Positions 1-64,000 of a DNA stretch of 64,000 nt are shown here, one piece after another; within the stretch, counting starts at the first letter, position 1, and each line of letters begins with the position of its first letter. The DNA lies in the NCBI GenBank assembly GCA_964512625.1, contig CAZEKG010000004.1, positions 9,223-73,222 of the forward strand. The letters run 5' to 3'. The DNA comes from an uncultured Gammaproteobacteria bacterium (GTDB taxonomy: Bacteria; Patescibacteriota; Patescibacteriia; 2-01-FULL-39-33). Under the pieces are notes generated by a model, which saw only the letters and a list, made by a program, of their open reading frames with translations, was not told where the DNA came from and ran no database searches. Made by a program: the position numbers and the translations under genes.

Positions 1-404
1 ATCAAAAAATCAAGAAAGAAGAGATTACTAATCTAGAGTCCGTCTGCTCAGATGTTTTATCTTTTGAAATAATCCAAGAAAAATATCAAGTTATAATCAT
101 TATTAATACCTTGCAATTCTTGCCACGAGAAAAATGCTTAAAATTAATAACTAACATTAAAAATAAAATAGCATTAAACGGATTTGTTGTCATCAAGGCT
201 TTTACTACCAGTGATTCCAGTTTTATTAGGAACAGGGATAATACTAATAATACCTTCTTCACTCCCAATGAATTGAAAGATTTATTTGATGACTTTAAAG
301 TTCTTCACCATTTCGAATTCATAGCGCTTGATCCTGGTCATGGAGATAAACCAGAACCTCATTTACATGGCATTGTAGAATTAGTTGCTCAAAGAACAAA
401 ATGA
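1..404 (+). CDS. class I SAM-dependent methyltransferase, C-terminal part (TehB-like); 5' end lies outside the window
   Basis: The frame is open from position 3 through the listed ORF at 111..404. The C-terminal region resembles small TehB-type methyltransferases, but no motif I is visible because the N-terminus is missing. Confidence 0.4.
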   Translation, partial: QKIKKEEITNLESVCSDVLSFEIIQEKYQVIIIINTLQFLPREKCLKLITNIKNKIALNGFVVIKAFTTSDSSFIRNRDNTNNTFFTPNELKDLFDDFKVLHHFEFIALDPGHGDKPEPHLHGIVELVAQRTK

Positions 405-440
405 TTTATTATTAGTCACCCACCAAACACGAAATTTTAA

Positions 441-497
441 CATCTCCTCTCGATAAAGTTGGAAGACTTGTCTAAAGTCGTAGAATGTAGCTTTACC
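441..497 (+). repeat. R1 promoter-like repeat, copy 1 (TTGGAA-16 nt-TAGAAT)
   Basis: ~50 bp at ~88% identity to 7527..7581. It contains -35-like TTGGAA, a 16-nt spacer and -10-like TAGAAT. Confidence 0.55.
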
Positions 498-514
498 ACC
501 AAGTAGAAAGTACA

Positions 515-1162
515 ATGAGCTCATACCTATCAATCAAAAAATCAGAGGTAAATAAAGTTCTGTATTCTTTCCTAAAAACAACAAAAAAAGAGTTGGACCT
601 CTTTTTTAATATAAAAAGCCATGAACCATTAATCTTTCTTTTAAATTCCAGAAAAGAATTAGATTTAATTTGGGGAAATAAGACGGAAAAATGGCATGTT
701 GGCGGAACAAGGTGGCTAATAGGGGGTGGGACGAAGCAAGGCGTCATTTTCATCCTTAATCCAGAAGTTTACACTAAAGAATCAAGCCATAAAGATAAGA
801 ACGACTTTTGGAAAACCCTTAAACATGAATATACTCACATCTATTTTAAACAGCTTACGGACGGAGTACTTCCTCTTTGGCTTAATGAAGGAATAGCTTC
901 ATATCTATCCGATCAAAGGCAATCCTGCAAAAACCCTTTAAACATCTTTTCCTATTTTAATAAATCAGATAAAGACATCTATGCTATTGGTTATTTCTGG
1001 GTTGAACTACTAATAAATAAATTCGGGAAAGACAAACTAGTAGGACTGATAAAATCCTTGGAATTAAAACCAAGCTTAACTGAAAAGATATTCAATGAAA
1101 GATTTTATAAAATATACGGTTTTAAATTCAACAAGGCTAATCTTAGTAAGTTAATCGATTAA
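515..1162 (+). CDS. MA-clan (gluzincin-like) zinc metallopeptidase-like protein
   Basis: HEYTH followed ~17 residues later by LWLNEGIA (HExxH...NEG), the signature of thermolysin/M1-like gluzincins. A weak RBS precedes the start, and an R1 promoter-like element lies immediately upstream. Confidence 0.5.
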   Translation: MSSYLSIKKSEVNKVLYSFLKTTKKELDLFFNIKSHEPLIFLLNSRKELDLIWGNKTEKWHVGGTRWLIGGGTKQGVIFILNPEVYTKESSHKDKNDFWKTLKHEYTHIYFKQLTDGVLPLWLNEGIASYLSDQRQSCKNPLNIFSYFNKSDKDIYAIGYFWVELLINKFGKDKLVGLIKSLELKPSLTEKIFNERFYKIYGFKFNKANLSKLID

Positions 1163-1285
1163 GATTAAGAAAATACTTCAAAAAAGAGGCCCGACTTATT
1201 CTTTAAATACATACCAGATAGTATGAAAGATAAAGCAAACTCCATGATTTATAAATCATCTATTGTATAAATAACGTTTATTTCT

Positions 1286-1738
1286 ATGTTCAGAAAAGGA
1301 GTTTCTGCGCTTATCAAAAACAAAAAAGACGAGTTTCTTTTAGTTAATTTAGAATCTTTTGAAGAAAAGTATTTCGCAATTCCAGGCGGCGGAGTTGAGC
1401 AGGGTGAGACACTGGAAGATGCTGTATACCGAGAAATAAAAGAAGAGTTAGGAATTGAAAGGAAGTATCTTGAATTTATAGGCCAAAGCAACATTCCTAT
1501 TAGATTCAAATTTAAGGTAATTAAAATGAATAGAGACGGGGGAAACTACGAAGGTTCGGAGAGATACTTTTTTGGATTTAGATTTATTGGTAATAAAAAA
1601 ATAATAGTTCCAAACCCAGGAGAGGTCCGATCTTACAAATGGATCGCTTATGACGAGTTAAAAAAATATTTACTCTTCGATAATCAGCTGCGGGAAACGT
1701 CAGATAAAATAAAAGAAATATTTCTTAACTTACCGTGA
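1286..1738 (+). CDS. NUDIX hydrolase
   Basis: Nudix box GGGVEQGETLEDAVYREIKEELGIE (GX5EX7REUXEEXGU). Confidence 0.8.
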   Translation: MFRKGVSALIKNKKDEFLLVNLESFEEKYFAIPGGGVEQGETLEDAVYREIKEELGIERKYLEFIGQSNIPIRFKFKVIKMNRDGGNYEGSERYFFGFRFIGNKKIIVPNPGEVRSYKWIAYDELKKYLLFDNQLRETSDKIKEIFLNLP

Positions 1739-1799
1739 TTTTTGTCGTGCGTCTTATGATGGGTCATAATAACTATATAAGGGCATGCTTGAAAAGACT

Positions 1800-1862
1800 A
1801 AAAACTTCCTTTTCTGCTTAGTTTTATGGTATAGTTTTAAGATAAATTAGAATAAAATATGG
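1800..1862 (+). repeat. R2 promoter-like repeat, copy 1 (extended -10 TGgTATAGT)
   Basis: ~60 bp similar to 7748..7809. It ends at the ATG of the 1859 gene. Confidence 0.55.
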
Positions 1863-2368
1863 CAAAAATAAAAATAATTATCTCTTGGGACGGAATAAAA
1901 AGGGAGCTTGAAATGACACTAAAAAATCATCATCACGGCAATTTTAAACGCTGGGGATTAAAGCCTATACTACCGCCACGCAGATCAAGAGAAAGCTATA
2001 TAAATGCTGCTAAAAGATACTATCAAGAATCTGATCGGAAAAACAAAATACAGAGCATTATTCCAGAAATGGAAGCTTGGTGGGATAGAGAAGGTTATTT
2101 ACTTTCAAAAAAAGCCTCCGAAATAACGAGGATTAGTGAACCATCTATTTACTATGTAATTCTAACTCCCTTCGGTCCCGGAGGCGGATATAATAAATTA
2201 GCAAATACTGTTTTTATTAGAATTACCAGTCTCGATAACAGCGATTGGTGGAAAAAAGTAATTATACACGAGGTTGCCCATATATTAAATGGATCAAAAC
2301 TACAAAAAGTTCATAAAGAAAACGAGAGAAAGATTAATGAAATTGTAAGAAAATTACAGACGAAATAG
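1859..2368 (+). CDS. hypothetical small HExxH protein (putative metallo-hydrolase)
   Basis: C-terminal HEVAH motif. The R2 promoter-like element lies immediately upstream. There is no other recognisable domain. Confidence 0.4.
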   Translation: MAKIKIIISWDGIKRELEMTLKNHHHGNFKRWGLKPILPPRRSRESYINAAKRYYQESDRKNKIQSIIPEMEAWWDREGYLLSKKASEITRISEPSIYYVILTPFGPGGGYNKLANTVFIRITSLDNSDWWKKVIIHEVAHILNGSKLQKVHKENERKINEIVRKLQTK

Positions 2369-2460
2369 AAATATGTTAACAAATACAGATAGGATAATAC
2401 AGCTATAAACCAAAAAAACTAGCCTAATTTTAGATATTTTTTTAAGAAAATAATCCGAAA

Positions 2461-3156
2461 CTATTTCTTAATGATAATAATTGCCTCATCCAGTAAATTT
2501 TGAAAATCCTTATTTTTTGACCAAATATTTTTTAATTTCTTTCTTAGCTCTTTATGTTCAGGATATCCGGGATCTTGGCATAATATAATTTTGTTAAACT
2601 CCGGCTCATTCAGTAAAAAAGTTAAAGATTCTTTCAAATCTTCAATCTGGTTATTTTCCAACCCTTTTCTTTTTACGTAGTCTTTGTAGTGATGCAGAAA
2701 CTGCAAGTGCATTATTTCATGGCAAATGGTCGTAATAGAAAAAGAAGTGCTGTGCCACATCGAAGCCATAAACCAGCTTTCTTTTTCGTTATAAGGACAA
2801 ACAAAGCCAGTAGTAAAGTAACAACTGAATTTTTCTTTAAAAATAGGCTTTTTCATGATTAGCTTAAGGGCTTTGAAATACTTTTTTTCAACTAGCCTCC
2901 ATGATTTTTCGAGCGCCTGCATTTCAAAACGCATCACCTTATTTTTGTAATCTTTTTTTGGATTATTTTTAATATAGTCCTCAACTATTTTTTGGGCGCG
3001 AAAAAAACTGGCTTTTTCGATTTTTTCTAAAAGCTCATCCGGAATCTGGGCAATTTGTTCACGCCAATTCAAGCCCCACATATTTTTGTCTTTGGCAATC
3101 AAAACCCAGCTCCAGGCGTCTTTATTGAGATTGTAGTCAAATTTAACTTTTGTCAT
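2461..3156 (-). CDS. hypothetical HExxH protein
   Basis: HEIMHLQFLHH motif in the C-terminal half. A Cys-containing segment precedes it. Family not recognised. Confidence 0.4.
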   Translation of the reverse strand: MTKVKFDYNLNKDAWSWVLIAKDKNMWGLNWREQIAQIPDELLEKIEKASFFRAQKIVEDYIKNNPKKDYKNKVMRFEMQALEKSWRLVEKKYFKALKLIMKKPIFKEKFSCYFTTGFVCPYNEKESWFMASMWHSTSFSITTICHEIMHLQFLHHYKDYVKRKGLENNQIEDLKESLTFLLNEPEFNKIILCQDPGYPEHKELRKKLKNIWSKNKDFQNLLDEAIIIIKK

Positions 3157-3160
3157 GGAT

Positions 3161-3658
3161 TTACTTATTTAATAATCGCCGTATTCTTGCTATTGCCTCT
3201 TTAATAGATGATTCTGTCGATACCAACTTGCCGCCAATCTCTAAGATAAAACTTTTTGCCATGGCGTCACAGTTCAAAAGAATTACTGGTTTTTTAGCTT
3301 TAATTGCCAATGCAACCTCAGAAAGAGTTCCGCTTGAAATCTTACCGCACGCGACAACAACATCACTAGATAATACGTTAATGTTGTTTCTGGCGCTTCC
3401 CATATTTGTTATAATTGGCACATCAACCCAATCAGATGCGAGCCGTGCATTTCTATGAGGAATAATACCAATAGTTAATCCTCCTACAGATTTTGCTCCT
3501 TTATTCACCGCATCCATAATACCTTTATTTCTTCCGCCACTTAAAACTACCCACCCAGATTCAGCAATTGATTTGCCCAATTCAAAAGCAAGGTCACTGT
3601 CTATGTCACGTGCCCCCTCACCCGATCCCATTACTCCAATAATAATCTGCCTGCTCAT
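3161..3658 (-). CDS. TIGR00725 / LOG-like (SLOG) Rossmann-fold nucleotide-binding protein
   Basis: N-terminal IGVMGSG glycine-rich loop, PVILLN and a GGxxT-like core, typical of the YgdH/LOG lysine-decarboxylase-like family. It is tightly coupled to the upstream HD gene. Confidence 0.65.
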   Translation of the reverse strand: MSRQIIIGVMGSGEGARDIDSDLAFELGKSIAESGWVVLSGGRNKGIMDAVNKGAKSVGGLTIGIIPHRNARLASDWVDVPIITNMGSARNNINVLSSDVVVACGKISSGTLSEVALAIKAKKPVILLNCDAMAKSFILEIGGKLVSTESSIKEAIARIRRLLNK

Positions 3659-3661
3659 AGG

Positions 3662-4222
3662 TTAAAAATTTAATAATTTATTACTCTGTCTTGGCTCATC
3701 AAACCAGATACGGGCACTGATGGTGTCGCAACAGTGAACAAATGCGGCAAGAGGATTCATTATTCGTTTGGTATCGTGATAATCATTCTTTTCTCCTTCT
3801 ACATACTTAAGAGCATTTGATTGATCTCTTGTAAGTGAAATTTTTAATCGTTTCGCAATAATTATTGCTGACTGATATTTTGGATTACCTGCAAGAGCCG
3901 CGGGTATTGGCCGACCTCGCCCGTCTATGGTCATATTATATATTTTTTCCAAATCATGAAAGAAGAGAACATAAAGCGCATCTGAAAGCGTAAAAAGAAG
4001 CTGTCGCTGATTATTGAGCGTTTCATAAAGTAAGCAAGCAATCGACATAGTTTCTACTAAATGGCCGACATATCCTCCCTTCCAATTCTGATGCTTATGA
4101 AGACCCCCTGGAGCGCTTTGAAATCGCTCGCCCTCATTTTTTATGATAGCCAAAACATGCCTGCGATCGCTTAGCTTGATTTTTTTGACTAAAGTATTTA
4201 GCTGTTCTAAGTGATTTACCAT
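3662..4222 (-). CDS. HD-domain phosphohydrolase
   Basis: H...HD signature (GHLVETMS ... LFFHDLEKI). The start was moved to the internal Met (MVNHLEQ) preceded by an extended -10 (TGcTAAAAT). The longer ORF to 4303 is also possible. Confidence 0.5.
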   Translation of the reverse strand: MVNHLEQLNTLVKKIKLSDRRHVLAIIKNEGERFQSAPGGLHKHQNWKGGYVGHLVETMSIACLLYETLNNQRQLLFTLSDALYVLFFHDLEKIYNMTIDGRGRPIPAALAGNPKYQSAIIIAKRLKISLTRDQSNALKYVEGEKNDYHDTKRIMNPLAAFVHCCDTISARIWFDEPRQSNKLLNF

Positions 4223-4329
4223 GAATTTATAATATAATATTTTAGCATATAAAAACAAATATCCCATAAAAAACCTCGCCCCGAGATAGCTTGACCCTGT
4301 CATAGTTTATTAGTAATATAAACAAAGAG

Positions 4330-4839
4330 ATGCTTAGCTCCCATGTCTTCAAAAATCGTAAAATAAAAATAGAACTAAATAATAACACTCATAACACATT
4401 TATGTCAACCCCAAAAAACGCTGTTTCAGCTGGAGGAGTTATTGTAAAAAAAGAAAATGAATCATTTTTTATTCTTCTCTTAAGAGATACCCGTTTCCCT
4501 GAATGGTATTTTGCAAAAGGCCATGTCGAGCCAGGTGAAACCCTAGAACAAGCAGCCATGCGCGAGGTGGCCGAAGAAGCGGGATTACATCATCTTAAAA
4601 TTTATTCTTTACTTGGTTCATATGAACGTTTTGTCGAAAAGGCTAACGAACAAAAAACCATTCATTACTTCCTAATGTCACCAACACGAGAAGAGACGCC
4701 TTCGGAACCGGAAAATAAAAATGTGGAATTAAAATGGTTTCCGCTAGAGGAGTTGCCGGTTATGTATTTGCCAGAGCAAAAAGATGTCGTTGAAAAAAAT
4801 TTAGAGAAGATAAAAAACTCCCTAAGTGCGAATACTTAG
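4330..4839 (+). CDS. NUDIX hydrolase
   Basis: Nudix box GHVEPGETLEQAAMREVAEEAGL. An alternative start is at 4402. Confidence 0.75.
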   Translation: MLSSHVFKNRKIKIELNNNTHNTFMSTPKNAVSAGGVIVKKENESFFILLLRDTRFPEWYFAKGHVEPGETLEQAAMREVAEEAGLHHLKIYSLLGSYERFVEKANEQKTIHYFLMSPTREETPSEPENKNVELKWFPLEELPVMYLPEQKDVVEKNLEKIKNSLSANT

Positions 4840-4861
4840 GGAGCGGGAAACGATTAAACAG

Positions 4862-5788
4862 TTATGGTGCGATGTGATGATGCATGTCCGTAAGAGATAT
4901 GATTCCGTCTCCAAGATCACGACCTACGACTTCAACAAGTGTGCCAGCAGGAGTCACTGGATCTCTCAACCAGTGATGAGACCAAACTTGATAGATTTGA
5001 CCAGATGGCTTTTGTACGACATATTTTCTTGGAAAAAGCCACGCAGCAGCACTATCAATAACGTGAGCATTCATTCGAATCTCAGGTGCCAGATATGAAT
5101 CATCATCATAAAGCCTAGCCGGAATTTTATCTCGTTCATCTTCGCCATACGTGAAAATGAACGAGATTTTTTGTCCCTGGTAGTACACTTTCGTCAAATC
5201 GCCTGCAAATACTGAATGAAGATACCCCTGATCGAGGCCATACATTTTCGCATAACGCTCTGCGTAAGACGAGACTACCTTCTTCGTCATAAGCTCCAGC
5301 TCCCTATTGAGCAAGGCATCTTCAATAGCCCGCCTGCACGAATGTGCGGATGAACTATTAAAAATAAGCAAGTCAATATCGAAGTCTAGTGCCTCACAAC
5401 CAAGACTAACCGACCCGCCAAGTCCACACTGATGACTCGCAATTCCGGCCGCCTGCAAAATACCCTTAACAATGCCGACGCGCGAATCAGAGCTTGTAAG
5501 CCAATTCTCAAATACCTGATGTGAGTCTATGCGACCAACAATGTGTTCGGCCGGAATCATTACCGACCATGGATCAATCTGAGCACATCTGATATATGGT
5601 TGCTTAGGAAGTAGGTCTGATCTTTGGTGGCGTAAAAACTTGTCATAACGCCTGCCAGAATACACCCGCTCACCGGCTTCGCTGGGAAAATACATCGGTC
5701 TTCCAAATAGATTACCCCTCTTCGAATACAGAGATCCGATCGAGTAAATCCATCCGGAAACCGTAACAACGGGACACAAAAGATTCAT
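4862..5788 (-). CDS. Pol-beta superfamily nucleotidyltransferase (GS...DxDxD)
   Basis: GLGGSVSLGCEALDFDIDLLIF matches the hG[GS]x9-13Dh[DE]h minimal-NTase motif, and acidic clusters lie downstream (YGEDERD, YDDD). The gene is G+C-rich relative to its flanks. Its start abuts the stop of the upstream gene. Confidence 0.5.
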   Translation of the reverse strand: MNLLCPVVTVSGWIYSIGSLYSKRGNLFGRPMYFPSEAGERVYSGRRYDKFLRHQRSDLLPKQPYIRCAQIDPWSVMIPAEHIVGRIDSHQVFENWLTSSDSRVGIVKGILQAAGIASHQCGLGGSVSLGCEALDFDIDLLIFNSSSAHSCRRAIEDALLNRELELMTKKVVSSYAERYAKMYGLDQGYLHSVFAGDLTKVYYQGQKISFIFTYGEDERDKIPARLYDDDSYLAPEIRMNAHVIDSAAAWLFPRKYVVQKPSGQIYQVWSHHWLRDPVTPAGTLVEVVGRDLGDGIISLTDMHHHIAP

Positions 5789-5790
5789 TG

Positions 5791-6762
5791 TTAGATCTCC
5801 TTTCTTAGAATCTCTTTAATTTGTTCATGGAGATTATCTGGTGAAACATCTTGGTTATTTGTAATGGCATAACCACAAAGACTCACCAGACCGCCCAAAT
5901 CATTCTGCTCATACGTCGGCCACAAACCATCGCGATGAGCATCAAGTTCTATCAACCATCCTTGATCGGCCGATTTTTCAATCTCACGACCACGGATTTT
6001 CGCTCGAGTATGTCGCAAAGCATTAGTTGACTGGAGATGAATAAAAATCACTCTTCCATAACAAGAAAGCAACTCCGCTTCAGACCATCGCAGAAGACTG
6101 CCTAAGAATATTTGCCGCTGAGTCTGGGCAGTCACCCCGCGTTGTTGCAAGACAAGCTGCAACGGTTCATCCTCCCAATTCTCTCTTAATGGAAGAGCCG
6201 CAAGCTTGGCGGGACAATCCTCTTTAATACGATCAAGCTCTCGATATAACTCAAGCACCTCATCACCTTCTTTTTCAAAAATACTAAGAACACTTGACTT
6301 ACCAGAACCCTTAAGACCGATAATCCCAATAAAGAGATTTGATCCCTGCGGCGACAGTGCGTAACGCTGGCCGTGAAAAATACGAAAAGCCCTCGAATAA
6401 ATTCTTTGGCATAATCTATTCTTCATAAAAATGGCGGATTCATCCAACCCGCCAATCAGGCCTGTAATGTACGCTTCCGCTTTTAGATATCCAGCAGAAT
6501 TTAATTCCACAATAACTTGAGCGAGTTTTGAAGAAATGCATTCGCTTACTGGATTCTCATACCATCTCCAAGTCCCAGTGTCTCCATAAATTCTATCGAG
6601 TACGTGGCGTAGCTCGTTTTGAGTTGAGACATCATGAGTGATAGACTCGTCCGCCAAGAGAAGGGTCGATAGGGCAAGTGTCGATTCTTCCCGCAATAAT
6701 TCCAAGTATGATCCACTATAAACCTCGCGAAGAAAAGATCCCAAACCAGTTTCAGAAAACAT
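5791..6762 (-). CDS. P-loop NTPase / nucleotide-kinase-like protein with an uncharacterised ~170-aa N-terminal domain
   Basis: Walker A GIIGLKGSGKSS resembles CoaE/uridine-kinase-type small kinases. The start was chosen at the Met adjacent to the PRTase stop. The longer ORF to 6840 would overlap the PRTase gene by 77 nt. Confidence 0.45.
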   Translation of the reverse strand: MFSETGLGSFLREVYSGSYLELLREESTLALSTLLLADESITHDVSTQNELRHVLDRIYGDTGTWRWYENPVSECISSKLAQVIVELNSAGYLKAEAYITGLIGGLDESAIFMKNRLCQRIYSRAFRIFHGQRYALSPQGSNLFIGIIGLKGSGKSSVLSIFEKEGDEVLELYRELDRIKEDCPAKLAALPLRENWEDEPLQLVLQQRGVTAQTQRQIFLGSLLRWSEAELLSCYGRVIFIHLQSTNALRHTRAKIRGREIEKSADQGWLIELDAHRDGLWPTYEQNDLGGLVSLCGYAITNNQDVSPDNLHEQIKEILRKEI

Positions 6763-6763
6763 G

Positions 6764-7393
6764 TCAACCTCCAATCCACTCCTTGAAAGTAGTTGTCCCA
6801 TATAACAATTGATATGAGAGTATGGCCTGGCGCTCATCAATACTTAAGTAAGGGATGATATCCCTAAGCCGAGATATGGAAATCAAGTCCAAACCATTCT
6901 GAGCCTTAATGCGGTCCGCGGTACTCAAACCATCTTCACCCACATCCTCACGATCAAAAATGCGAACAATGGTTTTAGGATGATGTCCGAATGGGCTTAT
7001 CATATCTAAAACCTTTACGACAGTTTCACCCGTAGTAACCGCATTATCTATCAAAATCGTAGTTTCTTCATTATCAGCAACTTCAATGCTCTGCTCCATT
7101 TTACGAGGATATATAATTGAGAGCTTAACACGCCTACCCAACCTTAATCCATGTTCATAAATAGCTTCCGCCAAAGGAATCCCACTATTCGCAATTCCAA
7201 TAAAATGGGCCGCTTCCAATGATGAGAATTTATTGATTCTCCATGTTGCCGCGGCCATGACCTGAAAAACATCCCCTAGAAGAGTTTTTGGTAGGCGCAC
7301 AGTATAAGGAGACACTCGACCGTTTTTGAAAGTAACTTCATTAAACTGGTATAGTCCGTAATGAAGCAAGTAAGAAGCCTGATTCGAGTTCAT
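6764..7393 (-). CDS. type I phosphoribosyltransferase (PRTase)
   Basis: PRPP-binding motif TILIDNAVTTGETV. The RBS GGAGA lies 6 nt before the ATG of MNSNQ. The gene is G+C-rich. Confidence 0.65.
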   Translation of the reverse strand: MNSNQASYLLHYGLYQFNEVTFKNGRVSPYTVRLPKTLLGDVFQVMAAATWRINKFSSLEAAHFIGIANSGIPLAEAIYEHGLRLGRRVKLSIIYPRKMEQSIEVADNEETTILIDNAVTTGETVVKVLDMISPFGHHPKTIVRIFDREDVGEDGLSTADRIKAQNGLDLISISRLRDIIPYLSIDERQAILSYQLLYGTTTFKEWIGG

Positions 7394-7526
7394 GTACTTT
7401 CTCCTTTCCAGTTGAAAGTCAAACAAGTAATTGTGAAATGTACGAAACTTTTTGTAATGAACGTTATAATGAGCACTTCACTACCACTAAAAACCATATA
7501 ATAAAATGGATATTTTGTCAAGCCAA

Positions 7527-7581
7527 AAATCTCCCCGATAACGTTGGAAGATTTGTCTAAAGTCGTAGAATATGACTTTAC
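7527..7581 (+). repeat. R1 promoter-like repeat, copy 2
   Basis: Same architecture as copy 1. It is upstream of the small Cys-rich ORF. Confidence 0.55.
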
Positions 7582-7666
7582 AAATCCCGAATTCCAACGA
7601 GTAATCAAGCTGCTCTTAAACAGAGGGTTCATCTCTCTATAACTAGGAAGAAAGGAGACGGGCGCC

Positions 7667-7792
7667 ATGTTCGAAGAAATGCACGCTTATGCAGTGAACG
7701 GCCAAAGCTGCGATAGCGCAGATGCCAGTGGCTGTGACTGCTATCAGCGCCCTTCCCCTTCTTATGTGTTTTATGGTATAATTTTAGAGTAA
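7667..7792 (+). CDS. 41-aa Cys-rich small peptide (MFEEMHAYAVNGQSCDSADASGCDCYQRPSPSYVFYGIILE)
   Basis: Strong RBS AAAGGAG 8 nt upstream of the ATG. The R1 promoter-like element is ~90 nt upstream. Four Cys residues. Not in the ORF track because it is shorter than 60 aa. Confidence 0.35.
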   Translation: MFEEMHAYAVNGQSCDSADASGCDCYQRPSPSYVFYGIILE

Positions 7793-7809
7793 ATTAGAAT
7801 AAAATATGG
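7748..7809 (+). repeat. R2 promoter-like repeat, copy 2 (extended -10 TGgTATAAT)
   Basis: Contains gttttatggtataattttagagtaaattagaataaaatATGgc, which ends at the plsC start. Confidence 0.55.
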
Positions 7810-8435
7810 CTTATTGGTTAATAAAAAAACTGCTTTCCCCATTAGTTAAGGCCGTTTGGGTTGAAAAAGTAGAAGGAATAGAAAACATCCCTAGAACCGG
7901 GTCAGCTATTTTAGCATTTAATCATTGTAGTTATATGGACTTTATTACTTTTGGAGCTGTATCGCCCAGATTAGTTTTCTATCTGGCTGGTGAGGTTTTT
8001 TTTAAAAAATGGTGGTGGAGACCACTGGTTATATTAACTGGACAAGTAAAGGTTGATCGTCAAAGCAAAGATAAATCCAATTCTATAAAACAAGCTCTCT
8101 CAATACTTAAACAGCAAAAATTATTAGGCATATTCCCTGAAGGAACAAGATCAGCTAATGGCAAGCTCCAAAAAGCCTATTCTGGAGTAGCTAAAATAGC
8201 TATAGCTAGCCAAGTAAACATTATACCGGTTGGCCTTATCGGAACTTATGAAATTATGTCACGTCATAATAAGTTTCCCAAATTAAATAAAAAATGCCGT
8301 ATAATAATTGGAAATCCCATAGACCTGTCAGAATACTACGGCCAAGAATATAATCAAGAAATTATAGATATGATAACTAATAAAAAAATAATGCCAGAAA
8401 TAGCTAGGCTTAGTGGACAAGATTACACCTATTAA
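7806..8435 (+). CDS. plsC: 1-acyl-sn-glycerol-3-phosphate acyltransferase
   Basis: HX4D motif NHCSYMD and FPEGTRS motif. Confidence 0.75.
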   Translation: MAYWLIKKLLSPLVKAVWVEKVEGIENIPRTGSAILAFNHCSYMDFITFGAVSPRLVFYLAGEVFFKKWWWRPLVILTGQVKVDRQSKDKSNSIKQALSILKQQKLLGIFPEGTRSANGKLQKAYSGVAKIAIASQVNIIPVGLIGTYEIMSRHNKFPKLNKKCRIIIGNPIDLSEYYGQEYNQEIIDMITNKKIMPEIARLSGQDYTY

Positions 8436-8508
8436 ATTCTAATAGATAATTACTTTATTTTTTCATCTATTTCGTGTTATAATTAAGTCAAGATGACTTA
8501 ATTTTTTT

Positions 8509-9168
8509 ATGGCTGGAATAGTGTTTTTTGATCTGGACGGGACAATGGTCTGTGGACAAACACAGCAAATGTTAATAAAATACTTATTTCATAAAAATAG
8601 GCTCAACTTTTTTTACCTATTAATCTCACTCTTATGGTTTGCACTATATAAAATAAGAGTCGTTAGGAATGTTGAAAAAATTATGTCCCAATCCTATAAA
8701 ATAATAAAAGGATGGGATTATGAAGACACTCAAATTCTAATAAAAGATTTTTTCGATACAGAAATAAAAAAAAAGATATATCCTCAAGCAATAGCTATTA
8801 TAAAAAAATATCAATTAGATGGCAAAGACATTGTAATAATATCAAATACACCACAAATAATAGTAAATGAGATTATAAAATATTTCAACTTAAGTCATGG
8901 CTATGGAACTAGATTAGAAATTATCAATAATAAATTTACTGGAAAAATATCTGGCCATGCTGTTTATGGAATAGAAAAGGTTAACCTTATAAAGAGAGAA
9001 ATGCCACACATAGATTTTAATAAAAAAAATACCATTTCCTATTCAGATCATTACTCAGATATTCCTTTATTAAAACTTACTTCGAAAAGTTTTGTAGTAA
9101 ACCCAGATAAAAAACTAAAGATTGCTGCCATTAAAAATAAATGGCAATTAGTCAACTTCTTTATATGA
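8509..9168 (+). CDS. HAD-IB family hydrolase
   Basis: FFDLDGT motif I, the size of a HAD-IB (phosphoserine-phosphatase-like) member. It has an ATGA overlap with the next gene. Confidence 0.6.
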   Translation: MAGIVFFDLDGTMVCGQTQQMLIKYLFHKNRLNFFYLLISLLWFALYKIRVVRNVEKIMSQSYKIIKGWDYEDTQILIKDFFDTEIKKKIYPQAIAIIKKYQLDGKDIVIISNTPQIIVNEIIKYFNLSHGYGTRLEIINNKFTGKISGHAVYGIEKVNLIKREMPHIDFNKKNTISYSDHYSDIPLLKLTSKSFVVNPDKKLKIAAIKNKWQLVNFFI

Positions 9169-11366
9169 GCATCTTCGCCATATCATGCCTAGCTGTAGCA
9201 ATACTTTCTATAGTATTGGGTGGTTTAGTTTATATTAGAAATAAGTCAGGAAAAATAAATCGTTCCTGGTTTTTTGTTACATTTTCTATTTTTTGCTGGT
9301 CACTTAGTTTTTGGGGGGTAGTTACAGCCAAAGATCAAAACATAGCTTTATTTTGGCAAAGAATTCTAGATATTTCTGGAATATTCATACCTATAACATT
9401 TCTTGATTTTGTCTTAGTTCTTTTGGATGAAAATAAATCACAAAGATATAAAGTTAAAATATACTTAATATATTTGATTGGTATAATCTTTTCGGTAATT
9501 AGTCTATTTCCTATTTTTAAAATAGGAATGAAACAAGTCTTTAATTTTCCTTACTGGATAAATCCTGGCCCATTATATTTTATATTTCCAGGAATGTTTT
9601 TTACTTTAGTGATTTATTTTTCATACCTTCTTTTTAAAAACTACTTTAAACTAACTGGGTTAAAAAAAATACAGATAGGTTATGTGCTTCTAGCTAGTAT
9701 AGTAGGTTTCGGCGGAGGAATAACAGATTTTTTCCCTCAGTTAATACAGATATATCCAGTGGGACACTATTTTGTAGCCTTTTATGTTGTTTTTATAAGC
9801 TACGCGATTAGTCGCTATCGTCTAATGGAAATAAAAACGATCATTAAAAGATCATCCGTTTTCGCATTACTTGTAATGCTAATAGGTGCTACATTCGTAT
9901 TATTATCATCTTTAATAAGCAACATGATTGCTATCTTATTTAATGAGACATCAAATACATTGACAGCCTTATTTGTAGCTATAATCATAACTCTGATATT
10001 TCAGCCTCTTAAAAACTTCTTAGAGAAGATAACCGATAAATTCTTATTTACTAAGGGATATAATCCATCATTAATTATATCTAGAATAACAGACCTAAAC
10101 TCTTCAATCACTAATTTAGATTTGCTACTATCATCAACTTCTGAGGTTTTAAATGACACCTTTTATTATTCAAAAATAGCTATTATCCTATTAGATGAAA
10201 AAAAGAAGTTAAAAATTGAATACCAAAAAGGCTTAGATATTAAAAATGTTTCTCAGTTTATTAGGGGCAAAGAAAGAGATCTAAAAAGAAATTTTTCTGA
10301 GACTAGAAATATTAAAGTTATCGACGAATTAAGATCTAGTTACGAGGCTGGGGAATATAAGCCGCAAAATATTAAACTTATATACCAACTATACGATTTA
10401 GATATTGCTTTAGTTATTCCCCTTTTTGTTAAGGATAAATTAACTGGTATTATCGCACTTGGAAACAAAAAATCGGGTGACCCATACAATAATCAAGACC
10501 TCCAACTCCTAAGTATTATTGCCGGACAATCAGCTGTATCAATAGAAAATGCCAAATTGTATGATGAATTGCAAGACTTCAACGTAAAACTCCAAAAAGA
10601 AGTTAAAAAAGCCACAGCCAAATTAGAAGTTGCCAACAAAGAACTGCAACGACTCGATCAATCAAAATCAGAATTCCTTTCCATCGCCTCCCATCAACTC
10701 CGAACGCCCTTAACCGTAATTAAAGGCTACTCTTCAATGATTCTCGAGGGCAGCTTCGGCCGAGTCCCGAAACTGATTAAGGAAAATATGGATAAGGTCT
10801 TTAGTTCAACCGAACGCCTTATTGCCCTCGTCGAAAACCTTTTAAATGTTTCCAGGATCGAAGCCGGCCGCATTCAGTTTGATCTTGAGCCAGTCGACCT
10901 TGAAAGCGTAGTTAAAGTCTTTATCGATGATTTCACCCCTAAAGCTGAAGCTAAAAAAATCAAACTCTCCTTCTACCCTGAAAAGAAATTGCCTAAAGTT
11001 CTTGCCGATCCTCAAAAGATTAAAGATGTCATTTCTAATCTACTTGATAATTCCATTAAATACACTCCGACAGGAGAAATTACCGTCTCCCTACATCTAG
11101 AAAGCCAATCGGTCGTCTTTGCCTGCCAGGATACAGGCATGGGCATCGATCCAAACGACTTGCCTCGATTATTCAATAAATTCGTAAGGGGTACTGATAT
11201 GAATAAAGTCCAAACCGACGGAACGGGATTAGGTCTTTATTACGCTAGGATGATTGTAGAGAATATGGGCGGCCGAATATGGGCGGAAAGCAACGGCAAA
11301 GGCAAAGGCAGCAAGTTCTGCTTCTCCCTTAACCTAGCCAATAAAGGCGAGGCGAAAAAAATGTAG
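9141..11366 (+). CDS. membrane-bound sensor histidine kinase (multi-TM sensor, GAF-like, HisKA, HATPase_c)
   Basis: H-box ASHQLRTPLTVIKGY. N/G boxes DNSIKYT ... DTGMGI ... GTGLGLYYARMIVENMGGRIWAES. The N-terminus is hydrophobic with ~7 TM segments. Confidence 0.8.
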   Translation: MAISQLLYMSIFAISCLAVAILSIVLGGLVYIRNKSGKINRSWFFVTFSIFCWSLSFWGVVTAKDQNIALFWQRILDISGIFIPITFLDFVLVLLDENKSQRYKVKIYLIYLIGIIFSVISLFPIFKIGMKQVFNFPYWINPGPLYFIFPGMFFTLVIYFSYLLFKNYFKLTGLKKIQIGYVLLASIVGFGGGITDFFPQLIQIYPVGHYFVAFYVVFISYAISRYRLMEIKTIIKRSSVFALLVMLIGATFVLLSSLISNMIAILFNETSNTLTALFVAIIITLIFQPLKNFLEKITDKFLFTKGYNPSLIISRITDLNSSITNLDLLLSSTSEVLNDTFYYSKIAIILLDEKKKLKIEYQKGLDIKNVSQFIRGKERDLKRNFSETRNIKVIDELRSSYEAGEYKPQNIKLIYQLYDLDIALVIPLFVKDKLTGIIALGNKKSGDPYNNQDLQLLSIIAGQSAVSIENAKLYDELQDFNVKLQKEVKKATAKLEVANKELQRLDQSKSEFLSIASHQLRTPLTVIKGYSSMILEGSFGRVPKLIKENMDKVFSSTERLIALVENLLNVSRIEAGRIQFDLEPVDLESVVKVFIDDFTPKAEAKKIKLSFYPEKKLPKVLADPQKIKDVISNLLDNSIKYTPTGEITVSLHLESQSVVFACQDTGMGIDPNDLPRLFNKFVRGTDMNKVQTDGTGLGLYYARMIVENMGGRIWAESNGKGKGSKFCFSLNLANKGEAKKM

Positions 11367-11402
11367 CAAGTTTGTGAAAAATGATGAATACTAAATAACT
11401 AT

Positions 11403-12146
11403 ATGCAGATTGGCATCACCACTTCCGTAACAACTAAAAGCAAATACTGGCAAAGGATTAATGATTTTATCGAATTAGGATTCTGCCATATTGAAATATA
11501 TAATAAAGCCACTCGCATAAGACTGTCTGATATAGATCCTTTAAGAAAGCTTAAAAAGGAAAACAAGCTAAGTTTCTCCTTTCATTCCATGTCTCAAGAC
11601 CTTTTCTGCAAGGACAAAATAATCGCCAATGCCGAGCTAGCTTTTATAAAGGGAGAAATAAGATTAGCTTCTCTAATCGGCTGTAATAATTTTATCTTTC
11701 ACCTTAATGTTTCAAAGTCATTAAATCTTCAGGAATTAAAACAGCTTACGACGCTATCTAATCTAGCTAAAAAGTCGGGTATAAAACTATGCCTGGAAAA
11801 TAATTTCAGCACTTCTTTTAGTAACCATAATTTAGTTAAGTTGGTTGGGAATATAAAAGATCTTTACTGCTGCCTTGATATCGGCCATTTAAATGTGGCC
11901 CTTGGACGAGGATTTATTAAAGATAAAGAGAAATTCATAAACAGCATTAGGGATAAAATTGTCCAACTTCACATAAGTTTTAATGATGGGCAAAAAGACC
12001 AACATCGCGAGCCCAGGATGGGAGATAAGAAATATCTTAATGAAATCATCGAAATTATTGGCAATCCTGATTTATTAGCAATTATAGAAACAAGGGATAT
12101 TGGACAAGCTATAAAGACTAGAAAATTAATGGAAAAATATATCTAA
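11403..12146 (+). CDS. sugar phosphate isomerase/epimerase (xylose-isomerase-like TIM barrel)
   Basis: LCLEN and DIGH motifs typical of the AP-endonuclease-2 / TIM-barrel family. Confidence 0.5.
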   Translation: MQIGITTSVTTKSKYWQRINDFIELGFCHIEIYNKATRIRLSDIDPLRKLKKENKLSFSFHSMSQDLFCKDKIIANAELAFIKGEIRLASLIGCNNFIFHLNVSKSLNLQELKQLTTLSNLAKKSGIKLCLENNFSTSFSNHNLVKLVGNIKDLYCCLDIGHLNVALGRGFIKDKEKFINSIRDKIVQLHISFNDGQKDQHREPRMGDKKYLNEIIEIIGNPDLLAIIETRDIGQAIKTRKLMEKYI

Positions 12147-12155
12147 AAAAAATAA

Positions 12156-12190
12156 AGGCCCGCAGTCAATAACGACTGCGGGCCTTTATG
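12156..12190 (+). terminator. intrinsic terminator hairpin
   Basis: aaaGGCCCGCAGTCaataacGACTGCGGGCCttt followed by T-rich sequence. Confidence 0.6.
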
Positions 12191-12235
12191 TATTTAGTAA
12201 TTTTATAATCATTGAACTTGGGGTTTTGTGATTAT

Positions 12236-12270
12236 TGACATCATTATTTAAAATGTGTTATTATCAAATG
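12236..12270 (+). promoter_or_regulatory. sigma70-like promoter (TTGACA-17 nt-TGtTATTAT)
   Basis: Consensus -35 and an extended -10 lie ~65 nt upstream of the 12334 operon. Confidence 0.45.
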
Positions 12271-12333
12271 TTGCAATGCTACTAAGAAAATATTAATTGC
12301 AATAGAGTTCTTTGACATATAGGAGAAAGAGAG

Positions 12334-12981
12334 ATGGAAATCGATGGCTACATCAAGGGTTTTATGGGTCCAGTTCAACTGGAATGCCCGTTTGGTATCG
12401 CCTTATGGGCAAACAAAGCTCCTGGAAAGGGGTTTATTATGCATTCGGCATTGTCAGAAATATGCACTCATAAAAAACCATCCATTGTTGTTGATGACTA
12501 TCTTCCGATGGCAATATTTCACCGTTCTGTTGAAAAGCAGACAGAGATAAATGGTTTGTATTTTGAGGCATTATCCGAAAAGTGCTCGGAAATCAGCTTG
12601 ATGAGTGGTATTGTAAATCAGGCTGAGTATTTTAACAGAGTCATTGCAATGTTGGACAAGATAACGTTTTTGGGATTCGTAAGATGTTTGCCACAAAAAA
12701 AACTCGTCAGTGGCCTGGGGAGTATTGTTATGAGCGAAGTTTTGCATGCAGCTGCGGAATTATTTGTTTTCGAGCACATGAAATCAATGGGCTTGAAGAC
12801 AATAATCATCCCCCAATTCGCTCAGGCCATAATGTCCTTGCACCGCAATATCTCGGCTAATCCGCTAAGCGCTATTGTAACGTCCAATTTTGCAACCGAA
12901 ACAGACTTTGAGCGGCAAAGCCAGGAGTTATGGAGCTTGGCTGATCAGTTACTCGTCGCAATAAAAAGTCAAACCCAATAG
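12334..12981 (+). CDS. hypothetical protein (first gene of the tyrS operon)
   Basis: The RBS is tAGGAGaaagagagATG. No recognisable domain. G+C-richer than its surroundings. Confidence 0.5.
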   Translation: MEIDGYIKGFMGPVQLECPFGIALWANKAPGKGFIMHSALSEICTHKKPSIVVDDYLPMAIFHRSVEKQTEINGLYFEALSEKCSEISLMSGIVNQAEYFNRVIAMLDKITFLGFVRCLPQKKLVSGLGSIVMSEVLHAAAELFVFEHMKSMGLKTIIIPQFAQAIMSLHRNISANPLSAIVTSNFATETDFERQSQELWSLADQLLVAIKSQTQ

Positions 12982-13010
12982 AAGAGGAGAACGGAAAGGA
13001 GTAAGTAGTA

Positions 13011-13967
13011 ATGTATTTATTGTTGTCGTTTCTATCCACTAACTACAGTCAGTTAAACGATCACTGGCAAAAACATTCGGTTCTGAAGAAAGAAGGTAAG
13101 CGCGGTAGCGATAAGCCTTTTATCAAAGAGCTGGGTGGTTGTCTAGAAGTCATTGATTGGTCAACTAAACAAACTGTTTGGTCAATGCCTTTCAATAGTC
13201 CGGCCGGCACCTACCGGTTTTCGTCTGACTTACTAATGGTCAACTCTCTGCGGCAGGGAGCTATCAGTTTTGTTTCTCTGTCCAATAAGGCCGTAGTCGC
13301 AACTATCGGCAACGTTGCCTTCAATAAACCTCATTCGCTCATCAAAACAACCAGTGGTTTTATGGTTGCAAGCACGGGAGTTGACGCAATAGTGGAGGTG
13401 GATGGCAATGGCTCAATGCTCTATTCGTTCTTCTTCACAGAACACGGATACGAACTTGACCAACTCGGCACCAAACGATCGATTGATTTCAGTGCCAATC
13501 ATCAAGGCGTTGAATATCCTTCCTTGCACCAAACGACCCATGTAAACTATGCAAGGTATGTCGACGCTACCGAGACAAGAATCGTTGCCACATTGTTTCA
13601 TCCCGGTGAGCTGGTAATCATTGACAAAGAGTCCGGCGAAATAAAAATCATCTTGGATGGATTGAAAAATCCGCACAATCTGAAACCGGCTCTAGACAGA
13701 CAAGTCCTCTGTAATACATCGGCCAACGCCGTAATAGTAATGAACGGCGACTTCGAGATCATTGATCAGTTCGGCGACGGCCTGGGTATGTCTTGGGTAC
13801 AAGATGCCATATACTGTGAAGCAAGTGGTACCTTTATTGTGGCTGATGCGGATAATCATCGTTTGCTTGAACTCGACTGGAACGGAAGACCTGTCGACGA
13901 TTACTCGTTTTCACAGGACAACCGTATTTACGAAGTTTGTGAATTCAATGGAAATGTCAAGCCATAA
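13011..13967 (+). CDS. beta-propeller (NHL/SMP-30-like repeat) protein
   Basis: AAAGGAG RBS. Repeated FIVADADNHRLLELD-type NHL-like motifs. Confidence 0.45.
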   Translation: MYLLLSFLSTNYSQLNDHWQKHSVLKKEGKRGSDKPFIKELGGCLEVIDWSTKQTVWSMPFNSPAGTYRFSSDLLMVNSLRQGAISFVSLSNKAVVATIGNVAFNKPHSLIKTTSGFMVASTGVDAIVEVDGNGSMLYSFFFTEHGYELDQLGTKRSIDFSANHQGVEYPSLHQTTHVNYARYVDATETRIVATLFHPGELVIIDKESGEIKIILDGLKNPHNLKPALDRQVLCNTSANAVIVMNGDFEIIDQFGDGLGMSWVQDAIYCEASGTFIVADADNHRLLELDWNGRPVDDYSFSQDNRIYEVCEFNGNVKP

Positions 13968-13981
13968 GGAGGGGGCTGGCT

Positions 13982-14770
13982 ATGAAAACCAGAATTTTGA
14001 CGTTTACTGATTGCTCTGATGTCGCCAGTAATGAACTGCGAGCGACACTGACCCGCATGATTGATGATCTCGACATGGATAGCAACATCATTGTTGAGCC
14101 TTTTGTCAACTGCAAGGAGTTCTCCGTCGTCAACTGCGCCTTCATGGTGCGTTTATTGGCGGAAAGCTATGACCCAAAAAAAACAATCTTCCTGATTATA
14201 GCCAATGCCTTGCCCACCGCACGATCCAATCGTGCGAGATTGGTTGGACGAACGAAAAACGGAATCCGTTTTGTGGCGGAGAACACAGGGACACTTTCTT
14301 GGCTATTGGATGACTTCGGCCTCAAAGAGTTATATGAATATTCATCCAAAGGCCTTGACGGTCAGACTTTTGTATCCTTCGGAGGAAAGTACTTTCACGC
14401 TCCTGAAGCGGTCAAAATTGCCAGCATGGCCGAGTTTAACGGTTATGATGTCAAGTTTGACCCTGCCAGATTGACGAGAGTAGCTATTCCCGAGGGGAGC
14501 GTCGTTCACATCGATAATTTCGGCGTGGCCAAAATCAAAATGGTCCTACCGGCTGATTTGAAAGACGGTGAACAGCTGCGGTTGGCAATAAACGGACAAG
14601 AATGGAACACGGTACTATACTCCCATGCCATGAAAAATCTACCTGATGGCACGTGGACTATTTACAAAGGCAGCTCAATGGGATTGGCAGAGATTGGTTG
14701 TGTACGCAGAGTCGTTACCGACTCCGGCTACTTTGGAATTGGTGATGTTATAAGTATGAAAAGGAGCTGA
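13982..14770 (+). CDS. SAM hydroxide adenosyltransferase family protein (DUF62; SalL/FlA chlorinase/fluorinase family)
   Basis: N-terminal ILTFTDCSD (LTDFG-like). Central GSVVHIDNFGVAKI (G.VV.ID.FGN). C-terminal GSSMGLAEIG...GDVISM. The RBS is GGAGGGGG. Confidence 0.6.
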   Translation: MKTRILTFTDCSDVASNELRATLTRMIDDLDMDSNIIVEPFVNCKEFSVVNCAFMVRLLAESYDPKKTIFLIIANALPTARSNRARLVGRTKNGIRFVAENTGTLSWLLDDFGLKELYEYSSKGLDGQTFVSFGGKYFHAPEAVKIASMAEFNGYDVKFDPARLTRVAIPEGSVVHIDNFGVAKIKMVLPADLKDGEQLRLAINGQEWNTVLYSHAMKNLPDGTWTIYKGSSMGLAEIGCVRRVVTDSGYFGIGDVISMKRS

Positions 14771-14772
14771 CA

Positions 14773-15963
14773 ATGAACAGTAACGGCAAGAAAGCACCTG
14801 TCCAGGCCATCCTTGGTCGCGGACATATCCAGGAAGTTATATCCGATCAAGACATATCCGAATTGCTGAGCGGACCACCCCTCAGAGTAAAGTGGGGAAC
14901 TGATCCGACCAGCAAAAACATCCACCTTGGGAGATCGATACCCATCATGCTTCTGCGCGATTTGCAGCAGCTCGGGCATCAGATTGTTGTGATTATTGGC
15001 AATTTCACAGCCGAGATCGGCGACACAAGCGACAAAGATTGTGAACGGCCAGCCATTTCAACCGAGGCGGTGATACAGAACATGCAGACCTACATCCAGC
15101 AAATCGGCCAGATCCTTGATTTGGATAAGACCGAATTCCATTTCAACAAAGACTGGTGGGGCCAGATGGACTTCAGCCGCTTTGTTCGCATTACGGACTT
15201 GTTTTCCTTGGCAGAATTTTCGGCGAGAAACAATATCGCCAAACGTCTGCGGGAAGGAAAACGGGTATCCATCCGGGAGATGATCTATCCCATCATGCAG
15301 GGCTACGACTCCCTTCACTTAGATGCAGACATTGAGATAGGCGGCACCGACCAAAAGTTCAACATGCTGGCCGGACGAACAATCCAACGCGCTCACGGAA
15401 AGAAAGCCCAATCCCTGATCATGACGACACTGATTGAAGGACTAGACGGGCGCAAGATGAGTTCCTCCTGGGGCAACACGATTAACCTGACGGACAGTCC
15501 CGATGACATGCTCGGCAAACTTATGAGCATGAAGGACGAGATGATCATTCCTTACTATATCCATTTGACCCGCGTACCGCGCGAAGTCATTGATGAGTTC
15601 ACGAGGAAGATGTCCGCCAACGAAGTCAACCCTCGCGATGTCAAGCTGGAACTGGCCGTTGCAATCGTCTCCGATCTCTACAGTTCTGATCTGGCGGAGA
15701 AAGCTGCTGCCGAATTCAAGAAAGTTTTCCAGCAACGAGAGTTGCCGGAAGACATGCCCTCTTTCCAAGTCAAGAACACCAACATTGTTGATGTCTTGCT
15801 GGAAATCGGGTTCGCCGGTTCGCGCAGCGCAGCAAGACGGTTGATAGAGCAAGGTGGCGTGCGCATAGACGACGCCAAAGTCTCCGAATTATCGTCTGAA
15901 ATTCCCAACCAATGCGTAATTCGAAAGGGAAAGCTGCACTTTGCGAAAGTCGAAAAGGTGTAG
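14773..15963 (+). CDS. tyrS: tyrosine--tRNA ligase
   Basis: DPTSKNIHLG (HIGH-type), LQQLGHQIVVIIGNFTAEIGDTS, GGTDQ, KMSSS (KMSKS-type) and a C-terminal S4 domain (RRLIEQGGVRIDDAKV). Confidence 0.8.
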   Translation: MNSNGKKAPVQAILGRGHIQEVISDQDISELLSGPPLRVKWGTDPTSKNIHLGRSIPIMLLRDLQQLGHQIVVIIGNFTAEIGDTSDKDCERPAISTEAVIQNMQTYIQQIGQILDLDKTEFHFNKDWWGQMDFSRFVRITDLFSLAEFSARNNIAKRLREGKRVSIREMIYPIMQGYDSLHLDADIEIGGTDQKFNMLAGRTIQRAHGKKAQSLIMTTLIEGLDGRKMSSSWGNTINLTDSPDDMLGKLMSMKDEMIIPYYIHLTRVPREVIDEFTRKMSANEVNPRDVKLELAVAIVSDLYSSDLAEKAAAEFKKVFQQRELPEDMPSFQVKNTNIVDVLLEIGFAGSRSAARRLIEQGGVRIDDAKVSELSSEIPNQCVIRKGKLHFAKVEKV

Positions 15964-15994
15964 CTGACGACCAGTTCGTCACCGAAGAGCATAC

Positions 15995-16032
15995 CTAAAG
16001 GCACAGTCATCTACAGACTGCGCCTTTTTTAT
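15995..16032 (+). terminator. intrinsic terminator
   Basis: GCaCAGTCatctacaGACTGcGC followed by cttttttatttg. Confidence 0.45.
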
Positions 16033-16038
16033 TTGCTT

Positions 16039-16788
16039 CTATTTTACTAGAAAAGGTTTAATAAGTTTTTTTGCTTGAGAAAAATCTATTGCTGAAGAAT
16101 GTCCGCCATTAATGATTTTTAATTGACTGTGCGGATAATCATGAGATAATGATTCAGCCATTTCTTTTGGAGTAATTTCATCATCTCTCCCCACTAATAT
16201 CAACACTTCTGACTCGTTTGATCTTATGGCTTTGACTGATAAGGAATTCCTTTTCCTGCCATTTATCTCATTAAAGAATGATTCTTTATTCTTAAATCTG
16301 TATGAAAGCGGGTAATTACGCTCAATCATATTATATGTTGTCTTAGCGTTATTTAAATTGGCTTCTTCTTGATGCAAATAAGGCTTACTAAGAGGCGACA
16401 AGAAAATGATTTTTTTAATCTTATTAAAATCATATTCTCTTAAGGCCAGGTCTATAATATACGAACCGAAGCTATGCGAGAATAATACTATCTGACTGGG
16501 CTTAATCATTTGCTTAGGCTTTCTTGGGCCAAAGAAATACTCTCCTCGATTAATAAAATCATACCAATCTTTTACATCTTTTATGCAATTGATAATTGAA
16601 AAATCACCATAACTATCGAAAGTACCTGAATATAAAGGACAAAGTACATTATAATCTTGGCTCATCAAAAAATCTATAAAACTGTTAGTTGCTGGGTATT
16701 TAGGAAAACCTGTTAGAAAAAGAACGAAATTATCCGATCTAGACGGAAATAATAATGCCCTCTTTCTTCCATTGATTTGAGTAATCAT
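16039..16788 (-). CDS. alpha/beta hydrolase (serine esterase-like)
   Basis: GxSxG nucleophile elbow (HSFGS) and a C-terminal His. Confidence 0.55.
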   Translation of the reverse strand: MITQINGRKRALLFPSRSDNFVLFLTGFPKYPATNSFIDFLMSQDYNVLCPLYSGTFDSYGDFSIINCIKDVKDWYDFINRGEYFFGPRKPKQMIKPSQIVLFSHSFGSYIIDLALREYDFNKIKKIIFLSPLSKPYLHQEEANLNNAKTTYNMIERNYPLSYRFKNKESFFNEINGRKRNSLSVKAIRSNESEVLILVGRDDEITPKEMAESLSHDYPHSQLKIINGGHSSAIDFSQAKKLIKPFLVK

Positions 16789-17051
16789 ATTTAATAAAAT
16801 AATTATATACTTGATAATAAATTTAGCTATAAGACTTCAGATCGATTAAATAACTCTAGAATTCGCCTCTCTTATAATTAAACAAATATAACATTTTTAA
16901 ATAAATAAAACAATCCTTCGAACCTAAATTCTAGACCGAAGCACAACATAATCACAATAACCTTTTATACTCACAAATTTTTAAAATCTACTATTAAAAT
17001 TTACTATAGTAACATATATCGAAATAAAAAGCCGGGATTTCCGGCTATAAA

Positions 17052-17207
17052 CTACTGACCGTAGAATACCTGATATATGGACCAGGATCCGAATTGTTCT
17101 TTAGTCATAATAGATTGGCCGCTGACCATCAACGAAACTACCACAAAAACAAGAATAGTAGCGATAATCAGAGACACTCCAACTTTCAAGGAACGCTTAA
17201 GAGGCAT
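17052..17207 (-). CDS. 51-aa small membrane protein
   Basis: AAGGAG RBS 7 nt before the ATG (MPLKR). One TM segment. A hairpin terminator at 17028..17046 (AGCCGGgatttCCGGCT) lies downstream. Confidence 0.35.
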   Translation of the reverse strand: MPLKRSLKVGVSLIIATILVFVVVSLMVSGQSIMTKEQFGSWSIYQVFYGQ

Positions 17208-17389
17208 TTTTCTACTCCTTTCTTTTAAGCTACGTGCAATCATAAAATCCCAATGTATTTATATAATAAAACTAGTTACCATAACTGTCAACTAAATGAA
17301 AGAGCGAAAAACTATATAAACACAACATTATATACAAAAACTCTCTAATCTGCTTTAATTAACTTAGCAACCTAATAACCATTAAATAA

Positions 17390-18025
17390 ATGTCTCGTCA
17401 GCCCTCCCTAACTCCAGCCAAAATCTCCGTCGCCATCGCCCTAATCACTGAAAAAGAAATAAGCAGACAAATCTCTAAAGCCAGTCAGGCTATAGCCAAT
17501 CTTTTTGAGAATAATAATATCATAGACAATAGGGCTTTCCCCGCCCACATCTCGCTTTATCTGGGCGGTTTTGCTAAAGAAGATATCCCGGCCGTCAAAA
17601 AAACTCTCGAGCCTTTTAAAGAAACCATTCCTAAAATAACTCTGACCGTAAAAAAGATCCGCTTAAAGTCTCCTGGCTTCATTTATCTTGATCTTGAACT
17701 GCCAAAAGTACTTTTAGTCTCATATCAGAAGATGATTGAAAGTCTAGCCGTCATCCATCAACAAGACCCCGTCTATCGCCCAAGAATTATCAATAGATGG
17801 GCCAAACTGACTGGAAGCCAAAAAGCTTCTCTAAAGCATTATGGTGATTATAAAATTAAAGATCGACTTAATCCGCATATCTCTATCGCCTTGGTAGTCG
17901 AAAAACATGGGAAAGCTGCGCTTAAGCTAGCCAAAGAAATCATTACTCTGCCTCAAGAAATAAAAATCCGCCGAATACAAGCCGTCGATATCGGGCATAA
18001 AAATGAAAAATGGCAAATTCTGTAA
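17390..18025 (+). CDS. 2H phosphoesterase (LigT/ThpR-like RNA 2',3'-cyclic phosphodiesterase)
   Basis: Two H-x-S-x motifs (AHISLY and PHISIAL) ~115 residues apart. Confidence 0.55.
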   Translation: MSRQPSLTPAKISVAIALITEKEISRQISKASQAIANLFENNNIIDNRAFPAHISLYLGGFAKEDIPAVKKTLEPFKETIPKITLTVKKIRLKSPGFIYLDLELPKVLLVSYQKMIESLAVIHQQDPVYRPRIINRWAKLTGSQKASLKHYGDYKIKDRLNPHISIALVVEKHGKAALKLAKEIITLPQEIKIRRIQAVDIGHKNEKWQIL

Positions 18026-18080
18026 ATCATAACCTGATTGCCTTTTTCCTCTATATTTAGTAAGATTGATAGTAAGATAA

Positions 18081-19112
<1,032 letters not shown>

Positions 19113-19127
19113 AATGTTTCTCTAAAT

Positions 19128-19160
19128 AAAAAATCCCCGCTATTACAGCGGGGATTTTTT
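19128..19160. terminator. bidirectional intrinsic terminator
   Basis: aaaaATCCCCGCtattacaGCGGGGATttttt between convergent genes. Confidence 0.6.
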
Positions 19161-19166
19161 ATTGCC

Positions 19167-19973
19167 TTAACTGCCAAAAGTCATGAAGTTGGAGCTTTCA
19201 TACCTTTTAACAGCTCGGTAGAATATCTTAATCGATAAAATAAACCAAAAGACAGTCAAAGCTGCTATTAACAAAAATTTGAGCTCTGAAATATTCCTTA
19301 CAGCTTCTACGGGCAAGGCCCCGATCAAAAGAGATGGAATTAAAAAAATAAAAATAAATCTCATAACACCTTGAAAAGCTCCTCCATGAAAAATCGAAGG
19401 AGTCAAAAATAATTCAAACAGCCCGGAAGACACGGAATTGGCATCCATAAAAAAGAAACTGATCGAAAAAACCGCAATGACTATCGATAAGAATGTTATC
19501 GTAGTCATAATAATCAACGCCAGCATCATTAATAATTGAATCAAGTCCATTCTAATCAAAACAGCATAAACAGCTAACGAAGCAACGCCAAAAACGATAT
19601 CACCGACCGCCGAAGAACTGAATGCGGAGGTAGCAACTCTTAATAAAATATTTTTGGGCGACAACATAAAACGATCAAAGGATCCTGACGCGACATAATC
19701 CGGCAGTTTACGGACTCCTATCGCTACCGAAAAAACCAAACCGTAGGAAAGAGCGCCGAAGCCTAACAAACCGACAATATCAGCCGCCGTCCAGCCGCCG
19801 ATTACTCCCACTGATTTGACAAAAAATACCCAGAGCAGAACAAAAGCCGAGTTATTGATAGCCATGCCAATCACATTCATTAAAAAGCTAGTGCGAAGCT
19901 CAGCGCTACTTTGAATATTCTTCTTTATCGCATACCAAGCGAAATATAATTCCTTAAACATATTAACCGCCAT
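19167..19973 (-). CDS. ABC-2 family transporter permease
   Basis: Polytopic membrane protein downstream of an ABC ATPase. 11-nt overlap with the next permease. Confidence 0.6.
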   Translation of the reverse strand: MAVNMFKELYFAWYAIKKNIQSSAELRTSFLMNVIGMAINNSAFVLLWVFFVKSVGVIGGWTAADIVGLLGFGALSYGLVFSVAIGVRKLPDYVASGSFDRFMLSPKNILLRVATSAFSSSAVGDIVFGVASLAVYAVLIRMDLIQLLMMLALIIMTTITFLSIVIAVFSISFFFMDANSVSSGLFELFLTPSIFHGGAFQGVMRFIFIFLIPSLLIGALPVEAVRNISELKFLLIAALTVFWFILSIKIFYRAVKRYESSNFMTFGS

Positions 19974-20763
19974 TAATAGATACTTTTTCTTTAGCCCTGG
20001 AGAAAATAAAAATCATCCCTGAAAGCAGAACCGCAATCCAGAACCATTGGATACTTAACAGCCGATACCAATTCCCAGACCAGGATCCATAAACCGTATG
20101 CGTAATGAACTGAGAAGCGCCAAACGGACTGTAAAGCGACAGCTTATACATAATAGGAGGGAAAAGCGCAATAGGCAAATAGGATCCGCCCAAAATCATA
20201 ACCGACTTGTCGATGATCCAAAACAAGGGGTTTATATCCTCTATCCAAAAAGCCATTAAACCTACTATGGTATACAAGATTAAAGACAGGAGCATGGCGC
20301 CCAAAAAAGTCATGGCTAAGGTGGGAATGAAAATAACCAGCTTCATAGTAGCTGGAAACCCGACAGCTAATGATAAAATCAAGGTTCCTACCACTGTTGC
20401 TACTAAAAAAGAATAGAGTCCCGATCCTATTTGCCACCAAAAACGATAACTAAGATATGAGACCGGCTTACTGAATAATACTTCCACATTGCCCGATTGG
20501 ACATCCTGCATAATAAGCCTAGAAATATCCCTCAGCCTTAAAGTGGAAAAAGCGAAATAGAAAAAAATACTCCAGGCCACAAAAATATATTCCGTGCCAT
20601 TAACCGCTCCTCCGTTAAGATTAAAAACATACCAGTAAATAATCAATAACACTCCGCAACGCGCTACAATAATAACCGTATCCAAGATTAATCGTCCCGG
20701 ATATTGAATTCTATCTCTAATTAGAATGCTTAAAATTTTTCTAGCCAGCTTCATTCTTTTCAT
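19963..20763 (-). CDS. ABC-2 family transporter permease
   Basis: Polytopic membrane protein that overlaps the ATPase gene. Confidence 0.6.
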
Positions 20764-21730
20764 ATATATGTCGAATAACCGTCTCTAAGTCAGCATCGTA
20801 AACATCAATATCCTCGACCTCGAACAACTCCAGTAGTTGCTTCAAAGCTTCTTTAACGCTCACCTTATTAATATCGACCACGACTGTAATCTTATTGTCG
20901 CACTTTTCCCGATAACTCAAACCAGCTAACAACTTCGGGAATTTCTCAAACCTAGACATTGGAACCAAATCGACATACTTTTCATAAATAAATGTCTTAG
21001 CCAGGTCCTCAGTTAGCAAATCTTTCACTAAAACGCCATGGTTGATGATAATAGTCCGATTGCAAAGAGACTCAATATCGCCGACATCATGGGAAGTTAA
21101 GAAAATAGTAGTTTTTTCTTCCTTATTTATCCTCAGCAGTAAATCCCTTAAAGATTTTTTAGCCACCACATCCAGGCCAATCGTCGGCTCGTCTAAAAGA
21201 ATTAGTTGAGGTTTATGAATTAGAGAGGCAGCCACTTCGGCGCGCATCCTTTGGCCTAAAGACAGCTTGCGCACCGGCTGATCAATGAATGAACCTAAAT
21301 CAAAAATTTCCGTCAACTCCTCTAAGCGCTGTTTTATCTGGGACTCGCTCAAATCATACATTACGCCAAAAAACTCCAACGAATCAGTCAATGGCAGATT
21401 AGGTAGAAGCTGAGAACGTTGGCCAAAGACCGTACCGATTTTATAAGCCAGTTTTTTGCGATCTTTGACTGGATCGAGACCTAAAACGTTAGCGCTGCCA
21501 GAAGTCGGGTGCAATATCCCCGTTAACATCTTTATAGTTGTAGACTTTCCAGCACCGTTAGGCCCGATAAAGGCTATGCGTTCTCCCTCGTCAACTGTAA
21601 AAGAGATATCATTAACGGCTGTTAACTCCTTGATTTCCGGAGCAAAAAGGTTCTTTAGCCAACCAGCCTGCTGTCTTTTAATGGGGAAAGTGAATTTTTT
21701 AGACAAGCCTTTGACCGTTATTGATTTCAT
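20741..21730 (-). CDS. ABC transporter ATP-binding protein
   Basis: Walker [10 protein letters not shown], signature LSLGQRMR, Walker B LILLDEPT. The start was set at MKSITVKGL. The longer ORF begins at a non-ATG codon. Confidence 0.85.
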
Positions 21731-21880
21731 AAGTGTTTTTAGGATATATTTATATATTTTACATCCGAAGGAAGGTTTTAGCAATTAGTATCCAGCTTAA
21801 ATTTCAAAGCCCGGCCTCTAATGACCGGGCTTGTCTCTGTTACGTAGCAAGTTACGTAACAATCATTTTTATTGCCAATT

Positions 21881-23599
21881 TTATCTTTTATCCTTAATCT
21901 CCTGCAAAAGTTTTTCTTTAAACTCCTCTACCTTTATGCTTCCCTGATCGCCATCGCCGCGCTTGCGGACTGCCACCGACTTATCAGTAACCTCTTTCTC
22001 TCCGACAACCAGGATATATGGCGTTTTTTGTTTCTCGGCATTCCTAACCCTTTTACCAAGTGATTCATTGCTGTCGTCAATCTCGACTCTGATACCAGCT
22101 GATTTTAAATCATTTAAAACTTCCCTTCCGTAATTACTGAACTTTTCTGAAACCGGGATAATAACCGCCTGAACCGGCGACAGCCAAGCCGGGAAAATAC
22201 CGGCGTAATGCTCAATCAAAATCCCCAGGAATCTTTCAATTGAACCGTAGACAACTCGATGAATCATGACCGGCCGTTTTTCCTGACCATCATTATCCAC
22301 GTATTTGAGATCGAATCTTTCCGGCAGATTCATATCTAGCTGAATCGTCCCGCATTGCCAGGTTCTGCCAATAGCGTCCTTGATATGGATATCAATCTTC
22401 GGACCGTAAAAAGCCCCATCCCCTTCATTAATCTTATACTCTAATCCGGTAGCGTCCAAAGCGTTTTTTAGGCCGGTTGTCGCCGCTTCCCAAGCCTCAT
22501 CGCTACCGATTGATTTCTCCGGCCGAGTTGAAAGTTCAAGATGATAGCTAAGGCCGAAAACGGAATAAACCTCTTCAACTAATTTTAGAACGCCTAAAAT
22601 TTCTTCCTTGATTTGATCCGGTCGCATAAAGATATGAGCATCATCCTGATGGAAAGCGCGAACCCGGAACAATCCCGCTAAGACGCCGGAGAGCTCATGA
22701 CGATGGACTAAGCCGACTTCCGCCCAACGTAGTGGTAAGTCGCGATAAGAATGCAAGCCTTCTTTATACATCATAAGTCCGCCAGGGCAATTCATCGGCT
22801 TAATGGCATACTCCATTTCATCAATCATCGTCTCATACATATTCTCGCGATAATTTTCCCAATGGCCCGAAACTTCCCAAAGCTTTTTCGAAAGCATAAC
22901 CGGCGTCTTTATCTCATCATAACCGGCCTTGCCATGGGCTTGGCGCCAATATTCCAACAACTCATTCCAAACAACCATGCCTTTAGGTTTAAAAAACGGG
23001 AAGCCGGGACCTTCCTCATGAAAAGAGAATAAATCCAACTCTTTGCCAAGTTTTTTATGATCTCGCTTTTCCGCTTCTTCTAAAATTTTTAAATATTTTT
23101 GCAATTCATCCTTAGTTTCGAAAGCGACGCCGTAAATCCGCTGCAGCATTTTATTCTTTTCACTGCCCTTCCAATAAGCGCCGGCGATTTTCATCAATTT
23201 AAAATGCCCAAGCTCTTTAGTACTTTCAACATGCGGCCCACGGCAAAGATCTTCGAATTCTCCGACTTGGTAAAAACTAACCGAAGTTTCACCGCTTTCA
23301 GCTAAGTCGTTAATCAATTCTTTTTTATACGGCTGATCAGCCATTTTTTTCAATGCCTCTTCAATAGAAGTTTCTGACCTGATAAATTCTAATTTCTTTT
23401 TTATCAACTCTTTCATTTTTTCTTCTATCGTCTTTAAATCATCAGGCGTAAAAGTCTTATCACCCAAGTCAAAATCGTAATAGAAACCGTTTTCAATTGT
23501 CGGGCCAATAGCGAATTTTACTTCGCCGAATAACTCCTTAACCGCATAAGCTAAAACATGCGAAGTTGAATGGCGAATTTTTTCCAATTTTTCATTCAT
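21881..23599 (-). CDS. thrS: threonine--tRNA ligase (apparently lacks the N-terminal TGS domain)
   Basis: Class II motifs, a HxxxH editing-domain region and an anticodon-binding C-terminus. The start was set at MNEKLEKIRHS because the upstream Met at 23659 lies inside the leader terminator. Confidence 0.85.
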   Translation of the reverse strand: MNEKLEKIRHSTSHVLAYAVKELFGEVKFAIGPTIENGFYYDFDLGDKTFTPDDLKTIEEKMKELIKKKLEFIRSETSIEEALKKMADQPYKKELINDLAESGETSVSFYQVGEFEDLCRGPHVESTKELGHFKLMKIAGAYWKGSEKNKMLQRIYGVAFETKDELQKYLKILEEAEKRDHKKLGKELDLFSFHEEGPGFPFFKPKGMVVWNELLEYWRQAHGKAGYDEIKTPVMLSKKLWEVSGHWENYRENMYETMIDEMEYAIKPMNCPGGLMMYKEGLHSYRDLPLRWAEVGLVHRHELSGVLAGLFRVRAFHQDDAHIFMRPDQIKEEILGVLKLVEEVYSVFGLSYHLELSTRPEKSIGSDEAWEAATTGLKNALDATGLEYKINEGDGAFYGPKIDIHIKDAIGRTWQCGTIQLDMNLPERFDLKYVDNDGQEKRPVMIHRVVYGSIERFLGILIEHYAGIFPAWLSPVQAVIIPVSEKFSNYGREVLNDLKSAGIRVEIDDSNESLGKRVRNAEKQKTPYILVVGEKEVTDKSVAVRKRGDGDQGSIKVEEFKEKLLQEIKDKR

Positions 23600-23639
23600 A
23601 TTATTGTATTTAATTTTTTTATTCGTATTTGCAAACGTT

Positions 23640-23835
23640 AAAAAACAAAAAACTCCCATCTCAAAAACATATCAAAGACATGATCTTGGGACGAGAGTTT
23701 TAATTCCCGCGGTTCCACCCACTTTCCTCAGCCACAGCCAAGGCTCTTTTTATATAAACTTAGCGGATAAATCCGATAGCGTCGAACCTTTTTCGACAAC
23801 CATAGAAGGTTGGTATCCTTCTCAATCGCTTAAGG
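23640..23835 (-). promoter_or_regulatory. T-box riboswitch leader of thrS (Thr specifier ACC)
   Basis: On the minus strand: promoter TTGACA-16 nt-TGTAAAAT (23838..23868). A GAAGGauACCAaCCUUC hairpin carries an ACC codon. A T-box sequence AAAGUGGGUGGAACCGCGGGA lies at 23704..23724. A U-run at 23641..23655 precedes the thrS start. Confidence 0.6.
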
Positions 23836-23938
23836 GTATTTTACAATAGAGTAGATGCAACTGTCAATTTAAAAAAATATCGCCTAAATTAGCCCCATTC
23901 TTGTTATTTTGCCCATTTTCTGATAAAATCTAACCAAT

Positions 23939-25645
23939 ATGACTTACGCCATTGATAAAATCAAAGAGGAGATAAAAAGCTCTATTATCGCAGCAACGGG
24001 CGAAAATATCGATCCTAGCAACTTACTAATAGAAACGCCGCCGAATCCGGAAATGGGCGATTTTGCCGTTTCTTGTTTTTACCTTTCAAAACTCCTAAGA
24101 CGCTCTCCCAATATCCTAGCCGAGGAGCTTAAAACTAAAATTAAACCGTCTTCAACCTTCAAATCAGTCCAAAATATCGGTCCTTATGTTAATTTTTTCC
24201 TTAATTCGAAGAATTTAGCCCAAAAAACCTTAAAAGAAATCGAATCCAAGGGCTCGAAGTTCGGCCAATTAAAAGCCGAAAAAGAAAAATTAATGATCGA
24301 ATACTCCCAGCCCAATACTCATAAAGAATTTCATGTTGGCCATCTTCGCAATGCTATTTTAGGCTCAATCCTAGTCAATACCTATCGTTTCGGCGGTAAG
24401 AAAGTCATCGCCGCCAATTATATCGGCGATATCGGCTCTCATGTTGCTAAGTGCCTTTGGGCGCTAGAAAAATTCCACGCTGGCGAAGAACCAAAAGAAC
24501 ATAAAGGCCAATTCCTTGGCGCTATTTATACTGAGGCTTGCCAAAAAATAGAAGAAAACGAGGAATTTAAGAAAGAAGCGGCGGAAATACAAGTAAAACT
24601 GGAAAATGGCGATAAAAAACTCCTAGCCTTATGGAAAAAAACCCGCGCTTGGAGTCTCGACAATTTTAATGATATTTATAAAACCCTTGATATTAAATTT
24701 GATAAGTTTTTTTACGAAAGCGAAGTCGAAAAACCCGGTAAAAAGCTGGTCGCCGATCTTTTAGAGAAAAAAATCGCTGAAAAATCAAAAGGAGCGGTTA
24801 TTATCGACTTAGATAAGTATAAATTGAAGCAATTCCTGCTTTTGAAATCAGACGGCTCTTCCCTCTATTCGACTAAAGAACTAGCCTTAGCTAAGCTTAA
24901 ATTCGAAAAATTCAAAATCGATGCTTCATATATTATTGTCGATAACCGGCAAAGCTTCTATTTCCAACAATTCTTTAAAACCTTGGAGATCATGGGCTTT
25001 AAAGAAAAAACCGCCCATATTTCTTACGAATTTGTAACCCTGAAAGACGGGGCTATGGCTTCACGCAAAGGCAATGTCATTATCTTTGAAGATTTTTTTG
25101 CTGAAATTATTAAAAAAACCAATGAAGAGACCGCTAAACGTCACAGCGATTGGTCGCCGGAAAAGATAGCTAAGACCGCGGAAAATATCGCTTTAAGCGC
25201 CATTAAATTCAACATGATTAAAGTCGGCAATAATAGCATCATCGTTTTCGATATGGAAGAAGCCCTGAGCTTCGATGGCTTTACCGGCCCCTATCTCCAA
25301 TATACTGTCAGCCGTATCAACAGCATTTTTAGGAAAGAAAAAGCCAAGAGCCTCAAGGAAGTTGACTTATCCCTCCTAAACAGCGAATTAGAAAAAGAAA
25401 TTTTGATTAAATTGGCGGAATTTCCCGAGAGCATTAAAAAAGTCATCGAAAGCAACGAGCCAAGCGTCTTAGCAAAATATCTTTTCGAGCTTGCAAAAAG
25501 CTTTTCTCGCTTTTATCAGGAAGTTCCGATAATCACCTCGGAAGAAAAAATAAAATTCGCTAGATTATCTCTAATCTCAGCCGTTAAACAAGTTTTAGTC
25601 AACGGCTTAACTCTTTTAGGAATAAAAGAATTGGAAGAAATGTAA
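23939..25645 (+). CDS. argS: arginine--tRNA ligase
   Basis: EFHVGHLRN (HIGH), a DALR anticodon-binding region and a C-terminal ...EEM. The promoter TTGTTA-17 nt-TAAAAT ends ~9 nt before the ATG, so the mRNA is probably leaderless or has a very short leader. Confidence 0.9.
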   Translation: MTYAIDKIKEEIKSSIIAATGENIDPSNLLIETPPNPEMGDFAVSCFYLSKLLRRSPNILAEELKTKIKPSSTFKSVQNIGPYVNFFLNSKNLAQKTLKEIESKGSKFGQLKAEKEKLMIEYSQPNTHKEFHVGHLRNAILGSILVNTYRFGGKKVIAANYIGDIGSHVAKCLWALEKFHAGEEPKEHKGQFLGAIYTEACQKIEENEEFKKEAAEIQVKLENGDKKLLALWKKTRAWSLDNFNDIYKTLDIKFDKFFYESEVEKPGKKLVADLLEKKIAEKSKGAVIIDLDKYKLKQFLLLKSDGSSLYSTKELALAKLKFEKFKIDASYIIVDNRQSFYFQQFFKTLEIMGFKEKTAHISYEFVTLKDGAMASRKGNVIIFEDFFAEIIKKTNEETAKRHSDWSPEKIAKTAENIALSAIKFNMIKVGNNSIIVFDMEEALSFDGFTGPYLQYTVSRINSIFRKEKAKSLKEVDLSLLNSELEKEILIKLAEFPESIKKVIESNEPSVLAKYLFELAKSFSRFYQEVPIITSEEKIKFARLSLISAVKQVLVNGLTLLGIKELEEM

Positions 25646-25652
25646 TTTAGAA

Positions 25653-26234
25653 ATGAAAAAAGAAATCGCTTTAAAAAAACTTAATGACGATTGGGCGAAA
25701 AAAATAAATTCTCCGCTTCTAACTACTTGCAACCGGATCGTTCCGGGAGACGGTAACGCAGAAGCGGAAATTTTATTTATCGGCGAAGCACCGGGAAAAA
25801 AAGAAGACGAAACAGGAATTCCTTTCGTCGGCGCCGCCGGAAAATTCCTAAACGAAATGTTATCGTCGATCAATTTAAAAAGAGAAGATGTTTATATCAC
25901 TAATATCATAAAATGCCGGCCGCCAGAAAATCGCGATCCACTACCTGAGGAAATAGAAGAATTCTTGCCTTGGCTTTACGCTCAGATCGATTTAATAAAA
26001 CCAAAGATTGTTGTAACCTTAGGCCGCCACTCTCTTTCAACTCTGATTCCCAATCAAAAAATATCAATAGTCCATGGTACGATCTTACGAAAAAACATCC
26101 CTAATTTAGACCTTATTTCGGTATTCGCTCTCTATCATCCGGCCGCCGCCCTCTATAACGGCTCGCTGAGAAAAGTATTAATTGAAGACTTTAAAAAAAT
26201 TCCAACCGCCATTAAATCGTTAAAGAAAAAATAA
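25653..26234 (+). CDS. uracil-DNA glycosylase, family 4
   Basis: LFIGEAPGKKEDETGIPFVGAAGKFL (GEAPG motif) and HPAAAL. Confidence 0.8.
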   Translation: MKKEIALKKLNDDWAKKINSPLLTTCNRIVPGDGNAEAEILFIGEAPGKKEDETGIPFVGAAGKFLNEMLSSINLKREDVYITNIIKCRPPENRDPLPEEIEEFLPWLYAQIDLIKPKIVVTLGRHSLSTLIPNQKISIVHGTILRKNIPNLDLISVFALYHPAAALYNGSLRKVLIEDFKKIPTAIKSLKKK

Positions 26235-26257
26235 TCCTAAGAGGTTTGCGATAAAAA

Positions 26258-26292
26258 AGTCAAACATAAAATCCCCCTCTGCAGATGGGGGA
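26258..26292. terminator. bidirectional terminator hairpin
   Basis: aaaATCCCCCtctgcagatGGGGGATttt. Confidence 0.5.
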
Positions 26293-26312
26293 TTTTATGT
26301 TTGAGAAAATTT

Positions 26313-26420
26313 TTATTTCTTTTTCTTTTTTGCGGTTTTCTTTTTTGCAACTTTCTTTGCTGCTTTCTTTACTACTTTCTTTTTTGCAACTTTCTTTGCT
26401 GCTTTCTTTTTTGCTGCCAT
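26313..26420 (-). CDS. 35-aa lysine/alanine-rich basic peptide (MAAKKKAAKKVAKKKVVKKAAKKVAKKKTAKKKKK), histone-H1-tail-like
   Basis: RBS GGAGGTGA 5 nt upstream of the ATG. The terminator hairpin lies immediately downstream. The ORF track shows only the low-complexity antisense ORF 26285..26509. Confidence 0.4.
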   Translation of the reverse strand: MAAKKKAAKKVAKKKVVKKAAKKVAKKKTAKKKKK

Positions 26421-26846
26421 TTTTATCACCTCCTTTCAAGTGGGATTTTATTTCTTTTTCTTGTTTAAATATTTTTTCAAAAAAATATTTTAAACTACTT
26501 TTATTATAACATAAAAAAATGATGTCAACAATAGTTTTCCACAGGCAAGAAAATATTTTTTATTTTTTTTCTTCACTAAAATGAAATTAAAAAAAATATT
26601 CGGCGAATATTTTTTTTAAAACGATAAATAAATCATCTTCTTAAGCGATAAATCTCAAGATAATTGCGCGTCTTCATCTATTAAAATATTTTATTACTAA
26701 AAAAGAAAATTACCCGGTTCAAAGCTCGATTCCCGCCGATTTTTTTATCCCCTTTTCGCTTAATTGGAAAGAAACAGAAATAAATTGCATTATTATTTTC
26801 ATAGTGCTAGAATAAAGCCATAAAGAGGCTGGAACGATCAAAAACC

Positions 26847-27233
26847 ATGAAAGATAAAAAAATAAAAGTCCTGATTATCGAAGATGATCGCGACTTGGCT
26901 CAAATTTATTCTTTAAAGCTCAAAAGCGAAGGTTTCGAAATCGCCGAAACTTCCGACGGCGCCGTCGCCATTGAAACTATCAAGAAGGAAAAGCCGGATA
27001 TCGTCCTACTTGATCTAGTCTTGCCTAATATGGACGGCTATACTATATTAGATAAAATGAGAAAAGATCCTGAATTAAAGAATACCTCAGTCTTTGTTTG
27101 GAGCAACCTGACCCAGGAAAATGAAATCCAAAAGGCGAAAAAGCTAGCTATCAACGAATACCTGATAAAATCCGACTATACTCCGACAACTCTCGCCAAA
27201 AAACTGTTCGACCTGATAAAAAATAAAAAATAA
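26847..27233 (+). CDS. single-domain response regulator (CheY-like receiver)
   Basis: KVLIIEDD ... DIVLLDLVLPNMDG ... conserved Lys. No output domain. Confidence 0.8.
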   Translation: MKDKKIKVLIIEDDRDLAQIYSLKLKSEGFEIAETSDGAVAIETIKKEKPDIVLLDLVLPNMDGYTILDKMRKDPELKNTSVFVWSNLTQENEIQKAKKLAINEYLIKSDYTPTTLAKKLFDLIKNKK

Positions 27234-27245
27234 AAGATACTTGTC

Positions 27246-27443
27246 ATGCCAAAACCAACTATCAATGAAAGCTGTATCGCCTGCGGCACTTGCGAAGCTA
27301 TCTGCCCAGCCGTTTTTAAAGTCCAAGATGTCGACAATAAGCACATCGCTACTGTTTTAGAAGCTGATTACGCGGCTGAAAAGGCTAATATTGATGACGC
27401 TATTAATTCCTGTCCGGTACAAGCCATCGCTTGGCAGGAGTAA
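27246..27443 (+). CDS. 4Fe-4S ferredoxin
   Basis: CIACGTCEAICP cluster motif plus a distal Cys (NSCP). Confidence 0.7.
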   Translation: MPKPTINESCIACGTCEAICPAVFKVQDVDNKHIATVLEADYAAEKANIDDAINSCPVQAIAWQE

Positions 27444-27523
27444 ATATATAAGAACCAAAGCATTGTCGTGCCGAAGGTGTACTAGGGGATGTGAAAGCAT
27501 CCCTTTTCTTTTTTAAAGAAAAA

Positions 27524-27745
27524 TTGACTCCGAGACCGTAAAATGCTAGAATTGGGTAGATATAAAAATAGCAAAAGCGCCAATATTCTGACTATCATCA
27601 GAAAAGCTGCTGAAAGAAATCCCTCGTAATAAGGGAGAATAGACTCAGCCGGAAACGCCCGTAACCGCGATAAATCAAGTTAAATTCCGAGATGGTACCG
27701 CCCGCGAGGGCTCCGGATAGCCAGGCTCGGTTTTTTTAATTAATT
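27524..27745 (+). promoter_or_regulatory. ileS promoter plus a ~200-nt leader, possibly a T-box riboswitch (Ile specifier AUC)
   Basis: Promoter TTGACT-17 nt-TAGAAT (27524..27552). The leader contains AUCA at 27594..27597. A T-box-like sequence AAAUUCCGAGAUGGUACCGCCCGCG lies at 27682..27708. A G+C-rich segment and a U7 run at 27731..27737 come just before the ileS ATG. Confidence 0.35.
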
Positions 27746-27767
27746 TTCAATTTTAAATTGCAATAAT

Positions 27768-30749
27768 ATGACCGAAGAAAAAAAATGGGTTAATCCGATT
27801 CCTGAAAAAGAAAAAGAAATCGAAAAATTTTGGCAAGAGAATAAGATCTTCGAAAAATCGTTGGAAAAAACCGCAAAGGGGCCTGTTTTTAATTTTTACG
27901 ACGGTCCGCCTTTCGCAACCGGCACTCCTCATTACGGCCATTTAGTCGCTAGCGTCATGAAAGATGTCGTTCCGCGCTATTGGACTATGAAAGGTTATTA
28001 TATCGAAAGAAAGTGGGGCTGGGACTGCCATGGCTTGCCAATTGAAAATATTGTTGAAAAAGAATTGAGCTTTAAGAGTAAGAAGGATATCGAGGAGTAC
28101 GGCATAGAAAATTTTAACGAACTTTGCCGATCAAAAGTCTTAAGCTATGTCGAGGAATGGAAAAAGACCATTTCCCGCTTCGGACGCTGGGCAGATATGG
28201 AAAATTCCTATCGAACTATGGATTTGCCTTATATGGAAAGTATTTGGTGGGTTTTTAAGGAGCTTTTCAATCGAGGTTTGGTTTATGAAGGCTATAAATC
28301 GATGCATGTTTGTCCTCGCTGTGAAACAACCCTCTCTCAACAAGAAGTCAGTGAAGGTTATAAAGATATTAAAGACTTATCGGCAACTGCGAAATTCGAA
28401 TTAGCCGATGAACCAGGAACTTTCGTTTTGGCCTGGACGACAACCCCTTGGACTTTGCCAGCCAATGTGGCTTTAGCGGTTGGCGAAGATGTGGAGTATG
28501 TTTTAGTGTTATTGCAAGGGAATGAGAGTAAAGAAGAAAGCTTTATCCTTGCTAAAAATCTTGTAGAGAAATTATTAGCCGGTAAAGAATACAAGATCAT
28601 AAAAGAACTAAAAGGCTCGGACTTAGTCGGTAAAAAATATAAGCCGCTATTCCCCTACTACTTGGATAAAGAATTAAATAATAAAGAAAATCTTTATACT
28701 CTTGTTAGCGCTGATTTCGTTACAACCGAAGACGGTACCGGTGTCGTCCATATCGCGCCGGCTTTCGGGGAAGACGATATGAGGCTTGGCCAGGAAAAAA
28801 ACCTGCCTTTCATCCAAAATGTCACCATGAGCGGCCATTTCAAGGATGAAGTCGAGGATTTTAAAGGTCTAAATGTCAAACCGATCGAAGATAGCCAAGC
28901 TACTGATATTGAAATAATAAAATACTTGTCCGGCAAGAGCTTATTATTCGCTAAAGAGAAATATGAGCATAGCTACCCGCATTGCTGGCGTTGTGATACT
29001 CCTTTAATCAACTATGCGACCTCTTCTTGGTTCGTAAAAGTGACGGAAGTAAAGCCTAAAGCTTTAGAATTAGCTAAGGAAATTAATTGGTCGCCTAATC
29101 ATATCAAAGAAGGCCGATTCGGCAAATGGCTCGAAGGCGCGCGCGACTGGTCTATCTCCCGCCAAAGATTTTGGGCTAGCGTCATGCCGATTTGGCGTTG
29201 CGAATGCGGCGAGCAAATCGTTTTCGGCTCAGTAAAAGAACTTGAAGAAGCCTCCGGCGAGAAAATAGCCGATCTCCATAAGCATATTGTCGATAAAATA
29301 AGCGTCCCCTGCCCGAAATGCGATAAAAAAATGAAGCGCATCCCTGATGTTCTTGATACCTGGTTCGATTCCGGCTCAATGCCTTACGCCCAAGTCCATT
29401 ACCCTTTTGAAAATAAGAAGGAATTCGAGAACAGTTTCCCGGCGCAATTTATCGCCGAGGGTGTCGATCAAACTCGCGCTTGGTTTTATTACCTTCACAT
29501 TATCGCCTCAGCTATAAAAGACGGCAGCGCTTTTTCTAATGTCATCGTTAATGGAATCGTCTTGGCGGAGGACGGTAAAAAAATGTCAAAAAAGCTCCAA
29601 AACTATCCTGAACCTGAAATCGTCATGGAAAAATACGGGGCTGACGCTTTAAGATATTATCTTCTATCATCGCCGGTAATGTCTGCTGAGAATATGAATT
29701 TTTCAGAAGCCGGCGTCAAAGAAGCGATGCAAAAAATCGTCATGTTGACTAATAACATTCTTAATTTCTATAAGCTATACGCTGAAGAAAAACAAGAAGG
29801 CGACGATTCCTCAAAAAATATCCTAGACCGCTGGCTCCTCGCCAAGCTCAATGACTTGATAAAAGAGGTGACCGAATCGATGGAAGCTTATGATTTGCCG
29901 CGTTCTGTTCGGCCAATCCAGGAATTCATCGATGAATTTTCGACTTGGTGGCTAAGGCGTTCCCGAGATCGTTTTAAAGATGAGAATGAAGAAGATAAAA
30001 AACAAGCTTTAGCGACTTTTAAATATGCTTTACTAGAAATGTCGAAGATCATGGCGCCTTTTACGCCATTTATCGCCGAACATCTATATAAAGAAACCGG
30101 TGGCGAAAAACAATCAGTCCATTTAGAATCTTGGCCGAAATTCAATCAAGATTATAACAATCAATATTCGTATTTAATTGAAGATATGAAATCTATACTG
30201 GATGTAGCAACGTTAGTTCATTCCATTCGTTCATTGAAGGGCATAAAAATTCGTCAACCACTGAATAACTTATACTTCTCAAGCTCTATCGGTGAAAAAG
30301 ATCAAGATAATATTAATAACTATTGCAAAATATTATCTGACGAAATCAATATTAAAAATGTCATTTTTGAAAGAAGTCGTAATTTCTATGATCAAAAAAA
30401 GAAAGAAAGTGATCTATTAAATAGAAATATTATAGTACAAGAAACGATGCGATCGATCATTGTTATTGATATAAGTATAACCGATGAGCTTCGAGCTGAA
30501 GGATTGACTCGAGAAATAATTAGAACGATTAACGGCTTAAGAAAAGACCAAGGACTGACTATCAAGGACAAGATAAAAATCGAATGGCAAAGCGAAAGTA
30601 AAATGGCTCAAGCTGTTTTAAGCGATGAAAAAACCAAGCAGGAAATCGTTAAAGCTGTCTTAGCGGATGAGTTCGTAAATAGCGACTCGCTTGATAAGTT
30701 TTCAGAATTGAACGGCGAAAAAATTGCGATTAGAATTACCAAAATTTAA
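27768..30749 (+). CDS. ileS: isoleucine--tRNA ligase
   Basis: PHYGHLVA (HIGH), WDCHGLP and KMSKKL (KMSKS). 993 aa. Confidence 0.9.
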   Translation: MTEEKKWVNPIPEKEKEIEKFWQENKIFEKSLEKTAKGPVFNFYDGPPFATGTPHYGHLVASVMKDVVPRYWTMKGYYIERKWGWDCHGLPIENIVEKELSFKSKKDIEEYGIENFNELCRSKVLSYVEEWKKTISRFGRWADMENSYRTMDLPYMESIWWVFKELFNRGLVYEGYKSMHVCPRCETTLSQQEVSEGYKDIKDLSATAKFELADEPGTFVLAWTTTPWTLPANVALAVGEDVEYVLVLLQGNESKEESFILAKNLVEKLLAGKEYKIIKELKGSDLVGKKYKPLFPYYLDKELNNKENLYTLVSADFVTTEDGTGVVHIAPAFGEDDMRLGQEKNLPFIQNVTMSGHFKDEVEDFKGLNVKPIEDSQATDIEIIKYLSGKSLLFAKEKYEHSYPHCWRCDTPLINYATSSWFVKVTEVKPKALELAKEINWSPNHIKEGRFGKWLEGARDWSISRQRFWASVMPIWRCECGEQIVFGSVKELEEASGEKIADLHKHIVDKISVPCPKCDKKMKRIPDVLDTWFDSGSMPYAQVHYPFENKKEFENSFPAQFIAEGVDQTRAWFYYLHIIASAIKDGSAFSNVIVNGIVLAEDGKKMSKKLQNYPEPEIVMEKYGADALRYYLLSSPVMSAENMNFSEAGVKEAMQKIVMLTNNILNFYKLYAEEKQEGDDSSKNILDRWLLAKLNDLIKEVTESMEAYDLPRSVRPIQEFIDEFSTWWLRRSRDRFKDENEEDKKQALATFKYALLEMSKIMAPFTPFIAEHLYKETGGEKQSVHLESWPKFNQDYNNQYSYLIEDMKSILDVATLVHSIRSLKGIKIRQPLNNLYFSSSIGEKDQDNINNYCKILSDEINIKNVIFERSRNFYDQKKKESDLLNRNIIVQETMRSIIVIDISITDELRAEGLTREIIRTINGLRKDQGLTIKDKIKIEWQSESKMAQAVLSDEKTKQEIVKAVLADEFVNSDSLDKFSELNGEKIAIRITKI

Positions 30750-30761
30750 ACCATACAAATA

Positions 30762-32021
30762 ATGTCCCCGACTAAAAAACCGGAGCTTCTCCTGCCGGCT
30801 GGCAATTTAAAAAAACTGAAAACCGCTTTCGAATACGGTGCCGACGCCGTCTATCTTGGACTACCACAATTTTCCCTACGCGCCAAGACGGGTTTTGATC
30901 TCAAAACCCTTAAAGAAGGTATAATTTACGCCCATAAGCTTAAGAAAAAAGTTTATGTGACAATCAATATCTTCGCTCACAATAAGCATATTAAAGCTCT
31001 TCCACCTTATTTAAAAACCTTAGCCTCATTAAAGCCCGATGCTATAATTCTCTCCGATCCGGGAGTCTTAAGCATGGTAAAAAAATATCTCCCGAAGACC
31101 GAAATCCATCTTTCAACCCAAGCCAATACCCTAAACTATGAAGCGGTTAAATTTTGGTCGAAAAACGGCGTTAAAAGAATCATCCTCGGCCGGGAAACCA
31201 GTCTTAAGGACATTAAAGAGATAAAAAAACTAGCCCCGAAAACGCAATTGGAAGTTTTCGTCCATGGCGCCATGTGCCTAAGCTATTCCGGTCGCTGTTA
31301 TCTTTCCGCTTGGCTCAATAACCGCAGCGGCAATCTCGGCGAATGTACTCAGCCTTGCCGCTGGAATTATAAAATGTATATCGAAGAGCCGCTGCGTCCA
31401 GGAGAACTGATGCCCTTAGAAGAAGATAAGAACGGCACTTACATTTTAAATTCTCGAGACTTAAGACTGATAAGATATTTGCCGGAACTCTTAAGCGCCG
31501 GCATTACCTCTTTTAAGATCGAAGGCCGAACAAAAAGCGCTTACTACCTTGCCATGGTTACAAAATGTTATCGCCAAGCCATCGAAGCGACTATAAAAAA
31601 TAAAAATAAGAAAACTTTAAATTCAAAACTACTAGAACTGGAAAAAGAACTGGAAAAAATAGATAACCGCGGCTATACGACCGGCTTCATGTTTGAAAAA
31701 ACGAAGACTAAGGAACAACAAAATTTCTTAAGCTCGAAAGCAACCTCGAACTGGCAGTTGGCCGGCGAGATTGTTGAAGTAAAAAAAGATAAAAAAGGCT
31801 TAAAGATCTACTTCCAAGCCCATAATACTTTAAAGGCTGGCGAAATGGCGGAGATTGTTACCCCTGGGAGGCAATATTCTCTAAAATTCCCAGCCATCTA
31901 CTCAAAAAAAGGAGAAAAAATCGAGGAAGTGCATGGCGGAACAGCCGACATTTACAACTTTAATTTGCCGGCTGAGTATGATATAGTAAAGGCAGGAATC
32001 ATTAGGATTCCGCTGAAATAA
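30762..32021 (+). CDS. peptidase U32 family protein (RlhA/TrhP-like)
   Basis: N-terminal ELLLPAGNLKKLKTAFEYGADAVYLG, typical of the U32 collagenase-like family, and a Cys cluster CTQPCRW. Confidence 0.7.
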   Translation: MSPTKKPELLLPAGNLKKLKTAFEYGADAVYLGLPQFSLRAKTGFDLKTLKEGIIYAHKLKKKVYVTINIFAHNKHIKALPPYLKTLASLKPDAIILSDPGVLSMVKKYLPKTEIHLSTQANTLNYEAVKFWSKNGVKRIILGRETSLKDIKEIKKLAPKTQLEVFVHGAMCLSYSGRCYLSAWLNNRSGNLGECTQPCRWNYKMYIEEPLRPGELMPLEEDKNGTYILNSRDLRLIRYLPELLSAGITSFKIEGRTKSAYYLAMVTKCYRQAIEATIKNKNKKTLNSKLLELEKELEKIDNRGYTTGFMFEKTKTKEQQNFLSSKATSNWQLAGEIVEVKKDKKGLKIYFQAHNTLKAGEMAEIVTPGRQYSLKFPAIYSKKGEKIEEVHGGTADIYNFNLPAEYDIVKAGIIRIPLK

Positions 32022-32026
32022 TCATC

Positions 32027-32620
32027 ATGATTTCTTACTTAAAAGGGCGAATCATCCATAAATCGTCTTTCCTGAAAAAAGATAATTACTTAGTTATTAG
32101 TACCGGTAATATCGGCTATAAAGCTTATGTTCTCGACCGGACTCTTAATAACAGAGGGCTAGGAGAAGAAATCGAATTATTTACTTACACTCAAGTCGGA
32201 GAAACGGTTCTTGATTTATACGGTTTCGAATCGATGGAAGAATTGGAATTCTTCGAATTACTACTTACTCTTTCCGGTATCGGGCCTCGCTCCGCTTTAG
32301 ACATCTTGAAAAAAGGCAAGATTGCCGACATAAAAAACGCCGTCGCTTCCCAAAATCATAAAATCCTCAGCCAAGTATCCGGCATCGGCCCGAAAACGGC
32401 GGAAAAAATAGTTATCGGCTTAAAAGATAAGCTGGCTGGAGACTATAAAGCCGACTCCGGAGAAAATTGGAGTGATAATTTCAACGAAGCTCTCGAAGCC
32501 CTAATCGGCTTAGGCTATAACGCCAACCAAGCCAAAAACGCTTTAAGCGAAATCAAAGGCGAATCAACTGAAGAAAAAATCAAACAAGCTCTTAAATATT
32601 TAAGCGGTAAAAAAAATTAA
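32027..32620 (+). CDS. ruvA: Holliday junction branch-migration complex subunit RuvA
   Basis: MISYLKGRI N-terminus and two HhH motifs (LSGIGPRSA, VSGIGPKTA). Confidence 0.8.
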   Translation: MISYLKGRIIHKSSFLKKDNYLVISTGNIGYKAYVLDRTLNNRGLGEEIELFTYTQVGETVLDLYGFESMEELEFFELLLTLSGIGPRSALDILKKGKIADIKNAVASQNHKILSQVSGIGPKTAEKIVIGLKDKLAGDYKADSGENWSDNFNEALEALIGLGYNANQAKNALSEIKGESTEEKIKQALKYLSGKKN

Positions 32621-32621
32621 T

Positions 32622-33665
32622 ATGTCCAATATCCTTAAGAATCGCCAAGCTGTCAAAGCTTCCATCGCTAACTTAGGAAGCCAAATGATGCAATCATGGA
32701 AAATAAATATCCCTGCCCGAGTACCAGATAGGTATCGAACTACTAGCAATGCGGTTTTTTGCGGCATGGGCGGTTCCAATCTTGCCTCAGAAATGGCTTT
32801 GCATGTTTTTAAGGATAAGATTAGCAAACCCGTTATCCTTGTCCGCGATTACGATCTTCCAGTTTGGGCTAATAAGAATACCCTCGTCATCCTTAGTAGC
32901 TACTCGGGATCAACCGAAGAAGTCTTAAGCTGTTTCCAGCAAGCCTTGAAAAAAAATTGCCAAATCGTCGTTATCGCTTCGGGCGGAGAACTTGTAAAAA
33001 AAGCTGAAAAAGAAAAGATTCCGGTTTTCATAGTCGATAAGTCGCTTAATCCCTCCGGCCAACCTCGCTACGCCGTCGGGGCTCAAATGGGCACTGTCCT
33101 AGCCATTTTTAAAAAGACTGGCCTAATTAATATCAATCAGGAAGAAATCGAGCAGGCCGCCGAATACTTAGGAATCCTTAACGAGCTTTTCGCCGAAAAA
33201 ACAGCCGAGAATCCGGCTTTTGAAATTGCGAAAAGGATCAAAGGTAAAACGCCGCTAATTATTTCCGCTGACTTCCTTTCCTCTAATGGCCATATCCTCG
33301 CCAATCAACTTAATGAAAGCGCCAAGAACCTCGCCTATTCTTTCCTAATCCCGGAACTTAATCATCATCTCTTAGAAGGCTTGGAATTCCCGAAAGCCAG
33401 CAGTAAGAACTTGATCGGCTTAATGCTTAACGCTTCCTCGCTCCCGGAAAGAATTAGGAAAAGATATTCGGTAACCGGCAAGGTACTCGCTAAGAAAAAT
33501 ATCGACTATATCGAATATTGGATCGAGGGCGATAATCTTTTCCTCGCCGCCTTAGAAACTTTATCTTTCGGCAGCTGGCTTAGCTATTACCTCTCAGAAA
33601 TGAATGGCGTCGACCCGACTCTCATTCCTTGGGTTGATTACTTCAAGAAAGAACTGAAAAAATAA
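32622..33665 (+). CDS. SIS-domain bifunctional phosphoglucose/phosphomannose isomerase-like protein
   Basis: AVFCGMGGSNLASE SIS motif. ~347 aa. Confidence 0.6.
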   Translation: MSNILKNRQAVKASIANLGSQMMQSWKINIPARVPDRYRTTSNAVFCGMGGSNLASEMALHVFKDKISKPVILVRDYDLPVWANKNTLVILSSYSGSTEEVLSCFQQALKKNCQIVVIASGGELVKKAEKEKIPVFIVDKSLNPSGQPRYAVGAQMGTVLAIFKKTGLININQEEIEQAAEYLGILNELFAEKTAENPAFEIAKRIKGKTPLIISADFLSSNGHILANQLNESAKNLAYSFLIPELNHHLLEGLEFPKASSKNLIGLMLNASSLPERIRKRYSVTGKVLAKKNIDYIEYWIEGDNLFLAALETLSFGSWLSYYLSEMNGVDPTLIPWVDYFKKELKK

Positions 33666-33685
33666 GAAGCTGACTCCTAAAAAGC

Positions 33686-35284
33686 ATGCTCATCAAACTA
33701 AAAAGGATTCTTGACTATATCGAATCCCATAGCAAAACTTTCGGCGTTTTGCTTTTTTTGTTTGCCTTTTTTTATTTCTCTTGGCTGCAATTTAATACCG
33801 GACTCGGCGATCCCGATAGCTATTACCATTTAAAAATCAGCCAACTTATCTTTGAATTAAAATCGCCGGTTTATAATTTTCCTTATCTTCAATTTACGAC
33901 CTTAAAGGATTATTATATCGATCATCACCTCCTTTATCATCTCTACTTAGCGCCTTTTATTGGTTATTTCGGCCTTTTCCTCGGCGGCAAGATAGGCCAT
34001 ACCCTATTAGCCTCTTTATCGATCGTTGCTTTCTACTTTCTAACTAAAAAATTAAAAATAAAATACGCTTTTTTCCTCGTCCTCTTACTTTTCTTAACGC
34101 CGGCTTATATCTTTCGCATCAATCTGATTAAAGCCCAGCCCCTTTCCTTGATTATCGTTTTTCTTTCAACCTACTTTATTATTAAAAGAAAATTATCCGC
34201 CCTGATCGCTTTAAGTTTTATTTATGTTTGGTCTTACGGCGGCTGGGCGATCCTGCCTATTATCGCACTAACTAATATCTTTTCCGAAAGCCTTAAAGAG
34301 TTAGCTGATTTTTCAAGATCTTCTTTAGCCGGTTTTATAAAAAATATTTTCAGTAAAAGAAATATCCAACTGATCTTAGCCGTTTTAACCGGCTTAGCTC
34401 TTGGAATAGTTATTAACCCTTATTTTCCGAAAAACCTCCCCTTTTATTTCGATCAAGTCGTTCAAATAGGACTTTTCAATTACCAATCGAAAATCGCCGT
34501 CGGCGCCGAATGGTATCCTTACGGACCTTTAGACTTCTTAATTAAGATAGGCGTACCTTTTATCTTATTCCTTTTAAGCTTAGTATTATTTTTTAATTAT
34601 CATAAAAAACTCAATAAGAATACCTGGTTTATTTTTATCCTTAGTTGTCTTTGGCTAATAGCTACCGTAAAATCAAGAAGAAACCTGGAATATTTCGCTC
34701 CTTTCGCCTTATTACTTTTCGGATTGCTTTATACCGAGGCAGTTAATAATCCTTATATCAAGAATGAACTAGCGCCAATAGCTAGAAATATTAAAAAATA
34801 TATATGCGATACGAAAATCCATTTCTATTTTTTAATTTCTATCGCCATAATTTGCTGTTTTTTAAATATAGCCTTAATCGGCGAAAAAATAAGAGCCTCA
34901 TTCAATAAAGACTACCGGGAAGACTACTTAAAAGCGGAAAGCGCGGTCATTAAAAACAATAGCGAAAAGGACGAGATTATTTTCAATACTGAATGGGATG
35001 ATTTCCCGGCCCTCTTTTATCATAATACTAATAACTATTATATAACCGGACTGGATCCGACTTTCATGTGGCTGAAAAATCAGGAGGACTACAAGAAATG
35101 GGACGCCATCATAAGTAATAAGCTATCCGGAGAAGAAATTAAAAAGGAGCTAATTAATACCTTTAAGAGCCGTTTAATTATATTAGAAACTGACCGGAAA
35201 GAATTACTCTTAAAGCTCAGTGAAGGCCCGGAATTCGAAAAACTTTTTCAATCAGCCAGGTTTGCCATTTTTAAAATTAAATAA
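33686..35284 (+). CDS. polytopic membrane protein, possibly a GT-C-fold glycosyltransferase
   Basis: More than 10 predicted TM segments. An early loop has GLGDPDSYYHL (acidic DxD-like loop). Family not resolved. Confidence 0.4.
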   Translation: MLIKLKRILDYIESHSKTFGVLLFLFAFFYFSWLQFNTGLGDPDSYYHLKISQLIFELKSPVYNFPYLQFTTLKDYYIDHHLLYHLYLAPFIGYFGLFLGGKIGHTLLASLSIVAFYFLTKKLKIKYAFFLVLLLFLTPAYIFRINLIKAQPLSLIIVFLSTYFIIKRKLSALIALSFIYVWSYGGWAILPIIALTNIFSESLKELADFSRSSLAGFIKNIFSKRNIQLILAVLTGLALGIVINPYFPKNLPFYFDQVVQIGLFNYQSKIAVGAEWYPYGPLDFLIKIGVPFILFLLSLVLFFNYHKKLNKNTWFIFILSCLWLIATVKSRRNLEYFAPFALLLFGLLYTEAVNNPYIKNELAPIARNIKKYICDTKIHFYFLISIAIICCFLNIALIGEKIRASFNKDYREDYLKAESAVIKNNSEKDEIIFNTEWDDFPALFYHNTNNYYITGLDPTFMWLKNQEDYKKWDAIISNKLSGEEIKKELINTFKSRLIILETDRKELLLKLSEGPEFEKLFQSARFAIFKIK

Positions 35285-35295
35285 ATAAGCATAAA

Positions 35296-35327
35296 AAAAT
35301 CATCCGTTTTACAACAGATGATTTTTT
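35296..35327. terminator. bidirectional terminator
   Basis: aaaAATCATCcgttttacaacaGATGATTtttt. Confidence 0.5.
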
Positions 35328-35345
35328 ATACTTGTTTAAAAGATT

Positions 35346-35756
35346 TTAGCCAGCAGTTGCTATAACGATATTATCAATAACGAACTTGGTAATACCGTAA
35401 GAAGTCATGATAATAACGACGCCGATAATAGCATTGATAATCAGTTTTTTTGCTTTATCAACTTTGCCGGTATCGCCACCAGCCGTCATCCATTGGAAGC
35501 CCGCCCAAATAATTAGTAGGACAAAGACAATGCCTAGAAAGCCTAGGATTACTTCAACTACTTTACCAATGAGTTGAGGTAAAGTTTCAGCAGAAGCTCC
35601 GCCAAGAGAACTAAGACCGGTATTATCTAGATTACTATTTATACTTCCAGAAACATCGACTTGAGTCGCTGCCAAAACTAAACTTGGCAAGATAAATACC
35701 AGCATAAATAGAACTGGCAATACTCTAACCGCTAACTTTTTCACTTTTTTCATCAT
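35346..35756 (-). CDS. secreted TrbC/VirB2-like pilin paralog 1
   Basis: Signal peptide plus the conserved core IWAGFQWMTAGGDTGKVDKAKKLIINAIIGVVIIMTSYGIT (two TM segments around WMTAGGD). The start was set at MKKVKKLAV. Confidence 0.6.
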   Translation of the reverse strand: MMKKVKKLAVRVLPVLFMLVFILPSLVLAATQVDVSGSINSNLDNTGLSSLGGASAETLPQLIGKVVEVILGFLGIVFVLLIIWAGFQWMTAGGDTGKVDKAKKLIINAIIGVVIIMTSYGITKFVIDNIVIATAG

Positions 35757-35790
35757 ATTTTTTTTATTTAATTTCACTAAATTTAATTTT

Positions 35791-36255
35791 CTAAATTGTT
35801 CCATCAGCGGCAGTCGGAAGAGGAGCAGTCGGCGTAGAGGCGCCCGGAGCTTTCATAGCATCATTAATAGACTTAATAACGAAAGTCGTTATTCCGTAAG
35901 ACATCATGATAATTATTAGACCAATAACGGCATTAAGAATAAGGGTTTTAGACTTTCCGACTTTACCAGTATCGCCTCCCGCTGTCATCCATTGGAAGCC
36001 CGCCCAGATAATTAGAAGTATAAAAACAATGCCAAGGAAAGCGAGGATTTTCCCAATAATATCTCCAACTAAATAAGGTAAATTCAGCTTTTCGCCCCCC
36101 AACTCCTTGAGATTGGTACTGCCCATATTGTTCTTAATATTGGTCAAGATCTTACCATCGGCGGCTAAAGACTGAGAAGATAAAAGAAAAGAAAAAGAAA
36201 AAAACAAAACCGCTATCGTCAATATCAATAATATTTTCTTTCTTTTTTCTTTCAT
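35791..36255 (-). CDS. TrbC/VirB2-like pilin paralog 2
   Basis: Signal peptide. IWAGFQWMTAGGDTGKVGKSKTLILNAVIGLIIIM. Confidence 0.6.
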   Translation of the reverse strand: MKEKRKKILLILTIAVLFFSFSFLLSSQSLAADGKILTNIKNNMGSTNLKELGGEKLNLPYLVGDIIGKILAFLGIVFILLIIWAGFQWMTAGGDTGKVGKSKTLILNAVIGLIIIMMSYGITTFVIKSINDAMKAPGASTPTAPLPTAADGTI

Positions 36256-36272
36256 ATTAAATAAATTGCTAA

Positions 36273-36689
36273 TTATTTAGGAGAAACAGCTCCTGGAGAT
36301 GAAGTCGCCGCACTGCCAATAACATCAATTACGAAATAAGTCAGGCCATAAGAAGCAAGAATAATGACTAGCCCAATAACTGCATTAATCAATAAAGTCT
36401 TAGACTTTCCGACTTTACCAGTATCGCCTCCCGCTGTCATCCATTGGAAGCCCGCCCAGATAACTAAGATTACAAAAACTACTCCGAGAAAGCCAAGCAA
36501 AGTAGCGACAATATTACCAATAAAGGTAGCGAGGCCGGCGCTATTACCTTGAGCTCCACCCAAAGAAACAAGGCCCGTATTTTTTAAATTTTTCATTGTC
36601 TCAGACGGTGCCGCTAAGGCGAAAATTGGGGACAACAAGAAAAAAACTAATAAAGAAACTGAAAATAATTTTATAGTATTTTTTTTCAT
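36273..36689 (-). CDS. TrbC/VirB2-like pilin paralog 3
   Basis: Signal peptide. IWAGFQWMTAGGDTGKVGKSKTLLINAVIGLVIIL. Confidence 0.6.
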   Translation of the reverse strand: MKKNTIKLFSVSLLVFFLLSPIFALAAPSETMKNLKNTGLVSLGGAQGNSAGLATFIGNIVATLLGFLGVVFVILVIWAGFQWMTAGGDTGKVGKSKTLLINAVIGLVIILASYGLTYFVIDVIGSAATSSPGAVSPK

Positions 36690-36697
36690 AAATCTAA

Positions 36698-37072
36698 CTA
36701 TTCCGTTATACCGACAAGGCTTAAAACTAAGGTAGTTATACCGTAAGAAACCATGACCAGTATCAAGCCGATAACCGCGTTAATCATAATCTCCTTAGCT
36801 CTTTTTACTTTTGCCGTATCTCCCCCGGCCGTGCCCCAGGTAAAGCCGGCCCAGATAACTAAAACAATCATTATAACGCCGATAAAACCTATGATTGAAG
36901 TTACCATGACTCCAACTAGGCTCGGAAGATCAGAAGAAGCGCCGGTTTTCAAACTTTCCGGGACTGCATTCCCCAATCTCGTCCTAGCATCACTAGTAGT
37001 AGCGATGGCTTCCTGACTAAAAGCTAAAAAAGCTAAAAAAACTAGAGTTAATTTTGTTTTCAAGTTTTTCAT
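36698..37072 (-). CDS. TrbC/VirB2-like pilin paralog 4
   Basis: Signal peptide. IWAGFTWGTAGGDTAKVKRAKEIMINAVIGLILVM. Confidence 0.55.
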   Translation of the reverse strand: MKNLKTKLTLVFLAFLAFSQEAIATTSDARTRLGNAVPESLKTGASSDLPSLVGVMVTSIIGFIGVIMIVLVIWAGFTWGTAGGDTAKVKRAKEIMINAVIGLILVMVSYGITTLVLSLVGITE

Positions 37073-37120
37073 AATTAGAATCAGGAGGGACGGACGAATC
37101 CGTCCCTCAATGAATCAATA

Positions 37121-37495
37121 TTAACCGTTGGTAATACCTTGAAGATTAGTAATAACGAAACTGGCAATTGCGTAAGCACTGAAAATAATAACCAAACCGA
37201 TAATACCGGAGATGATTAATTTCTTAGCCTTCTCAACTTTAGATTCGTCGCCAACCGCTGTCATCCAAATGAAACCGCCCCAAAGGACGATTAAAACGGC
37301 AAGAATGCCCAAGAAGCTTAGAACGATGCCGACTAAGCCTTGGATGGTCTCTTTTAGATCATTGTTGCCAAGACCGAATTGAGCGTTTTCCAAATCAACA
37401 TTAACCTGAGCGCTAGTCATTAAAGGCAATGCCATAAGAGAAACTAAGGCCATGCTTAAAACGGCAGCTCCTACTTTTTTCTTTGTGATTTTCAT
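37121..37495 (-). CDS. TrbC/VirB2-like pilin paralog 5
   Basis: Signal peptide. LWGGFIWMTAVGDESKVEKAKKLIISGIIGLVIIF. Strong RBS GGAAGGGAGGTGAA. Confidence 0.55.
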   Translation of the reverse strand: MKITKKKVGAAVLSMALVSLMALPLMTSAQVNVDLENAQFGLGNNDLKETIQGLVGIVLSFLGILAVLIVLWGGFIWMTAVGDESKVEKAKKLIISGIIGLVIIFSAYAIASFVITNLQGITNG

Positions 37496-37601
37496 TTATT
37501 CACCTCCCTTCCTGGCTAATTAAATAATGTTATATTTAACCGCCCTTAATTTATTATACTTATAATTTAGCAAACTTTGCGACTTTAGACAACAATAAAA
37601 C

Positions 37602-37940
37602 CTATGCTCCAATAGCTTGAAGAACAAAGCTGACAATGGCATAGGAACTGAAAACGAAAAATAACCCTAAAACTGCCCAAATCATCATCTCCTTGCCTTT
37701 CTTAATCTTACTAGAGTCACCATAAGACATCATCCAGGTCAATCCCCCGTAAACAAAAGCGACAAGAGCTAAAACGCCGGTTAATCCAAGAGCAGCTGTG
37801 GTCGCATTCTTAACCACCGTCTCGATACTAGCAGCCTCTCCTAGTGGATTTAGAAGTTGCGTCGGTTCTTGAGCTAAAACAACTACCGGTAAAATAAAAA
37901 CTACTGCCTGTATAGCGAGGATTGATAATCTTTTTTTCAT
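37602..37940 (-). CDS. TrbC/VirB2-like pilin paralog 6
   Basis: Signal peptide. VYGGLTWMMSYGDSSKIKKGKEMMIWAVLGLFFVF. Confidence 0.5.
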   Translation of the reverse strand: MKKRLSILAIQAVVFILPVVVLAQEPTQLLNPLGEAASIETVVKNATTAALGLTGVLALVAFVYGGLTWMMSYGDSSKIKKGKEMMIWAVLGLFFVFSSYAIVSFVLQAIGA

Positions 37941-37972
37941 ACTATTTTCCTTAATAAAGAATTAACTTTAGT

Positions 37973-38422
37973 TTATTCGGTTTTCCCCGGACATTGGCTC
38001 CAATTACTACCTTGACCGGTTTTTAAAATACTGGATAGTTTTGAATAAGAATCACTAACTCCGCCACCCACTAAGGCTAAGACAACTGTATTGATAATCG
38101 TCCAAGCGAAGAAGATAATACAAATCCCGACCGTAGCGGCGATTAAAGTATTCTTACCCCATTGATAACGGCTCGAATTGCCATAAGCTGTAATCATAAT
38201 CATACCGCCCCAAATAAACATCAAGATTCCAAGGACTCCGGAAAGCCCAACTAATATATCGGAAGCATTAGTAAAAATTTTAAGGAATTCACAAGGAGTA
38301 CAGATGCCTGTGTTTATACATGTGATGCCGTCTAAAAGATTATTAGCAGCCCTAACCTCGGAAACTCTAAAAAGAGAGAAAAGAGCAAATGATAAAAAAG
38401 TTATGGCTAAATATTTTTTCAT
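37973..38422 (-). CDS. divergent Cys-rich pilin-like paralog 7
   Basis: Signal peptide, a Cys cluster CINTGICTPC, then a two-TM hairpin IWGGMIMITAYGNSS...IAATVGICIIFFAW. ATGA overlap with the SBP gene. Confidence 0.45.
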   Translation of the reverse strand: MKKYLAITFLSFALFSLFRVSEVRAANNLLDGITCINTGICTPCEFLKIFTNASDILVGLSGVLGILMFIWGGMIMITAYGNSSRYQWGKNTLIAATVGICIIFFAWTIINTVVLALVGGGVSDSYSKLSSILKTGQGSNWSQCPGKTE

Positions 38423-39816
38423 TGCGTCGTTATTGGTTTGACTAAAGTCTGATTGATAACCTGCATCGCTGTATCAATAATAGCTTTAAACTCTTTTTCA
38501 TTTTGAGAAATTAAAGCGTCATCAATCATTTTCTTAAGCGCGCTTTCGGCGGCTGGTAAATCATAACCGCTATACCAGTTATCGGCTGTTAGGATTTCTG
38601 AAGCCGGAGCATTCATATTTTCATCTTCAAGTTGAGATGCAATTAAAGATTTTAAAGCTGTCGGCCGTTTCGCGACTTTTAGGAATTTCTGAGCCTGTTC
38701 TTTTTCAGTCGCAAAAACCAAGAAGTCCCACGCCGCATCGGAATTAGCCGTTTTCTTAGAAACAGTTTCCAGCCAATAGTTCGCAAAGTTAACTTTATTG
38801 CCGGGTACCTGAGGAATTGGCGCTATACCAAGATTAAGTCTCGGCGCTTTGGCTTTAATCGTCGGCAAGTCGTAACTATAGCCGAAAACCATGCCAACTC
38901 GGCCAGCCATAAAAGCCTCCAAAGAATCGCCCATTTCCGCATTCCAAGTATAAGTACTCTTCGTCGGAGAAGCAAAATCAAGATAGAATTGGATAGCCTT
39001 TAAGCCTGGATTATAATCTTTGCGATTAGGATCGCCCTGCATGAAAGCGACTCCTCCATTAGGAAAAAGCATTGTGGCGCCGTTTTGCATCATCAAAACG
39101 GAGAGTAGATCGCTCGCTCGATTTATATTTTTTCCGGTTCCAATAGCCGCACCAGCTTGAACAATTTTATCTTCAGCATCAAACTTAACCATTTTTTCAA
39201 CCGCTTTTTGGAAATCTTCCCAAGTCTCGGGGACTTGAGCGATACCATTCTGATTTAAGATGTCTTTATTGTAAAAAAGAATCAATGTATCCAAAGATAG
39301 AGGCAAACCGTAAACTTTATTATCAAGGATAACATTCTTGGCGACCACATCAGCGAAGTTCGCTTTTATTTCCCGAACCGTCGGAGAATTTTTCGTTCTT
39401 AATTCGTAAGCGATTTCTTTTTTAATGCCGCCCTTCTCGTATTGATAAGCGAGAGTTATTTGAGCCGGCATAGGAGCGATCTTAGTTTGGTATTTCTTTA
39501 GCCAGCCCTCGGGAATCGAAAACATATCCGGACCGCGATCCTCGGCTAAGGCATTCAATAATTCCTTTTCATACTCTTCGTAACGGAATTTGCGATAATT
39601 TATTTTTATGTTCGGATGCAAAGCGCGGTAAGCGGCGATAATCTCGGTAAAGGCATCATCATCTTCCCAAACGCGCCAATAATTAAGCTCGATCGGTTTC
39701 ATTTTTTCCTGAACATCTTTGCCCGGATTTTTACAACCAAAACCGGAAGTGGCGACGAAAGCTAAAAGTAAAAACAAGGTTGAGAACCGAGTTATGTTTT
39801 TCTTAGAAATTTTCAT
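38419..39816 (-). CDS. ABC transporter extracellular solute-binding protein (family 1), signal peptide/lipoprotein-like
   Basis: ~465 aa with SBP_bac_1-type periplasmic sugar-binding architecture. N-terminal signal with Cys. No cognate permease or ATPase adjacent. Confidence 0.65.
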   Translation of the reverse strand: MKISKKNITRFSTLFLLLAFVATSGFGCKNPGKDVQEKMKPIELNYWRVWEDDDAFTEIIAAYRALHPNIKINYRKFRYEEYEKELLNALAEDRGPDMFSIPEGWLKKYQTKIAPMPAQITLAYQYEKGGIKKEIAYELRTKNSPTVREIKANFADVVAKNVILDNKVYGLPLSLDTLILFYNKDILNQNGIAQVPETWEDFQKAVEKMVKFDAEDKIVQAGAAIGTGKNINRASDLLSVLMMQNGATMLFPNGGVAFMQGDPNRKDYNPGLKAIQFYLDFASPTKSTYTWNAEMGDSLEAFMAGRVGMVFGYSYDLPTIKAKAPRLNLGIAPIPQVPGNKVNFANYWLETVSKKTANSDAAWDFLVFATEKEQAQKFLKVAKRPTALKSLIASQLEDENMNAPASEILTADNWYSGYDLPAAESALKKMIDDALISQNEKEFKAIIDTAMQVINQTLVKPITTQ

Positions 39817-40158
39817 GAAGAGAGAATTTATCTTTACATAAATTATAACATATTTTTATGATTCGAGATAAGGGCTATTGTGTATAATTAATAACTTATA
39901 ATATGTAACTAGTAACAAGTAAATACAAATCCACTTAAACTGAGAGCTACTTAAAACTACAAGTCCCCAGTTGCTAGTTACTAGTCCCAAATATTTCAGG
40001 TTAATAGTCCTTAATATTCTAATTAAATTTCCAGTCTATATTTCCTATTCCCAATTATAAGCCTATAACCCTCTTCCACTAATAATTTAATCATTAAATA
40101 ATATAACAGTTGTTATTATCTAAATTTAGCCTTTTTGACTAATTTTAGCCAATTGCTA

Positions 40159-40187
40159 TTGACAAACTTTTTATTATATGCTATAAT
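40159..40187 (+). promoter_or_regulatory. consensus sigma70 promoter (TTGACA-17 nt-TATAAT)
   Basis: Perfect hexamers with optimal spacing, ~150 nt upstream of the lipoprotein gene. Confidence 0.55.
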
Positions 40188-40335
40188 GATATGTTCGTAA
40201 GTAGAACGACTTGAGTCTCCAATCTTAGCTAAAAACCTGTCAAGAGCTTTTAAGTTACTTTAGCCTATTTTAGGTAAGATTGGGGACTTGAGTGAATCAA
40301 AATCAACTGGGCTACAAGCCCAAGGAGAAGCGACC

Positions 40336-40836
40336 ATGTTGAAACGCTCTTTCATCGCCATTTTTGCTCTAACCATCGCCCTGACTCTTTCCGGCTGCGG
40401 CGGGAAAAAAATGGACCAAACGGAACTATATTACTTCCAATCGGCCAGGTATCTCCTGGATAAGGGAGTGATCAGTTCCGACGACCTGGCCAAGTCGGCC
40501 ATCAAGGATCCGGACTTTCAACAACGGATCAATCGGGAGATTGTGCCTTTTATCGCGCAAGGACTCCCGAAGCCGACGACTGCCCCCCAACCCCCGGCGG
40601 AGGAGACTGCCAAGTCCTCGAAGGAGTTGGAAGAATTCAAAAAAGCCGTTACCGAAAGCAGTGAGAGCTTTAAGAAGCTCGTCACTGAAAGCGGTGAAAG
40701 CTTTAGGAAGCAGGCGGAGGAAGTTTCCGAGAAGCTATCGTGTAAAATCGAACGTTTCGACGAGACTTACCGATCCTGGCTTTATCGCCAGCCCAACCCG
40801 CCACTGACACTTCCAACCCCTCCGGGCTCCTCATAA
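40336..40836 (+). CDS. lipoprotein with Pro/Glu-rich and repeated KKAVTESSESFKKLVTESGESFRK segment
   Basis: RBS AAGGAG 8 nt before the ATG. Signal with lipobox LTLSGC. Confidence 0.5.
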   Translation: MLKRSFIAIFALTIALTLSGCGGKKMDQTELYYFQSARYLLDKGVISSDDLAKSAIKDPDFQQRINREIVPFIAQGLPKPTTAPQPPAEETAKSSKELEEFKKAVTESSESFKKLVTESGESFRKQAEEVSEKLSCKIERFDETYRSWLYRQPNPPLTLPTPPGSS

Positions 40837-40937
40837 GCGAAGAGCCAAGAACCAACCTAAGCCAGCGCTGAAAAGTGCTGGCTTATTTACTTTAATTGTT
40901 TTTTGCTTTAAAATTAAGGTAATACTTAATAAAAAAT

Positions 40938-41105
40938 ATGGCTAAAAAACTTTCTCCTCAACAGCAAAAAATGATTACTGATGAAATAAATAAATATCTC
41001 GAAAGAGTCGAGGTTTTAAAAAAAGACTATAGAAAGAGAATAGAAGAAATAATTAAGCGGGCGGAAGAAATAAAAATCCATCAGATTAAATCTAAGATAC
41101 AATAA
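40938..41105 (+). CDS. 55-aa coiled-coil small protein
   Basis: Open frame MAKKLSPQQQKMITDEINKYLERVEVLKKDYRKRIEEIIKRAEEIKIHQIKSKIQ immediately upstream of the large gene. Below the ORF-track cutoff. Confidence 0.3.
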   Translation: MAKKLSPQQQKMITDEINKYLERVEVLKKDYRKRIEEIIKRAEEIKIHQIKSKIQ

Positions 41106-41114
41106 ATAAAATAT

Positions 41115-43463
41115 ATGGATAAAAATAATAATGGCGAAATACCAGCAAGAAGAGGGGACGTTGATCCAACGAGACAGGAACTTAACCAATTACTAAGCGA
41201 TGTAAATGCCCCAAATCCAGACGCAGCACTTCCAGGTGAGCGGCTGAACCACGCAGTAAAAGAAGGGGTTGATACCGTAAATGCTGAGACGGTAGAAGGA
41301 GTCATTACCGACACTAAAAGAGAGACTTTAGGTGAAATCTCTTTGGGAAGTGATGCCGTAAGCGATGCTACCAAAGGACTACCAAAAGATATAACAGCTC
41401 CTTTAGTAATAGAGGCAGATGAAGCGGCGGCGATCTTATCGGCCGGGCTAAGACAAGAAGCTGAAACACTAAGAGACCATAAGAATAATATAGAAGACAA
41501 CGCCCAACCTAATAATCCAGCTGTTTTTAAAGAAAATAAAGAGGGAGGAGATTCAATTAAATTCGTAAACGACCTTAAAACAAATATACCAATACATACG
41601 GCCAAAGAAATACTTTATGATTTAGCAGCTAGAGATTTTATAACCTTTAATGATGAAGTAAAACTAAGAAGAACCTTAGATTCATTTGAAAATTCTGAAC
41701 AAACTGGCCCTGATTTATTTAAAATTATCAATAACATCAAAGAATTAAAGAAAAACAATAATGATTCCCCACTTACTGTATCAAGAAAAACTGCGGGGGA
41801 GATATTAGATTCTTTAGTGGACTCTCAACCAGAAGTATTTGATGGACAAAAAATCGAAAGATTACAAGAAGAAATAAGGTCTTTTTATGAAAGTAAAAAA
41901 GAGAAACCTGATGAAATATCTCTAAAAATACTTTTTAAAATTATTGAAGACTCTATTAATAATACAGCGGATAAATCCCCTTTAGTCGCTCCAGATCTCA
42001 TTACCCCTAAACCAACATCAACACAAGGAGTTGAAACCGACTCAGGAGATGACTGGCATTATCGAAAACCAACTCCGGTAGAGCCTGAGGATGAAGATAA
42101 TGAAACTTCAGTTAATCCAGAGCCTGTCACTCCTGAAACAACACCAGCAAATGAACCCTCCTCAGAACCCATTATAGAACCAACACCCTCAACCCCGGAA
42201 CCTGCTAGTCCCTCACCATCTCCAGAGCCTGTCACTCCTGAAACAACACCAGCAAATGAACCCTCCTCAGAACCCATTATAGAACCAACACCCTCAACCC
42301 CAGAACCTACTAGAACAGAAACTCCTCCGCAAGCCTTAGAAATTCCCGATCCATACGAGTTTGACGGTATAATAAAAACCAAATACCGAGACATTAAAAA
42401 TTGGTTCGATAGGAACCTTTCCGTAGGCTTCGGCGAAGGCAAAGAACATAGGACTTCCAACAGGTTTTTTAAATCCATCGCTAATTTTTGGGATAATAAA
42501 TGGTTTAACCGCCATGATAAAAAATCTGCCGCCCTTGAAGCCAGGCAAGATTCCATAACTAACCAAGTTAACCGCCTTAAAGCCCAAATAAGCGCTCGTG
42601 AAGCCCGTTTAGCCGGCAATCCTTCTAATTCAGAAAGAAGAAAACTGGAAAGAGAATTGAGAAAATATGAAGACCTGCTATTACCCTTAGAAAGAAAACA
42701 AGAAAAACTAGCCACTAAACTGGGTGATTTTGACCGTGTTAAGGAAAAGCATCATGAGAGAGTAGCGGCGAGATGCGAAAGTATAAGCTCCGCCATAAAA
42801 GAAAAAATGTCGGAGAATCTTGAGCTTATCAATGATAAAAAATTAGACCTCTCCAAAAGAGAAGCTGATATCCAAACAGCTAAAGATACTCTAGATACTT
42901 GCAAAAGCGCTTTATTAGAAATAAAAAGGCAATACCGCAGTGCCGACCCATTAACCAGGCCGGAACTTAAGGCCAATATAAGCGCCATAGAAGAAAAAAT
43001 TAAAGAACAATCGGACGAGCTTAAAGAAAAATCAAAGGAATACCGAGCTATAAGCAAACAGCTAAATAGACTAGCAAAAAGAACCAACCCCTGGATAGAT
43101 TTAGCGACTAATTACGAAAGAATGGCTGATCGGACAGCTCCTTATTCCTCAAGAGATCGAAGACCTAATGATACTATGTCCGAAACAATTACTCCGACTA
43201 GGCCTTCAGGTTACGAAGCCTCCTCAGAGTCTAATCTAGAAATTAGGGATAACGAGCCAGTCAAGATTGACGCCTATTTAGCAATTTGGAATGCCTTTAA
43301 TACTGATATTCCAATACTTAGAGAAAGCTTAAGCCTAGGAAGAGAAAAATCAATTCCTATCTCACGACTAGAAAATATAATTAGAAGTAATAATCCTTCA
43401 GCAGAAGGTCTAGATAGGCGCTTTCAGGCCTTAAGAAAAATTAAAACAATTAAAGACAACTAA
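41115..43463 (+). CDS. large (782 aa) hypothetical protein with a Pro/Thr/Glu-rich tandem-repeat linker and a C-terminal coiled-coil region
   Basis: No signal peptide. Central EPVTPETTPANEPSSEPIIEPTPSTPEP duplicated. C-terminal heptad-rich segment (LEARQDSITNQVNRLKAQISAREARL...). Confidence 0.5.
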   Translation: MDKNNNGEIPARRGDVDPTRQELNQLLSDVNAPNPDAALPGERLNHAVKEGVDTVNAETVEGVITDTKRETLGEISLGSDAVSDATKGLPKDITAPLVIEADEAAAILSAGLRQEAETLRDHKNNIEDNAQPNNPAVFKENKEGGDSIKFVNDLKTNIPIHTAKEILYDLAARDFITFNDEVKLRRTLDSFENSEQTGPDLFKIINNIKELKKNNNDSPLTVSRKTAGEILDSLVDSQPEVFDGQKIERLQEEIRSFYESKKEKPDEISLKILFKIIEDSINNTADKSPLVAPDLITPKPTSTQGVETDSGDDWHYRKPTPVEPEDEDNETSVNPEPVTPETTPANEPSSEPIIEPTPSTPEPASPSPSPEPVTPETTPANEPSSEPIIEPTPSTPEPTRTETPPQALEIPDPYEFDGIIKTKYRDIKNWFDRNLSVGFGEGKEHRTSNRFFKSIANFWDNKWFNRHDKKSAALEARQDSITNQVNRLKAQISAREARLAGNPSNSERRKLERELRKYEDLLLPLERKQEKLATKLGDFDRVKEKHHERVAARCESISSAIKEKMSENLELINDKKLDLSKREADIQTAKDTLDTCKSALLEIKRQYRSADPLTRPELKANISAIEEKIKEQSDELKEKSKEYRAISKQLNRLAKRTNPWIDLATNYERMADRTAPYSSRDRRPNDTMSETITPTRPSGYEASSESNLEIRDNEPVKIDAYLAIWNAFNTDIPILRESLSLGREKSIPISRLENIIRSNNPSAEGLDRRFQALRKIKTIKDN
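42121..42309 (+). repeat. tandem direct repeat (105 bp unit, ~1.8 copies) inside the large gene
   Basis: agcctgtcactcctgaaacaacaccagcaaatgaaccctcctcagaacccattatagaaccaacaccctcaacccc... is repeated almost identically from 42226. Confidence 0.85.
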
Positions 43464-43464
43464 T

Positions 43465-43710
43465 ATGACTAATTCCTCTCTTTTAGATGACACAAAAAAA
43501 CTGCTCGAGGATCTTAAAAAAAATGATCAATACATAAAATCCCAAATATCTGATCCTTTACAAAATCTTCAATCTGATATTAATGGCTTAGAGAAGAAAA
43601 TAGATCAAGATGAAAAAGATCTTAATGATCTCAATCAGGCAACTATTAAAGGTCTTGCTGAAGATGCGACCTTTCGAATTGCTGAGAGCGAAAAAATATT
43701 GGAAGATTAA
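43465..43710 (+). CDS. 81-aa coiled-coil hypothetical protein
   Basis: Its start abuts the stop of the large gene. A terminator CTCCCttcgccGGGAG at 43743..43772 follows. Confidence 0.35.
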   Translation: MTNSSLLDDTKKLLEDLKKNDQYIKSQISDPLQNLQSDINGLEKKIDQDEKDLNDLNQATIKGLAEDATFRIAESEKILED

Positions 43711-43799
43711 TTTTTTTACCCCACCCCTCTTTATAAACTAAAAACTCCCTTCGCCGGGAGTTTTTAATTTATAATTGATTTTAATTCCCGCTTAGGAGT

Positions 43800-44846
43800 C
43801 TAAACGATAACCGGCTCTTCCCGCTTCTTATTCCTTAGCCATTTAAAAATAATGAATGATAATAAAAATATCGGAACGGTAATCAAGATCGCCTTCGACT
43901 TCGGAAAAAAGTAAAAAAGCGTCAAATCGATAACAACCCAATGAAGTATATAAACATTCAAAGTCGCATCACCAAGAATCTTTAAAACCTTAAAAATTAT
44001 TTCTACCGCCCGGAATTTAATAAGCCCGATTAAATCATGAACCCCCATTAAAATAAACATTATGAAATAAGAAGCGAAAATATAATAAGGCCTAAGCGGA
44101 TACATATAACTCGTAAGATCGGTCGATTGTCCGGAAAACTTTAAAAACGCATACGAAACGAAGAATAAAACGCCGAATAAGGCCAGCCAGCGCTTATAAT
44201 GCTTCTGATACTCACTCAAGGCTAAGTAATAACCGAAGACGAAAGGCGCTAACCAATAAAGAATCGAGAAAGTCACATTATTCCTCGCATAAATAAAATC
44301 CGTCAGCGAATTGACCGGTAAAGGAATAAGATAGTTAATAATTAGAATCAAGCCGATAATTCCGAGTAAAACCGTTTTCGGATATTTTAATTTTTTAGTT
44401 ATCAAAATAAAAAGCGGCGAAATCAAGAAATACAAGCCGAGAGTCAAAATGATCGTAATCGGAACCGTAAAAGCTTTCAAGCTTAAGATATGGAAAGCGT
44501 CAAGAATATTCTTATCCTTGAATTGGAGAAAAAACGGCTCCTTATTAAAATCAAAAAAAGCCAGCTTAACTAAATTGTAAGCGAAAAAAATCGCAATTAA
44601 TCGCGTTCCCTTATAAGCTGTCTTCTTAAAGCCCTCGAGCCAGGTCCGTTTTTTAGCATAAGCAAGATAAATGACCGCGCCAAGATTAGAAAAGAAAAAT
44701 AAAACGCTCGGATAAAGCCATTGCTTGAAAAGCTGTTGTTCCGACGTAATCTTTAAGTTCGACCAATCAATTAAATGAATCGCAATGATAGCTAAAATGG
44801 CCAAACCGTTAATAAACGAAATGTAAGGATTCCTTTCTTTATTCAT
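43800..44846 (-). CDS. acyltransferase family 3 (OafA-like) membrane protein
   Basis: N-terminal RNPYISFINGLAILAIIAIHLID, typical of acyltransferase_3. ~10 TM segments. Confidence 0.55.
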   Translation of the reverse strand: MNKERNPYISFINGLAILAIIAIHLIDWSNLKITSEQQLFKQWLYPSVLFFFSNLGAVIYLAYAKKRTWLEGFKKTAYKGTRLIAIFFAYNLVKLAFFDFNKEPFFLQFKDKNILDAFHILSLKAFTVPITIILTLGLYFLISPLFILITKKLKYPKTVLLGIIGLILIINYLIPLPVNSLTDFIYARNNVTFSILYWLAPFVFGYYLALSEYQKHYKRWLALFGVLFFVSYAFLKFSGQSTDLTSYMYPLRPYYIFASYFIMFILMGVHDLIGLIKFRAVEIIFKVLKILGDATLNVYILHWVVIDLTLFYFFPKSKAILITVPIFLLSFIIFKWLRNKKREEPVIV

Positions 44847-46599
44847 TATTTTTTCCGTTAATTCTTTCTCCTATCTGTTGGCGCCACATAGCGTAATAAA
44901 GGCCTTTTTGCTCTAATAATTCCTCATGCTTTCCAGATTCAATAATTCTTCCTTTCTCAAGGACAAAAATCCGATCGGCGTGCATGACTGTTGAAAGACG
45001 ATGAGCAACCATAACGACAAGATGTTTCTTCTCTTTGGATATTTTCCTAATCGTTCCGGAGATTTCCTCTTCCGTTATCGAATCAAGCGCCGAAGTCGCC
45101 TCATCAAAAATTAAAAGCCGCGGCTTCCTTAAGAGCGCCCGAGCGATTGACAGCCGTTGCTTCTCGCCGCCGGAAACCTTTATACCGCCTTCGCCGATAG
45201 TCGTTTCTAAACCGTTAGCCGCTCGCTCTAAGAGGCTTTGTCCGGCCGCCGATTTCATCGCTTCCAAGCACTCCTCATCGCTAGCCTTAGGGCTAGCAAA
45301 AAGCAAGTTCTCTTTTATACTGCCGGCAAAAAGCTGGGTATCTTGGGAAACTAAGCCGATCTGCTTTTGCAATCCGGAAATATCAATCTCTTTGATATCC
45401 TGACCGTTAATCATGATCCGGCCGGTTTCACTGCGATACAAGCCGACTAAAAGCTTAATCAGCGTCGTCTTGCCCGAGCCAGAAGGGCCGACGAAAGCGA
45501 TCGTCTCCCCTATTTTCGCTTTAAAAGAAATCTCTTCAAGGGCTTTAACGGAGGCGGTTTGATGTTGGAAAGCGACCTGAGAGAATTCCAAGCCTTCCAG
45601 TTCGCCAATCAAAACCGGCGCTTCCGGAATCTTTTCTTTCGGCGTTTTCATGATATCGTCGAAGTTCTTTAAAGAAGCTTGAGTTTCACGATAGATATTA
45701 ATGATGTTGCCCATCTCTTGCAGTGGACCGAAAATGAAAAAGGAATAAACGAAAAGAGAAAAGAACTCGCCGAAAGATATTTTTTGGAAATAAATCAAAG
45801 CCAACATAAGGAACATAATCGTCGTTCGAAGAAAATTGACGGTCGTCCCCTGAATAAAGCTCAGCGTCCTGATATATTTTACTTTATTCAGCTCTAATCC
45901 CAGGATTTTTTCCGTCGTTAAGTTAAGGCGCTTGATTTCCTGATTAGCTAAGCCCAAGCTTTTAACTAACTCAACATTCCTTAGTGACTCAGTCGTCGCG
46001 CCAGCTAAAGCCGTCGTTTCCGACAAGATCTTTTTTTGCGCTTCCTTAATCCGCTTGCTTAAAATTGAACTCAGCCAGCCGATAACCGGCGCCGCAATGA
46101 AATAAATCGGAGCGATCAGCCAATAGACGGTAAAGGAATAAACTGTTACAAAGATGACGCCGACCAAAGAAGTGAAAAGGATATTAATGAAATTAGAAAT
46201 GAGACGCTCAATATCGCTGCGCGCTTTTTGGAGCTTACCGAGAGTCTCGCCACTGCGTTGATCCTCAAAAATCGCGTAAGGTAATTCAAGGGAATGTTTA
46301 ATGCCGTCAGTATAAATATTGGCGCCTACTTTTTGAGTTATAGTACTGATATAATAATCCTGAAAGCTCTTCGCGACTCGAGAAACAAAAGCTGCTCCGA
46401 CCGAAGCGCCAAGGAGCGTTAAAACGCCGGCAATGAATTGATTGAGCTGATACTGATTAAACTTCGAAATATAATTGTCGATTACCAAGCGAAAGATATA
46501 CGGATCAAGAAGAGAGAAGACCTGATTGACGGCCGCCAAAAAAAGAGCCAAGACAATCAGCTTCCAATATTTTTTTAAATAAGGCCAAAGTATTTTCAT
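44839..46599 (-). CDS. ABC exporter, fused permease/ATPase (MsbA-like)
   Basis: 6-TM N-terminal domain, Walker A GPSGSGKTT, signature LSGGEKQRLSIARAL, Walker B LLIFDEATSALD. Confidence 0.85.
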   Translation of the reverse strand: MKILWPYLKKYWKLIVLALFLAAVNQVFSLLDPYIFRLVIDNYISKFNQYQLNQFIAGVLTLLGASVGAAFVSRVAKSFQDYYISTITQKVGANIYTDGIKHSLELPYAIFEDQRSGETLGKLQKARSDIERLISNFINILFTSLVGVIFVTVYSFTVYWLIAPIYFIAAPVIGWLSSILSKRIKEAQKKILSETTALAGATTESLRNVELVKSLGLANQEIKRLNLTTEKILGLELNKVKYIRTLSFIQGTTVNFLRTTIMFLMLALIYFQKISFGEFFSLFVYSFFIFGPLQEMGNIINIYRETQASLKNFDDIMKTPKEKIPEAPVLIGELEGLEFSQVAFQHQTASVKALEEISFKAKIGETIAFVGPSGSGKTTLIKLLVGLYRSETGRIMINGQDIKEIDISGLQKQIGLVSQDTQLFAGSIKENLLFASPKASDEECLEAMKSAAGQSLLERAANGLETTIGEGGIKVSGGEKQRLSIARALLRKPRLLIFDEATSALDSITEEEISGTIRKISKEKKHLVVMVAHRLSTVMHADRIFVLEKGRIIESGKHEELLEQKGLYYAMWRQQIGERINGKNNE

Positions 46600-47351
46600 A
46601 ATTCTACATTTACTGACTTAACCATTGCCTTGCCATCTATGATTTCTCCGCGAAATACCGCATGCTGACCTGATGATTCGAATAGCTTAAAACAATCAGC
46701 CTTGCTAAAACCAACTCGACAATCGCTTTCCGGCAGGAATTGCATCAAGCTGTATTTCAAGCCGTCATTAGTATCATAAGAAATGTAGGATTGGCCACTT
46801 TGAGGATTTTGACTATCTTTCGCGATCTTAACTCGAGCGTAAAAAGGCGATTTGATTTCTTTAATAGCCGTAACCTGCCAAGACTTAAGGCCGATTATCG
46901 GCTCTAAGCCCAGCTTATCATCAATCGTAAATTCGCCGATCGCTAAAAAATCCTTATCCGGGGAACTAAAAACCAAGTTAGCGATATAGCCGTCAATCCA
47001 GGCAATCGAATACGGCAAAGCGTTCTTGATTTCTATCGCCTTCTTATCCTTAATCATTTTCGAATAATGAGAAGCGAAATACTTTTCGATTTTTAAACGA
47101 TTATCTAATACTCTTTGACATTCGTTTTGGCTGGCTAAATCGCTTTTTAAACAAGGATCAAGCGCTTTTTTTATTTCGCCGCATTCGCCGTTCGGTTCGC
47201 CAGCCGGGTTACCATATTTTACCCATTCCCCGGAAACGCAAACCCAGGAATTTCGCGCCGCGCCGAAATCCAAGCGTGAAATAACTAAAAAAGAAATAAC
47301 TCCAGAGAATAATAATACAACAACAATTAAATTGAGGATAATTTTTTTCAT
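46596..47351 (-). CDS. hypothetical secreted/membrane-anchored protein
   Basis: N-terminal hydrophobic anchor. No known domain. Overlaps the exporter gene by 4 nt. Confidence 0.4.
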   Translation of the reverse strand: MKKIILNLIVVVLLFSGVISFLVISRLDFGAARNSWVCVSGEWVKYGNPAGEPNGECGEIKKALDPCLKSDLASQNECQRVLDNRLKIEKYFASHYSKMIKDKKAIEIKNALPYSIAWIDGYIANLVFSSPDKDFLAIGEFTIDDKLGLEPIIGLKSWQVTAIKEIKSPFYARVKIAKDSQNPQSGQSYISYDTNDGLKYSLMQFLPESDCRVGFSKADCFKLFESSGQHAVFRGEIIDGKAMVKSVNVEL

Positions 47352-47358
47352 TTTTATT

Positions 47359-47625
47359 CTATTCCAAGGAAATTATTTGAATGCCTTTTTCTAAAATATC
47401 TTTCTCTGGCCAAAATAACTCATCAATCTTAAATCTTCCTACATAAGTAGCTTTCTTTTCGATCGAACGGCCGGTATACTCTTTTAATTCCGGATCCCAT
47501 TCTTCTAGCATTAAAGTATCACCTTCGCTAATTTCAAAATCATTTAAACGTAATTCATATTTCTTTTTACCGGAAGAAACCACTTCAAAATATTCAGGAT
47601 GAATTTTCTTTTTAATGATTGCCAT
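47359..47625 (-). CDS. DUF3850/ASCH-like (PUA-fold) small protein
   Basis: IHPEYFEVVSSGKKKYELRLNDFEISEGDTLMLEEW matches the DUF3850 pattern. Confidence 0.5.
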   Translation of the reverse strand: MAIIKKKIHPEYFEVVSSGKKKYELRLNDFEISEGDTLMLEEWDPELKEYTGRSIEKKATYVGRFKIDELFWPEKDILEKGIQIISLE

Positions 47626-47641
47626 TTTTTTAAATTATTTT

Positions 47642-48148
47642 TTATTCTTCATTAGATAAATTAAAATGAAACAAGCTTTCTAAAATCGTAACTTTCTTAT
47701 CTAAGATTTTATCACCTTCGCCAAAGCTAAATCGTCCCCTTAAATAATTACCATTAATAACTTCGGGGAGCCAAAAAGGATCATCCGGCCACATACTTTC
47801 AAACGGCAAGGACTCAACCCTAAACCAATCAGGATTCATCTCCTCTGATTCTTTCGGTTCATTTTCCCATTCTTCAGCGAAATAAACATGAACTAATTGA
47901 TGCCACTCCGGCTTATGCGGAAAATAGAAAGCTAACTCCGCCATCTTTTTCAACTCCTTAATATCAACTCCGATTTCTTCCCTTGCTTCTCTAATAGCCG
48001 CCTCTTCAATCGTCTCTCCGGACTCGACCTTACCGCCAACGCCATTCCAACGATTAACTCCGAATCCCCGCTTTTTCATCGCTAAACATATATCAGTTAA
48101 GCGATTTTCCGATTTTTTTACTAAAAACAATAAAGTTGTATCCCTCAT
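47642..48148 (-). CDS. NUDIX hydrolase (MutT-like)
   Basis: Nudix box GVGGKVESGETIEEAAIREAREEIGV. Confidence 0.8.
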   Translation of the reverse strand: MRDTTLLFLVKKSENRLTDICLAMKKRGFGVNRWNGVGGKVESGETIEEAAIREAREEIGVDIKELKKMAELAFYFPHKPEWHQLVHVYFAEEWENEPKESEEMNPDWFRVESLPFESMWPDDPFWLPEVINGNYLRGRFSFGEGDKILDKKVTILESLFHFNLSNEE

Positions 48149-48521
48149 ATTCTTAATACTTAAAAAGCCTCTAAAATGTATCTAAATTATATGCTAATCA
48201 GCCGGCTCTTACAACTTTTTAAGCCTAAATCCTTTGTTTTACCCTTAAAATGAAACAATCAACGCTCCCATACCGTAATACCATCCATGTAATGGAATGG
48301 CGAGAGGTAAAAATGTTATTAAAAAATGCTAAAAGACTCGCTTCTCCTAAACTTTTTGCCCAAATTTAGGCAATACAATATAAAAAGACCTTTTCTTGAC
48401 ATAACCGACGGATTATTGCCATTTTTGTTTTTATGCCTTTTTTTGACTAAAAACCTTTTCCGGCTTCCTCCATAAAAAAGCCATTTTACCCATTAATTCA
48501 AATTAAAAAATAATCCATCAT

Positions 48522-49424
48522 ATGAAATCAAAAAGAATCTTATTCAGTCTGGCCATAACTATCGTCACCTTCTTAGGCCTAGGTCTTAGCCCAAGCCATG
48601 ACGCTTTAGCTGTAGATTACGGCACAGCCAACATCTTCGTTAATGACTCCATAGCTCAAAAGCCGATTTATAACAGTTACATTGTCCTTATCAGTAAGGC
48701 GACAGGTTATGAATTTATCTCATCGAATTATAACGACGGCCATGTTTATTGGAAAAATATTCCAGTCGGAGAGTATACCCTTATAGCTAGAAATATTGAT
48801 TATAAAGAATCAGAAAAAATAAGCTTAACGATCAGCCAGGGAGTTGTCGTTGGTAAAACTATTAAGCTTGAACCGAAAGTAATTAAAGAATATGGGAGTG
48901 TAAATATTTCTATTACCGATTCTTTAACTAATGAATACCTTAAAGATAGCTATGTAGCTTTAATTAGTAAGGTTCATGGTTGCAATGTAGCATCATCCAA
49001 TTCTAATGATGGAAAAATTAATTTTAAAAATGTTCTCGCTGGAGAATATACTCTTGTTATTAAAAATTATAAATATAAAGAAATATCTCCGATCGATATT
49101 ACTATAAAATCCGGATCGGTAAACGGGACTCAGATAAGTATGGAACCTAAAGTAGTTATTAAATACGGGGGAGTTAATATCAGGGTAATTGATTCAACGA
49201 CTAAAAATATGCTTAGAAACAGCTATATCGCCCTGATCAATAAGACTCATGGATATAACGTCGCCTCTTCTAACGCCAATAACGGCAATGTTTATTGGAA
49301 AAATATCCCCGAAGGAGAATACAAATTAGTCGTAAGAAATTATGGCTACCAACCAGTTGAATCGATGGATATTACTGTAACTGCCAATGCGATTTTTGGA
49401 ACAGTAATAAAGTTGTCTAAATAA
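48522..49424 (+). CDS. secreted protein with three ~100-aa tandem repeats (carboxypeptidase-regulatory/Ig-like beta-sandwich repeats)
   Basis: Signal peptide. Three repeats share ...NDSIAQKPIYNSYI(V/A)LISK..GY.(V/F)(A/I)SSN.NDG.(V/I)YWKN(I/V)..GEY.L(I/V).(R/K)N..YK..E.I.(L/I)T(I/V)....V.G..I.(L/M)EPKV. Confidence 0.5.
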   Translation: MKSKRILFSLAITIVTFLGLGLSPSHDALAVDYGTANIFVNDSIAQKPIYNSYIVLISKATGYEFISSNYNDGHVYWKNIPVGEYTLIARNIDYKESEKISLTISQGVVVGKTIKLEPKVIKEYGSVNISITDSLTNEYLKDSYVALISKVHGCNVASSNSNDGKINFKNVLAGEYTLVIKNYKYKEISPIDITIKSGSVNGTQISMEPKVVIKYGGVNIRVIDSTTKNMLRNSYIALINKTHGYNVASSNANNGNVYWKNIPEGEYKLVVRNYGYQPVESMDITVTANAIFGTVIKLSK

Positions 49425-49481
49425 ATTAAATCTAATTAATAAAAAAGAGCCTCTATTGATTGAAGCTCTTTTTTAGTTGGA

Positions 49482-49841
49482 TTATTTAGATAAAATAATT
49501 TTATTAATAGTTATCAATATCGCCCCCTTAGCTGGCAGGCCTTTATTTTCTTCCATTGCTTCGACATATCCCTTCCATTTTCCGTCATTAAAATATTCCG
49601 CTTCCCCTATCAACTTGCAACCACTCATTTCAGAATCCCAAACAATCAGGCAAACGTTTTTATTTCCGGCAATATCCTCCAAAGTCCGGTTCATATAATT
49701 ATCCGTAATTAAAATCTGATTATTCGCGACAACCTTAACTGAGGCAACACCAATAATATTAGGCTTATCATCTGCAGTAATAGTAGCTAATCCCAAAGGA
49801 TTATTCTCTATCAATTCTTTTACTTCATTTAGATTTACCAT
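49482..49841 (-). CDS. pyridoxamine 5'-phosphate oxidase-like FMN-binding split-barrel protein
   Basis: ~119 aa. LATITADDKPNIIGVASV...NKNVCLIVWD pattern typical of the PNPOx-like family. Confidence 0.5.
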   Translation of the reverse strand: MVNLNEVKELIENNPLGLATITADDKPNIIGVASVKVVANNQILITDNYMNRTLEDIAGNKNVCLIVWDSEMSGCKLIGEAEYFNDGKWKGYVEAMEENKGLPAKGAILITINKIILSK

Positions 49842-49857
49842 AATTAATTATTTAACA

Positions 49858-50271
49858 TTAAGAAACTTTACTGAAATCGCCGTTCAATATAATAGGCGCC
49901 ATAGCTTCCAATTCATCGCGATAGCCCATATCGGGAATGCCATGTAAAAGATAAATCGGCTTATTAAGGACAAAGGCGAATCCCATTTCTAAGAAAGAAT
50001 TGCCGCCGATATAGCCCTCGATTCCTTTTCGCTCAATATTGACGATAAGGATTGCGTCGCTATTTTTTATCTTCTCAAAATAACCTCGAATCAGATCATA
50101 TTCTACCTTATTCCGCGCCGATTCCGTATGCATCTTATCAATGACTTCCATAGCGGCGTATTCATGAGTAAAATCAGGCAGAACAACCTCATAGCCAAGC
50201 TCCTTAAGCCTCTTTTCCGCCTCAACCATCTCCTTCGAAGCAGTCATACTGCCGCAAACAACTATCTTCAT
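49858..50271 (-). CDS. nucleoside 2-deoxyribosyltransferase-like protein
   Basis: KIVVCGSM N-terminus and SDAILIVNIERKGIEGYIGGNSFLEMGFAFVLNKPIYLL matching the NDT-family core (aD.v.a...G.fE.G.A...KP). Confidence 0.5.
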   Translation of the reverse strand: MKIVVCGSMTASKEMVEAEKRLKELGYEVVLPDFTHEYAAMEVIDKMHTESARNKVEYDLIRGYFEKIKNSDAILIVNIERKGIEGYIGGNSFLEMGFAFVLNKPIYLLHGIPDMGYRDELEAMAPIILNGDFSKVS

Positions 50272-50285
50272 ATTTTTAAAATTAA

Positions 50286-50894
50286 TTAATTATTCTCAAC
50301 CGCTTTCTCAAAAGCTTTTTCAAGCGCCTCGATTATTTGAACCTCTCTCGTAATTCTATTATCCGTTAAAAAACTCTGGGGATCCTGCTTATCGATTTTA
50401 ATCCCCTTAGCTGCTAAAGTTTCCGCAAGAGTAGTTCCGACAGTATTATCTTTAAATCCGCCTTCTTTTCTTAAGGTTTCTTCCACGCTTTCATTAGGAA
50501 ATAAGACTCGAAGAGACGATATCGAAGAATAAGCCTCTCCACTAGAAAACTTTATAACCGCTACCGCTCTATCCTCGTATTCGCCGTTTTTGTTTTTAAA
50601 GATGCCATTTTCAATACTGATAAATAAAGCTGGAAGATTATCGCTCCTTTCCTTTAGGATTTTTTCCGCATCAATAATCCTATTCTTCGCGCCTAATTCC
50701 GTTTCCTCGCCGACCGGCTGTTCGTTAACTCCCGAAGCGGCCTTAACGCTTATGACATTTAAATCCTTATCCGGAAAAAATTCAGCCAAGAATTTTTTAA
50801 CCGCGTTTATTTTTATAGCACTCTGAGAAGTAACTATAATATAATCAGGTAAGCTTAAATTTTTTAACCTCTCTTTTAATTCTTGCTTATCCAT
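50286..50894 (-). CDS. inosine/xanthosine triphosphatase-like (YjjX/DUF84) non-canonical NTP phosphatase
   Basis: AASGVNEQPVGEETELGAKNRIIDAEKILKE aligns with YjjX [25 protein letters not shown]. Confidence 0.6.
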   Translation of the reverse strand: MDKQELKERLKNLSLPDYIIVTSQSAIKINAVKKFLAEFFPDKDLNVISVKAASGVNEQPVGEETELGAKNRIIDAEKILKERSDNLPALFISIENGIFKNKNGEYEDRAVAVIKFSSGEAYSSISSLRVLFPNESVEETLRKEGGFKDNTVGTTLAETLAAKGIKIDKQDPQSFLTDNRITREVQIIEALEKAFEKAVENN

Positions 50895-50899
50895 AAAAG

Positions 50900-51529
50900 C
50901 TATTTAATTAAATCATCAAAATTATCATACGCGCTTAAAAGATTGCTCTTAAGTTCCTGACCATTCTTAAGCCTTTCGATTATTTTATTTATCTCATCCG
51001 CTTCTTCTGGACTAAATCCTAAAGCTTTGATAAATTTCTCGCGAGTTTCTTTTACCGGCTTACTTTTACAATAATCAGCCAAGAATGAATACCATTTATC
51101 TAGATCACTTTTATCAATATCGAATTTTATATTCTCATAATCAATATCCCGGAAATAATTCGTTATTTCTTCCCAATCATTTAATTTATCGTAGAATAAT
51201 TCATCCTCAAAGAACTTGCAAGCAACCTTGAATATCCGACCATGGCCGAATTCTTCCTCAAACTCTTCGTATATTCGATTAGAAATAAAATAATCTCCTA
51301 ATTTTTCATCAACAATCGAATGGAATTTCAATCCGGCCATGAAAGAATTTTCTCCAATGAGATCTTTTATGGAAAGCCCTTTAAAATGAGTCAACCCCCT
51401 CTTAATAATATTAAGATAACGGATATCCGGAAAACTAGTGCCGATAAAAAATTCCTTGCGAGAAAGGTTTTTAAAATGATTATTGTAAACTTTGTCCGCT
51501 AAGACGATATGGGTTATTGGCGTGGCCAT
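50900..51529 (-). CDS. hypothetical protein (first gene of the NDT/ITPase operon)
   Basis: No recognisable motif. 5-nt gap to the ITPase gene. Confidence 0.4.
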   Translation of the reverse strand: MATPITHIVLADKVYNNHFKNLSRKEFFIGTSFPDIRYLNIIKRGLTHFKGLSIKDLIGENSFMAGLKFHSIVDEKLGDYFISNRIYEEFEEEFGHGRIFKVACKFFEDELFYDKLNDWEEITNYFRDIDYENIKFDIDKSDLDKWYSFLADYCKSKPVKETREKFIKALGFSPEEADEINKIIERLKNGQELKSNLLSAYDNFDDLIK

Positions 51530-51563
51530 TGATTAAATTATAATTGAATTAAAAAATCTGTTT

Positions 51564-51908
51564 CTAAGGTTTATGCAATAAACACTCACAAGGCTTTTGC
51601 TTCAAAATCACTTTCTGTTTAGCAATCGTATCAATAAATACTCTCTGACTACCGGAACCGATCGCTAATTTTTTATCAAGCGGCGTATAATGATTATATC
51701 CGCGACGAGTAAACTCTTTGACTAACGCTTCATGCCTTATATAAAGAGCTTTTTGCTTACCGACCCAGCGCAAGGTCTCCGGATGACGTGAATACCCTCC
51801 TTTGGCTTTGTGCTTGGTTAAAATATTCCAAAGCCCGTGAAGCTCGCGATGTTCAGCGAGTAAATGCTTGCGACATAGATGATTTGGATGTATATCCCAA
51901 ATGCGCAT
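51564..51908 (-). CDS. pyrimidine dimer DNA glycosylase (T4 endonuclease V / DenV family)
   Basis: MRIWDIHPNHLCRKHLLAEHRELHGLW aligns with the T4 endoV N-terminus ([28 protein letters not shown]). Confidence 0.7.
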   Translation of the reverse strand: MRIWDIHPNHLCRKHLLAEHRELHGLWNILTKHKAKGGYSRHPETLRWVGKQKALYIRHEALVKEFTRRGYNHYTPLDKKLAIGSGSQRVFIDTIAKQKVILKQKPCECLLHKP

Positions 51909-51949
51909 ATTTTTGAAATTAACTTATTTTTATCCCGCCAATAAAATTT

Positions 51950-52120
51950 CTATTTAGAGTTCTTACTCCTGTTTTTTATAATTTTAAAAATACCAAAAAT
52001 AATTACTATAAGGCCAAGTCCTTGTAATCCTGGACTATCATCATATCCTCCAAAAAATATCATGAAAGCGCCCAATGGAATTATAAGGAAGTAAAAGATT
52101 GTTTTAGTTGATTGATTCAT
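51950..52120 (-). CDS. 56-aa two-TM small membrane protein
   Basis: Open frame MNQSTKTIFYFLIIPLGAFMIFFGGYDDSPGLQGLGLIVIIFGIFKIIKNRSKNSK. No clear RBS. Confidence 0.25.
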   Translation of the reverse strand: MNQSTKTIFYFLIIPLGAFMIFFGGYDDSPGLQGLGLIVIIFGIFKIIKNRSKNSK

Positions 52121-52354
52121 ATAAAAATAGGCTTGAGAATTATAATTTTATAAAATGTGAAAATTGGCGATAGTGATGTCCGGAAGTTTGAACCGTTAAA
52201 ACAGCTAAATATCAAAAATCTTGATTTGATTATACGTAAACTAAGACTAATTTACAAAGAAAAACCAGAATATTTTGATGTACCGAGTTTTGCAGTTAAA
52301 GTTTATTGATATATGCACTATCCTATACTGTTTTGATAAGGATAATGTATATAT

Positions 52355-52999
52355 CTATTTTTTCTTAGCTATAACAATGAATTTATTAAAATCGAATTCC
52401 TCCTTACTTTTTGGCGGCCTACTAAATTCATTTATAATTTCAAAGCCAGTATCATTAAGTAATTTTTTTAATTCCCCTGCTGAAATGATATTTAAAAATA
52501 TTTTTTCATCTGGTTTCAGTGGCTCATCAATAATTATTTCCTGAGATTTTCCTTCTTGAATACCGAAATAAACTATTCCTCCATGTTTCAAAATTTTATA
52601 TAAATTTTCAATGGTTTCTTGCGTGTCTTTTCTGGGTATATGAATTATTGAAAAAGAAGCAAGGATTCCGTCAAAGGTTTCTGGTTTAAAATTAAGTCGG
52701 CGTATATCTGCCTTCTCAAAATGTACTTTTGAATTTTTCTTTTGAGCCAAACTAATCATCTTATCTGACATATCAACGCCAATCACGCCGTAACCCTTGG
52801 TTTGCATGTAATCTGAATCAGTTCCAGGTCCGCATCCAGCGTCCAAAATAGTTCCGCTGATCTTAATTAACTTCAAAAACTCATCTATCCTTTCTGATGG
52901 ATTATTAAATTCGTCAGCATAGAGCTGGCTAATTTCGTCATATGTTTTTGTCGTGAGTTTAACTTTGTCTTCCATAGTTCGAATCCCTTTAGAGTTCAC
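52355..52999 (-). CDS. class I SAM-dependent methyltransferase
   Basis: Motif I ILDAGCGPGTDSDY. Methyltransf_11-like size. Confidence 0.75.
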   Translation of the reverse strand: MNSKGIRTMEDKVKLTTKTYDEISQLYADEFNNPSERIDEFLKLIKISGTILDAGCGPGTDSDYMQTKGYGVIGVDMSDKMISLAQKKNSKVHFEKADIRRLNFKPETFDGILASFSIIHIPRKDTQETIENLYKILKHGGIVYFGIQEGKSQEIIIDEPLKPDEKIFLNIISAGELKKLLNDTGFEIINEFSRPPKSKEEFDFNKFIVIAKKK

Positions 53000-53014
53000 T
53001 CATTTTATTAATTT

Positions 53015-53102
53015 TGGCGGAGAGGGGGAGATTCGAACTCCCGGTACCTTGCGGTACGCCGCTTTTCGAGAGCGGTACCTTCAACCACTCAGACACCTCT
53101 CC
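53015..53102 (-). tRNA. tRNA-Ser (anticodon CGA)
   Basis: Reverse complement GGAGAGGTGTCTGAGTGGTTGAAGG...CCGCTCTCGAAAAGCGG...GGGAGTTCGAATCTCCCCCTCTCCGCCA. The 7-bp acceptor stem pairs. The anticodon loop is CTCGAAA. There is a long variable arm (GTACCgcaaGGTAC), a T-loop TTCGAAT and an encoded CCA. Confidence 0.85.
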
Positions 53103-53198
53103 AAACTTTTTTAAATAATTACTCAAAAGATACTTCTTTCTCTCTCTTCCTTGACCCAACCACTAACCAATCTTAACGCCTGAAATGCTCCCTGTCAA

Positions 53199-54461
53199 TC
53201 AGTCGCCCTTCTTTAAACTTAACTCCCGATTAGTGGCCACCATGAATAAAATAAGCCAAAAAAGAACCGAGAGATCATTCTTAAAATAAGGCGCGTCAAC
53301 AAGTCCGTGGATCAAGATCTCGACCATCGTAAAAAACAGCGTTAAAGCCCAAACCCGGCTGCCGAATCTCCCGAAATAATCGCTTAAGCTACGTAACATG
53401 CTACGTAACCAAACAGCTATAAAAACAAATACCCCGAATAAGCCGGTCTCGCTCCAAAAATTAAATAGAATGTTATGAGGATAAAGATAAATCTCGAAGA
53501 ATTTATGGATATGATAAGGAACTATCTTCAGCTGATACCCGGCGAGCCCGGCGCCGAAGAGCCAATTATCCTTAAGCATCACCCAAGTCTCGCCCCAAAT
53601 CAGCCGGCGAATCATCCCCGACCAATCCTTTAAAAAGAGTTTCGAATAAACGAAGGCCTGAAGATCTTGGCTGAAAAATAAGATGGCCATGAAAATAACG
53701 ATAAGAATCAAAAAAGGAAGCCTCGTCTTTTTATAAATCAATCCCCAAATCGTACAAACAGCTAAAACAGCTAAAACCGCCGCCTCGGACTGAGCAAAAA
53801 CGATAGCAATGAAAGATAAGGCGATAATTAAAACTTTTAAACTCGCTAAACGATAGCTCTTCGCCTTTTGAAAAAGAAAACCGGTAAAGAGGATAATAAT
53901 CGGCCCGAGATAAAGCCCGACCGCGTTCGGATAACCGTAAATAGAAACGATCCTGTCCGTATTGCCATCCTTATTTAAAAAAGCGAGCGGTACGCCGAAA
54001 GCGCTGAACTTTTGCCAAATACCAAAGAGCGAAATATAAACCGCCGAGATGCCGAGCATCCAAACGAGCCTAGTAATTTCCTTTTTCTCTTTAACTAGCG
54101 ATACGAGAATGATATAAAATAAAACCGGCTCAATGAAATAAGCTTTTAAGATCCCTAAGGCGCCGAGCTTATTAGGTGAAACGATAACCGCTAAGATAGC
54201 CGCTAAGATAACTAAAAGGGAAAGCCAAAAAAAATATGACCTCGCGTATTTCTTAAAATCAATCTTTTTTCTTATTAAAAGGACTCCAAAAAGGATCAAG
54301 ATCATCGCTTCCAAAAGAGTCATCGGGATATTTAGAAGTGAAAACCGAATTAAATAAACCGGCAACAAGGCGGTAATAAGATAAAGACTCCAAAGTGGCC
54401 GTCGCCAGGAAAGATAAAAGAATAAACAGCTGAATAATAAAATGCCGATTAAATAAAGCAT
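53199..54461 (-). CDS. O-antigen ligase/polymerase-like (Wzy_C) polytopic membrane protein
   Basis: ~12 TM segments with a large loop near the C-terminal third. It is adjacent to a Wzx flippase. Confidence 0.45.
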   Translation of the reverse strand: MLYLIGILLFSCLFFYLSWRRPLWSLYLITALLPVYLIRFSLLNIPMTLLEAMILILFGVLLIRKKIDFKKYARSYFFWLSLLVILAAILAVIVSPNKLGALGILKAYFIEPVLFYIILVSLVKEKKEITRLVWMLGISAVYISLFGIWQKFSAFGVPLAFLNKDGNTDRIVSIYGYPNAVGLYLGPIIILFTGFLFQKAKSYRLASLKVLIIALSFIAIVFAQSEAAVLAVLAVCTIWGLIYKKTRLPFLILIVIFMAILFFSQDLQAFVYSKLFLKDWSGMIRRLIWGETWVMLKDNWLFGAGLAGYQLKIVPYHIHKFFEIYLYPHNILFNFWSETGLFGVFVFIAVWLRSMLRSLSDYFGRFGSRVWALTLFFTMVEILIHGLVDAPYFKNDLSVLFWLILFMVATNRELSLKKGD

Positions 54462-54464
54462 ATC

Positions 54465-55883
54465 TTAGTTATCAATCTTAACGATACCGCTAAACGATTC
54501 TCTCGTTACGCCTCGATTTATAAAAATAACCGCGAAATAAACAATCGCTCCGACTAGCGTAATCGTCAAGATGTTCTGATTCTTAAATAATAAAAGGAAT
54601 AAAACCATGATGAAGCCGGCCGGCAAAACTTTACTAAAAATCTTAAGGCTGATTTTTAAGCCCGAATACTTTTTAAGGATATAGTAAGAACAACCGGCGA
54701 TTATGCTCTCACTTAAAACCGTAATGATGGCCGCCGCCCAATAGGAATAAATAGGAATGAAAATAAAATAAAGAACAAGGGCTAAGACCGCATCGAAAGC
54801 GTAGAATTTTATCATCTTCTTTTGGAGTTCGCCAGCCACGATCCCATAGCCGAAAAGCGAACCAAAATAAATAGCCGCCGCCGCAAAAATAAGGACTTTA
54901 AGTAGCTCGCCGGAAAAAGAGAATTCCGAACCGGCAACGAAAGTCATGATCTTCTCGCCGTATAATAAACAGCCTAAAATGATCGGTGCAATCAAAATGA
55001 CAAAAAAATCAAAAGCTTTTTGGACAGTCAGCTTAAACATCTCCCGATTAGAAACGAAGAAAACCGTCATAACCGGAAGGACGAGACCTAAGAACATATA
55101 AGGGAATTGAACCAATATCTCAAGGACTTTATAGGTCGCGCCGTAAAGCCCGACTTCGTTTTGCGGGCGGAAAAGCGACATGATAATCGTATCGGCGCGG
55201 AAATAAACGAGGGTTAAGGCGATTGTCATCGCCAACGGCCAAGTCGTCCGATAAATATCGGCCCAAACATTCCTATCAAAAGCCGGCCTAACTCTTAAAT
55301 ATTTTCCAGAAGAGAAATAAAGGATGAAAAAATTAACTGCCGAACCTAAAACCGTAAAAAACAATAGAGCCGACAACCCGAGATCATAACTGATTGCAAG
55401 ATAAATACCAATTAATAAAACCAATCGCGACCAAACCTCGGAAATAGAAGTCATAGCCATATCAATATGCTTTTGATACAAGCTGACTAAAACGGTTTGT
55501 AAGGAAATAAACAAGAAAGAAAAACTGGCTAGGACAATCCCCCCTTTAACCGCTTCCGGATAAGGCAATAAAAAGGCGACAAGAGCGGAAAGAGTTAAAA
55601 AGACTAGCGCCGAACAAAACCTTAGGGTAAAAGCGTTATTAAATATTTTCTTTTCATCGGCTCCCGGCCGGGAAAGCATTTGGGTCGTCGTCATTTGGAG
55701 CCCGAAATCGACTAAGACGCTCGAGAATTGGAGGTAGGAAATAATCGTCGTATAGTAGCCGAAGCCGGTTTGACCGAGGTAACGAGTTATTAAGGCGATA
55801 GCGCCAAGGCCAAGCAGGACGCTGGCGATTTTTCCGGCGATTTGATAGAAAGTGTTTTTAGCTATTTTTTTTATTAGTGACAT
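54465..55883 (-). CDS. oligosaccharide flippase (Wzx/MOP superfamily)
   Basis: N-terminal IKKIAKNTFYQIAGKIASVLLGLGAIALITRYLGQTGFGYY, typical of polysaccharide-biosynthesis flippases. 12-14 TM segments. Confidence 0.7.
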   Translation of the reverse strand: MSLIKKIAKNTFYQIAGKIASVLLGLGAIALITRYLGQTGFGYYTTIISYLQFSSVLVDFGLQMTTTQMLSRPGADEKKIFNNAFTLRFCSALVFLTLSALVAFLLPYPEAVKGGIVLASFSFLFISLQTVLVSLYQKHIDMAMTSISEVWSRLVLLIGIYLAISYDLGLSALLFFTVLGSAVNFFILYFSSGKYLRVRPAFDRNVWADIYRTTWPLAMTIALTLVYFRADTIIMSLFRPQNEVGLYGATYKVLEILVQFPYMFLGLVLPVMTVFFVSNREMFKLTVQKAFDFFVILIAPIILGCLLYGEKIMTFVAGSEFSFSGELLKVLIFAAAAIYFGSLFGYGIVAGELQKKMIKFYAFDAVLALVLYFIFIPIYSYWAAAIITVLSESIIAGCSYYILKKYSGLKISLKIFSKVLPAGFIMVLFLLLFKNQNILTITLVGAIVYFAVIFINRGVTRESFSGIVKIDN

Positions 55884-56180
55884 GAAGAAATATTAAAGTG
55901 TAAAAATCAAAATGGAAATTATTTTAAATTCTTATTTGTATTTGTATTTGCGAGCCTTAAAAAATATTGTGCTGATTTTTCATAAGAGCGAGGCTTAAAA
56001 GCCAATTACTTCTGTTGCTATTCTGATAATTGGCTTGCCGAGCGAAATGAAATAATCAGCCATGATTTTTTACAGCGAGCGATTTTTCTTTTTGTTAGCT
56101 TTTTCTTTGTTAAAAAAGAAAAAGTAAAAACAAAGAATTAATAATCAAACTCTTTCTTGATGTGGAGAAGGAAATACAAA

Positions 56181-57206
56181 CTACCTCCAAAGATTCTTCG
56201 CCTCATCCCAATAACCAGCATTACCCTTAACCGTCTTCATATAATACCACCACTCCGGCCCCCAAAGATAAATCTCCGAAAAACCGGCTTGCCGGGCATA
56301 CTCGATATTGTTCTTAAACTTCTCAACACTAAGCGACTTATCAATCTCTTTTTGGCTGATCTTGGCCAAGGTCGTATTCTCCGGATGCCAGGATTCGGTT
56401 TGCAATTCAGCTACAATTATCTTATCAATTCCTGTTAAGGCCTTAACTAACTGCGCCTTAAAATAATAAGTTGAAGGCGGAAGGAACCAGCTGAAATAAC
56501 CGAAGCGCTTATCATAAACAACCCGATACATCGTTGTCCCTAAAAGATCGCCTCCCGATCTTGCTGCTGGAATCCAAGTCGATAATTCTCCGCTATCAGT
56601 AATTAGAATAGGCTTACCAGTCAACTCCTTAACGAGCTTAATCTCATTCTTAAAGTTAGCCTTATCAAGCGGCGGACAAATACCGAAAGTTCCTAGATAC
56701 GGCTCATTCTCAACCTGCCAATAAATGATATTGGGGTTATCTTTATAGCGTTCAACAGTTTTTCTAACAAAAGCTAATTGGCTCGTCGCGATTTTATCTT
56801 TTTCCCAGCCACCAATCCAACTCGGATCATGGCATTCCGGCCAACGAGGCAATCTTCGTCCGACCGCCAAGATTATCTTTACTCCCCGCTTAGACGCTTC
56901 GCTGACCTGCCAATCGAGATCATCATAATCATAAACACCCTCCGCCGGCTGAGTAACATTCCAATAAGCGCTAAGGCGAATATGATCGACTTTAAGATCA
57001 TCAAGAATCGCCAAATAAGTTTTTTGCCAATCAAGGCCCAATTCATATTGAGCGTAATTTTTAGTAAAGGTTACGCCATAGCTAACCTCGGGCTGGGAAA
57101 AATTAAGTAAATAAAAAATAAGAAGAAGAATCACGATAAATGGCGAGGCTAATAAAGCGATCAAGAGAAGTTTATGCATATAATTAAATGAAAGATGAAA
57201 AATCAA
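56181..57206 (-). CDS. membrane-anchored glycoside hydrolase, GH5-like
   Basis: N-terminal TM segment. Catalytic NEP motif (WQVENEPYLG). TIM-barrel-size domain. Confidence 0.45.
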   Translation of the reverse strand: MIFHLSFNYMHKLLLIALLASPFIVILLLIFYLLNFSQPEVSYGVTFTKNYAQYELGLDWQKTYLAILDDLKVDHIRLSAYWNVTQPAEGVYDYDDLDWQVSEASKRGVKIILAVGRRLPRWPECHDPSWIGGWEKDKIATSQLAFVRKTVERYKDNPNIIYWQVENEPYLGTFGICPPLDKANFKNEIKLVKELTGKPILITDSGELSTWIPAARSGGDLLGTTMYRVVYDKRFGYFSWFLPPSTYYFKAQLVKALTGIDKIIVAELQTESWHPENTTLAKISQKEIDKSLSVEKFKNNIEYARQAGFSEIYLWGPEWWYYMKTVKGNAGYWDEAKNLWR

Positions 57207-57235
57207 AATGAAAAGTGAAAGTTTAAAATTTAAAA

Positions 57236-57607
57236 TTATTTTTTACCTTTTAATGTTAAAATGCTCGAAGCTAATATATTGGCTATTTCGACTTGTTCAG
57301 ATATTAACCAATTCAACTCTGGAACATTTCCATAACCAGTATTTCTAAGTAACGTTAACCATACCTTGGATTCATTAGCTGACTTTAAAGAATGTGTAAA
57401 GAAATTAATAAAATCCTTTCTTGAGCTTGCCGAGTTCGCTTCCACATAATTAGCTAAAACGCTTGTGCCGCTTCTTAAAAGCTGCTTACCCATTACATCA
57501 GCAACATTGCTTTTAGGCATTCTATCAATGAACTTAACTAATCTTAGAACATAACTGTATAATCTTTTTTTAAATTCAACTTTAAACTTTGCATTGTCAT
57601 TTTCCAT
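57236..57607 (-). CDS. four-helix-bundle protein (23S rRNA intervening-sequence protein family, TIGR02436-like)
   Basis: Characteristic YSYVLRLVKFIDRMPKS...GKQLLRSGTSVLANYVEANSASSRKDFINFFTHSLKSANES. Confidence 0.75.
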   Translation of the reverse strand: MENDNAKFKVEFKKRLYSYVLRLVKFIDRMPKSNVADVMGKQLLRSGTSVLANYVEANSASSRKDFINFFTHSLKSANESKVWLTLLRNTGYGNVPELNWLISEQVEIANILASSILTLKGKK

Positions 57608-57622
57608 TTTGATTTTTACATT

Positions 57623-58516
57623 TTAAATCAAAATCAATACCAATCCGCCAATAATAAGCGCCGTAGCCGCCGCCTTTTGGATCAAAACTTTTTTCGTCAT
57701 CTTCTCTTCGAGAATTTTCGGGAATTTTCTCGATAAGACCAAAATAATAATTAAAAGGAAAACATACTCCAAGCCTCTTAAAGCATTAATGATAGCGACG
57801 CTTTGAGAAATGGAAATAGCATAGTTTACAAGAATAAAACTTAAAGCCCCGCAAACTTGCCCGAAAATGAATAAGCTGGTCGATTGCTTTTCCGGCTGTT
57901 TGATTTCATGAAAAATATCCTGGCGATTCTTCGCGATAAAAAGAAAAGCGAAAGCGCCGATAAAAGTTCCGAGCCGAGCGGTAACAAAAACTGTTGTGAA
58001 ATCCTGATGATCATAAAGGTATTTCGATAAGACATACGAGAGAGCGAAAAGTATGGTCGCAATTAAAGCAAGAATATAACCGGCACGGGATTTATTAGTT
58101 TGTTTCTGACGCGAGATTAAAACCGTTCCAAGAAGGATTGCAATAAAGCCGAAGAAACCGAACCAACTTAATTGCTCCCCTAAAAATAAGTAAGCCAAGA
58201 ATAAGACGAAAACCGGCTGCCAACCACCCATAAAAGGCGTAATCCTCGAGGCTTCGTTCTTACTTAAAGCCTTAAACATATAAAGATACGCGAAAGCGAA
58301 GATAAAGCCGGAGATAAGATCAAGAGCGAAAAGCGTCCAAGGATAACCAAAGCTGAAACCGAAAGGCGCGATAATGACGCCTAAGACGCTTAAAGCGGAA
58401 ATAAAAAAAGCGTAAACCGCCGGATTGGAAATCTTTTTCGATAAAAGAAATTTATCCGTCGTTGTCGCTATAGCGTTTAAAAAATAAGCGAAAATGATAA
58501 TTATCAGCCAACTCAT
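57623..58516 (-). CDS. EamA/DMT family transporter
   Basis: 10 TM segments in two EamA-like halves. Confidence 0.65.
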   Translation of the reverse strand: MSWLIIIIFAYFLNAIATTTDKFLLSKKISNPAVYAFFISALSVLGVIIAPFGFSFGYPWTLFALDLISGFIFAFAYLYMFKALSKNEASRITPFMGGWQPVFVLFLAYLFLGEQLSWFGFFGFIAILLGTVLISRQKQTNKSRAGYILALIATILFALSYVLSKYLYDHQDFTTVFVTARLGTFIGAFAFLFIAKNRQDIFHEIKQPEKQSTSLFIFGQVCGALSFILVNYAISISQSVAIINALRGLEYVFLLIIILVLSRKFPKILEEKMTKKVLIQKAAATALIIGGLVLILI

Positions 58517-58696
58517 AAGGGAGGGTTATTTTTAGCAATTATAGCATTTTAAAGCCAATTTAAAAAGCTCGCCTGACGACGAGCTAAATGATCACAATTC
58601 GCGTTCTTTTTTTCAGGACAATAGGTGCCAAGATCGCGATTTTCATTCCCTCTCTCCTTCCTTTAGGTAAGGGGTTATGCGCGCGAAATGACCTAG

Positions 58697-59041
58697 TTAG
58701 TTAAGGGTAACTATCTTAACTCGTCGCCCAAATTTCCGGCAGCCTATATCTTGAATAGTCCGAAATTGGTCCGGCAACTCGCCCGAAGAGTACTCGATTA
58801 GGAACCGCCCCCCAGCCAAGCTGGTAACCATGTACAGACCATCACCCAGCGAGTGAGTTTTCCTGAAAAACATGTTGCTCGGGAGATGATACCAGTGACG
58901 AGGCCGGCCGACGAACTCCATGAAGGTCGCATGGAACTCCAACCTCCTAATGACGCTACAAAAGACAATAACCGTGAGGCCTATCAGAACCGGCTTCCAA
59001 AAATCGAAATCGAAACTGAAATGAACTCCCATGATATCCAT
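58697..59041 (-). CDS. hypothetical protein with an N-terminal TM segment
   Basis: Own promoter TTGACA-17 nt-TAAGAT (59118..59090 on the minus strand). RBS GAAGGGGAG. Downstream terminator GCTCGtcgtcaggCGAGCttttt at ~58566..58590. G+C-richer than the neighbours. Confidence 0.4.
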   Translation of the reverse strand: MDIMGVHFSFDFDFWKPVLIGLTVIVFCSVIRRLEFHATFMEFVGRPRHWYHLPSNMFFRKTHSLGDGLYMVTSLAGGRFLIEYSSGELPDQFRTIQDIGCRKFGRRVKIVTLN

Positions 59042-59160
59042 GTTTTCTCCCCTTCTTGTCGCCCTAAGCGACTTAGATCCGCTAAAAACGTAAAGAACTC
59101 ATGTCCTAAAGACCTTATATCTTAATACATTTGCCATTTTTTGTCAATACCGGGTAAATC

Positions 59161-60183
59161 CTATTCAATCATCATGCCGTCGCCAAAGCTGAAAAAACGA
59201 TACTTTTCCTTAATCGCTTCTTGATAAGCCTTATTTATCAGCTTTTTACTCGAAAAAGCGCTGACCAGCATCAATAAGGTCGATTTCGGGGTATGGAAAT
59301 TAGTAATAATACTATCGACAAAATTGAATTTATAACCCGGATAAATGAAAATATCGATCCATTTACCTCCCGACTTAACTTTTCCGGCCTCACAATGAGC
59401 TTCCAACGTTCTAACGCTCGTAGTTCCGACCGCAATTATCCGCCGACCTTCCTCTTTGGCTTCATTCAATCTCTTGGCCGTCGCCTTATCTATTTCTCCG
59501 TATTCGCTATGAATCTTATGCTCCTCAATATAATCTGTCTTAACCGGCGCAAAGGTTCCTAGTCCGACATGAAGAGTTACAAATTCGATTTGAATCCCCT
59601 GTTTTTTAAGCTTCGCTAATAACGGCTTAGTAAAATGAAGCCCGGCTGTCGGTGCAGCGACCGAACCTTGCTTCTTCGCATAAACCGTTTGATAATCATC
59701 AAGTTCCGATTCCTTCTTAATATAGGGCGGTAAAGGCGTCTTACCTGCTTTAAAAAGCTCGCGATCGGAAACATTGAATTGAACTGCCCAAACGCCATCA
59801 GTTTCTTTATTTAAAACTGTCGCTTTTATCTTTTTAGAAATACCGACTGATAGCCCGCTCTGGGCCTTACCGCGAATAAGACAATTCCATTTCCTATTTC
59901 CTGTCTTACTTAATAAAAATATTTCTATTCCTCCGCCCGTCTCCTTCTTACCGATAAGCCGCGCCGGAATGACTTTGGAATTATTAAAAACTAAAACATC
60001 TCCCGGCTTCAATATATCGGGTAGATCGCAAAATTGATTATGGAAAATCCGGCCACTCTTTTTATTTAAAACAAGAAGTCGCGCCTGGTCGCGCGGCTTA
60101 ATCGGTTCTTGGCCGATAAGTTCGGCCGGGAGATAATAATCAAACTCCGTTATGGGGGTGAGTTGCAGCTCTGACTTTTTCAT
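59161..60183 (-). CDS. queA: S-adenosylmethionine:tRNA ribosyltransferase-isomerase
   Basis: N-terminus LTPITEFDYYLPAELIGQEP, TAGLHFT, and a C-terminal queA-like region. The start was set at MKKSEL. The longer ORF extends to 60276. Confidence 0.85.
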   Translation of the reverse strand: MKKSELQLTPITEFDYYLPAELIGQEPIKPRDQARLLVLNKKSGRIFHNQFCDLPDILKPGDVLVFNNSKVIPARLIGKKETGGGIEIFLLSKTGNRKWNCLIRGKAQSGLSVGISKKIKATVLNKETDGVWAVQFNVSDRELFKAGKTPLPPYIKKESELDDYQTVYAKKQGSVAAPTAGLHFTKPLLAKLKKQGIQIEFVTLHVGLGTFAPVKTDYIEEHKIHSEYGEIDKATAKRLNEAKEEGRRIIAVGTTSVRTLEAHCEAGKVKSGGKWIDIFIYPGYKFNFVDSIITNFHTPKSTLLMLVSAFSSKKLINKAYQEAIKEKYRFFSFGDGMMIE

Positions 60184-60691
60184 TGATTCTTTGAATAGTT
60201 TTAGCGACATGATAGGGATCGGGAATTTGTTCAAAAACAAATCTCTCCGTTTCTCCGGCGGATTGGATATAGACATCGCCGTAATGGAGCATGGTCGGAA
60301 AAAAGCCTTTCTGTTCGACTGTCACATCTTGGATCCGATTAAGATCAAGCTCGGAAACGGTCCGATTGAATAAAGCGTTCTGCTCGCGACTAATAATTCG
60401 CTCCGTCGTTACTGTCCAAACATCAAGATAAATTTCCGTCCAAGCCGTAAAAGCAAAAACGATAATGAATAGAAGATAAGAGAATAATAAAACGATTAAA
60501 ACGGAATAATATCTTTGATCATCAAAAACCCAAGGTAGGCTATAAGAAATAAAAATATAAATCGCCAAAGGAATAAGAAAAAGGAAAATGTAATAAAGAA
60601 AAGTTGTTAGAAAAACGAACCAATGCCGCCGAAGATGGAAGACAACCTCCTCGCCTGCTTTCTTATTGGGAATATAATTGAGTGGGATCAT
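60140..60691 (-). CDS. bacterial PH-domain (YdbS/YdbT-like) membrane protein
   Basis: Two N-terminal TM segments, then a bPH_2-like segment (TTERIISREQNALFNRTVSELDLNRIQDVTVEQ). Confidence 0.55.
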   Translation of the reverse strand: MIPLNYIPNKKAGEEVVFHLRRHWFVFLTTFLYYIFLFLIPLAIYIFISYSLPWVFDDQRYYSVLIVLLFSYLLFIIVFAFTAWTEIYLDVWTVTTERIISREQNALFNRTVSELDLNRIQDVTVEQKGFFPTMLHYGDVYIQSAGETERFVFEQIPDPYHVAKTIQRINEKVRAATHPHNGV

Positions 60692-60963
60692 AAGCCTTGT
60701 TTCATGTTAGTAAAGCCGCTAAAATCAACGCCCATGGCACTGAAATCAAGAATCGGCTGAGTCCAATCGATGACTAATAATTGACTGAAAGAGAAGATTA
60801 GAAAAATACTGACCAAGAAAATATAGCCAATCATGACCGAGACATTAACGATACTGAAAAAACCGAAAGAGATTAAATGATAAATATTAAACAGGCTATA
60901 TAAAATAAACATAGCGACGACCGCGAGATAAAAATAATAGAAGACTGCTAAAGTTATAACCAT
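60688..60963 (-). CDS. small hydrophobic protein
   Basis: Three predicted TM segments. Overlaps the downstream gene by 4 nt. Confidence 0.3.
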   Translation of the reverse strand: MVITLAVFYYFYLAVVAMFILYSLFNIYHLISFGFFSIVNVSVMIGYIFLVSIFLIFSFSQLLVIDWTQPILDFSAMGVDFSGFTNMKQGL

Positions 60964-60986
60964 ATTTAATTCTCAATTTCGAGTTT

Positions 60987-62012
60987 TTAAAATTGTCCTA
61001 AATCGGCCGGCGGCTCGATTCCTAAATGCTTGTAAGCAAGCTCTGTCGCGACTCGCCCGCGCGGTGTTCGATTGATAAAACCAATCTGTAATAGAAAGGG
61101 CTCGATTACATCCTCGATCGTATCCATTTCTTCCGCTAAAGAAGAGGCGACCGTATTAAGGCCGACAGGCCCGCCGGAAAATTTCTTAATAATAACTTCA
61201 AGGAAATCGCGATCGATCTTATCTAGTCCGGCCTCATCAACTTCTAACATGCTCAAGGCTTCGCCAGCGGATTCATCATCAATTTTACCATTTTTCCTGA
61301 CTTGCGCAAAATCGCGGACGCGCTTTAAAAGCCGATTAGCTATTCGCGGCGTTTGACGCGACCTCTTAGCGATTTCTCGGCCGGCTGATTCTTCCATTTC
61401 AATCCCTAAGATTTTCGAAGCGCGATTTAAGATCGCCTCTATCTCGTTATTGGCATAAAAATTCAAACGATGGATGTTGCCGAACCGATCCCTTAAAGGC
61501 GAAGATAGCCCGCTCATCTTTGTTGTCGCCCCGATTAAAGTGAATCGCGGCAAGTTTAAACGCAAGGTTCGCGCCGAAGGCCCCTTGCCAATAATAATAT
61601 CGAGGACATAATCTTCCATGGCCGGGTAAAGGATTTCTTCAACCGACTTATTTAACCGATGGATTTCATCAATGAATAAAACATCGCCGTCATTAAGGCT
61701 CGTGATAATTGCCGCAAGATCCCCTGCCCGCTCAATCGCCGGACCAGAAGTCACTTTTATATCGCTCCCCATCTCATTAGCAATAACATGCGCTAAAGTC
61801 GTCTTACCGAGCCCCGGCGGCCCGAAGATTAAAACATGCTCTAGGGCCTCTCCCCTGTTCTTGGCCGCTTCTATAAAAATGCTAAGATTTTCCTTGACCT
61901 GAGGCTGGCCGATATACTCTTCAAGTTTTTGCGGCCGCAAAGTTAAATCTAACGCCTTATCTATCGGCGCTTCAATCGACGAAACAACTGATTCTTCCAA
62001 TTCTTCTTCCAT
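60987..62012 (-). CDS. ruvB: Holliday junction DNA helicase RuvB
   Basis: Walker [12 protein letters not shown], Walker B DEIHRL, sensor motifs and a C-terminal winged helix. Confidence 0.9.
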
Positions 62013-62098
62013 ATTATTCTAATCTTATCATTGTAACTGAAAAGATTCAATTGTCGGCTCGTATTGAATTTTTAGTCAATTAGAAGTAAAATCTAGTT

Positions 62099-63136
62099 AT
62101 GGCAAGAATAATTTACGGGGTCTCCGGCCAAGGCTTTGGCCATTCAACCCGAAGCAAAGAAATTCTCACTCACCTGGCCTCTAAGGGTCATGAGCTTTTA
62201 GTATTTACTTATAATCAAGGGGCTTATTTCCTTAAAGACGACTTTAATATTTGGGAAGTGCCCGGATTAGAACTGACTTATAAGAACAATAAACTGGTTT
62301 ATTGGAATACGATTGTTAAAAATGTCGGTAAGCTCGCCCGCCAATCGAAAAATTGGAAAGAGAATTTATCTAAGTTTAGGGAATTCAATCCTGATTTAGT
62401 CATAACCGACTTCGAGCCGCTTTCAGCCGTACTCGCTAAGGTCCAAAGAATTCCGCTAATTTCTCTCGACAATCAGCATCAAATGACCAATACCAAACTT
62501 GAACTGCCCATAAAATATAAGAAAGATCTTATGGCTGATCAAATGGTCATAAAATCCCTAGTTTGGGGGGCTAAATACTATCTCCTCACCTCTTTTTTCA
62601 AAACCGAAATAAAAAAGAAACATACCTTCCTCTTTCCCCCGATTCTAAGAAAGGAAATAAGGGAGTTAAAAACCGAAAAACGCGATTATATCCTAGTTTA
62701 TCAAACGACCGCCTTTGGTTCTTTAATTGAGGAATTGAAAAAAATAGATCAAAAATTCATCGTTGTTGGACAAGAAATAGCTAAAATAGAAGGAAATGTC
62801 ACTCTTAAGAAATATAGCCGGGAAGAATGGCTAAGTGATCTCGCTAATTGTAAAGCTATTATCGGTACGGCGGGATTAAGCCTAATAACAGAGAGCCTTT
62901 ATCTTGAAAAGCCTTATTTAGCCATTCCGATCAATAAACAAATCGAACAAGTTATAAACGCCCATTATTTAAGAAAAATGAATTACGGCGATTACTGCTA
63001 TAAGTTCAATAAAGAGTGTTTCGAGGACTTTTTAAAGCGCCTGCCCGAATTTGAAGCTTCTTTAAAGAACTATCCTAAATCTGATAATTCCGAAATTCTA
63101 AAAAAACTAGATGAGTTAATAGATTATTTGGCCTAA
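62099..63136 (+). CDS. glycosyltransferase, MJ1255/TIGR00661-like (GT-B fold)
   Basis: N-terminal GVSGQGFGHSTRSKEI, typical of this GT family. Confidence 0.6.
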   Translation: MARIIYGVSGQGFGHSTRSKEILTHLASKGHELLVFTYNQGAYFLKDDFNIWEVPGLELTYKNNKLVYWNTIVKNVGKLARQSKNWKENLSKFREFNPDLVITDFEPLSAVLAKVQRIPLISLDNQHQMTNTKLELPIKYKKDLMADQMVIKSLVWGAKYYLLTSFFKTEIKKKHTFLFPPILRKEIRELKTEKRDYILVYQTTAFGSLIEELKKIDQKFIVVGQEIAKIEGNVTLKKYSREEWLSDLANCKAIIGTAGLSLITESLYLEKPYLAIPINKQIEQVINAHYLRKMNYGDYCYKFNKECFEDFLKRLPEFEASLKNYPKSDNSEILKKLDELIDYLA

Positions 63137-63261
63137 TTTAAACATAATATCTAAATTTAAACAAAATACCGGAGTAATTAGTTCCGGTTTTGTTTTTAAT
63201 ATCATTAAAACCAACTTATTTAGTAGGTTATAATTCTGATCCTAAAAAGCTGAATAAAAAC

Positions 63262-63270
63262 TGTGGATAA
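63262..63270. promoter_or_regulatory. DnaA box (TGTGGATAA, a perfect match to TTATCCACA on the other strand)
   Basis: Exact 9-mer. A degenerate box GGGGATAAA lies 11 bp downstream. Confidence 0.45.
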
Positions 63271-63440
63271 ACTGTTGCTAAAGGGGATAAATGTCTAGAC
63301 ATGTCTGGACAGAACTCAAAAACCTAAGACTGTTCATAAGTCAACCTTTAAAACTGTTTTTGGCTAAATTTAGATAAATATATATTAGCTAAAATAAGCC
63401 AAATATATTTAGACGATCATTTTACCAATAAAAAAGAAAA

Positions 63441-63456
63441 TGTTTCACGTGAAACA
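63441..63456. promoter_or_regulatory. parS site 1 (TGTTTCACGTGAAACA)
   Basis: Exact match to the chromosomal ParB-binding consensus tGTTtCAcGTGAAACa. Confidence 0.8.
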
Positions 63457-63537
63457 TTTTGTATTTGCGAGCCTTAAAAAATATTGGCATCTAAGACCCC
63501 TTTAACTTCTATTTATTATCCCAAAGCCCCTTTAGTT

Positions 63538-63662
63538 GTCATCCCGGACCTGCCTGTCCGGTAGGCAGGCTTGATCCGGGATCCAGGTTAATTAAAAATT
63601 CGATCTAATTAAACCTGGATTCCCGCCCCTGCCTACCGGTAGGCAAGGTGCGCGGGAATGAC
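63538..63662. repeat. 125-bp G+C-rich imperfect palindrome (MITE/REP-like hairpin element)
   Basis: Arms GTCATCCCGGACCTGCCTGTCCGGTAGGCAGG...CCTGCCTACCGGTAGGCAAGGTGCGCGGGAATGAC. It contains the perfect 20-bp palindrome CCTGCCTACCGGTAGGCAGG. Confidence 0.7.
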
Positions 63663-63689
63663 AATCAAAGAGGATATTAACTAATAAAA

Positions 63690-63705
63690 TGTTTCACGTG
63701 AAACA
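63690..63705. promoter_or_regulatory. parS site 2
   Basis: TGTTTCACGTGAAACA inside a 24-bp perfect palindrome. Confidence 0.8.
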
Positions 63706-63772
63706 TTTTCAACTTTTAGAACTCCCTGCAAGAAATAATCCAACCCTGATAAACAATTAACGATTTACAAAT

Positions 63773-63788
63773 TGTTTCACGTGAAACA
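63773..63788. promoter_or_regulatory. parS site 3
   Basis: TGTTTCACGTGAAACA. Confidence 0.8.
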
Positions 63789-63865
63789 TTTTGTAAAATT
63801 CCAATCTATACTAATAAATGAGTAAAATGCTAAAACTCGACGATAAACTTGTCTTTTTTAAGAAA

Positions 63866-63881
63866 TGTTTCACGTGAAACA
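63866..63881. promoter_or_regulatory. parS site 4
   Basis: TGTTTCACGTGAAACA inside a 32-bp perfect palindrome TTAAGAAATGTTTCACGTGAAACATTTCTTAA. Confidence 0.8.
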
Positions 63882-63958
63882 TTTCTTAAATTAAAAAACG
63901 TCCGATTTTCGATTGATATTTTTGGTTATCATTTTCTTAATGACTAGTTATTTGAAAA

Positions 63959-63974
63959 TGTTTCACGTGAAACA
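63959..63974. promoter_or_regulatory. parS site 5
   Basis: TGTTTCACGTGAAACA inside a 32-bp perfect palindrome TTTGAAAATGTTTCACGTGAAACATTTTCAAA. Confidence 0.8.
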
Positions 63975-64000
63975 TTTTCAAAAATTGAACTAAATAAATA

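Follow-up and report, generated by a model that had tools for sequence, protein, structure and literature searches.

Seven tandem T4SS-type pilin genes headed by a solute-binding-protein-fold lipoprotein gene: a candidate pilus-subunit operon

Why would the gene for a solute-binding protein (SBP) stand at the head of a row of small secreted proteins that resemble pilins? The question is raised by eight minus-strand open reading frames (ORFs) in the window, which is the whole 64,000-nt stretch of DNA analysed here. An initial annotation had described seven consecutive pilin genes (P1 to P7) and a 465-aa SBP. All eight ORFs are present at the coordinates first claimed, with the pilins at 35346-38422 and the SBP at 38419-39816, and this observation is confirmed. 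The features of the locus are as follows.

35294..35327, minus strand: intrinsic terminator from the terminator scan, 15-bp stem and U-tract, closes the array
35346-35804, minus strand: P1, last pilin of the array, 152 aa as called; PF18895 E 7.1e-13
35791-36255, minus strand: P2, 154 aa, with a Pro/Ala/Thr-rich tail at the C-terminus; PF18895 26.7 bits
36273-36689, minus strand: P3, 138 aa; PF18895 E 4.6e-8, TrbC 28.4 bits
36698-37072, minus strand: P4, 124 aa, separate orthogroup; PF18895 E 6.8e-8
37078..37116, minus strand: GC-rich stem-loop between P5 and P4, core GAGGGACGGA-UUCG-UCCGUCCCUC, without a U-tract
37121-37495, minus strand: P5, 124 aa, candidate major pilin; PF18895 E 7.2e-12, NF045849 43.4 bits
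37496..37601, minus strand: intergenic gap before P5, 106 nt, with a strong ribosome-binding site GGAAGGGAGGTG at its end
37602-37940, minus strand: P6, 112 aa, shortest pilin; passes both the PF18895 and the TrbC/VirB2 thresholds
37973-38422, minus strand: P7, 149 aa, Cys-rich and longer; PF18895 E 1.2e-10
38419-39816, minus strand: SBP, 465 aa, family-1 solute-binding-protein-fold lipoprotein; SBP_bac_8 E 1.1e-30, SBP_bac_1 E 1.8e-27
39842..39850, minus strand: candidate extended -10 promoter element TGTTATAAT, about 25 nt 5' of the SBP start codon

The stop codon of the SBP and the start codon of P7 overlap as ATGA at 38419-38422, as had been reported. The reported gene lengths of 112-154 aa hold for the ORFs but probably not for the P1 protein. 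The 152-aa ORF of P1 begins within the end of P2, with a 14-nt overlap. Because the other six pilins begin with MKK, the true start of P1 is probably M17 or M18 (35756 or 35753), which would give about 135 aa and remove the overlap. The -10 candidate upstream of the SBP was read by eye and is unlisted in the consensus scan because its -35 hexamer is weak. The terminator at the other end (MFE -21.5 kcal/mol, z -7.7) is common to the array and a convergent 532-aa gene. The module is surrounded by housekeeping genes.

All seven pilins score above the gathering cut-off of PF18895 (T4SS_pilin, Pfam), with 26.7-48.9 bits and E-values of 6e-6 to 7e-13; the cut-off is 26.6 bits and P2 is marginal at 26.7. 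A profile built from the seven matches no other ORF of the 64-kb window. Because each pilin passes the PF18895 threshold independently and nothing else in the window matches, the array is not due to chance. For five of the seven, the family ranked second is TrbC/VirB2 (PF04956). Its gathering score of 27.9 is passed by P3 (28.4) and P6 (31.5), and P1, P5, P2, P7 and P4 lie under it at 14-26 bits. For NF045849 (NCBIfam, Mbov_0395-family pilin-like conjugal transfer; equivalog cut-off 40), only P5 passes, with 43.4 bits; P1-P4 and P6 score 27-37 bits and P7 is unmatched. The TrbC/VirB2-type identity first proposed is borne out by these profile searches. A holin-like identity of the conserved core is not supported, since all seven match T4SS_pilin and neither a holin nor any other competing family appears in the profile searches.

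In the alignment of the seven, each pilin has a K-rich, hydrophobic N-terminal Sec-type signal with an AxA-like end, a variable segment and a two-helix core, which is the architecture originally described. The core consists of two hydrophobic helices with a short basic loop between them. The core motif as first given, IWAGFQWMTAGGDTGKV, fits P1-P3 exactly, and P4-P7 carry degenerate forms of it. The AF2 model of P7 contains a signal helix at residues 2-17 followed by hairpin helices at 43-78 and 83-118. The signal peptides are predicted to be cleavable, and family membership predicts that the pilins polymerise into an extracellular filament.

Tandem VirB2-like arrays are widespread in Patescibacteria and already published (Wang 2023; Quinonero-Coronel 2025), and the array is therefore of a known kind. 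The seven genes here, with core identities of 20-58%, fall within the 2-11 genes per array found for 441 Patescibacteria VirB2 arrays (Quinonero-Coronel 2025). Three studies (PMC12102498, PMC10633639, PMC12857230) agree with the claim that arrays of this kind are a mark of episymbiotic small-genome bacteria. Of 1948 assemblies, 1135 have a VirB2-like gene close to virB4, and approximately 40% of VirB2-like genes lie apart from virB4 (PMC12102498). The searched array literature mentions no solute- or substrate-binding partner of VirB2 arrays. The search for VirB4/VirB6-like partners, proposed in the initial annotation, finds neither these nor other T4SS core families among the scanned ORFs of the window, nor T4SS core genes within 6-10 kb of the module in the relatives examined. 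The window scan (Pfam) covers all ORFs of at least 200 aa and some smaller ones, leaving out about eight ORFs of 110-150 aa. With no such gene near the module, its connection to a T4SS depends on family membership and the literature. To our knowledge, a T4SS pilus has not been seen in Patescibacteria.

The SBP matches the family-1 profiles SBP_bac_8 and SBP_bac_1 with E-values of 1e-27 to 1e-30 (Pfam). Its AF2 model (pLDDT 90.6) has a two-lobe binding-protein fold. The best Foldseek matches are oligosaccharide SBPs at 15-20% identity (E down to 7e-25), and the fold is closest to malto-, cello- and sophoro-oligosaccharide receptors. A family-1 SBP would be expected to bind a small solute and deliver it to a transporter. 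The homologues are highly conserved, with the full binding-protein fold and many invariant aromatic residues. The lipobox FGC is found at residues 26-28, and F26-G27-C28 is invariant in 25 homologues, which argues that the SBP sits at the cell membrane and not at the pilus tip. The scanned window ORFs contain no BPD_transp_1-type permease or importer ATPase, and neither is among the conserved neighbours within 6-10 kb in 84 and a further 80 related loci. The SBP is thus a family-1 protein without permease or ATPase neighbours, as first described, and the suggested search for a cognate ABC permease returns none from these ORFs and loci.

A pilin lies directly 3' of the SBP, on the same strand, in 83 of 84 loci (80 from GTDB species-representative genomes). 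The SBPs of this set are 49-61% identical, and the single exception is without downstream DNA. The SBP and pilin genes overlap or are separated by 35 nt or less in 69 of 82 cases, with five exact ATGA overlaps. The next most conserved neighbour of the SBP is present in only 54 of the 84 loci. In an alternative layout (layout B), the SBP and one pilin stay adjacent and the remaining array is 2-5 kb off. In a second SBP subfamily, which is 35% identical and at least in part from Portnoybacteria, a pilin adjoins the SBP in 69 of 70 evaluable metagenome loci. Judged by gene order in approximately 150 related loci, conservation of the SBP-pilin pair far exceeds that of the synteny around it.

The pilin that adjoins the SBP is of a particular type. 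P7 is the most divergent pilin (24% identity to P1) and has five Cys, at positions 35, 41, 44, 101 and 144; the most upstream pilin is divergent and Cys-rich, as had been noted. P7-type pilins in related loci are also enriched in Cys. In 52 of 55 loci, P7 finds its best match in the pilin that directly follows the SBP. In distant Portnoybacteria-type loci, the position-1 pilin profile scores above the other-pilin profile by a median of 28.5 bits. By these comparisons, the P7 type is a distinct, ancient orthogroup tied to the SBP, with the window P7 as founding member, and the SBP and the P7-type pilin are an obligate pair across distant lineages. The SBP lipoprotein is likely an unrecognised pilus partner.

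The co-transcription first claimed is putative, and the array is probably internally structured: the 106-nt gap with its strong ribosome-binding site precedes P5, and a hairpin follows P5. The median gap before P5-type orthologues is 80 nt, versus 5 nt for other intra-array gaps. Folding against shuffles gives no significant RNA structure in the gap at 37496..37601 (z 0.04), which is possibly an internal promoter region. The stem-loop between P5 and P4 has an MFE of -22.2 kcal/mol (z -4.7), and 0 of 200 shuffles are equally stable. In 74% of 53 loci, the interval that follows the P5-type orthologue folds at -10 kcal/mol or below, compared with 6% of 143 other intra-array gaps. As judged by its placement and its retention in the 53 loci, the stem-loop is a candidate attenuator or mRNA-stabilising element. 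The P5 type is also the best-conserved orthogroup (median core identity 0.42). Because the strong hairpin is so concentrated behind the P5 type, the data suggest that P5 is most likely the abundant major pilin and that the pilins behind it are minor. The hairpin after P5 within ordered orthogroups, the SBP-pilin pairing and the P7 type as an orthogroup of its own all go beyond the searched literature.

Identities to P1 are 53, 57, 41, 42, 31 and 24% for P2 through P7. The graded divergence claimed from paralog 1 to 7 is present as a rough trend but is not strict. Mapping conserved and variable positions by aligning the seven, as had been proposed, gives a variable mature N-terminal segment (7-50% amino acid identity among paralogs) and a conserved core (23-72%). 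In the NJ tree, P6 joins position 2 of related locus L001 in a P6-type clade, and P4 groups with position 3 of locus L012 and position 4 of L001. Only P1-P3 form a lineage-specific triplet. The orthogroups keep a fixed order across species with SBP identities of only 50-60%. With the exception of the triplet, the paralogs are, by tree and gene order, old ordered orthogroups and not recent copies. Within cores that otherwise match at 72%, a tract of 64 nt is identical between P2 and P3. A gene-conversion test had been recommended; the tract suggests one event, and it is the only one found and is short.

We lean slightly towards a pilus-subunit operon in which the SBP-fold lipoprotein is a dedicated extracellular partner, presumably a receptor or adhesin. 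The operon would lie on the chromosome of an ultra-small bacterium of the Patescibacteria/CPR, Buchananbacteria/Falkowbacteria-like, and serve a type IV secretion-like apparatus with ATPase and channel genes elsewhere in the genome. Sec would export the seven VirB2-like propilins, with cleavage behind the AxA-type sites. The mature proteins would stay in the membrane as two-helix hairpins and, judging by the family, be drawn out and assembled into a polymer by a VirB4/VirB6 machine. The array would comprise P7, P6, P5, P4 and a terminal type triplicated as P3-P1, which would not be interchangeable variants. With its own strong ribosome-binding site and the position-conserved stem-loop, P5 would be an abundant major subunit, and the genes behind the stem-loop would have lower expression and encode minor or variant subunits. 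The membrane-anchored SBP lipoprotein, at the head of the operon and translationally coupled to the Cys-rich P7-type pilin, would bind a glycan (host-surface or host-derived), and P7 would join it to the filament or its base. The pair would act as a receptor/adhesin accessory module rather than in nutrient import via a cognate permease. The complete, conserved binding fold equally fits a genuine transport receptor. A narrower proposal, that the SBP and P7-type pilin are the host-recognition module of the T4SS-like pilus in Parcubacteria/ABY1-type lineages, is tentative and on present evidence doubtful. If true, a transporter receptor has been co-opted as a structural pilus partner binding a host-surface glycan, in a role comparable to that of VirB5 or PrgB, which are absent from these systems.

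The SBP could instead serve as an ordinary receptor through which an ABC importer takes up a host-derived oligosaccharide, with permease and ATPase encoded elsewhere, and share the operon only through co-regulation during host attachment. We regard this as unlikely. The full family-1 fold with its nearest oligosaccharide receptors, the very high conservation with invariant aromatic residues, and a lipobox or TM anchor typical of monoderm SBPs are all expected of such a receptor, and orphan SBPs using distant permeases are common in monoderms. However, the SBP adjoins one pilin orthogroup, often coupled, in both subfamilies, this adjacency outlasts all other synteny, and co-regulation alone seldom keeps gene order so strictly; no locus has a permease or ATPase within 6-10 kb. 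More improbable is that the "pilins" are non-filamentous and that the two-TM proteins and the SBP form a T4SS-independent membrane complex, such as an uptake channel or signalling device. The absence of T4SS core genes near the module in the window and all relatives examined, its setting among housekeeping genes, a DctQ-like match of P1 that is weak and below threshold (E 0.0035), and the retrieval of no solved pilin structure by sequence or fold point in that direction. Against it, all seven pass the curated T4SS_pilin threshold, the homologous Southlakia array is part of a T4SS cluster and, like that cluster, essential, and VirB2-like genes occur near virB4 in the majority of assemblies cited above.

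It is very unlikely that the array serves antigenic or host-range variation, with paralogs that diversify exposed N-terminal segments and swap sequence by gene conversion for the display of different variants. Such a system is consistent with a mature N-terminal segment far more variable than the core, the P2/P3 tract, the lineage-specific expansion of P1-P3 and the host-range versatility proposed for such arrays (PMC12102498). Most paralogs, however, are ancient orthogroups in constant order across species, every copy is complete with a signal peptide and start site, and the window ORFs scanned include no recombinase or invertible element. Because the orthogroups are ancient and ordered, and the copies are complete without silent or promoterless cassettes, the antigenic half of the diversification first suggested is unsupported; functional diversification fits better. 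A pilin antigenic-variation cassette system is rejected for the same reasons and for the single 64-nt tract.

The closest known systems are the array of Ca. Southlakia epibionticum ML1 (SEML1_0014-0019) and the 441 published arrays. Like the window array, they consist of tandem PF18895/TrbC-type pilins that have signal peptides and low mutual identity and are encoded on the chromosome in a monoderm, reduced-genome epibiont lineage. The Southlakia array is inside a VirB4/VirB6 cluster and is without a family-1 SBP. Since this essential array lacks one, such an SBP is not a universal requirement. Unlike Southlakia, the window array is away from T4SS core genes and has an SBP-fold lipoprotein and a dedicated Cys-rich pilin at its head. 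The T4SSs of Bartonella and Anaplasma also have VirB2 paralog arrays, with tandem amplification, divergence and variation in exposed parts (PMC12102498). Those arrays belong to diderm intracellular pathogens and are read as immune evasion or host adaptation, whereas the window paralogs belong to deep orthogroups whose order is conserved, with a putative arrangement of major pilin and attenuator.

Enterococcal pheromone plasmids (PrgZ/TraC) and Agrobacterium (ChvE) have SBP-fold proteins that serve conjugation or a T4SS without adjoining permease genes. PrgZ, a family-5 peptide binder, captures pheromone for the chromosomal Opp permease. ChvE is a family-2 monosaccharide binder that signals to VirA, by which the virB pilus operon is induced. 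Neither PrgZ nor ChvE is known to share an operon with a pilin gene or to be coupled to one. In contrast, the window SBP is of the family-1 oligosaccharide type and obligately paired with one pilin orthogroup. In chaperone-usher operons such as pap, a stable stem-loop after the gene for the most abundant subunit results in its higher expression relative to downstream minor subunits. The layout of major subunit and stem-loop is similar to that of the window, but the protein families and assembly pathways are unrelated.

Eight consecutive genes in the ORF list of the window, all on the minus strand, encode a 465-aa family-1 solute-binding protein (SBP) and then seven small proteins. The small proteins are designated P7 to P1, with P7 nearest the SBP gene and P1 last in the array.

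38419-39816, minus strand: SBP (465 aa)
37973-38422, minus strand: P7
37602-37940, minus strand: P6
37121-37495, minus strand: P5
36698-37072, minus strand: P4
36273-36689, minus strand: P3
35791-36255, minus strand: P2
35346-35804, minus strand: P1 (152-aa ORF)
35294-35327, minus strand: canonical terminator closing the array (sequence scan and folding)

The stop codon of the SBP gene overlaps the start of P7 in an ATGA at 38419-38422. In the alignment of the seven small proteins, each has a K-rich N-terminus, a hydrophobic signal with an AxA-like end, a variable segment and a conserved core made up of a helix, a basic loop and a second helix. Variability is much higher in the mature N-terminal segment than in the core. 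P7 is the outlier of the seven, with 24% identity to P1 and five cysteines. The start of the P1 ORF falls inside P2, and comparison with the other six pilins suggests that the true start is M17/M18. The ORF list, the alignment and the ATGA overlap confirm the initial annotation of seven tandem pilin-like genes with an SBP gene; the core motif that it quoted is exact in P1-P3 and is not exact in P4-P7. No additional pilin copy among the window ORFs is picked up by a profile built from the seven.

All seven proteins score above the Pfam gathering score of PF18895 (T4SS_pilin), at 26.7-48.9 bits compared with 26.6. PF04956 (TrbC/VirB2) is the second-best family in five of the seven, its cut-off being passed by P3 and P6, and P5 passes the NCBIfam model for Mbov_0395-type pilin-like conjugal-transfer proteins. 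A holin-like or other family is ruled out, as no such match is present in Pfam or NCBIfam, and the proposed T4SS-pilin (TrbC/VirB2-like) identity stands. The AF2 model of P7 (pLDDT 73) consists of a signal helix and a long helix hairpin (residues 43-78/83-118). This model has no significant Foldseek match in the PDB (best E 0.59), a helical hairpin being too simple for the test. The seven-pilin profile returns only noise against PDB chains (best E 0.09, a designed protein). With P7 as the sole query, just six homologous proteins are retrieved, owing to fast divergence and to the word filter of the search.

The SBP matches SBP_bac_8 (E 1e-30) and SBP_bac_1 (E 2e-27). Its AF2 model (pLDDT 90.6) superposes, at 15-20% identity, on ABC-importer receptors for oligosaccharides. 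The nearest folds are GacH and the sophoro-, cello- and cyclo/malto-oligosaccharide binders, and the sequence-profile search agrees. F26-G27-C28 is invariant in 25 homologues, and a lipoprotein anchor is therefore likely. The model also contains a conserved beta-hairpin insertion at residues 119-143 (QITLAYQYEKGGIKKEIAYELRTKNS). This insertion is specific to the window-like (ABY1-type) SBP subfamily, is largely absent from the subfamily that is 35% identical, and is a candidate protein-protein interface. Five SBP-family members of about 813-871 aa (P0220, P0254, P0260, P0261 and P0276) each have two separate segments that match the profile, suggesting tandem double-SBP proteins.

The window is otherwise housekeeping chromosome, with Ile-, Thr-, Arg-, Tyr- and Trp-tRNA synthetases, RuvA/B, PGI, UDG, QueA and Wzy/flippase genes. 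A single RNA gene, tRNA-Ser, is detected. The Pfam scan covers every window ORF of at least 200 aa and some smaller ones, leaving out about eight ORFs of 110-150 aa. Among the scanned ORFs, systems of the ABC type are limited to an exporter-type fused protein (44839-46599) plus an ABC-2 set (19167-21784), and a BPD_transp_1-type permease is absent. The description of the SBP as an orphan is therefore correct at window scale. VirB4, VirB6, VirD4 and relaxase are likewise absent, so that the VirB4/VirB6-like partners and ABC permease for which the initial annotation had proposed a genome search have no representative among the window ORFs scanned.

The pairing of the SBP gene with a pilin gene is conserved in relatives. 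More than 2,000 SBP homologues are found at E < 1e-10. The best 120 are 50-61% identical, and those that are named belong to the Patescibacteria (for example, Buchananbacteria and Falkowbacteria). In three annotated relatives, PF18895 genes lie directly 3' of the SBP gene. Scanning a single genome for each GTDB species yields at least 507 SBP loci; the best 80 were kept and, together with four from annotated contexts, make up a set of 84. A same-strand ORF matching the pilin profile lies directly downstream of the SBP gene in 83 of the 84 loci, and in the exception the DNA ends at the SBP. The spacing (n = 82) comprises 12 overlaps (five exact ATGA), 57 gaps of 0-35 nt, 11 of 36-110 nt and two longer. 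As a synteny control, the next most conserved neighbouring family is present in only 54 of the 84 loci, and no upstream neighbour exceeds 48. The array is contiguous, as in the window, in 19 loci. In 33 loci, the SBP and one pilin gene are followed by 2-5 kb of other genes and then by the remaining four to six pilins. The SBP and first pilin therefore stay joined when the array splits.

At one locus (L017), the SBP and five pilins are present twice, in a mirror-image inverted duplication within 15 kb that is probably an assembly palindrome artefact. Many GTDB representative MAGs in the set (L007, L008, L010, L012 and others) are titled 'uncultured Gammaproteobacteria bacterium' and have gene content that is clearly that of Patescibacteria. 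L026 is titled Bacillota. These records are probably mislabelled.

The same pairing is found in distant members of the SBP family. An exhaustive SBP profile search with an E limit of 1e-30 returns 1,871 cluster representatives, the lower-ranked of which share only 35% identity with the window SBP. These SBPs are anchored by either a lipobox or an N-terminal TM segment, and one cluster corresponds to Candidatus Portnoybacteria. A metagenome scan with them yields 80 loci, 70 of which have at least 420 nt downstream. A same-strand pilin lies within 300 nt downstream of the SBP in 69 of these 70 evaluable loci. The usual operon of this subfamily contains a small SAM-methyltransferase, the SBP and three pilins and adjoins gyrA; permease, ATPase and VirB4 genes are absent from its neighbourhoods.

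The methyltransferase, a class-I enzyme of about 182 aa, is encoded directly 5' of the SBP in 72 of the 80 Portnoybacteria-type loci (L104:5444-5992). A homologue (35% identity, E 9e-38) is found two genes after the P7-type pilin in 46 of the 84 ABY1-type loci (L002:12508-13059), and the methyltransferase is a third recurrent partner of the SBP-pilin module. Neither it nor the RodZ-like protein and GT2 found near the module in relatives has a homologue in the 64-kb window. In the metagenomic locus L143, the P7-type pilin has a long Cys-rich C-terminal extension (an ORF of about 300 aa) and the second pilin carries about 280 aa of additional extracellular sequence at its N-terminus, ahead of the pilin core. 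Array pilins can therefore be fused to extra surface domains.

The pilins form ordered orthogroups. In 52 of the 55 loci with at least four pilins, the best match to P7 is the first pilin after the SBP. Pilins in this position are longer than the others (median 150 aa compared with 133) and more often contain at least three cysteines (46% compared with 5%). In the distant subfamily, the position-1 profile beats the other-pilin profile for the first pilin by a median of 28.5 bits (86% of cases), and this pilin has a median of four cysteines. In a neighbour-joining tree that combines the window with seven relatives, the P7-, P6-, P5- and P4-type pilins fall into separate clades. P1, P2 and P3 form a window-specific triplet that is sister to the last pilin of locus L001. 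Recent tandem duplication of all seven genes is ruled out by the orthogroup analysis. P2 and P3 share a 64-nt identical run within cores that are 72% identical; gene conversion among the paralogs, raised in the initial annotation as a point to test, is indicated by this tract as one local event.

Ahead of P5 lie a 106-nt gap and a strong ribosome-binding site, and on its 3' side P5 is followed by a GC-rich stem-loop (37078-37116, minus strand; -22.2 kcal/mol, z -4.7). In relatives, a gap with a median of 70 nt follows the P5-type orthologue, and in 74% of 53 loci this gap has a folding energy of -10 kcal/mol or lower. For the remaining gaps within arrays, the median is 5 nt, and 6% of 143 reach this value. 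The hairpins in relatives differ in sequence and are conserved in position. We infer a major subunit gene (P5), an attenuating or stabilising hairpin and then minor subunits. Together, the ordered orthogroups and the P5-type hairpin favour reading the arrays as a heteromeric set of major and minor subunits, not as a pool of antigenic variants.

In the mechanism proposed here, the pilins would be Sec-exported and cleaved, and membrane pools of pilin would feed a VirB4/VirB6 machine encoded elsewhere. P5 would supply the major subunit, and the SBP-P7 pair would act as an extracellular glycan-binding accessory of the pilus. The lipid anchor of the SBP is invariant, which argues for a role at the membrane or pilus base and against one at the pilus tip. 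In the main alternative, the SBP would be an ordinary importer receptor that is served by a distant permease and co-regulated with the pilus, and its complete fold and strong conservation fit such a receptor equally well. However, one pilin orthogroup lies directly downstream of the SBP, often overlapping it, across SBPs that have diverged to 35% identity. The importer receptor is ranked below the pilus accessory because co-regulation alone leaves this fixed adjacency unexplained.

Arrays of this kind are known. A search of 3,035 Patescibacteria genomes using PF04956 and PF18895 (Quinonero-Coronel et al. 2025; PMC12102498) gave 441 arrays, each with 2-11 VirB2-like genes and spread over 383 assemblies; mean identity is 25% and the maximum 54%. 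The authors suggested host-range versatility for the arrays, and according to the same paper no adhesin is known for the T4SS-like system. In Southlakia epibionticum, the array inside the T4SS cluster is essential (Wang et al. 2023; PMC10633639). A 2025 review regards these systems as the first monoderm T4SSs with potential pili (PMC12857230), and the role of the T4SS-like system has been described as completely unknown (PMC11665869). The window array is therefore one more member of a known group. Solute- or substrate-binding proteins are mentioned nowhere in PMC12102498, PMC10633639 or PMC12857230. No paper linking CPR, solute-binding proteins and pilins or T4SS came up in the searchable full-text literature, outside which much subscription literature lies; the single paper in which both sets of terms occur uses them in passages that have nothing to do with each other. 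Neither the module of SBP and Cys-rich pilin nor the arrangement of major pilin and hairpin was found in that searchable literature.

Few functions have been shown to be essential for epibiotic life in a cultivated Patescibacterium, and the T4SS-like system with its pilin array is one of them. The SBP offers a testable handle, as a protein with a recognisable ligand-binding fold whose gene stays tied to a single orthogroup of pilins in distant lineages. The ligand of the SBP could show which host feature the pilus recognises, and SBP and P7 together are a well-defined pair for structure prediction, pull-downs and glycan arrays. The module overturns nothing and gives specialists a defined candidate partner of an essential apparatus.

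Convergent with the last pilin, a 532-aa multi-TM protein is encoded at 33686-35284 (plus strand). It has no match in Pfam, NCBIfam or PDB sequences, and a family-profile search is also negative. In 41 of the 84 related loci, a homologue is encoded no more than 7 kb from the SBP, often beside a GT2. In an alignment of 25 family members, D42, D44, H48, D79, E275, W276 and R332 are invariant. A similar arrangement exists in Southlakia, where the separate pilin SEML1_0024 is convergent with SEML1_0023, which is annotated from its structure as an STT3/PglB/AglB-like glycosyltransferase. By this parallel, pilin glycosylation by a GT-C enzyme is a possibility.

On the other side of the array, a perfect sigma-70 consensus promoter (TTGACA, 17 nt, TATAAT, upstream TG) is present at 40159-40187 (plus strand). 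Behind it, divergent from the SBP operon, a 182-aa putative lipoprotein (LSGCGG) is encoded at 40288-40836 (plus strand). The sigma-70 promoter scan finds 17 sites compared with 14.1 in shuffled sequence, which is no excess, and promoter statements are therefore a sequence reading only. A 782-aa protein without a family match is encoded at 41115-43463 (plus strand). Within it, a Pro/Thr/Glu-rich unit of about 40 aa is duplicated in tandem almost perfectly (…VTPETTPANEPSSEPIIEPTPSTPEP…). By its sequence and by weak sub-threshold Pfam matches to small helical families, the C-terminal half of the protein looks coiled-coil-like.

Follow-up and report, generated by a model that had tools for sequence, protein, structure and literature searches.

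We found that the 64,000-nucleotide stretch of DNA analyzed here (the window) ends in non-coding DNA that carries an array of five or more canonical parS sites. Judged by its sequence, this array is probably a chromosomal centromere of a Patescibacteria bacterium. The first-pass annotation had proposed a compact centromere for ParB nucleation, and this is the natural reading of canonical parS sites that are far beyond chance, non-coding, and chromosomal. The sites are perfect, clustered, and individually maintained. The whole 64-kb stretch is part of a single replichore, and the sites lie at the end of the stretch that faces the origin. Arrays of this kind are present in at least 119 other places, in one listed Patescibacteria case directly upstream of dnaA-dnaN. 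We concluded that the array is a functionally ordinary predicted ParB loading site in an unusually compact form. ParB would bind at the five sites, and we assume that the host genome encodes a cognate ParB.

The parS array and its non-coding setting

Judged by gene content, the window comes from the chromosome of an uncultured bacterium of the Patescibacteria (candidate phyla radiation). It carries housekeeping genes (those for IleRS, ThrRS, ArgRS, and TyrRS, ruvB, queA, and a tRNA-Ser gene), and its gene order matches that of Patescibacteria contigs of up to 802 kb. The housekeeping genes and the synteny with Patescibacteria place the parS array on a chromosome. To the left, the array is bounded by a glycosyltransferase gene whose nearest non-self relatives are 59 to 64% identical, several of them named by their sources as Patescibacteria or Buchananbacteria. 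Downstream of this gene, we found an 864-bp non-coding tail, in which a terminator, a promoter-like match, a DnaA-box-like cluster, AT-rich repeats, parS 1, a long palindrome, and parS 2 to 5 follow one another. No open reading frame of 33 or more amino acids is present in 63137 to 64000. At gathering thresholds, Rfam matched nothing but the tRNA in the window, and the tail gave only subthreshold, palindrome-driven matches. The features of this region are as follows.

62099 to 63136, + strand: MJ1255/VC2487-type glycosyltransferase gene (Pfam Glyco_trans_1_3, E 1.4e-101); left boundary, outside the array; synteny anchor
63168 to 63198, + strand: intrinsic-terminator-like hairpin and T-run closing the glycosyltransferase gene
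63205 to 63234, + strand: sigma-70-like promoter match, TTAAAA-18-TATAAAT type, 10/12, pointing into the DnaA-box cluster; a consensus match only
63262 to 63377, - strand: six DnaA-box-like 9-mers in a single orientation, one perfect (TTATCCACA) and five with 2 mismatches
63292 to 63311, no strand: two abutting 10-bp inverted repeats, TGTCTAGACA and TGTCTGGACA
63360 to 63408, no strand: two tandem AT-rich 24-nt direct repeats, 79% alike, inside the AT-rich tract
63441 to 63456, no strand: parS 1, perfect consensus within a 24-bp perfect palindrome
63530 to 63670, no strand: GC-rich imperfect palindrome of ~141 nt, between parS 1 and parS 2
63690 to 63705, no strand: parS 2, perfect consensus within a 24-bp perfect palindrome
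63773 to 63788, no strand: parS 3, perfect 16-bp consensus; 34-bp palindrome with one mismatched pair
63866 to 63881, no strand: parS 4, perfect consensus within a 34-bp perfect palindrome
63959 to 63974, no strand: parS 5, perfect consensus within a 32-bp perfect palindrome

We scanned the 64-kb window for TGTTTCACGTGAAACA and found five exact copies, starting at 63441, 63690, 63773, 63866, and 63959, against an expectation of 0.00 in dinucleotide shuffles of the window. Each copy is an exact match to the 16-bp inverted repeat TGTTNCACGTGAAACA. All five lie within 534 bp (63441 to 63974) of non-coding DNA, and none is found elsewhere in the 64 kb. When up to 3 mismatches were allowed, the whole window still yielded no extra site (0.16 expected). 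The start-to-start distances are 249, 83, 93, and 93 bp. Thus, the earlier claims of five exact parS sites in ~550 bp and of 83-, 93-, and 93-bp spacing of the last four both held. The sites had also been placed in perfect palindromes of 24 to 32 bp, which is roughly right. We measured 24, 24, 16, 34, and 32 bp for parS 1 to 5, so that parS 3 is perfect over its 16-bp core only and parS 4 exceeds the range. The window stops 26 bp past parS 5, inside the array, and more sites may follow.

The three spacers between parS 2 and parS 5 (67 to 77 bp) are mutually unrelated on either strand, with 35% column identity. Since the spacers are unrelated, a recent tandem duplication of a 93-bp unit is ruled out as the source of the array. 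This further suggests that the five perfect cores were kept individually, which implies selection on each site.

The palindromes reach well past the 16-bp core (up to 34 bp), and a promoter-like site and an operator-like tandem repeat lie nearby. Such features would suit operators bound by a regulator, ParB-like or not, or else a selfish palindromic repeat, in either case without a role in segregation. We consider this very improbable. All five copies have the pan-bacterial ParB site as their core, whereas their flanks differ, and the same core forms arrays beside parAB in 63 other listed loci. A selfish repeat would also be expected to show dispersed copies, and the window has none.

The palindrome between parS 1 and parS 2 has folding energies of -79 and -80 kcal/mol for its two strands (z ~-10). 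It is single-copy within the 64-kb window and matched no Rfam family. A metagenome scan returned relatives (L128, L130, and L131) that share its TGTCATyCyGR ends and CCTGCCTnCCGGTAGGCAGG hairpins and occur in several copies per low-GC contig. We concluded that the palindrome is most likely a small repetitive (MITE/REP-like) element inserted into the array. Together with its relatives, it looks like a member of an undescribed family of small repetitive elements. An insertion at this point would explain the 249-bp first gap.

At 10.4 bp per turn, the parS spacings amount to 23.9, 8.0, 8.9, and 8.9 helical turns. In a post hoc test, the probability of such phasing by chance is ~6e-4 when the four spacings are treated as independent and 7e-3 when three are used, with the two 93s counted once. 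The phase of the 249-bp gap would be coincidental if the 141-nt palindrome was inserted. We found no general helical phasing of parS spacings across the 119 listed loci of the survey described below (R 0.08 at 10.4 bp).

The mechanism that we propose for the centromere follows established ParABS biology (PMC7333895), in which ParB-CTP loads and slides, interacts with ParA, and loads SMC. ParB dimers with bound CTP would recognize each of the 16-bp palindromes; after closing into clamps, they would slide onto the flanking DNA. With five loading sites in 534 bp, both the loading rate and the local concentration of ParB would be multiplied. This would let a partition complex form on a very short stretch. 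The array would act as a high-flux loading pad that builds the complex over the neighboring genes, and the complex would engage ParA and/or load SMC. Previous work in vitro demonstrated that more parS sites give a higher ParB loading rate, stronger condensation, and more force against which ParB condenses DNA (PMC8299390).

Dense parS arrays in other genomes

We searched one genome per species, covering 185,579 species, for three perfect parS sites 60 to 90 bp apart. Dense perfect-parS arrays were found in at least 119 stretches of these species-representative genomes. The hosts of the listed arrays include Bacilli, Clostridia, Actinomycetota, Alpha- and Gammaproteobacteria, Bdellovibrionales, Planctomycetota, Spirochaetes, and Patescibacteria. 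We concluded from these pattern matches that dense arrays of chromosomal-type parS recur in cellular genomes. The first-pass annotation had called the window array unusually dense. Its density is indeed high, but it is not unique, as at least 119 arrays are comparable. We found no literature that describes dense chromosomal parS arrays as a class.

Listed arrays hold 3 to 17 sites, with spacing modes near 38 to 51 bp and 76 to 106 bp, the upper of which is partly imposed by the search pattern. ParA and/or ParB signatures are present in the same locus (up to 8 kb) for 63 of the at least 119 arrays, and the array is often directly upstream of parA. A DnaA signature is present at ten.

Among the matches listed, five arrays are from Patescibacteria (L023, L030, L060, L086, and L092). 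None of these five has parAB in view, and two have dnaA within ~3 kb. In L092 (Patescibacteria MAG187, 76 to 3306), seven perfect parS sites lie in 1.6 kb of non-coding DNA located upstream of dnaA-dnaN. This locus has its strongest DnaA-box cluster in the dnaA-dnaN spacer, with two perfect boxes and one with a single mismatch. In L023, the array lies 2.6 kb from dnaA. The five arrays resemble that of the window: they belong to the same phylum, have the perfect consensus, are spaced from tens of bp to ~100 bp apart, are non-coding, and have no adjacent parAB. Their neighbors differ. Three of the five are located 5' of a UPF0102/YraN gene and one is upstream of dnaA, whereas the neighbor of the window array is the glycosyltransferase gene, with the DnaA-box-like cluster between them.

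Other observations were made among the listed arrays. The richest of them is L086 (71 to 2017), where a 1.3-Mb Moraniibacteriota contig carries 17 perfect parS sites in 2 kb of apparently non-coding DNA. In four listed genomes, the array is directly 5' of a UPF0102/YraN-family gene, 20 to 230 bp from its start: L023 (7047 to 7823), L030 (1258 to 1997), and L060 (2044 to 2716) from Patescibacteria and L059 (4980 to 5891), which is unclassified. We found no UPF0102 gene in the 64-kb window. The Hyphomicrobiales chromosome OZ245032.1 has three arrays (L015, L020, and L080), at 0.41, 2.16, and 3.19 Mb, each with 7 to 9 perfect parS sites at a strict 49- to 50-bp period. Arrays so far apart are unlike a single origin-proximal centromere.

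About 16 of the at least 119 listed arrays lie within 130 bp of a contig end. Assemblies therefore seem to break at such arrays, and the source contig of the window may stop soon too. Across all GC contents, the bases next to the 16-bp core are A (T on the far side) in 61 to 64% of 679 listed sites. This two-base flank bias suggests a functional parS consensus of 20 bp.

The locus in relatives and the position of the origin

Five syntenic contigs share the gene order EamA-queA-bPH-small ORF-ruvB-glycosyltransferase with the window (queA is absent in L126). Genes for tRNA-Gly(GCC) and tRNA-Leu(TAA) lie ~55 to 175 bp past the glycosyltransferase gene in three of the five; a sulfatase gene precedes the tRNA genes in the other two. 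In L120, the tRNA-Gly(GCC) and tRNA-Leu(TAA) genes are reversed in order and on the opposite strand. The relatives continue with rplS, tRNA-Leu(GAG), tRNA-Val, a small ORF, and tRNA-Ala. Synteny with the window ends exactly past the glycosyltransferase terminator.

None of the five relatives (15 to 21 kb each) has a parS site at up to 3 mismatches, and none shows a GC-skew switch at the locus. Similarly, dnaA, dnaN, parA, and parB are absent within 4 to 10 kb downstream of the glycosyltransferase gene in all five. Because five relatives lack the array at the same locus, this comparison marks the array, with at least 864 bp, as lineage specific here, and conservation lends no support to this position. 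Synteny would predict ordinary tRNA genes and rplS beyond the array and not an origin. This prediction is weak, since synteny is already broken at the terminator.

The relatives have tRNA genes, which are common integration sites, where the window has its lineage-specific array. In addition, about half of the at least 119 listed dense arrays adjoin parA-parB, which is a plasmid-like layout. Both observations would fit the partition site of an integrated or misbinned mobile element (a plasmid, integrative element, or prophage) whose own parAB would follow immediately on the right, and the first-pass annotation had raised a plasmid or phage partition locus as a possibility. We regard this as unlikely. 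A BLAST search of plasmid records with the array gave matches to single parS sites only, and 1 in 2.9 million viral contigs has a comparable array, so similarity to plasmid or phage centromeres was not seen. The 14 kb to the left of the array lack integrase, replication, and phage genes, the array is contiguous with housekeeping genes, and we found no flanking tRNA or tRNA fragment. The other listed Patescibacteria arrays also lie in housekeeping contexts without parAB. An assembly chimera of the array region was considered as well.

A centromere of the chromosome could lie beside the replication origin, and the DNA between the glycosyltransferase gene and parS 1 bears on this. One perfect and one degenerate DnaA box had been reported there. 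The perfect box, TGTGGATAA, is present at 63262 and degenerate boxes are present too, but two is an undercount. At up to 2 mismatches, six DnaA-box-like 9-mers start within 116 bp (63262, 63273, 63282, 63331, 63359, and 63369). This compares with 0.6 expected; none of 5000 dinucleotide shuffles reached six, and the cluster is the densest in the window. One perfect 9-mer per 64 kb is near the chance level, and boxes with 1 mismatch are not enriched in the window (17 found versus 14.1 expected). The cluster may bind DnaA, as an origin, as part of an origin, or as a DnaA-regulated promoter.

The tandem TGTCTAGACA/TGTCTGGACA repeats that had been described within this region are real. They hold the only two copies of TGTCNNGACA in the 64 kb and look like a putative operator. 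These repeats stand downstream of the promoter-like site, and their tandem form was not found in any fetched locus. Promoter-like sites in the tail region are not above the shuffle level in number.

The AT-rich stretch reported next to the boxes is also real. Positions 63346 to 63445 are ~78% AT and rank in the top 1% least stable DNA of the window in a stability profile. The tract is not distinctive, however, as at least 12 other intergenic stretches of the window equal or exceed its instability. We therefore rejected it as a DNA unwinding element, the part that it would have played in an oriC.

We monitored GC skew along the window. The replication-type skew is -0.075 over the whole window, independent of gene strand, with a coding component of 0.058. 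The cumulative skew falls to the right end and has its minimum there, which fits the direction in which the first-pass annotation had placed the origin. Since the replication skew is negative across all 64 kb, the window belongs to one replichore with the origin to the right; this gives a direction and not a distance. Motif and HMM searches found no ParA, ParB, or DnaA signature in the window, so the proposed check for par and dnaA genes nearby came back empty for the 63 kb to the left of the array.

These data bear on whether the non-coding stretch is, or abuts, the replication origin, with DnaA boxes, an AT-rich unwinding tract, and a centromere forming one module and with dnaA/dnaN and/or parAB a few kb to the right. 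Several findings point this way. The cumulative skew minimum lies at the right end; the six same-orientation DnaA-box-like sites resemble in density the cluster in the dnaA-dnaN spacer of L092; arrays of L092 and L023 lie upstream of dnaA-dnaN and 2.6 kb from dnaA, respectively; and synteny breaks exactly after the terminator. In contrast, the cluster has one perfect box, against two perfect boxes and a third with a single mismatch in L092, and the AT-rich tract does not stand out. From the skew, the origin can be placed no more closely than somewhere to the right, none of the five listed Patescibacteria arrays has parAB in view, and five relatives carry tRNA genes and rplS here, with no dnaA or parAB downstream and no skew switch. 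All of these data taken together make an origin module at this site a tentative proposal, and we hold it to be the less probable outcome.

The first-pass annotation had placed oriC with parAB and dnaA just past the window end. The direction of skew and the adjacent DnaA-box-like cluster agree with this, whereas the single perfect box, the undistinctive AT tract, and the relatives do not. We put the chance that oriC, dnaA, and parAB all lie just beyond the window somewhat below even. An origin within ~10 kb of the array is possible and has roughly a one-third share of our expectation.

A bolder model joins the array and the DnaA-box module in a compact origin-and-centromere cassette. Such a cassette would have arrived by insertion or rearrangement and displaced the tRNA-Gly/tRNA-Leu-rplS junction kept by the five relatives, and its parS sites would lie on one helix face so that a minimal ParB pool builds the partition complex. 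We consider this model improbable. If true, it would illustrate how a centromere, and perhaps an origin, can turn over in a reduced candidate phyla radiation genome.

Known systems and other features of the window

The array can be compared with several known systems. The origin-proximal parS clusters of Bacillus subtilis, Caulobacter crescentus, Pseudomonas aeruginosa, Corynebacterium glutamicum, and Streptomyces coelicolor share with it the same 16-bp consensus, several copies, and a chromosomal location. Like clusters of the B. subtilis type, the array lies on the origin-ward side of a replichore, and the same ParB-CTP action is expected of it. Described chromosomal parS sites are spread over several kb to hundreds of kb and are often inside genes. 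In contrast, the window has five sites in 534 bp of purely non-coding DNA, with 83- to 93-bp spacing for sites 2 to 5. Unlike described chromosomal ParABS systems, it has no parAB within 63 kb on the visible side.

Plasmid and secondary-replicon centromeres made of tandem repeats include F sopC and R1 parC. The Deinococcus radiodurans repeat arrays, which lie upstream of parAB, belong to this group too (PMC7671480). The window array resembles all three in that a short non-coding array of regularly spaced protein-binding repeats would form a compact centromere. It differs from them in that the repeat is a chromosomal-type parS, only the palindromes repeat, and the spacers are unrelated. It also differs in that its replicon is a chromosome with housekeeping genes and no adjacent parAB is visible.

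The DNA beside the array was likewise compared with bacterial oriC regions. As in an oriC, a same-orientation cluster of DnaA-box-like sites is followed by AT-rich DNA with two tandem AT-rich repeats, beside parS. Unlike in a typical oriC, a single box is perfect, the AT-rich tract does not stand out, and the window shows neither dnaA/dnaN nor a skew switch. Adjacency of oriC to dnaA/dnaN is usual and not universal.

In the searchable literature, we found nothing on ParB-parS in Patescibacteria. We concluded that the window array is a compact form of the known chromosomal parS cluster in a phylum without any described. Patescibacteria are uncultured organisms with tiny cells and reduced genomes, in which chromosome segregation is unstudied. 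A review of ParABS lists as open questions why the number of parS sites varies and why the sites cluster (PMC7333895). Together with at least 119 others, the window array provides ready-made material for these questions. In practice, dense arrays point to the centromere, and in many cases to the origin region, of fragmentary metagenome-assembled genomes. They also appear to break short-read assemblies.

Elsewhere in the window, we noted features that do not touch the array. The large open reading frames at 41115 to 43463 (+ strand, 782 amino acids) and 33686 to 35284 (+ strand, 532 amino acids) had no Pfam match at E of 0.01 or below. Two genes are inserted in the otherwise conserved GH42-like/EamA/queA block: a 23S-rRNA-intervening-sequence-protein gene (57236 to 57607, - strand) and a 114-amino-acid open reading frame without a family match (58697 to 59041, - strand). 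Both are absent at these positions in the syntenic relatives. Finally, seven tandem paralogous small genes (112 to 154 amino acids; 35346 to 38422, - strand) all match the type IV secretion system pilin family PF18895. This row adjoins a solute-binding protein gene, and relatives have three such genes.
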